From Tricharina praecox (taxonomy: Eukaryota): a stretch of DNA of 64,000 nucleotides. The position numbers and the translations under genes are program-made. Shown in pieces: positions 1-64,000 of this stretch. The stretch spans positions 682,001-746,000 of the forward strand of contig NW_026250422.1 in NCBI RefSeq assembly GCF_024521635.1, given 5' to 3'. A model generated the notes under the pieces. That model was not told where the DNA came from, searched no databases, and saw nothing but the letters and a program-made list of their open reading frames with translations. Position 1 is the stretch's first letter. Each line of letters begins with the position of its first letter.

Positions 1-905
1 CACTTCAGCGCCACCAGCACCAGCTTCACGCCCTGACAGTTGTCGGCGATCTCGCCGACCCATTTGCTTTCCACGTTCTCTAGCGAGTCGCGAGAGTCCA
101 CCTTTCCATCCATCTGTTAGCGACTGAGTGAGGGGGGAGGTGGCTAGGGAAGAGGAGGAGGAACAGGGGGGCACAAACAGAGAAACATAGCATGATCGTG
201 TGCGTATCGCTGTAGCTCAGTGACCGTAGGCGATCAAACTCCTCCTGGCCGGCGGTATCCCACAACGACAGTTCGATGTGCGTGTTGTCGACGTAAACAT
301 CGTGAACGTAGTTCTCTAGTGGCAGTGTTAGTGCGCGCTCTCTCTCTCTCACCCTCTCGAGCTCGAGAGGGCTGAGGGGGACAAAGGAGGGGCTACCAAA
401 AACAGTCGGCTCGTAGACTTGCGGGAAATATCTGTTCACGCTCACGCGCGTCAGTCGCGATGGATGGGCAAGGGCAAGGCGGATGCCGAGGGAGGGGAGG
501 ACGCGTCACGCACCCCCGCGTGAAAACATTCAGCAGCGAAGTCTTGCCGCACGCTCCATCACCTATTCACGGTCAGTGTCCTTGCTCGGTCATGTGCGGT
601 GCAGTGCACTGGCTGCGCGTGCGCGGGGCGAGAGGGGGCCCGTACCGAGCAGAACTATCTTCCGTTGTGTGGTCTTTCGGCGGCGCATTACAGTTAGTTA
701 GCCTTGTGTGATTCGATCGATCGTTTGTTCGTTTATTCGTTCGTGGATTGTGGATTGTGTGAATGTGTATGTAAAGGAGAGTGGGTGGGTGGGTAACGGA
801 GGAAGGGGGGATGGTGGTTGGCAGGCAGGCAGGCAGGTAGGTGCACGGCGGGTAGTTATGGAAATGGTTGGGGGAGGGAACCTTGTTTGAGCCGCAGAGG
901 GGCAT
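1..905 (-). CDS. RHO3: Rho-family small GTPase Rho3 (3' end lies beyond the left window edge; several short exons)
   Basis: Manual splicing gives [124 protein letters not shown]. It has the G1 (GDGACGKT) and G3 (WDTAGQE) motifs, and the N-terminal MPLCG and '[11 protein letters not shown]' are typical of Rho3. Confidence 0.93.
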
Positions 906-2144
906 GGTGAGCGGCGGCGGTGTCGGCGTCGGTGTCGACGCGTGGTGCAGGGATGACGATTGGTTGGTTAGTTGGATGGATTGGTGGGCGGTGATGGGGC
1001 GCTGCTAGGAGGGCGGGCGGCGACGACGACGACGGATGGGGACGCGAAGGAGAATGGCGAGGAAGGAGGAAGGGGGAGTGGTGTTCTTCTTCGGATTGAA
1101 GAAAGCACACGACAACGAAAGTCATAAAAGTCTCACTCTATTCTCAATTCACCCCTTTGACGCCGACGACAGTTGCTGTTACTGTACCTACTCTACTTAC
1201 GTGCATCTCATGGTCTATGATATCCCGTGTCTGTTAAACATCGCGAATGAGAAGTGACGAGACTCGGGAGGCTGGTAGGCATGTGCTCTAGGCAGCTCGG
1301 AGCTGGCCCCTGAATGCTGGGATGAGCTAGATGGGTATCGATATCTCGACCGACGACCACACGTCGGAGCATGTTTTTTGAGGGGCCGCACTGAGCACTG
1401 TTGAAGCGCCGATAGTTGGGTGTTCTCGAAACCATCACTGATGTCCGATGTCCATGTCTGTCTGTTCCAATAATAGACGCTGGTTGAAGGTACCTGTACT
1501 AGTATCGTGTGTATACCTTCGGGAGACCAATGCCCTCCGGAGTCCGCAGACCGAAAACCGCCAGGCACAACTTCGTGTGTCTATATCGCCTTCGCTAATA
1601 AAATCTCATGACAGCACTCCGGGGCGCAGGCAGCGCAAGGCGTCCCCCATGCTCGTGAAGTCCGCCGTGCAAAATATGCCGATACAGTCATCTTCATCTT
1701 CAGCCCGGGGCTGCATACCTCGGTCATGATATATAACCTGCTGAGCGATACGATGGTTATCCTCACCGCATGTAAATGGTAAGTAATCCCGAGGTCCAAC
1801 TTCTAATATACGAACAAGTATCTAGCACCAGGTATCATGATGGACACAACGAGCCCCTTACAAAAGAAACCCGTAGAGAGGATAGAATACAACCATTCCC
1901 CCGCAAGCCACCAGACAAACATCCGCCCTCCGCTCCGCTCATCGAAAGCCCATCGAAACATTAAGTATGAGTAAAACAACAGCCATGGCAAACAGCAAGG
2001 AAAAAGCCAATAATTTTTTATATCAAGCTCTCATGCGCCGTTCGTCTATCTATCCAATCCATCCGCCCCGTAAAATGATCGTTTCGACACGCACGTACAC
2101 TCATGATCTCCGGGCACACCACGCACGCGCACAAACAGCATCAA

Positions 2145-2978
2145 TTACGACCGGGTGTAGCGGGTCTTGCCGAAGGTAAAGGGAACGTAGCGGTACTTGA
2201 TCATGTGCTGGATCTGTCTCCTCATCGTCAAGGCGAAGAGAATGATCCAGTAGATGACGAGAACGGGCCAGAAGACTAGTACATCTCAGTCAGTTTCATA
2301 TGCAAGCAGGACCCCCCACCACACCACCACCACCACCGCCGCCGGTGATGATTTATCGAGCCGAATTCTGATACATACCAGGAATGTCGCAAGCATCGAA
2401 CATCGTCGCCACCATGCTGAATCCGATCGCCCGCGTGGCATTGTGCCAGAACTTGAACTCGGGCAGCCGGCGGATGAACGGTCTGAACTCCTCGTCCTGC
2501 TTCGTGGGCAACGCCGACTGACCTCCGCCCTCCATCTCGTCATCCTGCTCCAGCGACGGGTCGAATTTCGGCGTCAAGAAAGCGAGGAACAAGTTGAGCA
2601 GGTATATTCCGAGCGTGTAGCAAACTATACATCCCGAGAGCTCGGTCAGTCCTTCCATCCCTCTCTCTCTCCCGATTGAAACCGCCCACACGACGGCAAA
2701 ATTGAAACGGATGGATGAATGGGATAACGAACCAATATACCAGCCGTGGGCGAACAGGATGCGCGCCATGAACATCAGCAGGAGGACTCCCGTGCCGATC
2801 CATCGGTAGACCGCGAACGGCACGGACTTGTCAAGGTACGCCTGGTAGGCCTATCCACCACCTCTCGCATCAGCCCTCCATCCATCCATCTGGGGGGGGG
2901 GGCACCTACTCTTGTGAAGCGGGAAGTCTGCGCGCTCACGGCGGCGGGAAACGTCTGGTCTGGAGGTACTGAATCCAT
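2145..2978 (-). CDS. RER1: Rer1, Golgi-to-ER retrieval receptor (3 introns)
   Basis: [10 protein letters not shown]...RW..., [43 protein letters not shown] and [37 protein letters not shown] are Rer1 signature segments. Stop TAA at 2147-2145. Confidence 0.96.
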
Positions 2979-4060
2979 AGTTGCGCTGAGTTGTGTTTGG
3001 GTGAAGTGAAGTATCGATGGTTGAAACGGGATCGTGTGAGTGAGTGAGTGAGTGCGGGCGGGCGGGTGAAGCTGCTGCTGCTGCTGCTGCGAAAGGGGAT
3101 GCCGTTATTTCTTTCGGAGGAGGAGGCGAAGTCACAGACAAGGTTGCACACTTCAAACTGAGTACGTATGCGTGTAACCGTCGGAGCCTCACATACAAGT
3201 GCTTGGCGTTCTTGACGCCAGCTATGCCAGATGGGATGAGCCTTGAGAGTTTGGTGGTCGTGAAGGAATAGAAAGAACTTATCTTTTGAAGCTACATTCC
3301 GTCTGCTGTGATTCTAAGCTAGATATTGTTGACTCTTCATCCAACAATGTGAATAAAAGATGCATTCGAAATGACATGTGCGCTGCCTAGAATTAAGCAC
3401 ACACTATCACTCGATGGATGACTCGGTGTGATTCGTCGATTGTGCGAATTAAAAGGCAAAACGAGCCGGATTGAAAGGCTAACTTTGCTTTTACTTTTAA
3501 ATCCAATACCGTCGCCTACGCTGCCTTTTCAACGTTTAGCCCTTGCCGGAGATGTTATTCTGCTGGATACCTTCGATGTACCTAGGTCGAATGTATCAGT
3601 CCTGTCCCCCGGTTTGACTATCTCCACCTGGAAACCGCCTTCATGGCTCATATTCAGAAACATGATTACTCGTGCACATACATCGCATTCAGAAATCTCT
3701 TCCATCTAAGAATGGGATCGGCTTGTCGAAATAGCAACCTCAGTGAGCACACTGAGGTCACAGGAGCATGATTTAGACATATTATCTCACTCGTCAATAC
3801 AGTCCTCTCTTGCACAACGTGGATACAGGCAACGAACTCACTTCATCCCAAAGGGCTGGGCGGAGGGCAATAGGGAACCCACATCAAGCTTGCGGCCAGC
3901 GGTCAAAGACAGTGGGGTGGAAATGGAAATATAACTGCCATGATCTACTGAGGTTGAATGCAATGATGATTAAACCCCCTTCCCCCCTCAAAAAAGCCTC
4001 CCACTTCATCCCCTTATTGCCATTGATCTATCTATGGCCCATCACCACATAACCACATCA

Positions 4061-5807
4061 CTAGTTCCCGCACTCCCCCCAGCGCACCTTCTCCCAATGG
4101 ACCAAATGTCCCCTTCTTCCCCGCAGCCACACCATATACGCCAGCAAACTCGCGCCCACGGCGACCGTCCCCGCAGTAGCCAACCACTTGAAGTCCTCGG
4201 TCTGAGCCCATACGCCGGTGACAACCCACTGCGCCAGCTCCGCCGCGGAAATGAACCCCATCTCGACGCCGGAATACTCGCTGCGCCTGCCCTCGGGCAC
4301 GTGGGTCTGCACAAGCGTCTGTGCGGAGAGATCGAAGATCCACAGGCCCATGCGGGAGAGGGCAAGGAAGATGAACAGCGCGGCGGAGGGGAAGGCTGGA
4401 GGACCCGATGTGGGGAGAGTAAACAGCAGGAGCGTCACTGGGATCAGATTGGTGAATTGCCACCAGAGTCCCCACAGGCCCATCCGCTCTATGCCGGCGG
4501 CTGCGGCGGCGGTGGCGGTGGGCTGTTTGCGCTCCATCATCTGTACGCCCCACGGACTAGCTACCGTGGCGAATACTTCCACCAGCGTGCTGAAGGTCTG
4601 GGCGATCGTGATCTCCGAAAGCGGGAACCCCGCGTTGAGGAGGAAGGTCAGCATCGATGCGGAGAATGAGAGCACGGGGAAGTAGAGGAGTGCCAGTGAT
4701 AGCGATGGGAGCCAGATCTCGGTGGAGAAGAAGAGGCTCAAGCCTTGCGTCCATGAACGGAATACACTCTGTTGTCGAGTGGCCTGGACGGGCGGAGGTG
4801 ATGGCGCTTTGGGAACCCGGAGTGAGGGGCAGCTCCTATAAACGCGGTAGGCGGTATGCCATTCTATCCCAACGGAGACGGCGTTTATTACGGCGATACA
4901 TACGGCGGTCACTCGGACGCTCGAGGCGACTAGGGCGAGGACGGAAATGGAGAGGGGGGCGAGAAGCTTGCAGGTCAGGTCTATTCGTCGCATAGAGGCA
5001 TTCAAGCTCAGGAGGAATGGCGCGGGCTCCGTTGCCGCGATTGCGGGGACCTGGGAGACGGTGAGCCAGCTGTCCCCAGGAGATCTGTAGAACAACATAC
5101 CCAGTCCCGTTCCATCACCATCATATTCCCCACAGCGCTGAGTCTCTCGCCGATGCCGAGAAGCAGTACAGCCGCAAATATAATCCCCTTCACGACCGGC
5201 TTACCCGCGAACGGCTGTTGGTGCCCACTGCCAGCAACTCCAGTCTTCACACCAGTACCAGAGAACCCGCCTTCGACAAATACCTCTCCGACAATGGATA
5301 TCCACCCCCCGCAAGCCAATATGACGAGTATTCGCTGGACAAAAATACCTATCCGCAATGTCTGCAAGCGCGACGGGTGTTGGTCAGCCCATCTGCCCAC
5401 CGCAGACGAGAGCGCCAGCGTCGAGAGCGTTGTCAAGATGCCGCTACGTAGCTATTTAGTCCGTCGTACTTGCGGAATTCAGCGGGAGGAATACCGGATC
5501 GACGATGCGGTCAATGTATCTGGGTATGCAGAGGCCGTGAAGAGAATCTGGTGTACAATTCACTTTTAGCATGGGATTGCGTAAGGTATACGAGTTATAG
5601 TACCGCTGCGAATTCATAGCTGCGCGCATTCCATGTGGAGAGGAAGTGCGAGAGATAGAGTCCCCATAACTGCTTTCGAGTAACGCCTGGTTGCTGCTGC
5701 GGGTCCCGGTCTCCGCTGGCGGCCACTTCGGAGTCCTCGTTATCCTGCGCCTGCTCCGGGGCGTCGCCGAAATCATTGTCGCGTTGTGATAAAGCAATGT
5801 AACTCAT
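4061..5807 (-). CDS. Ferroportin (FPN1/SLC40)-family MFS-fold metal exporter (3 introns)
   Basis: LYLSHFLSTWNARSYEFAA|ILFTASAYPDTL, VGRWAD..SRLQTL, ERLSAVGNMMVMERDW|VP, LNASMRRIDLTCKLLAPL and SRMGLWIFDLSAQTLVQ match the conserved ferroportin segments. Many hydrophobic helices. Start taken at ATG 5807. Confidence 0.88.
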
Positions 5808-6016
5808 GGACCACCAGTGTGCGGGCAAGAGTGATCGAAAGTGAAGAATTCTCCGTGTCAGGTCCAGTGTTTCATCAGTCAGACGAATCGACAGGGACAG
5901 GGGTCCACACAGCTCGAGAGGGAGCTTTGATAATTAGCCTTCCACACACACGACCCTTTGGCTCGCTCGTAGATCAGATCGCGCAAAGACACCACATCTG
6001 TTGCCAGCCACCATCC

Positions 6017-7208
6017 ATGTCCCGACCACAATCCACCGCTACCACCAACTTACCGCCTCAGACAGCTCCAACAGCTCCGGCTGTTGCGACAGCTCCTCCG
6101 CTACCAACTTCTACAACTACGACGACAGGGACCGAAGATGCACCGATAGCAGCGGGGGAAGAAGAATGGTCCGAGGAAAAGCTAGTCGAATCGCTCCGAC
6201 GACTTGACGACCTTCACAACCGCGTACTATTCCCCACCAACCGCGCGTGGCCGACCGCTACTACTGGGAGCTGACGGGCAACGTAGCTGATAGGACTCCG
6301 CACCGTAATTCCCAAGATTCTTCACCCTCTATCAGCCGAGTATGCAACTCGTAAGCCCCTCCCCCCTGGCCGATGTTAGATGCACGGGACTGAAAACGAG
6401 CAGCTGTGGACATGTTTCAGGACTTTTCGAACCGCGCGCTGTCTTGCTCCGAAGAAATCGCGACCTTCAATTCGCTCTACGTGAAGAGCCAGTCCATATT
6501 CGAACACGCGGCATCGTCGCGAGCGCGCGATCCGGAGGACATCCGAAGGCTGGCGGTGGGGGAAGTGTTTCTGCCGGAGGAGCAACCGCAAGAAAGCGAC
6601 GGGGTTAAGAAAGAAGACACGGAGATGAAAGACGCTCCAGCTGTCGGCGAAGAGAAGGAAGAGGAGGAAGAGGTGGTTGAGAATACAAAGGACGAGGACA
6701 TCGAAGATGTGGTGGAGGAGTTTTCGGGGAGGTTGATGCATCGCGATGTAAATGTGGAAGAACTTCCTGGGGGCACACCCGCGCGACGGTCGCTCAAGGT
6801 ATGCGGCATGAATCTCTGGCAGTGGGGGGGACTTTTTTGCTCACGCTTTCACAGGTTGTTCTTCCACCACCGTCCTCCCTCCTCTTTACCATCGAGATCA
6901 CCCCGTCCTCTGATAACTCGCGCGCCTTCGTCGTAACCTCCGTCAAAAGCGCAAAAAAGACGGATGCACCCGTGCACAATCTACACACGGGTATTATGCG
7001 CGCCGTCACGGCGCGTCAGTGGCCGGGGAACCTGGAGATGCTACTAGAGATGTTGGGCGCGTACAGGAATATATTCTCCGCTAAATGTGATAAGTGCAGA
7101 CGGCTCACTGCTGGTAGTAAGGTGGAATTGCCGGTGGTGAGGAAGCTGGTCAAAGATGCCGGGGGCAAAAGGTGGATTGCGATTCATGAGGGGTGTAATG
7201 GCATGTAG
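6017..7208 (+). CDS. MED27: Mediator complex subunit Med27-like (3 introns)
   Basis: The N-terminal helix WSEEKLVESLRRLDDLHNR|LIGLRTVIPKILHPL and the C-terminal LLEMLGAYRNIFSAKCDKCRRL...LPVVR...WIAIHEGC (C-x2-C...H-x2-C zinc site) are typical of fungal Med27. Confidence 0.78.
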
Positions 7209-7845
7209 CGGGGTGTAATGCTTGGGTACTTGGTGTAGTATACGTTGCGCATTAATGAATTTGAGTGATGTGGTGAGCAGCTTGGGATAGATTGTTCCGA
7301 CAAGGGCAATGGAAGAGCTTCATCATCAACTCCCCGCAAGGTGACATTTACCGAGGATTCTACAACTGTTTCCTCGTCTCCGGGCCTTTTTGTTACTCCA
7401 TAATACGGCCTAGCTAGATCATGGTTCACTTCCTCCAGCCTCCGCCTGGCAATCTCCGGGCCTTCCCTTGTTGGTTTATTTCCCCATTGATTTCATGCAG
7501 CCTAGCTAGACTATCTATAGAATTATATACTGACTCTCATCATTCAATTGCTTCAACCCACCCTCGAGACACTCACTATGTATCACTCATCGACATCCCA
7601 AGGCACCTATCTAATCACGCGATCATCTTAGCGTCCAGTGTTCTCTAGCAGCACCCCGCATACACACCTGAAAAGGCTTACTCGCAGTTCAGCCCACCAG
7701 CTCGAATCAACACTTGCATTGCCAGCCAGGCCAGCCACCACGACCACGGGTGCATACAAAAGGAGTCGTCGGGCCACTTGTCACAACTTTCCTACAATTG
7801 CAATTCCTTACCGCAAACCAAAGCCGCCGCGAAAAAAACAGAAAT

Positions 7846-9495
7846 ATGACAACCGCAAACGATATGAACCACCCCCGGCCGGTCCTGGCTGTTGCTGTAG
7901 GGATCATCGGCATGGGCGACATGGGGAAGCTTTACGCTCGCCGTATTGCGGCGGCGGGTTGGCGGTGTGTGTGTTCGATCTCGCGGCTCCCCGAAACCCA
8001 CAGCTGACTGAGTGGGTACCGACAGTGTCAATGCTTGCGATCGCGCCGACAAGTACGAAGCGTTGAAGGAAGAGTTCGCAGGTACCTTACTTACATCCGT
8101 CGTTCGCGAAGACATAGTTGGCCGGAATGCGCAGCTGATGCTCTAGAGAGATTGAAAACGTCCATGTGTACCCCAACGGCCATCTCGTGTCGCGGCAGAG
8201 CGACTACATAATTTACTCGGTCGAGGCGGAGCTGATTGATGCTGTGGTTGCGCAGTATGGGCCTTGTATGTTCCGACCGCTACTACTCCTTGTGATGAGG
8301 AGGGGGGACTGACTATTTGGGGATAGCTACGAAACTCGGTGCAATTGTCGGTGGGCAGACTTCCTGTAAGGCGCCTGAGATTGCTGCGTTCGAGAGACAC
8401 CTGCCGCCGGACGTGGAGATCATTTCTTGTCACTCGCTACACGGACCGAATGTTGATGCTCGGGGCCAACCGCTGGTGAGTTTTTGCAGCAAGCCAGGCC
8501 TTCACTGTACAAGGGCCAATTCTGACACAGACGTGTAGGTTCTGATCAAGCACCGGGCCTCCGATGCCTCATTCGCGCTCGTAACGCAAATCCTCTCCTG
8601 CTTCGAGTCCAAATTCGTGCACCTCAGCGCGGAAGAGCACGACCGTATCACGGCGGACACGCAAGCCGTCACACACGCCGCATTCCTTTCCATGGGCTCG
8701 GCGTGGACCGCAAACCACCAGTTCCCCTGGGAAGAAACGCGGTGGTCCGGCGGCATCGAAAACGTCAAGATCAACGTGACGCTGCGCATCTACAGCAACA
8801 AGTGGCATGTCTACGCCGGCCTGGCGATTCTCAACCCGGCGGCGCAGCGGCAAATCCGGCAGTACGCCGAGTCCGTTACAGAGCTGTTTAAGCTCATACT
8901 CCAGGGGAGCCGCGACGAGTTTACGCAGCGCATCACGACCGCGGGGAAATTCGTGTTTGGAGGCCAGGAAGGCAAGGATCTGCTGCTGAAAGATGACCTG
9001 CTGGAACAGTTCTCGCTCAGTGGCGTCCCCAAAGCGGAGAGGAAACCGAATTCGCATTTGTCGCTGCTTGCTATGGTGGATTGTTGGCATAAGTGCGGGA
9101 TAGTTCCCTACGACCACATGATCTGCTCCACACCGGTATTTCCCCCCACCCCCACCCCCACCCCCACCCCCACCTCCCCACGGGCTAACAGAAATACCTA
9201 GCTCTTCCGTCTCTGGCTCGGCGCAACAGAGTACCTCTTCCGGCAACCCGAGCTTCTAAACGACTGCATCCGCTTCGCACTAGACGACGAAGGGTTCCGC
9301 AGCGACGACCTGGAGTTCACGTTCGCGGCGCGGGGCTGGAGCGAGGCCGTCTCGTTCAAGGACTTTAACGGCTACCGAATGCGCTTCGAGAAGCCGCAGC
9401 AGTACTTTGCGCCCCGCTTCCCCGAGGCCATCAAGCTCGGCAATGACATGATCAAGAAGATACTTAATAGGACGAGGGAGCTGGAGTCGAGGTGA
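7846..9495 (+). CDS. TYR1: Prephenate dehydrogenase (NADP+), tyrosine biosynthesis (5 introns)
   Basis: Rossmann motif VGIIGMGDMG, then GAIVGGQTSCKAPEI, CHSLHGP, EEHDRITADTQAVTHAAFLSMG, NKWHVYAGLAILNP and YDHMICSTP|LFRLWLG. Stop TGA at 9493-9495. Confidence 0.96.
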
Positions 9496-10034
9496 GGTGG
9501 GGTGGTGGATGACGGCTACATACATACCTGGGTGTGAGGGGATGACGGTACGGCTTGGTAATATATGCTGCGTTCAATGGGCTGTTTTGGTGCTGGAGCT
9601 ATCTTTGCGGTAACTTCGTGAGCGTGACGGAGGTGGGAATCCTTCATCGGAAGAGACGTGACGCTGTGCTGGTCTACCGATGTACCAGGAGCTGCCAATA
9701 AGTGGTGCCTCACCACCATTACGAATTATAAGCACTAGTCCATAGTAGGAGCACACTAAGCCGGATACAATGAAATGAGTGAGTGGTTGTGACTAAGTTG
9801 TATGGGGGAAAACCTGGTGAGGCAGCACTTACCCTTACAACAAGCACTCACAACTGCTACATAGATGGTTGAAGCTTACTAGCCGACTTCATTCCGACGT
9901 AAACTGAATTATAAACAATGGCTAAATACAACCCACGAGTATAAATCTTATCAAGCGCAAACACAAAACATAAGATGCATAAGCAATGAAATTGGTATTA
10001 AAGATCCCCCAAGCTCAAGCTTTCTCTCCAGTGA

Positions 10035-11608
10035 TCACTCCGGAAGCCCATTCTCCATGAGCTCCTTAAGCTCACCCAGGCAAGCGACCGTTTCTGCCGG
10101 GCTCGCAACCCAACTAGTATCATCAGCGCTATTTCACTAGGAGGAAGAGATCGGGGAGGGTGGAAGCTTACACAGTTGTCCCCGCCATCCTCGCCTTGAA
10201 ATCATTATGCCCTGCCGAGAGGAACTGATCTCCAATATGCAACGTCTGATTCCCCTTCACATCACCAAAGAAGCGTTGACAGCAAAGCACGCCCAGCCTC
10301 TTATCTCCAATATCGACGAAAACATCGTTCCCGCCGTTGAACGCGCAGAACGGCAGTCGTTTTCCAACCTCGCTCAGCTCCAGCGTCTTCTGCGCGCCCA
10401 GCACCGCCTCCTCCAGCTGCTCGCGCGCGAACTTCCCGCCAGACGAGTGAATGATGCCGACGGCGCGCTCCTTGCGGATGACAGTGGCCTCGAGCCGCAT
10501 GGCCTCGGTGGAGTCCTTGAGACTGTTCTCGGCGATGTCGAGGAGCCCCTGGACGTCCTCGTCGGACCAGGAGCGCATCTCGTCGAGCTGCCATTCCGTC
10601 CGCGGCACCCACTCCAGCAGGTCGGCGTGTGTGGGCGACGACCGGAACATGTACGAGCTTTCGCCGCCGAGGACGATGAGGTTGCGCTTTTGGTAGGCGG
10701 TGAGGACGCTGGAGTCGCGGATCGATTCGAGGAGCCCGTAGAGTCGCTCCCGGTACCGCGCACCGTCCGTGTATCCCGCCGCTGTGACGATGCCGATGCA
10801 CAGATTGCGCTCGAGAAGCCACATGATCTTTTCGATCACCGGGTTCGTGGGATCGAGGCATTTGCCGTCGTCGTAGAGGGTGACGTCTCCGTCGAAGGTT
10901 ATGAGCTTCGTGGGGCCGTCGAGGGTCGCTAGGGACATTATTTGTGCGGTGTTGAGGATGAGCTGCGATTTTTTTCTCCATCAGCACCGGGCGATATGGA
11001 TGGATGGATGAATGAACGGCGGCCTTACACGAATATCATTGAAACTGGGTGCCACAAACCGCCGCGACGAGATCGCCCGCCGTTGGTCCTGCACGGCGAA
11101 CGCCTTCTCCAGCAGCAGCGGTGTAAAGAACCGTCCCACCGACGGCACCAGGAAGCGCAGTTTCGAATGCTCCGGTTTCTCCGCTGCATCGCACGTAACT
11201 ACCCAAGTGCATCAACACCCCCATCTCTCCACCCACACATCTCATCGTAAGGGAGAGCATACTGTGGTCATTCACCAACCCCTCAATATCCCTCATGATC
11301 TCCCTGTACCGCCTATGCGCCTCCTCTGCCATCTCCTTGACGGAGGCATTACTCGACGCTGTGGGCTGCGAGTGGAGAACGAACGGGACGGCCAGAAGAC
11401 CCTTGATGAACTCGATTAGGGCATCGCGACGGTGGGCCTGTGGAGCTTTAAGCACATCATTCAGTATACTGTTTTCACGAGGGGTCAATGCCCGGTGAAT
11501 GGCTTGCCTTCAGGGCGTATTCAACTCGGTATCTGCGTGGGGGGGTTAGCTTACGCAGCTCCTAGGCTAAGCTCCCTTGAGCTTGGTTCTCTCGTACCTG
11601 GTTGTCAT
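10035..11608 (-). CDS. ISN1: IMP-specific 5'-nucleotidase Isn1 (HAD family; 5 introns including one GC-AG)
   Basis: Spliced N-terminus MTTR|YRVEYALK|AHRRDALIEFIKGLLAVPFVL, then ISSRRFVAPSFNDIR, HAD motif I LITFDGDVTLYDDG, CAFNGGNDVFVDIGDK, TLHIGDQFLSAGHNDFKAR and WVASPAET. Confidence 0.95.
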
Positions 11609-12458
11609 TATTCGTATTGATCTGACCTGGGGCTTGTATTCGTTTTCGTATGCGTGTTCAGTTTAGAATTGATGGGGAGCAGAAGGATCAGCGGCAGGAG
11701 GACGGTATATAAAGACGAGCTGTCCGTTCGCCAGACGAGCTCCCAGGGAGGTAGCTGGCTGGCCATGGAACGTGTAGCGTAACGTAAGGAACCCGATAAC
11801 AGAGAGCAGGTGATCACGCAGCACGGCACTGACGAGGATGATGTGCCACCAACCGGCGGCGTTCGCCGAGCTCCCCCAGATTTTGAGTTGGGGACGAACG
11901 AGGACTGACAATCGCATTATGTATAGTACACGACTATGTGCCGTCGGGGGACAACTCAAACGGCCGGCAGAAAACGAAGTCAATGCGCTCTGTGGGCAGC
12001 CGGCCGGCCAGGAGGTCTCTTGTTCACTTGTCTCTACGTCCCCTGCCTTATGCTGCCTGTGGTCTGCCGGCAGCCCGCATCGACTCTCTTCTTCAGCGTC
12101 GAATCCGTTAGATGCATGCGCAGCAATCGAGCTAGTCGAGGTGGCCACGGGAATGTGGCCAAGTCATTCGCCCTTCCGTGTATGCTGTCCAATATCTTTG
12201 GCGTCTTTTCCTATCGCGACAACAACAGACAGATACCGGTATGATGGACCGGTGGAGTACATAGAGTACTCTGCCTCTGCCTGTGTGCAAGTACAATGCC
12301 AATGCCACACCATATCCGCGTCCAAATTGTGTGGAAGGATGATGAAGGATCAAGGAAGGATAGATGGAAGGATAGCTGCACTCAATCGGTGGCCGGTGAA
12401 GACACGCACAGGCTGTGGTATCCAGCTCGGAACTTCACAAGCCTTTCATTCCGGAGCC

Positions 12459-12478
12459 TTCGTTTGCGTATTCGTATA
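12459..12478. promoter_or_regulatory. Candidate sterol-response element upstream of ERG6: CGAA-N8-CGAA (minus strand, 12459-12474) overlapping TCGTATA (12472-12478)
   Basis: The plus strand reads TTCGTTTGCGTATTCGTATA about 340 bp upstream of the ERG6 ATG. It resembles the 16-bp double-CGAA element of the Fusarium SR-type factor and the Upc2 SRE TCGTATA. Motif match only. Confidence 0.45.
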
Positions 12479-12816
12479 GATACAACTAGCACTCAGTATT
12501 CGTTCGCCACGGGCTGGGGTGCCGCTCACATGTGTGTGGTGTTGTTGCGTAAAGTGGCCACGCTTAACGAGTGTCGGTTCCTGAATCCCTGTCTTGGCTC
12601 GTAATATCAGCCCCTTTCGCGGACCGTCGTTTTCGTAACATCCTCCGCGTACTCGGTATCAATTTCACTACAAAACGGTCGCCCCTTCTTTTTTTTTTCT
12701 CCCCTCGACAACACCTTCACTTCTCACCTCCTACCTCCTACTACCTTCTTCGCCTTCGTTCAGTCTCACATTTGCCAACCTTAAATCTTCTTCTCCATAC
12801 ACCAAACACATCAACA

Positions 12817-14136
12817 ATGGCCGTCAACAAGGTTCAGCTCGAGCAGGAAGACCATCAGCGTGATGCCGACTTCAAGAAGGCATTGCACGGAAAGACCGCC
12901 GAGGACTCTGTCGGCTTCATGGCTATGATGGGAAAGGACAAGGATGCCCAGAAGGCGGCCGTCGACGAGTACTTCAAGTACTGGGACGGAAAGGGAGCCG
13001 GAAAGGAGACGGAGGCGGACATGAAGGTAAATAACCACATCAACCCATTGACCGTTTTCCTTGGCGGACGGAGCCTAATAGATATGACAGGAGCGTGTTG
13101 ACAGCTACGCCACTCTGACACGGCATTACTACAACCTCGCGACGGATCTGTACGAGAACGGCTGGGGCCAGTCGTTCCACTTCTGCCGCTTCTACAAGGG
13201 CGAGGGCTTCTACCAGGCGATCGCGCGCCACGAGCACTACCTCGCCCACATGATGGGCCTGAAGGCGGGCATGAAGGTCCTCGACGTCGGCTGTGGTGTC
13301 GGTGGTCCCGCCCGCGAAATGTCGCGCTTCACGGACGTCAACATTGTCGGTCTCAACAACAACGACTACCAGATCGAGCGTGCGACCAACTACGCCAAGA
13401 AGGCCGGTCTCGCCGATAAGCACTCGTTCGTCAAGGGCGACTTTATGCAGATGTCCTTTGAGCACAACTCGTTCGACGCCGTGTACGCGATTGAGGCGAC
13501 TGTCCACGCACCCAGTCTCGAGGGTGTCTACACCGAGATCTTCAAGGTCCTCAAGCCCGGTGGTGTCTTTGGTGTCTACGAGTGGCTCATGACCGACGAC
13601 TACGATGCCACCAACGCCCACCACCGTGAGATCTGCCACGGAATCGAGATGTTTGTCCCTCCATATTCGTTTCTCCCTCGCCGCAATTGCTAACTTTTCT
13701 CAGTGGTGACGGAATCTCCCAGATGGTCAAGATCAGCGAAGGACTCCGCGCCATCAAGGCTGCCGGATTCGAGCTCGAGTACCACGAGGACCTTGCCCAG
13801 CGCGGTGACGAGATCCCGTGGTACTACCCTCTCGCCGGTGACATGAAATACTGCCGTTCCGTCGGTGATCTCTTCACCGTCCTGCGGATGACCAAGGTCG
13901 GACGTGGAGCTGTACACAAGCTCGTCGGTGCGCTGGAGATGATCGGTGTTGCGCCCAAGGGAACGCAGAAGACTGCCGACACCTTGGCTGTGGCTGCGGA
14001 TTGTCTGGTTGCTGGTGCTAAGGTACGTCCAGATCCAACCCCCACACTTCCTGGGAACCGAATGCTAACTGCTTCACAGGAGAACCTGTTTACTCCAATG
14101 TACATGATGATTGCGCGGAAACCTTTGAACGCTTAG
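12817..14136 (+). CDS. ERG6: Sterol 24-C-methyltransferase (3 introns)
   Basis: [25 protein letters not shown] motif [37 protein letters not shown] and [13 protein letters not shown]. Confidence 0.98.
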
Positions 14137-14557
14137 GTTCATTTCGTCCAGTTGTTTTTTTGGCTCTTTCTTCCCCTTCACACGTACCACCGGCTTTATA
14201 CGCGTTTAGATTGGCCTTTACTCTACCAACATATGGAACGAAGCGATGATATAATTAATTAATGGGTTGTCTTTCACCTTTCTTCTGGTGTTTTCATTTT
14301 TTTTTGCTTTCTTGTATCTTCTTTTGGTAGACTATAGGGTGGATAGGCGGAACTGGATAGAAATGGCAGTGAATTACTCTCCGAGTAATATCGGCCACTG
14401 GTAATCAATGATTTATATCTCCAGTGAAGTGACTCAAGCACATGCGGAAGCAATACGTTTATTGTCACCCCCGAAGTAAACTTTAAAGTAGGTAGCCATT
14501 TTTGAACTCCCCCGCACCACCAATCAATCGATTATCAAAGATCTCGACACTCCACAT

Positions 14558-16056
14558 CTAAGCAAACAGAACCCTGAAATCCTCCTTCTTGACGACACCC
14601 TTAGCAGCCAACGCCTCCGCCTGACCAACATAGACAGCCTTGACGGCCTCGGGGCCCTTGCTAACATTCAGCTTAGCAACGAGCTCAGCCAACTCATCGG
14701 GGTCGACCTTGCTCTGGATGAGCTCAACATCGTTGAGCGCACCATCGATAGCCGCAGGAGTGGCGTCGCCGACAACAAGGTAGTTGTTGTCCTTGACGGA
14801 AGCCTTAAGGACACGACGGTTCTTCTTGACAGCCTGCTTCGCAGCCTCCTTCGCCTTCTTTCCAGCCTCACGGCTCGCCTTCGAGGCAGCCTCCTCCTCA
14901 ATCTTCCGCTTCGCATCCTCCTCGGCCTTCTTCGCCGCCTCCTCAGCCAGGCGCTTCTCCTCGGCCTCGCGGGCATTCTTCTTTGCGTTGCGGCGCTCCT
15001 TCTCCTGCTCTTTGAACACCTTAATGCGAGGGTCGAGAGACAGGCCTTTGTCGACGAGCTCGCGCAGGCGCGCAATGTCCTCGTTCTTTCTCTTCTTGCG
15101 GGCGGCGTTGTTCTTGCGCTCGACGTGGCGCTTCTGGTCGCGGTTCTCGTTGTCGTCGGGCACGTCCTCGTCCAGGTACTCGAACGTGCGCCACGAATCG
15201 AAGTTGTAGAAGAAGTTGTAGAACTCGTCGACTTGCTCGCGCGCCGACTTTTCGTTGCCGAGTGTGGGCACCGGCTGCTTCTTCGAGAAGCGGCCTTCCG
15301 CCGCGAAGACCGGCGCCCACAGCTTGTAGAATGAGCCCTTGGCTTTCTTGGAGGGGGGGTCGACATCCGCGTTGTCGTCGACACTGTCGTATTGTCGGCG
15401 CTTGACCGGGTCAGAAAGGATCTCCATCGCCTTCTGGATGCACTTGAAGAACGAGTCGTCCTGCTGCGCGCCGGAGCTGCTGGCTGCCTTCTTGTCCGGG
15501 TGGTGCTTCAGCACCTTGCGGCGGTGCGCCTTCTTGATCTGCTCGTCGGTGGCGCGGAAGCGGTACTTGGACAGGCCGAGGACGGCGTAGTGGTCTTGGT
15601 TCTGCACAGTCGTCAGCTCACCCACTCGCTCACTCACCCACTCAGTAGAAGTTATGGTGATGTTACCTTCCAGTCCTTAGGATCCCGCGTGAGCATGGAC
15701 GGGTCCTCGGGCTCACTGATCTCGCCGGCATCCTCCTCCTCGACATTCTTGACCTTCTTGGAAGCCTGGATTCTATCGTCCTCTGAGAAAGTGCGGGAAT
15801 GACGCTTCTATTCAATTCATCAGCCATCCATCCGCATCTGCATCTGCATCCCCTTCCTTCCTTTCTCATAATCATCATCATAACGAGAAAAAAAACCTAC
15901 TCTGCGAGCATGAGCCAGGAAGTGGGGCCCCAAAGGCTCCAGCTTCCGGTCCACAGCAGCCGTGATGGATGCGTGCGAGACAAAGTTGGAGTCTCCGCCG
16001 GTCCACTCGCCAGACAGGGCGGGGAGCGCGTGGTCGAATTTGAGGGTTGCGGCCAT
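14558..16056 (-). CDS. ZUO1: Zuotin, ribosome-associated J-domain co-chaperone (2 introns)
   Basis: LEPLGPHFLAHARR, QDHYAVLGLSKYR..., J-domain HHPDKK, FFKCIQKAMEILSDP, FDSWRTFEYLDEDVPDD, and a charged coiled-coil middle region. Confidence 0.97.
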
Positions 16057-16288
16057 CGTGTGTATGTGTGAGTGGTGGTGGTGGTGGAATATGTGTGGAG
16101 TTCTCTCAAACAAGGCGGGGTGAGTTCCTAGCAACCTTTTTTTTTCCTCGCATAGAACGGGGAGCCAAGCCACCAACCAACTGACAAGCAAGCAAGCCAA
16201 TCGCAGCCTGCCGGCCGGTCGGGTCCAAACGCAACACAACACATCACGCCGCCCCACGTCGCCCCGCCCCGTCCCACCACACGCACGC

Positions 16289-17116
16289 ATGACAACAAAG
16301 ATGTCAACACTCCCGCCGCTCCCACCGAGCATCCCCGCATTCCTATCCGCCTACCTCCCGCCGTCCTCCTCCTCCGCCACCCCCACCCCCTCCCCTTCCC
16401 CCGTCCCCCTCCCCACCCGTCCCTTCGTAACACTAACCTACGCGACCTCCCTGGACTCGCACCTCTCCCTGTCAGCGGGCGTGCAAACGCTCCTTTCGGG
16501 CTCGGCCACAAAAGCTTTAACGCACTACCTGCGCACGCAGCACTCTGCGATCCTGATCGGCGCGTCGACCGCGATCGCCGATGACCCCGGGCTGAACTCG
16601 CGGCTGCCCGGGACTCCGCTTGCGCGCCAGCCGCGGCCCGTAGTGCTCGATCCACAGTTCCGCTGGCGGATCGCACGAGACGCGAGGGTGCTGCGGACTG
16701 CTGGGAGGGGAGAGGGGAAGGCGCCGTTTGTTTTCGTTTCTGCCGCGGCCGGGGGTGAGGTGGAGGCGGACGAGCGGGTGAGGCTTCTGGAGGAGGCGGG
16801 TGGAAGAGTCGTGCGCATAGATGCGCCGCCGCCGTGGAGTTGGAAAACGGTGCTGGAGACGATTGCGGCGCTGGGGCTCGACAGTGTCATGGTTGAGGGC
16901 GGGGGGAAGGTGATTAATGGGCTCCTCCGGAGGGAGAACCGCGGGTTTGTGGACTCGGTTGTGGTCACTGTTGCCCCTGTCTATTTGGGCACGGGCGGTG
17001 TGAACGTTTGTCCGCCGAGAGTGGTTGAGACCCAGGCGGCCGTCAGGTTCACTGATGTGCTGTGGACCGTGTTGGGGAACGATGTGGTTATGGCCGCCAG
17101 GCCGGACTTGAGCTGA
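16289..17116 (+). CDS. RIB7: 2,5-diamino-6-ribosylamino-4(3H)-pyrimidinone 5'-phosphate reductase (RibD C-terminal family), intronless
   Basis: RPFVTLTYATSLDS, THYLRTQHSAILIGASTAIADDPGLNSR, QPRPVVLD, SVMVEGGGKVI, DSVVVTVAPVYLG. The start may be 16289 or 16301. Confidence 0.93.
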   Translation: MTTKMSTLPPLPPSIPAFLSAYLPPSSSSATPTPSPSPVPLPTRPFVTLTYATSLDSHLSLSAGVQTLLSGSATKALTHYLRTQHSAILIGASTAIADDPGLNSRLPGTPLARQPRPVVLDPQFRWRIARDARVLRTAGRGEGKAPFVFVSAAAGGEVEADERVRLLEEAGGRVVRIDAPPPWSWKTVLETIAALGLDSVMVEGGGKVINGLLRRENRGFVDSVVVTVAPVYLGTGGVNVCPPRVVETQAAVRFTDVLWTVLGNDVVMAARPDLS

Positions 17117-17749
17117 GGCGAACCTGGGTTCTGGAACGTATGCGGAGTACATAGCCAGGGCTTTGAGGAGTACATACGCTGTAGATATAGACTACAAAAG
17201 TACATACCTAATACCTATACGCTCATTCAGGTGCCTTGGGGGTGTACTATACCGAGAGTGATAATTCGTGATCAATCAGTCACCATCCACCTAGGAACAG
17301 TGCTGTCATTCCATCTTAGCTGATCCCATTCAACCCGAATCAAGCTCTACATATAAAACGTGTAGCAATGCTCGCCCACAACCCAGCCCAGACCATATGA
17401 ACTGCACCATACAAACAAGTTCCTGATATCAAACCCAACCCACATTCCATGATCCATGAGCAAAAGAGAAGAAAAGGAAATGATAACAGAAAGAGAATTC
17501 GAAACCCACGCCGGCGCCCCATGCACATGATTATTTCCAGAGACAAACAAATAAAAAAGAAGAAAAAGGAAGAAACCGGGCTGTAAAAATGACAATTCTG
17601 GCACGTGAGAAACAAAAGATGAAACATTGAAAATGGCAGTACCCTAAAGCAGCAAACAAGTCCGCACATCCCGAGACACCCCAATATCCGAAAATATAGA
17701 AGTGATAGGATATCGTCTGCACTCCATGGCACAAGCCAGAGGAAACCCC

Positions 17750-19588
17750 CTACCAGTAGTTGCGGAGATAGGCACCACCTGATCTCTCGGCAGCAGTGCT
17801 ATCGGCCCAGTTACCGACATCGGTAGCCTCGGCGAGGTTGGTTATTTCATCATCGTCATCCTGGGTGAAGGTACAGATAGACTCGCCATCGTCACCGTCC
17901 ACGTCGGCAAGTTCCTCTCCTCCATCCTCGGCGTATAAGACATCGAACCTATTAGGACGGCGCTGCTGCTGCTGCTGTTGCTGGCGCTGCTGCTGCTGCG
18001 GGGGACTCGACTTTTGGCGGGCCTCGGGGTGATGGTAAGCCTTCGGATCAGAAAGGGGTTTCGAACACTCGTCGACGCCGAACTCAATCTTGGATCCCTT
18101 GTAGTAGGCTCTGGAACGCAAACAAGTCTTGGCGAACAAGGCGGCACAGATGGAGTTGAGGTTGCACTGGAGGTCGCCTTCGATACGCTCAATCTTCTCG
18201 ACCCGAAGGTTCGCGATATGATCGAGATCCTCGCGGAGACGTTCTTCAGTTAGGGACGAGGGGGGATTGCGGATCCTCAGAACACGCGACGCGCCTAGAA
18301 GCGAATTAGATTTATCCACCCCAGCGTCGATCGGAATAGAGTAGATAAGTAAGGAGACATACCATCATGCTGGATCTGACGCGCGATGTTCCGCAGGATG
18401 ACAAACTGCCTGGCATTTTCGCGCCACTTGATTTCGACCTAAACTGTCGTCAGATTCAAGAGAATGGAGAGAGGTGCGAAGGCACTCACTCGGCGGCCTT
18501 TGATGTAGATGTCGTTCCTCTTCGCATAGCGAAAGTATGTCTCTGCATCCACAGGGTCTACGAATGAGACGGAAGCACAACGATCCTGGTTCGATTGTCA
18601 GAAATGCACGATCCCAGGTAGCGCGAGGGGACCCACGCTGTTGTTCATCCACACATCGACAATAGGACCCCCGCGAATAACCCCCACCAAATCGCAGTAC
18701 TCGGCATCTTTTGGAATGCCGGTAATGAAAAGAGTTCTTCTCAACTTGCCTCCCCCTCCAACCCCTCCCTGAACGCTAAAGCCGTTGGTGTTGCTATCCA
18801 GAGTCTCGTTTTGCGACGCATGATTGTTGGATGTTTGCTTCGCCGCACCACGCCCGTGTTCGTTTCCGTTCCCATTCCCATTCCCGTTTCTATGAGAGTA
18901 TCTCCTTCCATTCTGATTGCCATACTGACCACTGTGGTGGTCATCGTGCAGATCCCTTGCCATTCCCGCATTATCCCTAGCCGGAGTAACAAAGGACTCG
19001 GTGTCCGACTGCTGTGGGGTGACTGGCGATGGCGGGGTATATTCCACGGCGGCACCATACTGCTGCTGCTGCTGCTGAAGGCCGGTGTTGATAAGAATCT
19101 ACGACAGCCGTTAAATACCGACAACCCACTGCGACGTCTAAAAAGTGGGTAGCAGCGATAGGGAAAGTAGTCACCTCGAGATTCTCGATCGTAACTCCTC
19201 CAGCAAGCAGAGTATCCTTCAAAGCATCTGCGTTTTTGGCGATATCTCAGTAAGTGCAATTACTACCAAAATTGTGGGGGATAGGGAGTGGAAGATGGGG
19301 AAGCAATTACTGTATTCATCGTAGGAACGAAGGAGAGTGCGATACTCGTCCAGCCTTATGACAACACTCCTGGACTGGTCGAGGATCGAGGATGGCTCCT
19401 GGATATTGATGTCGCCATAGCTAGCATCATCACCTCCGTATCCCTTGAGCCTTGTCAGTGATGACTGCAAGCATACTCGGTCTGCCTGTCTCCGCTCCCT
19501 CACAACACTCGTTTCTCTCCTCCTATCCTCTTATCTCCTCCGAGCTATCTAGATAATTTGTAACCATGCAGTGGGAGTAAACAAACAT
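17750..19588 (-). CDS. Coiled-coil plus tandem RRM RNA-binding protein with C-terminal DEC motif (SAD-7/Nrd1-like); 5' exon uncertain
   Basis: Spliced: VVIRLDEYRTLLRSYDEY|NALKDTLLAGGVTIENLE|ILINTG...; RRM1 RRTLFITGIP..LVGVIRGGPIVDVW..|..ASVSFVDPVDAETYF..DIYIKGRR|VEIKW; RRM2 GASRVLRIRN..TEERLREDLDHI..NLNSICAALFAKTCL..YKGSKIEFGVDECSKPL. Poly-Q tracts are present. The start near 19588 needs an atypical first intron. Confidence 0.8.
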
Positions 19589-22500
19589 TTTGTGTTGTGA
19601 TCTCGTGCTGAAGCATAGGACCGACGGCGCCACGATGAGCTCCGCTCGTGCGATGGTTGGACGGCATCTTGAGGGGAGGACGTGTGTGGTGTTCGTGGGT
19701 AGTGGGGTGGGGGGACGAGGTAATGAGTACGAACGATGGTGGGGGGGGTGTGATGAGTCGAGCTGCAAACGAGACCGACGTCGTTCATCGCGACAGAAAG
19801 ATATCCGTTGGAGGGAGCCGGGGGGACAGGTGCCCACTTGCATCAACGCACGTTCCCCCCTTCCCTTCGCAACCCTTTCTTGCACAACCACACTCCTTCG
19901 CCGCAACCAACCGGCTTCAATAAGTGCATTAAGTACTGATACATGGTGGCTCCCTCCCTCCCTTCTGCCAAGCCACATTTTCGCTCCCTCTCGTGTTTGA
20001 GATTTGTGCAGAAGCGAAATATAATGTGCAACACTGGAGATGTGTGGGTGGTATGAAGGGTCACAGAGAGAAATTATGCAACTGCGGGCTGTTTACCTTT
20101 TGGTTAGGTTAGCTAGCAGGTGTCGCCTTGACAAGCCTCGCTTCGCCTCTTCCCACAACTCTAAAAATGACCTCAGGGTGTGAGGGAACTGTGAGTTGAT
20201 TCCGATCGATCCCACGGATCTGTTCGGTGGATGGAGAATGTAGTATGCGCCACATTTCGATGGCACTGCCACAATCGAGCCGCTAAGGAGAGCTAAACAT
20301 TTATGTGCGACATGGCGGATAAGGGCACGGCGACAGCTAAATCTACTGTACGGGCGAACTCAGGTAGCCGTACCTCGTAAGTACTGTACAGGTTGTAGGA
20401 TGTAGGTGTCGGTGTAGATGGAAGCGGGAGAGCCCCCGGGACGAAAAATTCTCATAGCTCACCAGCTATCACTCGAGATATGATTTCTTCGTCGCCGTTA
20501 AGTCTGGATGACTCGTCCGTCTTAACGAGGCATACTTCTCACGGAGGAGGAGACCGACCGGGCCCGAGCATGATGTTTGATGTAGGTACTGTAGTGTGCG
20601 TCGCGGAGGCAAAGAGGCGGTGGACACTTGGGCCAAGATCTCATTTGGTGGCACGGGGGGTTCTCACGTGGGAGTTTCACGTAGGAGTTTCACTGCGTAT
20701 TGGAAACCGAGAGAGCGAACTGCTGTGTAGTATTCCCTGAACCGCAGCTCGTTTGCGGTCAATGTATCCCTTAAGATACGGAATTTTCAACTTTGACTGT
20801 CAGTCCAATTTGCCAGCCACCCTCCAGCCAGTTGGATGGATATCTTATCGGTGGCCCCCTCTTGATGATTCTCTTTTCGAATTTCGGCATTGTCCCTTGA
20901 TACATAAGAGTGTGGTGACGAGTTTGCTAGTAGACGATATGATTCAGACCGACGTTTAGCTCATTCGGAGCTCAACCGTGAGCTCAACCAATTTCCTAAA
21001 GTCAGAAAAACATTGGATTACCTCCGCCTCAGCGTAGTAAGGGTTCTATAGAATGCTCATAAGTGTTGGCCTTTCACGTTGGTGCTCACATGTCCCTCGA
21101 CACCGTTATTTGGTCGAAAATCCGATCTTCTGAACAGACACAACTCAGGAAATACACTATAGCTTCTTCTTTTTAGACTCTGACGGCTAGACGTCATTCA
21201 ATTACCTCTAAACGATACGGGATTATAAGAAATATCCTCAAGATTTTGAGATGTTCAGGATGATGTTTTTTTATTCCCGCATCTTAGCGGCATCTTTCCC
21301 GTTTACTAGCATGGGAACGCCTAAATTGACGCTGGAATCATCTTCTGCTACCAAGATACATCCCTCGTAGGGTCCCTTTGATCCTAGCCTATCCGCCCCC
21401 TCCCGTCCGTGGGGTGAAGCGGAATGCCCGCTACATACACACGTTGGCACTCGAGTATCGTCGGTCGACTCAAAGCTGTAGGTACTCTAGAGTGCCTACA
21501 ACCGAAAGACACAGTAAACGGGCCAGCCCGCGGGGGAGTGTGATGCAGGTTGGCGCATATGTGGGGGCGGCAGCGGTGGTGGCGCTCCGTAGGTTCGTCT
21601 CGTGGTTGGGTGTGTTCTTTCGGCGCTCTCTGCCTGCTCCACCGTTGGATTCGGGAGACGAGCGGAGACCCAAGAGAAGATTATGTCACGCTAATGGTGA
21701 ATATTCGACCGGGAGGGAACGGGCGAGGGGAAAGCCTAGACCCATCAAAGCCGTACGGCGTCCACTTGTCAAGCCTTCAACCCACGGCATCGCAAAGCCA
21801 GAATGAGAAATCGCCGTCAAAAATCACCGCCTGCTGCTATCCTTGCTGAGAGGATGTAAGCCCTTACTTATCTACCATATTTGTGATCGTGAAGAACCGG
21901 GTGTGAGCAGCCGATGGAGATCTTGACACGCGGCGCATGTGCAGAATACATGCACACCCTGAGGCAGGTATTCTGTCGTCGTCCGCGCAGTCCCGGACAC
22001 CGGCCCAAGCCCGTTCCGCTATTGAGCAAATGAATGTGTTCTGAAGACACCGAAGAAGCCTCAATACGCCATCTGATGATCCGTCCATCTCATGCGATGT
22101 CAGAACTGCGCTACGTAGGCTACCACGCCTTAGCTAGCGCGCGAATGCTTTCGTGCCGCGCATTGACCATGCAGATACTTAGCCGGCGCTTTCCACGACG
22201 CCTATCGATTGGTCGGATTACGGAGCGGAGTGGAACTGGCGGGGTTCCTCGACTCAAGCTTTCGCAGCGTAGAATAAGCAAAGGTCGATGGAAACCTGTG
22301 TTTCAAGTATACTCTAGAGATAGCGCAAATATGCTGAGCATCGATGTCGGTCGGGGCACCGAGTATAAAGTATTATCTGCTCTTCTCTAGAGTACTTGCG
22401 CGGTTCGACCCCCATGCGTGAAATGCCGATGCATACAAGTAAGAAGTACCTATTTTGTACCTACTTGCTTACGTACCTCCATACTTCGCGCTCAATTCCA

Positions 22501-22646
22501 CGGGCACATGCAAATTTGGAGCCTTTTGAAGCCGCTAACTTCTCTCTCTGTTCCTTCAATTGAAAGTTGATGGAATCATCGCGGGAAGTTTAGCAAGCAA
22601 GTAACCTCGCTCTCGGATGCTTCCAAGCCTCCCGTTCTACACTGCC

Positions 22647-22653
22647 TATAAAA
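22647..22653 (+). promoter_or_regulatory. TATA box of the zinc-finger/F-box gene
   Basis: TATAAAA followed by a CT-rich tract (22660-22790), typical of fungal core promoters, and then GTATGT donors of probable 5'-UTR introns. Confidence 0.55.
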
Positions 22654-23270
22654 AACTCACCTCTCTTCTGCCCCTCTCCCAACGCTTCCCCTCTTTTTGC
22701 TCAACCACTCGACCCTTCCTCCTTCATTCACTCATCTCTCTCTCGTAATCTCTTCGCCTTCGCTCCCTGCCTCCTTCCTTCTCCACATAGACTCACGGCG
22801 CTATCGTCTCCAAAGGTATGTAAGCCTCTAGAACTAGCGTGTGTTTTCTGCCAAGCCCCTACGGGCTCGCTTGGTCTGTGCTGCTCACTCCCCCGACATC
22901 AACTGCAAGCAACCTTCACTTGACGTTTAAGCTTTCTCCACGCTTTTACAACTACTCCAATCCCACAAACAACACCTCTCTTCCACCTTCCACCTTCTCA
23001 CATCTCTAATCTTCTCATATTTCCCCAGTTGCTCACGATTTGTTCCGCACAGCCTACGACGAGTACAAAGTACTACAACATCCTTACGCCAAGTTGCTTT
23101 CCCAAAAGCACTTGGTGTAACCTTGCGCTTCTCCTCACAATTTCGCTGCTTTGGAGTGAGCACATATCCATTCGGTTGCGCTCCATTGCTGTATGTCGGT
23201 CGCTCATCTGTCTACATCAGAAGCTAGTCACAAACCTCTAAGCTTGCACAGTTACAACATTGTTGCGATT

Positions 23271-26200
23271 ATGTCGTCTGGAGCCCCTAGTGCGTTTACA
23301 AGGCGTCCGACCGTTGGAGACTCGTTGCATCCTAAGAAGGTGCTCGACATGCACGATAGAGATTCGATGTGGAGCAACGGTGCTGTGGTGTGCGACAAGT
23401 GGCTGAAACACGGTGAGTCAACATCCCTGATGCGATCACCATACTTCTACTAAACCAAACTCGCTCAATAGGCAAATGCTCTCGCGCGAGGTGTCGTTAT
23501 GAACATAGGCCCCTCCACCCCAACGAGAAGCCACCTTTGTGCGCTGATCACTTCAAGAGGAGAGGTGCGTTTGGCCCCGATGAATTCCTACCCATCGGGT
23601 CTCCGCTATTCTGTTCTCCGCTTATCTGTTTGACCCTGCAGATCCCTGTGGCCGCGGAGATCAGTGTCCTTTGATGCACAATATGACGGGTGTTGGGAAT
23701 TCCGATGGTAGAATTTCACCTGTTTCTTTCGAGAACGATGCTGCTGCTGCCGGTAGGAGTGTCCAACCAAGGAGGAGTGAGAATGAGAATATCCGTGCTC
23801 CGGCACCCATATCGCAGAATGGAGATACGGAAACCATCATTTCGAAAAAGGACAGACCCGACCTTCCGCTTTATCAGCCTCCGCCTAGGCGCGATTCGCA
23901 TATGGAGACGACTGATGGCCCACGAAGCCCCGGTTGGGAATATGTCGGACGTACCACGCTCAGTGCTTCGTTTGAAGCAAGGCCAACTGCTTGGCACCCG
24001 AGTGGCAGGGCCCAGCGCGATTGGGGTAGAGGCTCCACGACTGCTAGCCAGGCCTCGATCTTTGGAGGACTTCCGTATGCAGTCCAGGCTGGACTCAATC
24101 AAGAAGTCTTTACACAGCCCCGTGGTTTTGTTGCGGGACCGCATCGAACTGGCTTCGCACCAGACTTCATTCCAAAGTGCATATCCGGCGCGCTGATCCC
24201 AGACAGAACAACACCCGGGCAGCTTGACAACCGCTCTTCACATCACGTTGGGGCATCGTATGAACCCTGTTCACCGCCGGGGTTGTCCGGAGGTGTTCCG
24301 CTATACCCAACTTCGAATCCCAAGACCGACAGTGGCAAAGACGCTGGAAAAAGCTTAATGCTGATTACCAAGCTCGCGAACGAAGTTAACGACGAGAACC
24401 TGTCATGCAAAGACACTGAGCATGAAGATGCATTCTACCACCAAATTCACCTGGTAGAATTAATCGTGGGTGCTCCGTTCCCTTTTCCCATGCTTCGTGA
24501 CTAACAGTATCGTGACTAACAGTGTGGACAGCACACCCGCACTTCTGGCTTGAAACCCCTCCCACGTGCCTTGCATGAACGGGCCCCTTTTCTAGACGTT
24601 CAACCGAAGTTGCTCGAACAGCAGACCATCATGCCAGAAGTCACCATTGAACATGAGCCCACTAGTGGCGCCAACGATCCTTCGAAGGCTATCGGTCTAC
24701 AGATCACGCCGTCGAAGACTCAACCCAAATTGGACAAACAACCAGATGTCGTTCCAACGGTTGTTGTTGCGCATGTTGTCACGAATGGGGTCTCTAGGGC
24801 TATCGGGGAAGTTTTGCCGCACAAAGCAGACGAACAGCCAGCAGACGAACAGCCGGCAGCCGTTCCAGAAGTCGCTATGGCGGACAAAGTTTCCGGAGGT
24901 ACCAGTGGAGGAACTTCGTCGTCCGAATCGAACAAACAGCCGCCCATTACCCCACAGGTCGCTGTTACCAATGATCTCCCGATAGATATCACCCTACAGA
25001 CCACCCAGCTTTCGGATGACGTGCCACGGGCTATCGGCATACCCGAGTGGGAGATTCAACGGTGCTTCAACTGCTTCCACGAAGGACACAATTATCACGA
25101 TTGCCGCATGCCCAGGTTGGACGTTCTCACGAGAGAAAAAATTCGCGACGAGCAAGGCGTGATTAACCGTAGATGGACGCAGGATTTGTTGACGTTGCAT
25201 CGTCACAATATTCCTTCAGCAGTTATTACAAAACATCGCGGCTATTCAAGGCTCTGGGAGCCGTACACCTCGGCTACAACTGGACGATATATCACGCCTA
25301 GTGCAGCTTTCTTTTCCCAGCGAGCGACGAACATCAACAACCAGGCGGAGAAAAAATCAACCTGCAACAAAGGTGTCCAGACTGACTACGCCGTCTACGA
25401 CCAGGGCGTTCGGGTTCGTCGACGCTCATCGAGAAACAAGAAACACCGTAAGAAGGCGGAAGAGAATAAGGCGGAGGAGAACACGGTGGAGGAGAACAAG
25501 GTGGAATCCTCACCTATTACACCGGAAAAGGAGACGGAAACATGTTGGCTGTGCAAAGGGCGTCACCTCGGGTCTGCATGCAAGGCAACGTCGCCTGACA
25601 GCGATCCCGCTGACTGGGAGGACACTAAGTGGATGCCTAACACCAATGACTTGCCCCAGCTCCCGAAAAAGCACGCTTTGGGGCGCCAAATCAGCCCGAA
25701 GCCAATCAAGTCATTGAAATCGAAGAAAGGCTCGAAGCCCTCCTTGGTCAAGTCGGCGCTTGTCGACTCCAAAACCACAACCTACAAGGTCGAGAGGTCC
25801 GCGAAAGACGGTTTTCGGGAGTCTGGTGATAATGACGCTCCCTACGAGGAGACAGTATTGGACCGTGATGATCTTACAGGGCTGGTGAAGTTGGACAAGG
25901 AGCGCAAGTCGAAAAGGAGGAGCTCTAATAGTGGCCAGTCCAGCTCCGTTGGCAGCGCAACCTTTCAATCTTCTTATTTGTGCCGGTGCCCCAACGAGCT
26001 CTTAGAGTCCATCTTCGCATACGCCGCCGATGGCGACGCATATACCGAGGACAAGAAGATCAAGGACATCGTTACCGGAAACAAATGGGACATTGAAGAG
26101 GGCGTCCAAGACACCTGGAGAAGGGCAAGAAACCTTGCGGGAGTTGTGAAATCCTGCCGACAGCTGCGACTTGTTGCTCAACGTGTCATCTACAGGGTCA

Positions 26201-27339
26201 TCTGCATCAAGAGCTACATTCCTCTGCGTGGCCTTGCTCGCACACTGACTGCGGATCCGGAGCTGGGACAGATGGTGCAAGTGCTCAAAATCCATCTGGA
26301 ACAGACGACAATCAGTTACAAGAATCGCGGCGTGTACAGACACGAAATGGTCAACAACGTTCATGTCACGACTACGGATTACGCCAGTTTCTTTGTGAGA
26401 ATCGTCGAGAGCTGCCGTAACCTTCAAATCCTCTCGACCAAGTTGTATGGGAGCGCTTTGGGATTCGGAGCCTTATTGGGAAGATTCCGTCACATGAGGG
26501 AAATCGTCATCTCCGATGAGACGAGTTGTGGGCAGGTTCTCAATAAGATGTGGAATCACCTGATCAATTTCCCGAAGCTGAACAAGTTCAAGATCGTTCA
26601 TTCGCCCATGAACGACTCAGTGGACTTTACCCCGCTCGAGATCCCATTTCACATGGCGGAGAGAGGCCTCGATTACGGTTTCCGGGCACTGAGTAACCTC
26701 CAACTCGAAAATGCCCCTGAAGTCTCGGATGCGTTACTCGTTTTCCTGGTGCGCCGATTCTACGTTCTCAGTAAGCTCGCTATCGTGAACTGCAAGCTCG
26801 TGACATCCGCTGGTATGTGCCCTGCCCCCAGGCTGTTGAATGAAGTTGTAAATGCTAATTTACGCAGGCATCGCGCGTGTCCTCGGCGAGATCCCGAACA
26901 AACTCTGCCACCTGATCTTCTGGGTCTGGCTCGACCGCACTGGCCGTGCCAGCTCGCGCGAAGCTCTCCCTTCAAAATATCACCTGTGCGATGCCCTGCG
27001 CGAGCATGGGACGTCTCTAATGACCATGAACTTGAAACCGCATAAAGTGTGTGAGGATCTATGGAAGGAGTCGCACTTCAATCACCTCCAGAGGATTGTG
27101 ATCGATATGGCGCAGTTCTCTCATTGCTACAAGCAGACGATCGCCAGAGGTGAAACCGACAAACACGAAGGTTTTTTCGAGGATGCCTACAAGCTGGCCT
27201 GCTCTGAAGACCGACTGCCGTGCATGGACGAGAGCCGTTTGTCCATCAGACTTCGTGAGTTAATCCTCCAACATCCATCCGACGCATGTATACTAATCAT
27301 CATCATCTTACAGACACCAATGGACTTTCCTATCACTAA
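23271..27339 (+). CDS. ~1250-aa protein: 2 CCCH zinc fingers, 2 CCHC-type knuckles, F-box and LRR/RNI-like C-terminus
   Basis: Exons 23271-23412, 23472-23564, 23642-24465, 24532-26812, 26868-27254 and 27314-27339 splice in frame (3753 nt). Motifs: CDKWLKHG|KCSRARCRYEH, CADHFKRR|DPCGRGDQCPLMH, CFNCFHEGHNYHDC, CWLCKGRHLGSAC, YLCRCPNELLESIFAY...LAGVVKSCRQLRLVAQRVIY, and LxxLxI repeats (CRNLQIL, FPKLNKFKI, LSNLQLENAPEVSD, LSKLAIVNCKLVT). Confidence 0.8.
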
Positions 27340-28311
27340 TGGCATTTGCTACAAGTGGTTTACTCACTGACGAGATGCATCTTCCCTTTGTTTTAATGCT
27401 TCGCGGCGCTCTGGAGTCACACAAAACGTCATTTCTGCAATTTCAAAGGGGGATTTCTCATCGTCAGCGACCAGACAAGCGGGAGATATGATTTGATGAG
27501 CTTTTACTACGTTGTCTTTTCCTAATACATTTGTTCGGAGTTCTGTGTCCCCTTTTCGACTTGTTTCAGTTTTTCCTTCTCTTTCATGGGAGGATTTTTC
27601 GCTGGTTAGGCTTTATCTAAAAAAATCGGAGGGGTTTCTTCGTTGTTGCTTTTCTCTCTGGTTTCTTTGCGAATGGTCGGTGTGGTTTGGCACCGGTGTG
27701 GGATGGGAAGTGAAGGGGTTTTTTTTATCCTCCCATGATCTTAATTTCACTGCTCAATTGTCCGTGTCATTCCCGTTGGCTCGACTGTCCCTCGGTGGTT
27801 GGATAGCTCGATTGTTAGACCTGGGGATGCATACGATGGGAAGGGTACGCCTGGTAAGAGTTCTAGTTCTCCACATAAATATCGATTTGTTTTTGTCACG
27901 GAATCTTGCGATCGTTGATGAGCCAGAGGCACCCTCCCGGATAGACTCAATCAGTGTACTTCTTATAGTTTCTACCCCATTAGATAGGTCCCACGGAGAG
28001 AGAATATCAATTGTTCCGCATACAGACTTTCTAGACTATGGCGAACAAAATACCACAGGGTTTTTGTTCTTCGACCCAGGCACGGGCTCTCATGCGTGAT
28101 GATCAATGATGCGACGCCGGGTCATCCAACAAAGAATACTGCCCTTCTTCGTATCCCCGTCCATCCCCTTCACGTCACACAAGACACCTCTCCAACTACG
28201 GTACGCAACCAAACAAGCAAGCAAAGTTACCGCAGAGAACAACACCTTACCAGCACTACCACCAGCACCAGCACCAGCAGCCTTCGATTTCTCACCAGCT
28301 CCACACAAAAC

Positions 28312-29457
28312 ATGCAACGCCACACGCCGGTATCACCACCAATCCACCATCCCGTACCGCAACGACCTGTGCAAGTGCCCGTCATGCAATCCCCCCCTCC
28401 ACCTCCACACTCGTCGGATCCATACGACAACCCCTACGGCGGCGGCGGAGCTCAGCAATACCCCCAGCAGGGGAATGCTTACCCGCAGTTTGGCGGGTTC
28501 GGCGGCGCGGCTGCGCCCGCTTTCTTCGCAGACCCTATGACTGCACAGATGGGCTTCAATGTGGCCCGCGCGGCCATGTCGGGCGGCACGGATTTGGCGG
28601 AGAAGAACGTATGTGCATAGCTCGAGGGATGGATGGGGATAGATGGAGACGGAGGGCGGAAGCTGACGGGAACGTATACGACAGATATCCCGCTACCTCT
28701 CCTCGCTAAAACCGTACTTCGCCGTCACCAACATCTACGTGATCCGCAAGCTGCACATCCTGGTGAACCCATGGCGACACGGGATGTGGTCACGGCAGTC
28801 CACCGCGCGCGCGTCGGCGCAGCGGCCGGGTGAGGCGGAGTCGATCTACCTCCCGCCGCGCGAGGACCTCAACGCGCCGGACATGTACATCCCTTTGATG
28901 TCGTTCGTGACGTACATCCTGCTATCGGCGCTGCTGTACGGGCTGTCGGGGACGTTCCACCCAGAGCTGCTGGGGTACACTGCGAGTACCGCGCTGGGCG
29001 CGGTGATCTTCGAGCTCGTCGGACTGAAGCTCGGGTGCTACCTCCTCAATATCAGTAACTCCCAGATGCTCGATCTCGTCGCATACAGTGGATATAAGTT
29101 CGTCGGCATCATCATCTCGATCCTCGCCACGAGCTTGTTAGGCCGTGGCTGGCTCTCCTGGATCGTCTTTGCCTACTGCTACTCGGCGCAGGCGTTTTTC
29201 TTGGTACCCCCCCTCTTCCCCCACACTCCCCCATGCTTTCCGCCCATGCTAACAAGTGACAGCTCCGGAGCTTGAAATACGTGCTTCTCCCAGACGCGGA
29301 CGGGCACGCCGACGCAACTAACGTGTACTCGACGAACGCGCCGCGGATGCAGCGGAAACGGCGCATGTGGTTCCTGTTCGGCTACTCGTACCTAGTGCAG
29401 TTCCTGTTCATGCTCACGTTGACCTCCGGAGTGGGGAAGGCGAAGGTCAAGGTTTGA
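28312..29457 (+). CDS. YIF1: Yif1/Hrf1 ER-Golgi membrane protein (2 introns)
   Basis: DPMTAQMGF, LKPYFAVTNIYVIRKL..P, YLPPREDLNAPDMYIPLMSFVTYILL, LDLVAYSGYKFVGII and AFFL|LRSLKYVLLP. Confidence 0.95.
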
Positions 29458-29857
29458 TGCGTGAATTTTCGAGGGATTGCGGGCGTGGATTGGTTGTTTA
29501 AGCTGCGAGGGAGGGGTGCATTGGAGGTGATTTACTATGTATATGCATACGCTTTGTCGTCTCACTTGTAGGGTGGGGGGACACGCAATAATAAACTGCC
29601 CGTTTCTGCTACTGCTGCTGTGCGAACTGCGAACTGGAGAAATACGTTTTCGTTTCGTTGCCATTATTACGTCCAGCCATCCAGCCATCCATCCACCATT
29701 TATCTCATGCACATGATGTAGTATAGTATACATTCCCCGTTGCAATCGCCATCGCCATCGTGTAAACAATGAATCCAACCCCAATGATTTTCAAAGAAAA
29801 AACAAAGCAACAAAAAAAACTCCGAAAAACGCCCCTCCACCACCACCACCTATCACT

Positions 29858-32227
29858 CTACCGCTGCTGCACCTCAACACTCGGTTGAGCGCCCAGGACC
29901 CACCCAAGCCCACCAACAAGCCCCCTAGTAACCATCCCACTGACCACATCCCTCTTGCGCTCCCTCTCCTGGCCCTCCTTCGGGGGCGCCGTGATCCCGC
30001 CACCCACACCCGAACTAAACACCCTCGCAGCGCCCTTCGCAACCTCAAACAGACTCTGGGGTGTCTCGCCATCACGGGCGATACTCATCCTGCGTTGCGC
30101 GACGCTTCCTCCAAGGCGCGCATGCTCCTCCTCCGCCAGCTCCTCGGCCTGCATCAGCACCTCGATATCGTCCTCATTCCTGCGCCAGGAGGCTAGTACA
30201 TCGCCCAGGGCCTCGGGGGGGCAGTAGGCGAGTGCCCAGGCCAGGAGCTCGCGCTTCTTCTCGAGGTTGGCGAGGGCGGCGGGGCCGCGCGGGGTCGTGC
30301 CCGAGAGGAGAGCGTACGGCGACTGGAAGCGCCCCGCGAGGAGCGCGGTCCGCCATAGTGTGCTGCGCGCGGCTTCGTTGCGCGATGTGGCCGCTGGCAG
30401 CAGCCGCGACGTGATGTATGCGTACGCGCTCTCGAAGTCGTCTTCGTCCAGTGCGGCTTCCGCGCACATTCCGAGGACGCGCGGCGATGCGGCTAGCGTG
30501 TCGGCTTCGCTGCCGCCGGTGCCGTGCACGAGGTCGGAGCCGATCTGGAGGAGCGCGTCTGGGTGCTGGTAGGAGCGCGTGTTCGAGGAGAGGAGCTTGG
30601 ATAGGAGCGAGAGCGGGTCTGGGTGGATGCGGATTTGGACGGGGATGAGGGGCGTGGTGCGGTTGGTACTGGGCATGGTATAGTTGCTCAAGCTGTGGAC
30701 GGCGTTTATTAGGCTGTTCGCCCGGGAGAGCGTGGGGGAGTTGGAGGCGTGTGGGTAGATAGTTTTGATACTGGTGTTTGTTAGCTACCATGGCATATAC
30801 AGTCAGAGGAAGAGAGGGACATACGCTTGAAGAGCATTCTTCATGCCACCTCGAGTCTTATTCCCATTGGTAGCATTATCGACGAAATCGTTGAATGCTG
30901 CCAAAACACACTTCTCTACCTCGTCGAGTGAGATATCTGTGGTGTGGTTGCTGGTAACATAAACATCTCTCACCAGGCCAAACCTCATTCCCGCCAGCAT
31001 GCCCGCGAGGACAACCCTCTCGACCTCCTCCGCCTCGAGCCTCCCCAGCACCTGCGCCTTACTCCGCAACCACCTCGCCCCATCCCGGACTCTCCCCCAC
31101 GCCTCATCGTCGCGCTTACTCCACTCCGTCCCCGGCCTCACGAACTGTCTAAGCACAGCACTCTGCACCTCCCTACTCCCCTCCAACCTCAGCTTCACCG
31201 CCTCGGCCAGCGGCCTTCCCAGCATCGCCGCCGCAGTGATGCCCACATCCAGCAGCCCCAGCGCAGCAAACAGCGGATTCCCGGCATCACCCAGATCGCC
31301 CAGCACCTCAGGCACGTGCGCATCTCCGCCGCCCCCCAGCGCCACCACCCTCCGCTGCACGGCCCTCATCCCCTCCCACACGCCCGCCCCCGTCTCCATA
31401 CAGCGATAACACACGCCGACGGCCCAGGTCACAAACTCCGCTCGCACAGCACGCTCCTCCGGCGGCGGCGTCCACTCCCTCACCACCGCCACAATCCGTG
31501 CAAACGGCAGGGCGCTGAGGCGCGCCCACACGGCATCCCACCCCCCACCCTCGCGCACGCACAGATACGGCACCACGAGCGCTTCCAGGTCGCGCGGGAC
31601 GGTGGAGGGGTCGGCGATCAGGACTTCGAGCGCGTCCTCGACGGGGAGCGTGCGGAACGTGGTGAGCGAGGGGACGGGCTCTCGCGAGAAGGTGTACACC
31701 AGCGTGCTGAGGACGGCGACGTCAGTGGCCAGCGCGGCGATGCTGGGGAGCCCGGGCCGGGCGGTGTAGTGCGCGAGCAGCTCGGCGATCAGTGAGAGGA
31801 GCCCGGTTTCGGCGTCGATCCGTTCGGATCGCTGGATCAGGAAGGCGGTGAGCTTGTCTGAGGCTGAGGAGCCGGCTTGTAGCAGTGGTGCTGGGAGGAG
31901 CTGCGATAGCTTCCGCTCGCAGCGGGAGGAGCTGAGGTTCTCGACCGATGTGGTGTCGATGCTGGGGGTATCGGCGTCCACCGCCGGGGGCTCAAGAGGG
32001 GTTCCGTCGACTACGGCATCGAGGATGGGCGTATACGTGTCCGGTGGAGTTGTCTCGGGAAGACACAGTAGGATGCGGAGGAGCGTCTCATTGTTTGCAC
32101 TTGTAAGGAAAACCTTCGGGTGTGCAGCAATCAGGACCCGTAAGCGTGGTAGATCGGCGGCTGACACTAGGTAAACCGCAAGAAGCGTCGCCTGGGACGG
32201 TGTGAGTGCTTCTATCGGTGGTGGCAT
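29858..32227 (-). CDS. SEC39: Sec39, Dsl1 tethering complex subunit (intron 30771-30824)
   Basis: LLRILLCLPETTPP.TY, IDAETGLLSL, FVDNATNGNKTRGGMKNA, PVQIRIHPDPLSLLSKLL, CAEAALDEDDFESAY, WRTALLAGR and RKRDVVSGMVTRGLVGGLGWVLGA match fungal Sec39. Confidence 0.9.
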
Positions 32228-32535
32228 GTCTCGTTAAGTGATGGTGGTTTATGGGAGCTGGTGAGAGCTATGGCGTCGATAGTTGGAAACGAATGGCCAA
32301 CGTGGAACTTTTGGAGCTCTCTGCGGCTTAAAATGCGCCCAACGTCATCCATTGAAGCATCAATCATCACTCGATATTTAGGCACATAAGTCGAAAGTCT
32401 CAGAAAGGCAACCTTCTAGGTCATCATATTTCAGATCTATGAGTGGAAATGGATACCACAATTCGCCAACGCAACCTAAATCAAAACCCCAAATCAAGGC
32501 GAACTTTTTACCTCCGTCCAGCAAAAAAGAAAAAA

Positions 32536-35040
32536 TTACATCCTGTCCACAGGGACGAGTCCTAGTAGCGTCATACCGTTGTGCAGTACGATGCGAGCAC
32601 TCTCGTACAGCGCGAGCCTAGCGAACTTGACATCGTCCTCACTACTGATAACGTGCAACACCGAGTAGCTGCTGCTCAACAGATGCGTCATCTTGAACAG
32701 GTAGGTGACCACAGTTGTCGGCTCGAGGGTCTTGAGTGTCTGCTGCAACACATCGGGATACTGCGCCAGGCAGCGGACGAGGTTGGTGGCGTGCGGCTCT
32801 GTCAGTAGTGACAGGTCCGCCTTCTCAATCTTTTCGATCGGCACATTGGCTTTGCGCGTGATGCTGCAGAGACGGGTGTGTGCGTATTGAAGGTACGGGC
32901 CCGTGTCGCCCTCAAATGAGGTCATGCGGTCCATGTCGAATGTGTAGTTGTTGATCCTGCTGTCATTAGCTGTGTACCGAGCGGCAGGAGTGGAGTGGGG
33001 AGTACCGTTTGCCAGACATGTCCTGGATCATGACACCAGTTCGGCCGACGGTGCTAGCAATGTACTCGGGGTCCTCGACCTGCGAGTATTTGTCCTCGTT
33101 CTTGCGCATGACATCGTGCATCCTCTCCTTGGCCTCCTGCAGGATATCGTCCAAGAACACAACAGTTCCCTTACGAGTGCTCATGCCCAGCACCATTCCG
33201 AAGTTGATGTGCTGGCACTTCTTAGCCCACTCGAAGCCGAGGAGGTCAAGGATCTTGAAGAGCTGCTGCAGGTGGAGATCCTGCTGTGTGGCAACAACAT
33301 AGATCATCTTGTCGAACTTGTACTTCTCGTAGCGCTCCATAGCTGCGCCGATATCACGGGTGAGGTAGAGCGAAGTACCGTCCTTCTTCTGCACGATGGC
33401 CTTGCCCAGCTTTTTCGCGCCGTGCTTGAGGAAGTCGACGATCAGAGCACCATCGGACTCCTCCGACACCTTCTTCTCCTTCATCAACTTGCTGACAGTG
33501 TCCATGGCCTCCTTCGAGACCTGGGATTCACCGGAGTAGACATCGTACTTGATGTTTAGACGGGCGTAGGTGTCCTTGTACTTCTCAATACTGAGGTCAC
33601 GGAACCGCCCCCACAAGGCGACGGCCGCCTCGTCTCCAGCCTCCATACTTGCAAAGAATGCTCGTGCCTCGTCGTCGGTAGGTCCGTTGTACGTCTTTTT
33701 CCCCCCAAAGCTTAGCCCATGTCCTCTTGCACGCGCATTCTACTTGACGAACAACCAAGTGAGCGTCCAAAGGCTTGGATATACCTGTTTCACGCCAGCG
33801 GCCTCTGCTTTCGCCTTCTCGACCTCCTTCTCCGCTTCGATCACTTTGTTGATCGCGACATAGACATCGTACAGGTGGTGGATAGGGTCCTCGACGAGCT
33901 TCTGCTCGTCACCGAACCGCTTGAAACCGACACTGAGGATACCTGCAATACGGTTCAGCGACACATCTTCCGCCCCGCGGTACGGGATATAAAACCAAAC
34001 TGCTTTCCCCAATCTCCGAGGTAGTTCATGCGGATGACATCCCAACCACAGATCTCGTGCAAGTTGGCCAAGAATCCTCCGATGATGGTACTCCTCAGAT
34101 GACCAGCGTGGAAGGGCTTCGCAATGTTGGGGCTCGAGAACTCGACAATGACCCGCTTTCCCTTTCCGCTGTTGATGGGTCCGTAGTTCTCTTTCCTGTT
34201 TAGGATCGATGAGAGGACAACGTTGTTGAGAACACTGTTCTTGAAGTAGAAGCGCAAGAACGTTCCATCGGCCTTCGGGCGCTCAAGGTAGGGGCTTTCT
34301 GGGAACTACATGCAACCAGTCGAGTCAGCCGGCCGCCCTTCCCCGCCCTCCTCCCCTCCACGAAGGACCGCCAGTGAATGTAAAACCTTCTCGGCCCATT
34401 CCTTCGCCAACTCATCCGGCTTGCGGCCCTTGATCCTCAGTCGGGGCGCAGCAACAATGAGATCGCCCTTGTCCAAAGTCTGTGTCCACTCGAGAGCGGG
34501 ATAGACCAGGTTGATATCGACACCGGTGATCGGGGCCAGGTGGTGGGCAATGATGCACCTGTAGATATCGACGGGATTCGTGGTAGGGTTGGATTCGGGA
34601 AAGACGGGAATCTCCTCGGAGATGCTGAGGGACTGCAGGCGCTTGTGCAGCGACTCCAGCGACGGGATCGGCGGGAACTCCTTGGGGACGTGCTGGGCAG
34701 CGGCGGTATCGTCGTTTGTCGCCATGATTACGAACCGGGGATGAAGAGATGTCGCGGGAAGTGAGGTTTGAGTTGCGAAGAGTCTGCGTTGTTGTTGCGG
34801 TGGTGTTTGCGGCAGTAGTGTTGTTTGCAGCAGCGATGGAGGGGTTGTGGCTCTTCCGATGGTGGGGTAAGGCTTGGGTTTATTCCACCCCCGGGTGTGA
34901 CTGAGTCGGTGAATGGACTGTTTCAACGTCACCTGTAGTGTGACTGTTGGTCTCCGGGTCACGACACGATTCCGGCCCAATAAGAAGACTATTGTGGAGC
35001 CTAACTGTCGACTCGATCCGAGGGAACTGCTACCGGGCAT
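32536..35040 (-). CDS. Arginyl-tRNA synthetase (class I); cytosolic start ATG 34725, in-frame upstream ATG 35040 adds a probable mitochondrial presequence; 4 introns
   Basis: HIGH-like [74 protein letters not shown], and the terminus [10 protein letters not shown]. Confidence 0.96.
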
Positions 35041-38032
35041 CTGTAGAGGATTTCGGTCGACTGTTGGGAGATGGGCATCCAAAAGTCTTCGTTCTCATCG
35101 GCTTTGCGCTCTTCGCCGGGTAACTCCGAGTGCGAATTGCATCGTAAAGTGATGCGTAAGGCCTATTCGAGCAATGATATGCTCCGATGGAGCTGGTGTG
35201 TACTTAGTAAAGCACCCGGACAAAAGTCATGGTTGGCATCTGGCCAATCTGTACGCCGAAACAGAACATCTCGAGTGCGGTACTATGTAAATTCGTACAT
35301 ACACAAACTATCACCCGAATATCAGACTTCGGCAAGCAGGGATGATTAAATTGAAGATCTCTCTAGAACAATCAAGTCTAGGTCGAATACCCATATACGA
35401 TACGGTACCGGTATGGCGGACCGTGGAACAAGAGCACGGCTCAGGTCTCCCATCCACTCTAACGGAGACGATTTGGACTGCCAGGCTGTGGTCGATCAAT
35501 TGCAAAGACAGGTACTCAAAACCGGAAGTAACTTTCTTCTCGAACCCGACTTATCCCAAACCTTCTTGATATCCGAGATTGAGACCTGCGAGCAGGAGAT
35601 GGGCTCCAGTCTTCTTTTTCCGGATAACTGGTAGCCACAGTGGGGGTCCCTTCGAAAGTCCAACACCCGTATGTAATCGCACGGTCCGCGATCCTACCTA
35701 CCTAGAGTACCTACGACGTTTCCAGCAGCGGAATCCGGCATCGTGAAACAAGCGCTTTACTATAACTATCTCGAATCTCGATAGATACCAAGTTACCAAC
35801 CGCACCCTTGGGAGAGCTGGGCCCAGAGGCGTGAGCGCTGATGGATCGAACAGGATGTTTCCCGTGCTGGTACCCAACCACGGGGCCCACGGGTAAACCA
35901 CAGGCCGCCGGGTATGTACAGCACGGGCCGTATACACGGGCGGGCGGCAGTCAAAATCAGATTATCTATCAGAGTCCCCGTGTCAGTCAGTCAACCACAG
36001 ACCTGGGTCCACCGCCCCTCCCCCATGGGCACAAGCGCACCCGCTGAGCGTTCAGCTCCCCTGTGCCGAGTGACCCTCAACTTCCAACTTCCAAGTTCCA
36101 ACCAGACCGGGTCTTGGCATAGTTGCCGCTCGTAGGGAGGTGGGGGGGGGGGGGGGTGGTGTTACATACTCCCCAGCTGCCCCGGTTTCTCGTCGGTACT
36201 CTATGTACTCTACCTGCTAGGTAGAGTACATACGACAGTACCTTCCCTCGCCGATTGGAACTGACCTTTCGCCGTCGCGAGCAGCTGCAGCGACACGTCC
36301 ACGCGTAGGTACACTGCACGCCGCCCACCGCGCACAGCGTCGACGTGTCAGTGAGTGTGATCGCCCTCGTCGCGAACCTCCGTATCCGTATCCATATCCA
36401 GCATCTCGAGCCTCCTTCCCCCATCACCCCCCGCGCTGCTGTGGGGACTAACGTATCCTGTTACTTAGCGTAGGTTATATATCAACCACCTGCCGGCGCC
36501 GTGGTCCCGAAACAGCTGCCGGGCCTAGTTGAGTTGAGTTAAGTTGAGTTAAGCCCCCGGTCAGTCGGTAGATTAAGGTATCCAGGTAGGATACAACCGA
36601 ACCGAGCAACCGAGCACTCCCAGCGCAGCGGTGGGGAGGGACCATGGATGGGAGGGACGAGGGAGGGAGGGAGGGAGTGTGATCGGCAAGAGACGAGAGA
36701 GACACACACACGACGACGGACGCTACAGTGTTATCATATCCGAGACGTCGTTGCGCGGAAGTCTGCGAGCCTGCCTGCCTGCCCGCCCGACCGCCCGCCA
36801 AACTCAATGGTGTGGAGGCATGTGGTTGCGAGCCTCTGGCGGATCGACGGGTGATTGTCGGTTGCGCGGGCCGCATACGCGTGGTTGATAGGTATGATAG
36901 CAGCAGCGTGGTTGATGTGATGGCAGCGGGTGCTGGATGGATGGATGGATACCGGTACACACGGTACGATACGGTATCTACCTCGGTGGGTATGGTAACT
37001 ATCGATAGCAACTGCATTGCATTGGGAAATTGGGAGGACGAAAGGGAGGAAGGGATACGGCGGGTTATGTATTGTACTCCAGGGCCGCAGGGGGAGGGCG
37101 ACGGGTGAGCGTCGATGGCATACAGATGAATTGCCCTTGATTGAATCGAACGGCCTGGAGTTTCGTGTGTAATCAATCACTGGCAGACGCGGAGCCGGAC
37201 GTCAAACATCCGCATCCGCACACCCACATTCTCACTCTAGATACTCTACCCACATGCATCTACGAAACGTCAATTTAACTCCTGGTGGGTGTGTCAGACG
37301 CTGTTCGAAGGCTGACCCGCGCCCCGGGGAACACTCGGGGAAAACAGGAAGAGACGACCAGGCTCCTCGTCTCACCGGCTGGCAGGGCAGTTGCGCAGCA
37401 GGGCAGGTGCGCAGCCGGAATCGCAATCGATATGGAGTAAGGCTGCAGCTGCCTTATGGACTTACCAGTTGCGCGCATCAGCACCCAACATTCGCACCCA
37501 GCAGTCGCACCCAGCGGCCAGCACCCCCAAGTACTCGCAACACACTCTACATACCCTACTAACCGCATAAGACCTCGCCTGGTATACGCGTTGGATTTGG
37601 GGGTTTGAACCGGCCCATGCACAGTAGAGTAGAGTGCCCACGCCCACGCCCACGCTCGCCCGGCAAGTCGATATATGGCAATGCGGACGCATGGCACGAT
37701 CGATATCGGTCGACGTGAGTTTGGCATTTCTGGTCCGATTCGCTGGGTGGTCGTGGGCTACAGTGAGCTACTCCATATGGGAAGAGCTCGATCTGGCCGT
37801 GCCGGTTGCATACATACATCATACATGTTGCGATTGCAGCTGGTCGGATACCTAGGTAGTCGGATAGGTAGTCGGATAGTCAGCCCTGGGCATGGCAAGC
37901 TTTACGACCACGAACGACGATGAATGGAGGGGAGGGGAGACGTGGGAAGGGTGGTGGGGAGGTGGGGGCAGTATGCGCCGCAGCTCGCCGGGGGTATGTA
38001 GCAACTGAGAGCGAGCAGGCGAGACAGCCAAC

Positions 38033-38929
38033 GCCAGCCAGCCAGCCAGCCAGCCAGCCAGAAAGCCACATTGAGCACCACGAGGCGAGGTGTCCCGCAT
38101 CGAAAAGTGCGAATCGTCTGATCGTCCGAAGCTACTCTGTAGAGTACCCTAACTAGGGTGGGGCTGCCACGATGCACAATATTAATGCCCCACCGTCCAG
38201 TGTACACGGCGGGCATGCTGATCTCCACTGTCCACCAGCTGCTCGGCCAACCAACCAACAAGATGCATCCCTCCCTCCCTCCCCCCCCTCCCCCTCCGCC
38301 ATACCACCCATATGTGTGTAGAGTAAGCCACAAGTGTATAATCCGATCACCACCAGGACCAGACCTGACAGACCACGAGGACACGCCGAAACGCCGTCGA
38401 TGGTCGGCAGTGAGCACCGCTGGAGTGCAAGTGCAAATATATGTAACCACTCTAGTCATGTAACTAGTTGGAGGCTGCGAGGCGACTCAGGCGAGTGGAA
38501 AATGCGGGGGAGATCTACAGAGGGATTTCGCGCTGCAGTTTGAGTTCGAGATCGAGCTGGAGCCAGAGTGAGGAGTCAGCATGTGATGGACTGCGGTTCG
38601 TTTCTCCGTACGAGGCGTCGAGGCGTCAAGGCATGGGCATGTGCAGTGCAACGACCGGATCCAAACCTCCGAACCTCCGAACCTCCGAACCTCCGAGACA
38701 TCGGGCGGCGGCGGCGGCTCATCACGCCGCACCGCTCCGTACGAGCACGAAGTTACGAACACGGACACGTGCAACGATCACATCCGAGAATGTAGGGACA
38801 TCCAGGTATCGGAACACACTGCACACGCACATGGTCGAGCTTCCAGCACCGGATGAGACACGCACTGGCTACTGGGCACACTGGCCACTCTTGGGACATC
38901 CGACATCTAGGATTCTAGGATTCTAGGAT
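38033..38929. repeat. Cluster of short tandem repeats in the gene desert: (GCCA)n 38033-38060, (AACCTCCG)4 38664-38695, (TCTAGGAT)3 38906-38929
   Basis: Directly visible perfect tandem units. Confidence 0.85.
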
Positions 38930-41900
38930 TCTACTCTGGGTGTCGAAAGGCTTAAAGCCACGAATCACCACGCGGACGCCGGCGTCCGCGACACCGCAGC
39001 ACCGCAACCCCGAGTACCAATACATACGAGTACGATCTCCAGGACGTTTAAGACCCCGAGGCCGAGACGGCCGAACAGAACGACTGGACAGTAGGCAGTG
39101 GACACGACCTCCAAAAAAAGATCCGCGAGGAGTCGGGGATATGTGTAACGTGTTGCCAGTTGGTGATACCCCAATACCAATAGCTTGCGCCACACTCGTT
39201 ACGTTTTATATCCATCCGAGACGGCGAGACGTAGAGTAGGTATTGCGAATAGGACGTCGACTGTCGACATACCCAGGCAAGTTGCAACTACTATAACGAC
39301 GTCCAAACGAACCGCTCCACGAACGCGCACCCCAAAACCACCCAAAACCATCAAGATATGTACGCCCGGTAGGTTGGTAGGTCGTATTCGCACGCCCAAT
39401 TTCCCGGCCGGCCGGGCGGTGCAGCAGAGTACCTACGGTGGGTAGGTACTCGTCCTTCATTCCGCCAAATCACAGCCCGCGTTTCGCAAGCCAGCCAGCC
39501 AACCAGCAAGCCAGCACTCTACCCTGTATGTATAGTAGATACGGTATAACCGGTATAGCCAACTCCCAAGTAACGCGTACAGTGATTTTTATAGGTTTTG
39601 GGTATCTACTCTGCTCGAGTCACAGGTAATCTCTTCGAGATAGCTGTTGGATCCGTACTCGTGTGTTGGATACACCGGTACTGTACTCTACAAACATAGA
39701 TAGAATATGTTTGAACTTTGATTCGCGGTCATCCGGGGACCGGAACCGCCTCCATCCTGCCGAATCGTGTGGTGCGAACCAGCGAGCTCGCTTGGCCGTG
39801 AACATCTATGTTTCCGTTCCGGCAGAACGAGTGGTAGTGGTGCATCATATGTACCGGCAGTGTGTGTAGGTGAATAAGAATGTAGGCAAGCAACCAGGCA
39901 AGAGTAGGAACGTGTAACTCCGTGTATATGTGTGAGTACCTGCAAGGCTGCAACACTTTTCTCCGACGGACGGGGAGACACGGGTACCTACTGCTATCGC
40001 CGAGCATGTGCTACGGTGACTACATGGTGTCTCGACTCTCGAGGGAGGCATATGCTATACACACGAGTGCTATTATCCATACTACCGGTAATAGCTCCAG
40101 CAGAACTCGCTCGCGGCTCGTTGCTCGCCGCCGGCCGCCGGTCCGTACTCTACCTACAGGCTACGGCTCGATGTCGGTAATTTGGCGCGATTTTTTCCTT
40201 CCGGTCCTTTCCTCGGAAGGGGCAAAGGGGCCTTAAGGGAAGGGGAAAGCGAAAAGCGCAAAGCCTTCCTTCCCGTCCATCGATAACAAATCCGCGCATG
40301 CACTCCAGCTCCGGAGAAACTGCATGCATGTAGGTGCTCTATGCAGCAGAAGGATTCGAAGAAGATGAAGAAGGGAGGGGAAGGGAGGGGAAGGGAGGGG
40401 AGGGGTTGGGGGGGGGTTTTCGGATATGTGTGTTTTGTATGTATGTATGTGTGAGGAAGGACATTCCCAGTTCGGGTCGGTTCCATGGTTGGATAGAGTG
40501 CTTCGCACGCCAATTTGCCGTTTCTTGGGGAGGGGGCGGAGGGATGGGGGGTTTTTTCGGGCTCGCGGTCGGACTTATCCGCCAAACCCGATAGGCGAAA
40601 AAAAGGAGAAAAAAAGAGTGATGACTCTGGCCCGCCCGCCCGCTTGCCTGCCTACCTACCTGCCTGCCTGCTTGGGGAGGCACGCGGAGTTTACTTTGTC
40701 CCGTCTGCCAAAGAGGGGAGGGGAGGATGCAGGTGTGATGTGCGGATGATGGCCTTGCTGGTGATGGATGACTCGCAGCGACAGCGGAAGGTGTCCACGA
40801 GCCTTACAAATAAGCAATTAGAGTGCGTCATGATGTCTGTCTGTCCTGTCGGATGGAGGGTGGATGAGGAACTCCGCTTCCTAAGCACCGCCCACCCATC
40901 CGCATCGCCGTGGCGGTGAAAGGTGGGAAATGTCATGGAATTAGCGAAAAAGCGGGGATCTCGAGGATCTTGAGGATCGGAGGGGAGGGGGGAGATGGGA
41001 GGGGGATTCTTTTCCGTGGTCGAGGTTTAACGTTTGACTGCCGGTTGCGGATCGTCGAACGCGAAAGCAGGATATCGGAACTGGCATCAGCATCAGCATC
41101 AGCAAGCAGCGGCAGCAGCAGCGTCCGTTGTGGGAGGGGAGTTCGTGCCGGGGAAGAAACGCGATTGGCTGGCCCTGCCAGGTGAATGGTGTGCTGCTGG
41201 CCGCTGGCATGCCTGGGGGAGCCAGACACATCCGCGAGGGAAAGTCGAAGCTATTTTCTAGTTCCCAGAGGGGTGCATGCTGTCAACAGTCTGCTTGCGG
41301 ATTTCTGCTGCTGGCGGTTCGCTTGCGGCGACGAAACGAGTAAGTCGGACCCGGCCAGCCAGTCTGCCAGCCAGATTACATACGCAGCTCCGACTCACGA
41401 CATCCTGCGATGGCGTGCGGTGATGGTGGTCGTGGTTGTGAGTTATGTGAGCATGTGGCTGCGGTCGCAGAATCCCAGCATGTGCCGGTGTTCCGCGAGC
41501 ATGATGAGTCCTCCTGGTATGGCGGTTCCGGGGTTTGACAAAGCCCGACGGCCGTGGAATCTGTAAGGCCCGTCCTACATCCGAACGCGAGCGAGCAACA
41601 AACACAGGCTGGGCAGGACCCTGATCGGTGTGATGTGATCAGATCAATAATTTGGTGATGACGATGTGCTGGAAACATCGAAACGCCGCCCTCGGCACCC
41701 AGAGTGCCCGCGTGGGGGAAGGTTAAACGTATCACTACAAGTAAGCAGCCCCGTCTCGTTTTGCTCCTCCCCCTCCCCCATCCCCTCCTCGCCCTTCACG
41801 ATCACATCTCTCCATCGGTTTCTAGCGTCCACCAAGTGAAGAAAATCCTTTGTCGAAAACCCCCCGAACGAAAGAAAAACTCAAACAACGACGATTCTCC

Positions 41901-42320
41901 CCGCCGTCTTCGCCGAGCAAGCATCGTCTTCGGAAACTGCCCCCCGAACTTGGACCCTTTGACCCGCCGATTCGCCTAGAGTGCCCACCTAAGTCCGCAC
42001 TTACCTATTCACCACCGCCCATTCCACACAAGGTCCGCGAACATCGCTAGTTGGCACCTTACATATCTGCAGCGACAACACCAACCATCACACACACAGA
42101 CAGCTGCACGGATCTCGGTCGCTGCTTGCTGCGAACGATAAGGCGCTGGTTGGCAGGAAAAGCGCCCACGGCACCAAGACGGAAAGTGGAGATCTTGGCT
42201 TTTTGCCGAACGCTTCCCAAACGAGCAATAGCGTCCTGATTGACAATAATCCCAAGTTCTCGGTATGTGTGCGCCCGTGCACCCCGTCCGCTCCATTCAA
42301 TAAATAAAAGGCATATTTAC

Positions 42321-42327
42321 TGACTCA
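42321..42327 (+). promoter_or_regulatory. Perfect AP-1/Gcn4(CpcA)-type element TGACTCA upstream of the ECM13-like gene
   Basis: TGACTCA about 180 bp upstream of ATG 42509, next to an A/T-rich TATA-like tract at 42299-42309. Motif match only. Confidence 0.45.
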
Positions 42328-42508
42328 TTCCCGCAGCAGAACAGAGCAGAGCAACCACACACATCCAACCGTACAGCCAAATTCACAATCCCACCCGCAC
42401 ACTTTCCTCCCCCCCCACCCATAGCCACCCACAGCCAACCCGAACTTCGACTCACACACCTGAGCTCCCTACGCACCTTATCCCTATCCTTATCCTGTAT
42501 AACTTAAA

Positions 42509-43361
42509 ATGGCTGCCTCTCCCACACACTTCTCTTCACCACCATCGACCACCAAAATCACCTTCGACATTCCTACTGCTACTCCCTTCCCACGAAGAAC
42601 CGACAAGATGAGCATCGCACAAACATTCCAGCTCGCCCGCAAAGCACGAGGAAAGCTCTCTTCTGAGGCCTCCCGAGGAGACCACAACCTCAGACTCCTA
42701 GTCGGTATGTAACCTCACTTCGCTTCTCTTGTTCTTTCTCGTTTCGGACGCTGACAATCTCGCAGGACATGCAAACCTACTAGACTCCCTCATGATCCAC
42801 CTTTCGGAAGCCGAAGCAGAGCAGGAACGGTGGTACCAGAACACCGTCCGAGGAAACGAGTACGACACCGAGGAGTACGGTTCCCTGGCCGCCGACTACG
42901 AGTCCGACACAGAATCAGAGTCCGACGAGGACGAGGAGTACGAGGAGGACTCCGATGAGGAGGAGGAGGACGAGTTCGAGGAGGTCTACTACGAGCAGAC
43001 GCGACGAACAGCCTACCCAGCGAAGCCGCAGCCGCAACGCGCAGCAGTGATCGAAGTGCAAGAGGTCGAGGCCGATTTCGATGACGACGAGTACGAGAAC
43101 GAGGAGGAGGATGGCATGTTCACATTGACGCGAACAACATCGCACCGACCACCTTCGCTATGCTCGGACGCTTCCGACGACGACGAGGAAGACGACCATG
43201 CGCCTCCGTCACCACCACAACCCGTCGAACACCACTACCCAATGTCCGAGAAGGAGCTGCGAACAATCTCCTACTTCAGCTCGACATTACACGACGACCA
43301 CGACAGCACAGAGGTGTTGTTTGAGGATCGGCTATTACCAACGATGATATCCACCTTCTAG
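42509..43361 (+). CDS. ECM13-like protein of unknown function with acidic disordered tail (intron 42705-42765)
   Basis: MSIAQTFQLARKARGKLSSEASRGDHNLRLLVG|HANLLDSLM is the conserved Ecm13-family N-terminal motif, followed by an E/D-rich low-complexity region. ATG 42509 is in an AAAATGG context; 42608 is an alternative start. Confidence 0.8.
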
Positions 43362-46300
43362 ATATCACGTCTCGCCATCCTCACGATTTTCTTTCTGTCT
43401 ACAACATCATTGGTGCGGGGTTCGTCTTTTGGGAAGCGTCGTCCTTTTTTCATCTAGCGGATTTTAGTTTTTTTTCCTTCTCACATTTTCAATTTCGAGT
43501 TTTTTTTCCTTCGGTTATATTTCATGGGCTGGCGTTCTTCTCTTTTCGTCATGATGCGGGGAAGGGGAACTCGTTAGCAGTGCATCTTTTTTATTTTATT
43601 TTATTGCGACCACATCTTTCTTTCTGGGTATATAGTGTCATGTGGGGTGGGGCGGGGGAGCTGTATATATCTCTACTCTGTGTCATTAGGTGTTTGGGAG
43701 GAAGATCAGGAGGAGGAGCGGGGCAAGGGGAAAGGGGACATAACATGATCGCCGTCTTGTGACGAGCTGGATCTGTTGATTGTCTTGACGGACGGACGGA
43801 TAGTCTGGTTGGATGGATGGGGTAGTTCAAGCCAAAAGGCGAACCAAATGCAAAATACAATGCACAACACAATTAAGTCTACATACTACATCATACACCA
43901 TACATCATAACTACCGGTGATACGTTTCTCGTTACTCGCTCCCTCGCTCGCTTGCGCACTCCTCACATCACATCACTTAGACGAGCGAGCGAGGATGTAC
44001 GCTGTGGATGTGGATGTGTCGTGTGCGTGGTGTGCACGGGCGGGTGGGTGGGCGTGGGGCGTGGGAAGGGTGGGCGTGGGCAGGCGTGAGTTCCAGACTC
44101 GCACACTGCGGGGGAGGGAGGGGTGGGGAATGACACATTGTGAATTTGTGGGCGAGGTAGGGCGGAACGTGTGTGTGTGTGTGTGTTTTGGGTACGCTCA
44201 CTCACTCACTCACTGCGTGTTCGTGCGCAATACTCTCACTGGGTCACGACTGAGGTTGACTCTTGAGGGCTCATATGATACATAGCCGTTCTGGAAACTA
44301 TTCCCAACGAGTCGTTGCTATGCGATCTCAATTTCTCGAGAGTGCGAGATTGTATGTGAGAGAGAGAGGGCGAGCACAATAGGTACGGTAATATAGGTTA
44401 TCATAGGTTATCATAGGTTGTCATACGGTAGTAACTATGAGTAGAGTAGTACCGTATGAGTATGAGTGAGTAAACCTGAGGGAGGATGAGGAGCGAATGC
44501 TCCGCCCCGCCCGCCCGCCTCCGCACTCTACGAGGTACTCTACTGCTAGAGTATACGACTGGAGTATACTGCTAGAGTATACCCCGCGGATGTGTGGACG
44601 TACGGACGTTAACTCAGGCAGCAGAACATGCCGCGAGATGGTTTCGGATTTCAGGTCTTCAGGTCTCGAGCTTTCAGGTCTTCAGGCATGTACTCAGGTA
44701 TCTACTCTAGATAATCAGGAAATGTGCCAGCGATCCCCCTCCCCCTCACTGAGCCCACTGAGCACACTCACAACAGAGTACCCCGCGAACGAACGGCTTG
44801 AGGGGGGTGGAGCGTGTCGGCACATACGCCGCCGCCGTGGCTGCTGCTGCTGCTGCTCCTCAGTCTTCACTCGCCCCTCAGGTCTCCATCACCCCTCAGG
44901 TCTTCACTCGCCCTTGCCCCTCGCCCCCCTCGCCCCCCTCGCCCCCGTCCTCACTCCTCACCCCTCGCCCCGCCCCCTCAGGATCTCCCCACTCTGGCTC
45001 CCCCCCCGCCCCCGCCCCCAAGCTATCAGGTCAACGACGGGGTGGATGCTAAGGACATAAAGCACCCTAGCATCAGATCAAGGAAGCCGGACTGCGGCCA
45101 CAGGCCGTGGACCGCTAGGTCAGCCGTAGGTATATGTGCATACGCCCTCTACGTACGTAGGGTATGCTTTGTATACTATGCTACATCTTTCTTGGCCACA
45201 TCATGCATTTACATCTCTCTCGCTCTCTCTCTCTTCCACTCTTCCGGCGAGGGAGGGAGGAGGGAGGGAGGAGGAGGCAGGGAGAAGACGGTCAGGGTGG
45301 AAAGTGGTGTATCTAGAGGAAGCAGAAAGTGCCGTGTCTTGGGCTGTGTGTGCGTGCGTGTGTGTGTGGGATGTTGATCTCCCGCATTCGCGACAATCTC
45401 AGCTGCATACATATCATACATCATATGTACCGTACATTCCGGTACTCCACGGTAGATACGGCGCGGCGGGTATGGGTACTTAGAGTAGCTCAGCAAACGG
45501 CCGCGCTGTGCGGATGGGGTGTGGGGAGTGGTGGGGAGTGGAGAGCTGGCTGATGTACTGTATGCACTGGTACCAATACCATACGCATACGTGCTAGTTA
45601 CAATAGGTATTCAAGTGTCGATATCGACTGACGACCGACGACCAGACTCCAGCACTCGTCCATAGAGGAGCTTGGAAGTCGAAGGAAACTACCAAGAGGA
45701 CTAACAAGTAGGTAGTGCCCAGCACTGCCCAGCACTCTGAGCCCCAGCATGTATTCGTAACTGCCATGATCTAACACCGTCGAATGCTAATGCCAATGCC
45801 AATGACGATTAAACTACAGAAAAAAAGAGGGAAAAAAAGACTGGGCTCCAGTAGTTACATCCAGCGAGCCGATCTCGAGCCGGTCCGCGATGGATGTGGA
45901 CTTCGATTCCACTCCACTCCATCCGGCCTGTTCGGTGAGCTGGAGAGAAAGCACTCGCGACGATCCCAATTTTGATACCGGTACCGATTGCGGTGCGGTA
46001 CGGCTTCGTGTGCTCCGCATCCGTCCTCTCCTCTCCACTGCAAACGGGCGACGGATCACCGCACGCGGCCACGGCTCGGCTCTGCTTTTCGCAGCCCTGT
46101 TCGACTAGGTAGAATATCTAGTCTCCAAGATTCTTGGAATCTCCGCGAGCTAGAGTAACTAGAGCACAGTTGTTGCTGCTGCTGCTGCTGAGCTCATGGA
46201 TCATCTGCTGTGAAGGAGAGGGGGATTCTTGACTAAGTGCGGTACCCAGAGAACAAGAACCGCCCCTTGTGCACTCATCGTCTATCTACCTGCTTGCTGC

Positions 46301-46919
46301 TGCTGCTGCTGCTGCTGCTCTTGCTCCTGCTCCTGCTTGTCCCCCCCCTCCCCCCCACCCCACCCCGCCGTGCACCTCACACGCACACATCATCTTCATC
46401 TCGCTCGCTCGCTCCACCACGAATCACAGCCCAAACAGAAATAAAAATAAGAAAAATCCCAGAGAGATCGGTATCACAGCCAATTGTCGACCACTCCCCC
46501 CCCCTCCCCCCCAACCCCCCAGCAGCCGCACTGTTGCGTTAGCGAAACAATCTTCAGCAACGTGCACTATCCCACCCATCACCAAACCGCCGCATCCAGA
46601 CTGCATACGGCCACGACCGTTGTCAGACGAGACCGACCGGACAGCTATCTAGGTTTCCGTCCTACTCCTAGCTCCTTCTTCCCAGAACATCCCGCACGAC
46701 CACCACCGCGACCATCACCACCTTACAACCACTACTATACGTAAACGATCACGACCACCGCCACGACTACGACCACCACCAGCCGACCACTACGTCAACA
46801 ATCACCACCACCACCACCTCCACCTCCACCTCCACCTCCTTTACCACCACCACCACCGCCGCCACCCCCCTCGACAGAACAAAAAACAACTCAGCTCCTT
46901 CCGTCACGTCTTCATTTGG

Positions 46920-48458
46920 ATGACTTCAGCACCCCCGTCAAACGCCGGTACACCACGAACAAGCGTCGACAAGGACAATCGTCGGACGTCCATAGCTTGG
47001 AACAAGCTCCCCGAAATCCCAGCTTCGGAGAGTCGTAGGCAACCATCGTTCGCGTCCACCACTGTCATCGCGGCTCCGACTCCTGGTACTCCCGCACCCG
47101 GTCCCGCAAGTATCTCAGGGTCCATTCGCACAGGACGTTCGCTGTCTTCACCCCCACCTCCTCCGTATGTGGAACCCTACCTTACCCCCCTCCCATCCAA
47201 ATCAAAATCGAACCAAACCAAACCAAACCCCCCATACCCCCATACCCCCTCCCATACCCCCCATACCCTCTCCCCCTCCCCTCCCCCCCCCCCCCCCCCA
47301 CCTGACATTTTTTCTTCCTTTCCTGCTGTTCCTGTTCACCACCCCCGCTCTCTGTACCCTCTCACATGCCGCCACACACTCGTGATAGTGCCATGAGATC
47401 TCTCGTGAACACAGATATGCATACCGCAGAAGAAGAGAAAAAGCATCGTCATCCGCATCCCGCATGAAACCCTAGGCTAACTTCTTCCCACGTGGATCTG
47501 GTCGCAGTGCGTTCCTGAAGCGCGTCTCGTTCGATACCTTCGACAATAAGGATGCATCCGATTTCTCTCTCACGCTGAAGTCTAAGCACCGAGACTATTC
47601 TTACAGTCGCCGATCCCGCACATTCCTGTGCGGCACCGATCAGAACGATTACTCGGAGTTCGCCCTCGAATGGTTGATCGATGAGCTGGTCGACGATGGC
47701 GACGAGATCGTCTGCCTGCGAGTCGTCGATAAGGATAGTAAGATCAGTAGCGACATGGCACTGCAGGAGAGGCTGTACAGACAGGAGGCGAGGAAGCTGC
47801 TCGATCAGATCATCGAGAAGAATGAAGAGGAGAAGTCTATTTCCATCATCCTCGAGTATGCTGTTGGCAAAGTGCACGAAACGATCCAGCGAATGGTATG
47901 TCACCACAAGACATGGGGGATTCCGTCCCACGTCGGAGATTTTCTGACATCCTAATTCAGATTCACATCTATGAGCCCGTCATTCTGATCGTCGGGACTC
48001 GCGGTCGCTCTCTAGGCGGTTTGCAAGGACTCCTCCCCGGCTCCGTATCCAAGTACTGCCTGCAACACTCACCGGTCCCCGTCATCGTCGTCCGCCCATC
48101 GTCTAAGCGGGACAAGAAGAAGGCTAAGCGCAAGGCGGATCCGGGAAGACGAGTCTACCAGGATATCCTACAGCAGAGCAATCTGATGCTTGACGAGAGC
48201 CACAGCCTCGCTGGTATCACGGAGGGTCTGGCCAATGCGTCTATCACTACGTTGGGAGGGGACCGGAGCAGCGGCGAGGGAGTCTCACCTAAGACGATGG
48301 GACCCACTATCATCACCGATACACCGTCTCCCGGAGCTCTGACCCCGTACTCCGGTAGTCCTGTTGTCAGTTCGAAGGATGTCAGTAGTGAGTTCCCTAC
48401 CGCCGTTGCTGCCAGTTCAGCGACGCCTATGGGAAGCGATAAGGGCGAGAAGCCATAG
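46920..48458 (+). CDS. Universal stress protein (USP/UspA) domain protein (2 introns)
   Basis: LSSPPPP|AFLKRVSFDTFDNKDA, RRSRTFLCGTDQNDYSEFALEWLIDELVDDGDEIVCLRVV and ILIVGTRGRSLGGLQGLLPGSVSKYCLQHSPVPVIVVRP (USP G-x2-G-x9-G-S motif). Confidence 0.92.
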
Positions 48459-49112
48459 TCGTATTAGTTTAACGTTTTTGTTTTGTTTTGCTTCTTTCTG
48501 GATGAACATTGTGGACTTCTGTACCTTGTATTTATGATGGGCCTTTGATCTTGCTATGCCTTCCCTCCTCCCTCGAAGACGTCAAATGTTTTCTGATGCA
48601 CCTGGGACTAGGTGTTTATCTCTCTTTTTTTTTATCATTTCATTTCCTATCTTTTTTGTGCCTAGGATTTGAGACTGAACGGATGGATTTTTTGTACTCA
48701 ACTGCTCTTTTGTTGCATGGGCTCTGTCACTCTCACTGTCGGTCATGTCATTTTGGGCATCTTCCTAGATTTCGAGTATCAAATACCGATTCCATTGGAT
48801 AGTTTATGGTGATGGCCTGTGAGTCGGAACTCGGGGGATTTTGAGGCTGCATACCAGGTACCAGATGAGGCAGATGGATGCGCATGTGAGCTAGCCCCCT
48901 GCGTACCATATCCTCCTATCTTACGGGTCATCCGAAGTGCAGGGTTCCTTGTTCCGCACATTTAGCTCGCCAGCCATGCGCCTTATACCGCAGAGCTTAG
49001 GCAGCTCCCACGGGGTCCCATCCAGGTCCTCCGCCTCTCTCATCCAACCACCTCCGCGCCCCCCATCTCTCCTTCACCCTCCTTTACGGCTTCACGTATC
49101 ATACATACAGCT

Positions 49113-51055
49113 ATGGGGAAACTCACGACGGTCACGGCACTCACGACGCTGCTGCTGCAGCTATGCACGGCCATCCAGCCCGAATCCCACAGCCCGCCTC
49201 CAAACCAGGAGTTCCGCGAGCTGGTCTGGGGCGACATCAACTTCCTGCACACGACCGACAACCACGGCTGGCACGCGGGCCACCTGCAGGAACCGCAGTA
49301 CTCGGCGGACCTTGGGGACTACATCTCGTTCATCAGCCACATGCGGCGCAGGGCCGAGGAGAACGGCGTGGATCTGTACGTCCTGGATAGTGGTGACCGC
49401 GCGGAGGGGAATGGCCTCTGGGACGCGAGTAATCCCAAGGGATACGTCACTAGAAGTCTGGTCAGGAAGTGGGATGTGGATATTCTCACGACGGGGTAAG
49501 TGATGTGGAGAGAAAGGGGATGAGTGTGTGTGGTGTGTGTGGCTGATGGGAGGTTGATAGAAATCATGAGCTCTACAACCGCACGACTGCGCTGCTCGAG
49601 CACCTCGAGATGGTCCCGTACTTTGGCGACCGCTATCTCTCGTCCAACATCGATATCGATATCGACGGCGCCTGGAAACCCTTCGCCAACCGCAGCTTGA
49701 CCTTCACCACGCCACGCAAAAACCTCACCATCACCGCGTTCGGCTTCATCTTCAACTTCACGGGGGCACACCCCATCGCCCGCGTCAAGCCCGTGTCTTT
49801 GGTTCTGAAGGAGCCATGGTTCCTTAAGGAAATCAGCAATCCCGATGTCGACATGTTCCTAGTCGTGTCGCATGTCGATCTTAACACCGGCGAGATGCAG
49901 GAGATCCATGATGCCATCCGCGCGGTCAACCCGGATAAGCAGATCCAGTTCTTTGGCGGGCACTCGCATATCCGGAATTTCAAGGTGTTCGACGAGAAGT
50001 CGAGCGCACTGCAATCCGGACGGTACTGCGAGACCGCCGGGTTCCTGAGTCTTTCCGGAAAGGGCTTGTGGCGCGGGAATAAGGATGCCGAGGTCAGGAC
50101 GAGTAGGAGATATATCGATTTCAATAGAGACGGGTTTATGCACCATTCCGGAACGGATGTGGAGACGTTTGATACGCTAGAGGGAATCCGGATGACCGAG
50201 GATATCACCGCACACCGACAGGACTTGCTGCTGAATGAGTTGATTGGGTGTGCGCCGCAGGACTTTTCGTTATCACAGTTAGTTGTCCCGTAATCCTCCC
50301 TCCTTCCACCGCTCCTAACATCCCGTAGCTCTCCCTACCCTAGCGAGTCCAACTGGTACTCCTACCTCACCACCACGCTCCTGCCCGTGATGGTCCGGAA
50401 CCCAAACCGTGCAGAGGTGCCTCACATGATCTTCATCAACGGCGGCAGCCAGCGCTTCGACGTGTTCAAGGGAGCGTTTACATACGACACGTCATTCCTT
50501 GTGTCCCCCTTCACCAGCCGCTTCCACTTCGCGCGGGACGTGGACTATTCCGTAGCCGAAAAGCTCCTGCAATGGTTCATCAACGACGCCTCGCCGTACT
50601 CGACCGCCGCCGCGGCGATGGGCGAGTCCCCGATCACGCCCAACACGCCGCTGCACCGCGTCCGCCGCCGCGAGCGCCAGCAGCACGTTCTCGGCATGGC
50701 CTACAACCTGACCAAGGGCTACACGACGTCCGACGCCTGGTCGGCCACCGATCCCGGCGACGACGTGGTGCACATCGGCACGCCGCGATATCCCGCGCCA
50801 AAGGTGCTGCAGTCCAACGCGGAGTTCCCCGCGGATGGAACCAAGCCGGAGAAGGTCGACGTCGTGTTCTTTGACTTCATTGCGGGGAGCGTCGCGCAGG
50901 CGCTTAATGATATCGAGGGAGGTGATAGGTGGAATAGAACTGGGTTTGAGATGTATATGGGATATGAGGATACCCTCACGAAGCTCATTTTGGAGTTTGT
51001 TAAGACCCAGTGGAAGTGCCCCGAGGCGGGCGAGGGCGAGGGGGGGCAGCTATGA
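49113..51055 (+). CDS. Secreted/vacuolar calcineurin-like metallophosphoesterase, 5'-nucleotidase-like (yeast YHR202W family; 2 introns)
   Basis: Signal peptide MGKLTTVTALTTLLLQLCTA; metallophosphoesterase motifs NFLHTTDNHGW, DSGDRAEGNG, TTG|NHELY and FFGGHSHIR; also SGRYCET, and C-terminal GYTT.D..DPGDD..H. Confidence 0.88.
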
Positions 51056-52858
51056 GGTGTGAGGTGGGAGGTGGGGTGTGCAATGAGGTATGAAGTATGC
51101 AGTGATGTGATGTGGGATGTAGAGTAGAGTATATGTGCGTTAGATGTACATAAGTACGGGGGCTTGGTGGTTTGGTGGCTTATTTGTTATATCGTTTTGG
51201 ATTTATCTTATAATTGTACTTACTGTATAATCAAGGGGGGCGAGGGGGATGGGATTTAGATGTTGATTTAGATGTTGAGAACGTTCGTGTACGCGGGAGA
51301 TGCTGGAGAGATCTGAGAGATATTTCAATAACGCTCTGGTTTATGTCACCAACGAGGGTAAAATGTGTATTCACCATCGGGAACGATTGAGCATGCGTGA
51401 ATACTATCCCCTACATATCCGCCGACTGTAGATTTGTTGCTGTGCATAGTATGCCCAGTTAGGAGGCGGCAGTGCGTCTACACAACCACACAGCTCACTC
51501 TCTCGATTAGTCTGGTTGCAGCTGTGTTGGTGGCAGTCACGATTGCTACCATGCCAGTCGCCGTCGGTGCCAATACCAGACAATGAGCAGCAGGACTGAT
51601 ACAGAGGTTATGAGGCAGGGACTCGAGCCACAAACAGGCAGTCATGTTGACTGTTGCAGACGGGGCACCGGCGGACTCTACTGCTACACCGGCGAATACT
51701 ACGACCAAGTCTAAGAAATCGATATTGAAGCGCTCAAAAAAAAACGTGAACTGCAGGACCAGAGTTTTTTTCAATCCAATGGAAAGGAAGGCGGAACATC
51801 CAATAAAGATCAATCTTCCGGAAACCATGAAGGCTGCGGAGATGGCGGCAACTGATTGGTTTTCAGGTTTTTGTGGCAGGAGCAGGAGCAGGATTGGGAG
51901 AATCTGGTGAAACAGACAAATGTGTAGGTAAGGTATGCCAAAAAAAACACAGAACTTTCAAGACTTATGGTGGAAGGGGTGGAAATATCGACTCGGAACT
52001 AATACTATAGAGGACGACCAGCCGGAACAGCCTTCTACCACTAGATTCCAAACACTACAAATTCACCTCTTCTATGTCCAGAAACCAGTACATTGTAATC
52101 AAATGATACCTTCATGTCTCCGATCAAACGAAGCCTATACAGATGCTGATTGGTACAAGAAAGTGGAGCCGCTCAATTTCTTGGTCAGAGAGTCAATGTT
52201 ATTGCATTGTGTCAGCGAGGTTACAACTACAACTGGCTCTTCTTTTTTTTGTTTCATCATCATAGCATTCGACCTTATCAGATCATGGCTGTACAAACAT
52301 CCGGTTCCACCTCACTGTCTCCGACCGCTGGCCGCGAGCTCGATGTGGGTTCCCTATTGCTCTCCGCCCGGCCCAAAACTGGCTCTTCCATTCATGTGTC
52401 GAAGGAAGGAACCGCATAACTTCATCGTCATCCTGAATTTGCGTCGACACAAGCCGCTGTGCACCTGTTTGCCCTTTCGCTTCCCTACATACCGGCAAGG
52501 CCACCGTGTCAACGTCTATATAGATAATCTCTCTACCGGTTGCAGTTCCATTACTCCTTAAGCTACGAAGTGACGATTGGTGAAATGGACCATATGAGAA
52601 TGATCGAGTGGCCGCATGTGATTCGGAAACTTCCGGCTTGGCATTGCGTGTCGCGTTTTCCCGACACGTGAGACTGGGGGCGTGAGTCGCGTCTACCAAA
52701 GTATCCCCACCTGCACATCATCGAGCACCCACGCCTCACCAGAACCACACCACGACCACGACCACGCACGCACACCAACTCAATCCGCACGACAAAAACC
52801 TACCACGCACGTCGAGTGATGAAGCAGCCGCCGCTCCCGGCGCACTACTAAACACAGC

Positions 52859-55800
52859 ATGTCGGTATCGCGGCGCAAATCGGGGGTGTACCCGAAGGGC
52901 GGTCCAATCGTTGGGGCAGGCGGAGGGGGCAGCGGCAGCATGCGGCCTCCACCCGCGCCGTTCTCGTTACGAGCGATGACGCCGGCGGCAGCACCCCAAA
53001 CACAAGCTCCAACGCAAACACAAGCACCACCGCCATCATCGATTGCGGTGATCGTACAGAACTACAGCAAGGCGGGCGGGGGCGGCGGGGCGGGCGGCGG
53101 AACGGGCGGGCTGCCGAACCGGGATGCGTTCCAGCAGCTGCTGGCGGAGATACTGGGGCCTGACGAGGGTGGCGCGGGCGGCCACGAGGAGGACGTTGCT
53201 ACCAACTATAAGGTCCTCCAGGTTGTTACTAGTGCCGGCCTCACGGTCCTGCTGGCGCAGGATGAGGATCCGTTTGCGGATTCCAGCGAGACGCTGAGGC
53301 AGGCAGGGAATAGTCTGCTCGTCATCAGGCTTACCATACAGAGGACTCCTGCCGTGCTGTTTTACTCGCCGCCTGTGGTATCCGCGGAGAATGCACAGCC
53401 AGATCAGCTGTTCCTATATCTCTGGCTGTTTCCGAGGCTGTTTCCGCTGCTGGGACATTACAAGGCTAGGCCGCTGGCGAAGGATCTGGTCGAGACGCTG
53501 GAGGCGATACTGTTTGCGGTCGGATCCTTGCCGCAGCATTGGAAACATCTTAGGACCGTTGCGGGGTACTTCCGCGGCTGCTTAAATTGTAATAACCATT
53601 TCTTTTCTCCATCTGTGTTGTGGTGTTGTGCAGTGTCTTTGGTTTCACGTGTGACTTGCTGCTGTTTTCTTCTGCTGCTGCTGCCTCATGGGGAATGTCC
53701 GCTGATTGGGTGCTCTGTGAAAACCTAAGGTATTGCCTCGTCGTTCCAAAGCCCCACGACGGTGAAGGACACTCTCGCGGGAATCTACGCGCTTGAGCTC
53801 CCGCCGTCTGACTTCAGCATGGACGGGTCGATCCGCAAGAACCTGCCCAAATTTGATCCGCGCACGATACGCTTCAGTCTGTCGGACACGGAGAGCGCGG
53901 CGCTGGTGGCAGTAAACATCTTTATCATCTTGGCACGGATTGTCGCCGCCGAAAGGAGGACGAGGCATCTTCCCGGCATCAGAAGCATCGCGGATCATTT
54001 CACTGCTGCGCAGCAGGGCCTGGCAAAGATTTGGGGCGTCATGATGGCCTCGTGGGAGTCGTTGCCGGTCATGCGTGAGAAGGCGGAGGGGACGTGTACT
54101 GAGATATTAAGGGCGGTGGCTACGGCGTTGGATCTACTAGCGGTGGAAGCGGGGGCGCAGACGCAGGGGAAGCTGGATGGACTGTACATGTTTGCCGTCT
54201 GCTGCGTCGTGGATACGCTCAAGCGCCCCGTTGAGCAGATGAGCCAGATCGCGGAACAGGCGGTCGCTGGGATTGTGCTGAGCTTGGTGGCGGTGGCTTC
54301 GGCGGACGGCGAGTCGCCGCTCGTCCAGGAGCTGCTCAACGATCGCGTTTTCTCGCCGGCGCTGGCGATGGTCTCGGATGAAGGGACCTGGAAGCTGCTG
54401 AGGCATGATATGCAGGTCGTCCTGTTAAGGCTCATACTCGACATCACGCAGGAGCGCACAGTGGTCACCAAGGCGAGGGAAGCGCTGAATGCTACCACCG
54501 GCGGAGAATGGAAATGCAAGGACGCCGCGCTGGACAAGAAATTGAGAGCGGTTCCACTACCGGTGCAAGAAGAGGTGGCAGTCGACGACGGTTACGGTCC
54601 TAGGAAGCGTCGGAGGCTCGTCCAGGATGAGATATCTACTCCAGAGGAATTGACGAAGTCGCTCGTACGTAAGGTGTATTCCCTGCTTCAGGATGGAAAC
54701 AGAGAAGCCGCCGGCGATCTCACCGGCCTCAAGAGCGCCACCGTGGATGGCTTCGGTAAAACATCCGAAAGTGATCGCTGCACAACCGTTCACACCATGG
54801 GACTCGTTGCATGTGCGTCCGCCGGTGATCTGGAGCGGACCGGAGCAGAGGGGGAGTACGTGTACAGATGTGGCTTCTGTGACTCCGATGCGCCATATCC
54901 CCGCCGGAAACGTGGCTTCGTGAGTGAAGCTGTGGCCCAGCTCCTGGATGCTCTCGAAGCTATCCACAAGATGGAGAAATTCGCGGAGTCCCCAGAGATC
55001 AGGGCGTGGGGTGTTGAGACCGTCAGACGCATGATGAATCATACGCAGGAAGCGGCGCATCTGAATATGGAAATCTCCGTTATGGGCGAGTGGTGTATGG
55101 GACTGCTGCAAAGCGGGAGGAGGGAGCTGAGGATTGCTGCTGGGTATGTGGTTTGCGTATGGGTGTGAACTTGCAGTGCTGATATATCCTAGTCGGGCGT
55201 TGCCGTCGTTCTTGAACTTCTCGCACGACGCCGATCTACTGTCGAAGAATAAGACCATCATTTTGGAGGGACTCACAATCCTGTCGACTGCCAATGATGG
55301 GCTTACGCCGGAAACAACAGTGCTTGCGTGGGGCCAGGTTGGAAGGTAAATTGCTCCGCGAACCGGATCGTGTGCATTGCTGACTTTGAAAGGGTGTCTG
55401 TGAATCAGGAATTGAATATGGTGCTTCTACGACTGATTGAGTACCTGGGATATCCAAATGACCTGGTGATCGGTGCGGCACTGAATGAGGTAGGCACCTG
55501 AATGGTGGTTGAAAAATGTGTTTCTTTCTGACAGATCGCCAGCTCGATGCATTGGTTCAAGCCCACGAGACCCAGCCACGGAGATTGGTCACGCCTTTCT
55601 GGCGCACCGTCAGCGTAATCGCAGTCAAGCAGCTCCAAACCAAGCCGCAGATCGTGCAAACACTGATCCAATTCATCTCGATGGACCTGAACGAGTTCCT
55701 GACACACACGCAAGCCTACACACTGCCGTATCTGGTCGTCCAGGGGGAAACCGATGTCATCCAAAAGATTGCACAAGCGTCCGGGAAGGATCGTAGCGTG

Positions 55801-58800
55801 CAGGTTACTTGCTACGATAACATTGCGTCGATCTTGCCGGTATTGCTTGTACAGGACGTCACCAACGTCGAGAAACATGCTATGCAGCAGCTCGAGGCTA
55901 TCTCGTCGGAGTTTAAGACATCGAGTCTGGCGGAGCTGGTTAGGCCGGATTCGTTGATGATTGCTGCTGAGCTTTTAAAGATGGCCGGGGAATGCCCGCT
56001 GGTAGAACAGGAGCAGAAGGAGAGAATTCACAAAGCTCTCAAAATCGTCTTCAAGTTGTCGTATAGGCCGGAAGTTCATACACCGGCAACCTCCAGCCGC
56101 AAGATGAAACCACCGCCAAATATCGACTATCTAGTGGACTTCTTTGAGACGCATGTTCTTGGACTCTGCACGCTGTTCAGCGACACGTTGAAGAATGCAC
56201 AAGGAAAATCCACCGACATGGAGAAGATCCGATGTCTGAAGGCAATCCAGGAGATGCTCAATCTCGCTTCCGGATCGGTGACGAGTGCACTACCGCAGAT
56301 CTGTGCATGCTGCCAGTCGGCGCTGGAGTCCGACGCTCTCCGCACGACCGCACTGAGGACTTGGTCGATAATGGTGGTGCACCTTGACGACGAGGACTTA
56401 GTCCCGCTGCTTTCGCAGACGTTTTCCATCCTCTTGCGGTATTGGTCGCTGTTTGATGATGAGGCATGCGAAATTGCCCGGAATATGATTGCTCAGATGT
56501 TTCAAGCTCGTGCTCCGGTGCTGGAGGAGTCGGTGGCGTTGATACCTTCGTTCGCTTCAATCCCCCTCCTGAGGAAGTTTGAAACCCGTTTGAAGAAATG
56601 GCGTGAGGGTGTCCAGCCACAGAAGCGGCTACATCAGCTTGCTCTCCGCTGCGGACACGAGAATGTCATCGTCGTGGAGTACGCGCTCGTCGAACTCAGG
56701 GACTGCATCAAGGAGAATCAGACTTTCATTCACACCTCTGGAGGGAACCAGCAACCGGATTCCGTGGTGACTGAGATGATACGGAGCCTCCTGGATGTCA
56801 TCGTCACCTTCAAAGATCCAGACCTACCGGCCAGGCCTCGAATCGAACGGCTATGTACGGAGTGTCTTGGCTTGATTGGCGCCGTCAATCCGAACATTGT
56901 CGAGTCGAGCCGAGTCAAGGAGGAGATGACGGTGCTTCACAATTTCACGCGAGCGGACGAGAGCGCGGCATTTGCCATGTTCTTCCTCGAGAAGATCGTG
57001 GTGAAGCAGTTTCTCTCGTCGCAGGATACGAAATCGCAAGGCTTCCTGGCGTGGTGCGCTCAGCAGCTGCTGGAATTCTGCCAGGCCACGAATCAGATAA
57101 ATCCTGTTCCGCGGAAGTCGCAGTCCACAATCAAATCGTCTGCGCAGAAACGATGGGATAACCTTCCGCCTGCGGCGCGAGAGACGCTGACGCCGTTCCT
57201 GAAGTCGAAGTATTCATTGAGCGGAGGGGTCCAGCGCGCGCCGTTCACTTACCCGCTGTTTAAGCCGGGCATAACGTTCAGGGAATGGCTGATGACCATC
57301 ATAACGGAGCTCCTGTGCAATGCCTCGGGGACAAATGCTAAACAGATCTTCGATGCGTGCGTAAGGATCTGCCGCGGGCAGGATATTTCCATCTCGAAGT
57401 TTCTGTTTCCTGTCGCCGTGCTGCATACGGCAATCGCGGGCTCGGACGCGGATAGGCAAAACATCACGCAGGAGTTCCTCGCGGTGTTGAGGCATAGGTG
57501 CGGGCCCTATGATACTACCAAGATGAAGGATACGCTGCGGCAGTGCATCGAGGTCATCTTCTCGGCGATCGACCATATGACCAAGTGGCTTCGTGACAAG
57601 CGGCAGGACGACCTGATCTCCAAGACGGCGGCTGCGAAACAGCAGAATAGACACTACTCCCTGGAAGATGATTCTGAGCTGAATCCTGCCATCCGCCGTG
57701 TCCGCAGCATCCTGGATGCCATACCTCCTGAGCTGATGGGAAGACGGTCACTCGAGTTCAAATCTTACGCCCGATCTCTCCTCTACTGGGAGCAGCACAT
57801 CAGAGCTAAGAGGAACGAACTGCGGGAGGATGAGATGGAACCGCTGTATGTCCAACTACAACGCATATACACGCACATCGACGAGCCAGACGGGATGGCG
57901 GGGATCTCGGCGAAGCTGCCCACGTTGGACATCGACCAGCAGATCCTGGAGCATCGCAAGGCTGGGAAGTGGACGGCGGTACAGAGCTGGTATGAGCTGC
58001 TTTTGGCTGAGAGGCCCGGCGATGTCAAAGTTCAGGCGGACCTCATCAGTTCTCTGCGGGACTCGGGGCAATACGATGCGCTGCTCCATCAGGTCGATGG
58101 GATGATGGCGACTTCGGCGCAGGCGCATACGAGATTGCTTCCGTTCGCGGTTGAAGCCTCGTGGGTAACGGGGAACTGGACCGCGCTGGATAAGTATTTG
58201 TCGAAATCCAACGAGCATACGAACGGCACGTACGATATCCGCATGGGTTACGCACTTTCGGAGCTCCGCAAGCAGAACATGGAGGCGTTCGTCGAGTGGG
58301 TCAACAGCGCTCGAGAAACGGTTGCCACCACGATGACGGAGTCGGCCACGGGAAGTATCCGGCAGTCCCACCACTTCCTCGTTCAGCTACATGCGCTCTC
58401 TGAGTTACAGAGCGTTAGTGAGGGTCTGCACCGGCCGGAGTTCGATGCGGGCGCGTTTACACGGTCCCTCGAGAGTCGGCTGAATCTCATGGGCACATAC
58501 CCTGCGGATAAACAGTACATTCTGGCGGTGAGGAGGGCTGCACTGCAGCTCTCGGGAAAGAATATGACGGATGAGATCATGTCGGCCTGGCTGAGCACTG
58601 CGAAGCTCGCGAGGAAAAATGATAATACCCAGCAGGCGTATAATGCCGTACATCATGCTACGCTGCTGAATCCGGCGCTGGCGACGATAGAACATGCAAA
58701 GCTCCTGTGGCATGAGGGTCAACATAAGAATGCCATACGCAATCTCAATGGTGCCATCGCGAAGAAGATCCTCGAGATTGGAACCGAGGCACCACTGTCG

Positions 58801-60891
58801 CTCTCCAAAAGCAGTACTCGGGTGTCGACGAACTCGAATCTCACGGTGACGACGGAGAGCCTCGAGGCGCAGCCGCAGCCGCAGCAGAATCAGAGGGTGG
58901 CGAGGGCCAAGCTGCTGCTCGCGAGGTGGCTCGAGGCCAGTGGTCAGACACATTCGACGGCGCTGCTCCAGAAGTATACCGACGCTACTCTGTGGTTTCA
59001 ACGGTGGGAGAAGGCACATTATTACCTAGGACGCCACTACAATAAGCTGTACGAGGCCGAAAAAGCTCTTCCACCGCAGCGACAGTCGTCAACTTTCCTG
59101 AGCGGTTCGCACGCAGTGCATATCGTGCGGAATTACATGCGCGCACTCGCGTTTGGCGCGAGATACATCTTTCAGACCATGCCGAGGTTGCTCACCGTCT
59201 GGATGGATCTCGGTGATGAGGTCAAGAGGCCATTGGATGCGGTTTACGGGACCGAGAAGTACAGGGAGCACATAGAAAGGTTGAGGGCGAAGCAGCTTAA
59301 GGATCTGCACAAGGCGACCGAGCGGTATCATCAGACTAAGCTGGGAGCATGGATGTTCTTCACTGCGCTGCCGCAGCTCATGTCGCGGATCATCCATTCG
59401 CACGAGAGGGTGTACGCGCAGATCCAGACCATCATTGTCAAAGTGGTCATGACGTATCCGCAGCAGTCGATGTGGTCTCTAATGGCCGTGATGAAGTCGA
59501 CGTCTAAGGAACGTTCGCAGCGCGGCCAGCGGGTGCTGACGCAGTTGAGGGAATCGCTGCCGAAAGGAAAAATCCCCGCTGGTACCATAGATACGAAGCT
59601 GCTCATCAATGAAGCGCGGAAACTGACGGATCAACTCCTGGACCTCTGTAACATGGAGCTCAGCAACCGTTTGGCTCATCTCAGTCTGAAGAAGGATTTC
59701 AAATTCCGCCACGAAGTGGCGCCGTGCCAGTTGGTACTTCCTACACAGGCGGTGCTCACTGTCACCCTCCCCTCGCCCACTGATACGATCGAGAGCCACG
59801 GACACTATGCGTTTGCGGCGAACCCTCCAACGATCAAGAGGTTCTTCGATGACGTTCACATCATGGCCTCGCTGCAGAAGCCACGCAAGATCAGTATAGA
59901 GGGCACAGATGGGCGGGTGTATTCCTTCCTCTGCAAGCCCAAGGACGACCTCCGCAAGGACGCACGACTGATGGAGTTCAACAACATGATCAACCGGTTC
60001 TTCAAGCGCGACGCCGAGTCCAGTCGGCGGAACCTCTACATCCGCACATACTCCGTCACCCCGCTCAACGAAGAATGCGGCGTGATCGAGTGGGTGAGCA
60101 ACGTTCAGACGCTGCGTGACATCCTGCTGTTCTACTACAAACAAAAGAACATCCACATAAACTACACGACCGCTCGCAAACTCCTCGACGAAGCCACAGG
60201 CGACATAAAGGATCCCAAGACCAGAAAGCCCCACATATTCTCCAACACGGTCCTCCCCGCGTACCCGCCCATCTTCCACGAATGGTTCCTCGAGATGTTC
60301 TCCGAGCCGGCCGCCTGGTTCGCCGCACGGCTGCGCTACACGCGCACGTCAGCGGTGATGTCCATGACCGGCACGGTGCTCGGTCTCGGCGACCGCCACG
60401 GCGAAAACATCCTGTTCGACCAGCTCAGTGGGGACACTGTGCACGTGGACTTCAACTGCCTCTTCGACAAAGGGCTCGGCTTCGAGAAGCCAGAGCGCGT
60501 GCCGTTCCGGCTGACGCAAAACATGGTGGACGCCTTTGGCGTCACCGGCTACGAGGGCGTGTTCCGCAAGGCCTGCGAGAGCGCAATGAGACTCCTGAGA
60601 CACAACGAGGAAACTATGATGACCGTCCTCGAGGCGTTCATTCACGACCCTAGCGTAGACATGGTAAAGCGTACGGGAAGCTCGAAGAAGGCGGCGAAGG
60701 CTCCGGATCTCCTCCCGTCCCCCGAGACCCCGAAGGAGATCCTCGAGAGCATACAGGCAAAGCTTAGGGGGCTTTGGGAATCGGATACCGTGCCGCTGAG
60801 CGTCGAGGGCCACGTCGAGGTGCTGATCAAGAAGGCGACGGACCCCGGGAATCTATGCGCGATGTATATTGGGTGGTGTCCCATGTTTTGA
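52859..60891 (+). CDS. MEC1: ATR/Mec1/Rad3 (UvsB) PIKK checkpoint kinase; 4 introns, then a ~5.3-kb last exon
   Basis: HEAT/UME region, FAT region (YARSLLYWEQHIR, IDEPDG), kinase SLQKPRKI..LCKPKDDLRKDARLMEF, LGLGDRHGENIL, HVDFNCLFDKG and PERVPFRLT, and FATC terminus NLCAMYIGWCPMF. Confidence 0.98.
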
Positions 60892-61521
60892 GCGGGATGG
60901 GGATGGGGATGTGGAGTTTGGCGAAATGCGGAGTGTTTTTTTATGTGCAGTTCCATGATTTTCTCAGTTTATGTGTCAGTTGCAACTTTCCAGGTATCTG
61001 TATATTTTCGACGATGAGAAGATTGTTACGATGGGCGGTCGGACTGGATTGAGTCTGTGGCGGAGTGGTGGTGGTGGTTGGCAAGGTGTAGAGTAAAAAG
61101 GCGGTACCCAACTGCCAATACGGCGGCAATAATAGGGCGGGCGTAATCAAGGGCCCTTTTGGTTGTGTTTCATGATTCATCGAGATTCGAATGTGGCCTG
61201 TCTACGGTACTCTATTCTGGATGATGACAATCCAGATTCCATACTTATCTCTGTCCTTCTGTCCGTCTGCACTGTATGTACAGTCCGGAATCCAGATAGC
61301 GAGCTCGGGTTGGTATCCTCTAGAGCAGTTAGGAACTCGGTACCACATACCAAGTATTTACATAGCCCGCCATGTCACCGGAGCCGCGTCACGCCTGCAA
61401 CGGTTTATGTGCCTACCCTACCTACCTTACTGTATATGCGTCTCGACTCTCGAGACTCGTGGCTGTGGTTGTGGTTGTGGTTAATCTTTCCCGTAGTTGC
61501 AACCACTTGGCACCGAGTGCT

Positions 61522-61632
61522 GACTGGCCGCTGGCGAGCTGTCAATTACTAGTTGGAGCTTGCCGACAAGCACCACGGAAGACTGGCCGCTGGCGAGCTG
61601 TCAATAATTACGGTAACTAGCTGGAACTTGCC
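61522..61632. repeat. Local direct duplication (25-bp identical core, 59-bp period)
   Basis: GACTGGCCGCTGGCGAGCTGTCAAT occurs at 61522-61546 and 61581-61605. Similarity continues (ACTAGTTGGAGCTTGCCG vs ACTAGCTGGAACTTGCCG) after a small insertion. Confidence 0.85.
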
Positions 61633-64000
61633 GGTAAACGCCCAGACGTCAAACGCTCCATTCTACATAGTAGTTGTACATAATAGAGACTGCAGTGGGG
61701 CTACTGTCACCGTCGAAGCTCGGCAGTCCGGAGAGCCAGTGGTCCGGCTACCTGGTTACCTGGTTACTTTTACTACCAAGCTCTAACTGCGTTGTTAACT
61801 ACGGTAACTAGCCGCCAACTATCCTGTAGTTACATATCACGTTTCGTTTGGATACCGGTAGTCTACTAGTACTTAGAGTATAATAGAGTATAATAGTAGC
61901 CGTGGCAGTAGAGATCTCCACATGGTGTCCAGCCTCTGTCCAGTGTCCGTTATTTCTCTAGACTTCAGCCCCAGCGACGGGATACTTTGTTTTCATGCGG
62001 ACACGCTGTAACTGCCAGTGCCAGCCAGCAACTCGCACTCGCACTCGCACCTACCACCAAAGCCGGGGATGCCAAATGCAGGGCAGATATAAAAAGCCAT
62101 CCAGTCACCAGTGACGACGAAGCCAACCCGCACCCCCGCTCGCACACGCACCTACGGTCCCACGGTTCACCCCCGCCCGCCTGCGCGGCGCTGCGTCCGT
62201 TCCTGTCGATCGACAGATATCTACCTCTATTTGGTATCGATAACGAAGTTTGAAGTTCGAACCCCGACGAGTTCACGGCGAGACTGCACAGTGCGGAGGA
62301 CCGTCCGCCTTTTCTCTCTTCTTCTCTCGCCTTGCATCCCCCCGACCTCCGGCCTCTGGGATGTGTAGTGCTCCACTGCTCTGCTGCTCCGCTGCTCCGT
62401 CGTGGGCAGGCTCTATGTAGGGGGACTCGAGCTGGCTGCTGGCTGCTGGCCGGTACTGCTGTACTGCTGTAGCCTGTAGGTATCTACATACCGTATCTAC
62501 CGTCTACCGTCTACCGTGACTACCGTGACTACATAGGTGCACAACGTTGAATGCACACACCGGTACTCGACATACTCAACGACGAACGATGGATATGTGA
62601 GGGTGAGGGGCGAGGGGTGATCCGCGACTCGTGAGAGGTGAGGAATCTAGGTAGGATGGATGGGAACGCGCGTCCGCTTGGCTGGGTGTTGGCCGTGGTC
62701 ACATGGGGGGATGGGATGCCTGGGCAGTGTGCAATGTGCAGTGCAGTGAACAGTGTGTGCTCCGAGTCTAGTTACCAAGGTACCGGTGCGCACTACAGCT
62801 GGCGATTCGACTGTAGTTACTCTATTATACATGGTAATCATAGTAGAGGAGAGTAGAGTAGTGACTGGCAGCGGTACCTACCAACCTACCCATGATACCA
62901 CCCATAGTTGATTGGTGATCGCCAGCAACAAGCAACAGGAGTACACGCGGCTTCGCGTAGAGTGCTCCAGATAGTTACTCTACCTATTAGATACCTACTG
63001 TAGAGTCTAGATACATATTTGCACCTACCTACGCTGTCACGATAAGAACTCGGAACTTGGATATGGCAGGTTTTCTCGACTCTTGAGGGCTACCGGGCTA
63101 CATACCTGGTTGTTATACTTGACCCCGCATACCTACCGAACACTTGGCGGACGCCGGAGCATGGAGTATGGAGCATCTCCAGCGCGGGGTGGGCTGGGTG
63201 GGGGGGTGGTGGGGCTGTGCGGCGTCTGGCCATTCGTTCATTCACTCATTCACTCATTCATTCCTTCATTCGGGCCTTCGTTCGGTCCTTCATTCCAGTA
63301 CGATGCCTGTACTGTGATACCAAGAGTAGTTGGAACTTGGGCTATCCATCCATACGTACATACGTAGAGGGAGATCTGTTCTGTTGGTTTTTTATACCTC
63401 TGTATCCATAATCCGATCGCACGAGAAGCTCGACCGTCGCTCGACGTCGGGTTTAAAGCGAAGCTTTCGACGATCCCCGTGGTGGTTGGTAGGTGGTTGG
63501 TTCGTGGTTGGTGGTTGGGGGTAGGGGGGGGGGGCGTACGTACGTACGCAAGACACGTCGGGCCCGGGATGAGATGCGATGGTAGCTATTGGACGAATAG
63601 TCATCAGCGTAACTGTAGTAGTTATCCATGTGCTGCCAGTTCCTGCATCGCGTCGTGTCTCGGTGCGGGAGCGGAGCGACGCAGCGACGGGGCGGCGGAG
63701 ACGGGCCTGTCGTGTCGTGTCGTGTCCTGTCGATGGTGGTGGTGGTGTTGCATACCGCCGGCTGGGTACTGGCCGGAGAATGGGCGTGGAAGGGATAGGC
63801 GTGGTGGTGATGATGACTGGTCGTGGTCACTGGTCGTCACTGGTGGTGATGGTGACGATGGTGCTGTTTCGGTTACATTCCCGATCTCTAGAGCTCTAGA
63901 GAACGACGAGGCCGTGGATGGTGATGATGATGGTGGTTCTGGATATTTGGAATCTGGATGTCTGGATGTCTGGATGTCTAGGATCTGGAATGGATGACAG

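Follow-up and report, generated by a model that had tools for sequence, protein, structure and literature searches.

F-box proteins select what the SCF ubiquitin ligase destroys, and the E3 ligases that to our knowledge bind RNA directly, such as Makorin, Roquin, and MEX-3, are RING proteins. A locus of the fungus Tricharina praecox raises the question of whether an SCF receptor and RNA-binding fingers may share one polypeptide. An initial annotation of a 64,000-nucleotide stretch of contig NW_026250422.1 (hereafter the window; positions are counted from its first letter) had proposed a protein of about 1250 amino acids uniting tandem CCCH fingers, CCHC knuckles, an F-box, and leucine-rich repeats (LRRs), possibly an RNA-directed SCF ligase. 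The gene is recorded as the “hypothetical protein” BZA05DRAFT_122190.

One gene and its transcript

The open reading frames of this locus are fragmented, and their union into a single gene had been proposed along with the concern that two transcripts, split near 24.5 kb, were being read as one. We compared the locus with assembled contigs from two studies. In run X1, one 4589-nt contig spans all parts of the protein as a single mRNA, and in run X2, from the second study, two contigs cover the same span. The library type of both runs is unrecorded (“RNA?”), and we treated them as cDNA-derived because six introns are precisely removed. Placed on 22950..27700, the contigs have six GT..AG joints, defining introns at 23156-23220 (5'UTR), 23413-23471, 23565-23641, 24466-24531, 26813-26867, and 27255-27313. 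Five of these, the coding introns, lie exactly where the initial annotation had placed them, and the 5'UTR intron is additional. The transcript is laid out as follows:

22950..23155, + strand: 5'UTR exon, reaching at least this far upstream (X1 and X2 spliced contigs)
23156..23220, + strand: 5'UTR intron, 65 nt, GT..AG (joint 23155/23221, one contig each in X1 and X2)
23271..23412, + strand: coding exon 1, from the start codon into CCCH finger 1 (first half)
23472..23564, + strand: coding exon 2, completing finger 1 with its second half and opening finger 2 with its first (contig joints, translation)
23642..24465, + strand: coding exon 3, with the end of finger 2 followed by a polar-rich, fast-evolving linker
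24466..24531, + strand: intron 3, 66 nt, GTGGGT..CAG (joint 24465/24532 in X1 and X2)
24532..26812, + strand: coding exon 4, with linker, knuckle-1 domain, knuckle 2, basic tracts, F-box, and most LRRs
26868..27254, + strand: coding exon 5 (contig joints)
27314..27339, + strand: coding exon 6 and the stop codon TAA (27337-27339)

Translating the spliced contig gives a 1250-aa open reading frame on the + strand, from ATG 23271 to the TAA at 27337-27339. The spliced leader contains no upstream ATG, and the 3'UTR extends past 27700. The NCBI model, P0001, starts at ATG 23193, which falls inside the 5'UTR intron, and has 26 additional N-terminal residues; it also places the intron 3 acceptor 9 nt upstream, inserting CGQ. 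The public gene model is hence corrected at its start codon and at one splice acceptor. The neighboring genes (YIF1, Sec39, and RibD_C) are ordinary housekeeping genes.

Could a CCCH gene ending at TAA 24502-24504 have been wrongly fused to an F-box gene starting at ATG 24631? Retention of intron 3 would indeed lead into this in-frame stop, followed by that ATG, and many database relatives are fragments starting near 24631. However, the contigs of both X1 and X2 splice 24465 to 24532, with 255 nt on the shorter side of the joint in each, and removal of the intron puts two long open reading frames together in frame. Moreover, all five of the five related loci carry the finger exons upstream on the same strand and in collinear order; in a metagenome locus (L001), abutting open frames run from the finger exons to the LRR, and the relatives P0030, P0026, and P0027 are annotated as fused proteins. 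Contradicted by the spliced contigs, the two-gene reading is extremely improbable. The gene is real and transcribed, with six coding exons at one locus, and the unusual architecture first proposed is carried by a single spliced transcript.

CCCH fingers and the knuckle domain

The protein-level features, all on the + strand, are the following:

23391..23679: tandem CCCH zinc fingers, each split by an intron (Pfam zf-CCCH)
25039..25290: knuckle-1 domain, residues 523-606, about 85 aa (AF2, alignment, dN/dS)
25417..25458: basic tract RRRSSRNKKHRKKA, NLS-like (from the sequence)
25543..25581: knuckle 2, CX2CX3HX4C (CWxCxxxH...C) (alignment, AF2)
25897..25923: second basic tract, NLS-like (from the sequence)
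25978..26208: F-box with an insertion (CPNELLESIF ... VKSCRQLRLVAQRVIYRVICI) (family consensus, model)
26194..27321: LRR solenoid, residues ~908-1245, exons 4-6 (AF2, Foldseek)

Finger 1 (C-x8-C-x4-C-x3-H, residues 41-59, 23391-23506) is split by the first coding intron and finger 2 (C-x9-C-x5-C-x3-H, residues 71-91, 23540-23679) by the second, so that the pair, as the initial annotation held, is assembled by splicing. Pfam zf-CCCH (PF00642) scored 23.9 bits in two stretches (E 3.8e-5; gathering score 20.5), and the ligand spacing lies within C-x(7-10)-C-x(4-6)-C-x3-H, placing the fingers in this family. The closest solved sequences were the nematode “cytoplasmic zinc-finger protein” 6nzl (E 7e-4) and CPSF4/CPSF30 (0.05), both of which align with the finger pair, and Muscleblind-like 1/2 (MBNL1/2; 3e-3 to 2e-2), whose fingers align with finger 1. 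These matches are marginal (E 7e-4 to 0.1), and Unkempt matched weakly (E 1.5). All of the closest solved sequences belong to CCCH proteins that bind RNA, a similarity that suggests zinc and RNA binding by the pair; unlike the window protein, they and tristetraprolin (TTP) have no F-box. In proteins of the TTP/TIS11 type, a linker of 18 residues joins two C-x8-C-x5-C-x3-H fingers, with (R/K)YKTEL as the lead-in. We rejected this assignment for the window protein, which has x8-x4-x3 and x9-x5-x3 spacings, an 11-residue linker, and no YKTEL, and which matched tristetraprolin (1m9o) at E 1.

Both fingers, together with the introns that split them, are also present in L001, and the pair recurs in the Ascodesmis protein P0030 (UniRef name “C3H1-type domain-containing”). 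One finger is retained in the Orbiliomycete proteins P0026 and P0027. No CCCH was seen in the annotated relatives from Rhizina, Morchella, and Dactylella, whose gene models are possibly truncated. In the syntenic ortholog L004/L005 (YIF1 96% identical, Sec39 alongside), ligands 2 and 3 are gone from both fingers while the remainder of the open reading frame is still open. Because of this loss, the pair is, as judged from these sequences, dispensable in at least one lineage, and the family as a whole cannot depend on binding through CCCH fingers.

Knuckle 1 (CFNCFHEGHNYHDC, residues 531-544, 25063-25104) has exactly the canonical CX2CX4HX4C spacing attributed to it. In the AF2 model it is followed by three helices and a hairpin, with pLDDT of 94-97 over model residues 11-80 (in blocks of ten), then 87, and 70 by residue 100. 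The C/C/H/C pattern is retained in 15 of the 16 aligned rows covering the knuckle. A search for a solved counterpart of the domain’s fold found none (best Z 4.1). The knuckle alone superposes locally on those of HIV-1 nucleocapsid, Lin28, and TUT4/ZCCHC11 (r.m.s.d. 0.5-1.6 Å over 20-21 columns), a non-significant resemblance (Foldseek E > 2), and its profile match to nucleocapsid is weak (E 0.5). It differs from these retroviral-type knuckles in its fusion with a helical domain that lacks a solved counterpart and in drawing no Pfam match. Although knuckle 1 has the PF00098 ligand pattern C-x2-C-x4-H-x4-C, the zf-CCHC HMM gave no match in P0001 at E <= 5 and stayed below its threshold of 20.8 in all family members (best in P0026, 19.3; P0029, 15.3; P0011, 13.8). 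We therefore term knuckle 1 knuckle-like, a description by pattern and model rather than an HMM-filed zf-CCHC membership. Knuckle 2 departs from the same pattern (x3 instead of x4), as had been noted of this variant; it is modeled at pLDDT 80-86, and is present in the Pezizomycete rows and missing from the Orbiliomycete rows. Both basic tracts described ahead of the F-box were likewise found.

F-box and LRR solenoid

Pfam F-box models (PF00646, PF12937, PF13013) stayed below their curated thresholds in this protein; the sole F-box match was F-box-like_2, with 13.1 bits in exon 4 and 12.3 in P0001 (E 0.098-0.17; cutoff 21.6). Its relatives were more informative. P0025 scored 29.7 for F-box-like against a gathering score of 24.3, P0020 fell 0.1 bit short at 24.2, and F-box or F-box-like matches at E <= 0.1 occurred in 9 of the 20 family relatives scanned. 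The profile of the window family retrieves P0025 at E 9e-17 and P0020 at 6e-25, and LPxEI(L)xxI(F) ... V/C-K/R-x-W-R occupies the same columns as in the matching proteins. Few columns of the family alignment are as well conserved as these, and the family consensus reads LPxEILxxIF ... insert ... CRxWRxxxQxxIY. The insertion, about 25-30 residues between helix 1 and helix 2, is common to all members, P0025 included. The window protein itself has CP instead of LP and L instead of the conserved W of CRxWR.

The AF2 model of the F-box/LRR part (mean pLDDT 87.6, pTM 0.88) places helices at model residues 9-21, 43-55, and 64-75, ahead of the first LRR strand, as in a helical F-box fold directly before a repeat domain; pLDDT dips to 73 in the insertion loop (residues 21-30). 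Alternating strand/helix repeats follow at model residues 76-413, mostly above pLDDT 90. Pfam LRR models gave sub-threshold matches only, and these in relatives. The predicted arrangement, an LRR solenoid C-terminal to the F-box, is that of the FBXL subclass. Of the 28 matches that Foldseek returned at E <= 0.001, the first nine were all Skp1-bound F-box/LRR proteins, FBXL2 (first, 1.1e-6) and D3/MAX2, in keeping with the LRR/RNI-like repeats first described. In VIA-align, FBXL2 (Z 18.5, r.m.s.d. 5.4 with 305 aligned; model residues 1-413, chain residues 9-352) and FBXL17 (Z 18.3 and 18.2, from model residue 2, chain 319-629) were the best structural matches, and both alignments begin at chain residues that we take to be their F-boxes. 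The first LRR-only protein reached Z 16.4 and aligned from model residue 44 only; RanGAP trails FBXL2 and FBXL17 by only about 2 Z units. LRR solenoids resemble each other generically in structure matching.

Like the FBXL receptors (human FBXL2, FBXL17, and SKP2; plant D3/MAX2 and TIR1), the window protein thus has a predicted N-terminal helical F-box with an LRR solenoid directly after it. It differs from them in sequence (only 8-14% identity), in its F-box insertion and CP, and in the ~830 residues with zinc fingers ahead of the F-box. The F-box with insertion accordingly stands as a prediction supported by the family consensus, one relative above threshold, and a confident model; in this protein by itself it is sub-threshold.

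The family and a possible role in RNA-linked ubiquitination

Among 1.84 billion representatives we found 31 family matches, the named ones from Pezizomycetes and Orbiliomycetes. By this search, the family is tiny and is shared by early-diverging filamentous ascomycetes. The fusion had been considered unusual, and the family is indeed small and its design uncharacterised; the same domain order nevertheless recurs in several members, with CCCH, CCHC, and F-box-like following in that order in P0026 and P0027, and is not a one-off. Substitution rates differ along the protein: dN/dS is 0.60-0.71 in the N-terminal 520 residues and 0.60 in the exon 3 linker (compared with the L004 ortholog), which gave zero Pfam matches, against 0.17 for the F-box/LRR; the value for the knuckle-1 domain is 0.18. 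By these comparisons, purifying selection acts on the knuckle-1 domain and on the F-box/LRR, the two regions where constraint is strongest.

Our literature search found no paper on a CCCH/CCHC plus F-box protein and, in line with the initial annotation, met no characterised fungal RNA-binding F-box protein. The only F-box mRNA-binding protein that it found, and the closest analogue, is cyclin F-box protein 2 (CFB2) of Trypanosoma brucei, called an “unconventional” RNA-binding protein in the available part of its authors’ report (PMC8051951). According to the same part, ectopically expressed CFB2 became more abundant when its F-box was deleted or mutated, an effect that the authors link to SKP1 interaction (PMC8051951). 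The likeness to the window protein, an F-box together with mRNA binding, would be one of functional analogy only: the available text mentions no CCCH/CCHC fingers or LRR (PMC8051951). The organism belongs to a different eukaryotic supergroup.

We tentatively read the window protein as an FBXL-type F-box/LRR protein with nucleic-acid-binding-type zinc modules, acting as an RNA-tethered SCF receptor. Its F-box would dock on Skp1, making the protein a substrate receptor of the SCF (Skp1-Cul1-Rbx1) ubiquitin ligase, and the concave LRR face would hold a protein substrate. The zinc modules would tether the ligase to single-stranded RNA or RNPs, the constrained knuckle-1 domain being chief and the CCCH pair accessory. 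The outcome could be ubiquitination of proteins bound to particular RNAs, or RNA-gated ligase activity. Makorin, Roquin, MEX-3, and Unkempt combine RNA-binding zinc fingers or KH domains with a ubiquitin-ligase module in one polypeptide. The proposed concept is the same, an RNA-binding part with a link to a ligase; however, those proteins have their own RING, whereas here the protein would reach a ligase indirectly, by way of its F-box, Skp1, and Cul1, and they have no homology to the window protein outside the CCCH fingers.

A plainer reading, doubtful but a serious possibility, takes the protein for an FBXL-type SCF receptor of the ordinary kind, with a protein as its substrate and with zinc modules that have no part in bringing it to RNA. 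These modules would instead make contacts between proteins or act as regulatory or degron elements, or the CCCH pair would be a decaying remnant. The lost ligands of L004/L005, the fast N-terminal region, the lack of CCCH in the Rhizina, Morchella, and Dactylella models, and the uniformly sub-threshold zf-CCHC matches all fit this view. Yet the pair is kept with its intron positions in L001, and the pair itself in Ascodesmis P0030, both more distant relatives, and one finger in the Orbiliomycete proteins P0026 and P0027; the closest solved CCCH sequences all bind RNA, and knuckle 1 combines an exact retroviral-type spacing with purifying selection, all of which speak against this plainer reading.

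The part played by the F-box could also differ. In a primarily RNA-binding regulator, it would serve the protein’s own control, Skp1 docking leading to auto-ubiquitination and rapid turnover, with the LRR as a scaffold for RNP partners. The window protein does couple RNA-binding-type fingers with an F-box, and CFB2 offers a precedent, though one with neither LRR solenoid nor CCCH in the available part of its report (PMC8051951); the constraint on the LRR, moreover, equals that on the F-box, as suits a surface for substrate binding, and we think this reading unlikely. Improbable, too, is a degenerate F-box that has lost Skp1 binding and leaves an LRR/zinc-finger scaffold outside ubiquitination. 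The sub-threshold scores, the two substitutions, and the insertion would be expected of it, but the F-box columns are well conserved, the segment is under purifying selection along with the LRR, the model helices coincide with the F-box positions of FBXL2 and FBXL17, and the insertion occurs even in P0025, whose F-box-like score is above threshold.

If the RNA-tethered receptor is the correct reading, it may extend to the family as a whole. A previously unrecognised class of SCF receptor, confined to Pezizomycetes and Orbiliomycetes (early-diverging Pezizomycotina), would read RNA through the knuckle-plus-helical domain, with the tandem CCCH pair helping in some lineages, and aim ubiquitination at transcript-bound proteins; we regard this wider proposal as somewhat unlikely. 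If true, it would be an RNA-guided cullin-RING ligase based on an F-box rather than a RING.

As an annotation-level finding drawn from sequences and models, the analysis defines a small unnamed family and brings to notice a confidently predicted knuckle domain of about 85 residues without a solved relative, while the decay of the CCCH fingers in one close lineage shows where constraint really sits. The zinc-finger F-box/LRR design may link RNA to protein ubiquitination, and a putative fungal F-box/LRR receptor with classical RNA-binding fingers would offer a natural test case for RNA-dependent substrate choice by a cullin-RING ligase.

Transcript and gene model

Stop-to-stop open reading frames on the + strand between 23.2 and 27.4 kb are fragmented, and a single open frame is possible with the canonical pairs GTGAGT, GTGCGT, GTGGGT, GTATGT and GTGAGT, each joined to an AG. 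Sampled words of the region were present at fractions of 0.87 and 0.86 in two public runs from two studies. Contigs from the public sequencing runs X1 and X2, placed on 22900-27700, contained six exact GT..AG joints:

23156-23220, +, intron in the 5'UTR
23413-23471, +, coding intron
23565-23641, +, coding intron
24466-24531, +, coding intron, whose removal fuses two long ORFs
26813-26867, +, coding intron
27255-27313, +, coding intron

All six joints occur in a single X1 contig of 4589 nt and are shared between two X2 contigs (2101 nt and 2432 nt). For both runs the library type is only guessed at ("RNA?"), and we relied instead on the precise GT..AG joints; because six introns are precisely removed, we read both runs as cDNA-derived. 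Two metatranscriptome runs (X3, X4) yielded no contig on the gene stretch. The X2 contigs break at 25418-25450, in an AEENK low-complexity stretch, and depth is raised in the bin 25315-25475; both are most likely assembly effects of this repeat.

The resulting frame runs from an ATG at 23271 to a TAA at 27339 and encodes 1250 aa, with no upstream ATG in the spliced leader. The initial annotation had proposed this start and end, six coding exons and a junction near 24.5 kb, and the spliced contigs of X1 and X2 bear out each of these. We therefore give almost no weight to an artefact of the gene model. The public model, P0001 (1279 aa), is deposited under the name "hypothetical protein BZA05DRAFT_122190 [Tricharina praecox]". 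Its start codon, at 23193, sits within the 5'UTR intron and adds 26 residues relative to the cDNA contigs, and its intron-3 acceptor lies 9 nt upstream of the contig acceptor (24522-24531), adding CGQ. The cDNA-supported length is 1250 aa, not 1279 aa.

Domains of the spliced protein

Searched exon by exon, the gene gave just two sub-threshold Pfam matches; zf-CCCH was visible only with spliced P0001, in which two stretches matched at 23.9 bits (gathering score 20.5). Each finger is split by an intron:

residues 41-59, CCCH finger 1, C-x8-C-x4-C-x3-H
residues 71-91, CCCH finger 2, C-x9-C-x5-C-x3-H

The tandem pair, originally recognized by splicing two introns in silico, is thus upheld. The solved sequences closest to it are RNA-binding CCCH proteins (6nzl, E 7e-4; MBNL1/2, E 3e-3 to 2e-2; CPSF4, E ~0.05), with TTP reaching only E 1. 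A search for homologues among longer proteins, using the first 111 aa as query, returned the window protein itself as its sole match, which is weak evidence.

Knuckle 1 (residues 531-544) has the exact CX2CX4HX4C spacing, and Pfam zf-CCHC has no match in the window protein. We modeled residues 515-830 with AlphaFold2 from 19 aligned sequences. Over model residues 11-80, which contain knuckle 1, three helices and a hairpin, pLDDT was 94-97 in ten-residue blocks, falling to 87 and 70 in the next two; knuckle 2 scored about 80-86, and the remainder was disordered. Foldseek returned no match to this model at E <= 0.001, and a wide structural search of the PDB gave a best Z of 4.1 and none at Z >= 5. 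The knuckles of HIV-1 NC, Lin28 and TUT4 superpose on the knuckle alone, and non-significantly, while the family profile found nothing significant among PDB sequences (nucleocapsid, E 0.5; MAX2, E 1). The knuckle-1 domain (~85 residues, 25039-25290), with no solved counterpart in either structural search, may be a family-specific fold, although failure to find a look-alike is not proof of a new one. Between and after the knuckles (25291-25542 and relatives) lie short conserved linear motifs found throughout the family: GVINRxWT, RIWxPYT, repeated GVQTD, DWExxxW, TTxYKVE and LDRxDLxLLxxLD.

The model of the C-terminal 418 residues (pLDDT 87.6, pTM 0.88) shows helices leading into an LRR solenoid. 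The first nine Foldseek ranks were all structures of F-box/LRR proteins bound to Skp1 or ASK1, led by FBXL2 (1.1e-6) and then D3/MAX2, with SKP2, FBXL17, TIR1 and COI1 further down. VIA-align likewise placed FBXL2 (Z 18.5) and FBXL17 (Z 18.3 and 18.2) at the top, with alignments beginning at model residue 1-2; that of the LRR-only Rna1p (Z 16.4) begins at residue 44. In a protein-cluster atlas, similarity peaked at 0.84, below the 0.9 lead level, and some of the clusters are named "F-box domain-containing protein", which we take as no more than a hint.

Pfam reports only a sub-threshold F-box-like_2 in the window protein (E 0.098-0.17). The family is more telling. Among 22 scanned hits of the family profile, two (P0032, P0033) are LRR-only matches, and 9 of the remaining 20 have an F-box or F-box-like match at E <= 0.1; P0025 exceeds the F-box-like threshold (29.7 vs 24.3) and P0020 falls 0.1 bit short. 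These matches share alignment columns with the window's CPNELLESIF ... VKSCRQLRLVAQRVIYRVICI. The family consensus reads LPxEILxxIF, an insertion of ~25-30 residues, then L..V..CRxWRxxxQxxIY; relative to it, the window has CP for LP and L for the conserved W of the CRxWR stretch. We conclude that the F-box with an insertion that had been proposed from sequence alone is genuine though divergent, with the insertion forming a loop.

Family distribution and conservation

The family profile, built from the first 8 homologs, was run against 1.84 billion representatives and matched only 31 proteins at E <= 0.001. Named members come from Pezizomycetes (Tricharina, Trichophaea, Rhizina, Morchella, Ascodesmis) and Orbiliomycetes (Drechslerella/Orbilia, Arthrobotrys, Dactylella), and all are "hypothetical" or "uncharacterized" except that of Ascodesmis, a UniRef "C3H1-type domain-containing protein". 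This protein (P0030) contains the two CCCH fingers as well as knuckle 1, and its model stops shortly past an LPxEIL motif. Two Orbiliomycete proteins, P0026 and P0027, show one CCCH finger, zf-CCHC and F-box-like, ordered as in the window protein, in Pfam matches that are all below gathering scores (23.5 vs 27, 19.5 vs 20.5, 19.3 vs 20.8). Knuckle 1 is retained in 15 of the 16 rows covering it, and knuckle 2 only in Pezizomycete rows.

In all five related metagenome loci (L001-L005), the CCCH exons sit upstream in collinear order and share the strand. Three of these (L001-3, 76% identity to Trichophaea hybrida P0007) keep both fingers and both finger-splitting introns. At L001 7443-11712, and likewise in L002 and L003, CCCH and knuckle-1 exons precede the part present in the 575-aa T. 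hybrida NCBI model, and in L001 adjoining open frames extend from the finger exon as far as the LRR, so that model probably lacks the true 5' end. CCCH is absent from the annotated Rhizina, Morchella and Dactylella proteins; truncated models are common, since P0020 begins within the apparent tail of finger 2.

The neighbors of the gene are ordinary:

16124-17113, +, RibD_C-domain gene
28667-29272, +, YIF1
29858-32230, -, Sec39

We found no transposon signs around the gene and no paralog within the 64-kb window. The Gag-like knuckle had raised a transposon origin, which we rejected given the housekeeping neighbors and the lack of other TE domains.

L004 and L005 carry the syntenic ortholog of a close relative, with YIF1 (96% identical) downstream, Sec39 adjoining, and both in the same order and orientation. 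At L004 3499-3880 (matched by L005 tblastn rows at 7280-7660), ligands 2 and 3 are lost in both CCCH fingers (C->Y and C->R in finger 1, C->F and C->N in finger 2); the intron-2 donor is GC, and the remaining ORF is open. The pair is thus dispensable in one close lineage, which argues against a central role for it. This ortholog type also has a large lysine/glutamate-rich repeat expansion (KPEVNK, KAEVGK type) between the knuckle-1 domain and knuckle 2 (P0003 residues ~90-330; L004 about 5589-6112); in the window this interval holds no more than a short stretch of AEENK type. The low-complexity expansion probably accounts for the labels PF07382 and PF02095 that precomputed Pfam annotation gives P0003.

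Rough dN/dS for the window against L004 (NG86, single pair, dS 0.6-0.9)
exon-3 linker, 0.60
residues 366-520, 0.71
knuckle-1 domain, 0.18
knuckle-2 region, 0.42
F-box + LRR, 0.17
neighboring YIF1, 0.04

Possible function and relation to known proteins

One mRNA encodes one protein with two CCCH fingers, the knuckle-1 domain, knuckle 2, basic tracts, and an F-box with LRR. Judging from F-box/LRR proteins, the F-box would dock onto Skp1-Cul1-Rbx1 and the LRR would hold the substrate, and, by analogy with CCCH and CCHC proteins, the zinc modules would bind single-stranded RNA. RNA binding might then recruit the ligase to RNPs, or the ligase might be gated by RNA. We tentatively prefer this combined reading, an RNA-linked SCF receptor, at somewhat less than even chances, the protein's function being inferred throughout. 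An ordinary FBXL receptor with fingers that do not direct it to RNA is somewhat less likely; the ligand loss in L004/L005 is compatible with it, and the fingers' resemblance to RNA-binding CCCH proteins points the other way.

FBXL2 and FBXL17 are the closest structural kin, and the closest functional analogue found in print is cyclin F-box protein 2 (CFB2) of Trypanosoma brucei, described in PMC8051951 as an F-box mRNA-binding protein. There, deletion or mutation of the F-box raised the abundance of ectopically expressed CFB2, which the authors tied to SKP1 interaction and auto-regulation (PMC8051951). A self-regulated RNA-binding protein of this kind is a distinctly improbable reading of the window protein. 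A dead F-box seems slightly less plausible again: the two consensus departures would suit it, and the low dN/dS of F-box and LRR would not.

Searches of full-text literature gave no description of a protein combining CCCH or CCHC with an F-box. Term look-ups for CCCH, CCHC and zinc knuckle in PMC9744329 (A. nidulans F-box set) and PMC12062965 (F-box/TE domains) gave no relevant passage, and a trypanosome cullin preprint names CCCH only for an unrelated protein. Lineage-specific F-box architectures are frequent in fungi. By sequence and predicted structure, the window protein appears to be of the FBXL type, carrying fingers of an RNA-binding type and a knuckle domain specific to its family, and its gene is real, expressed, conserved and uncharacterized.
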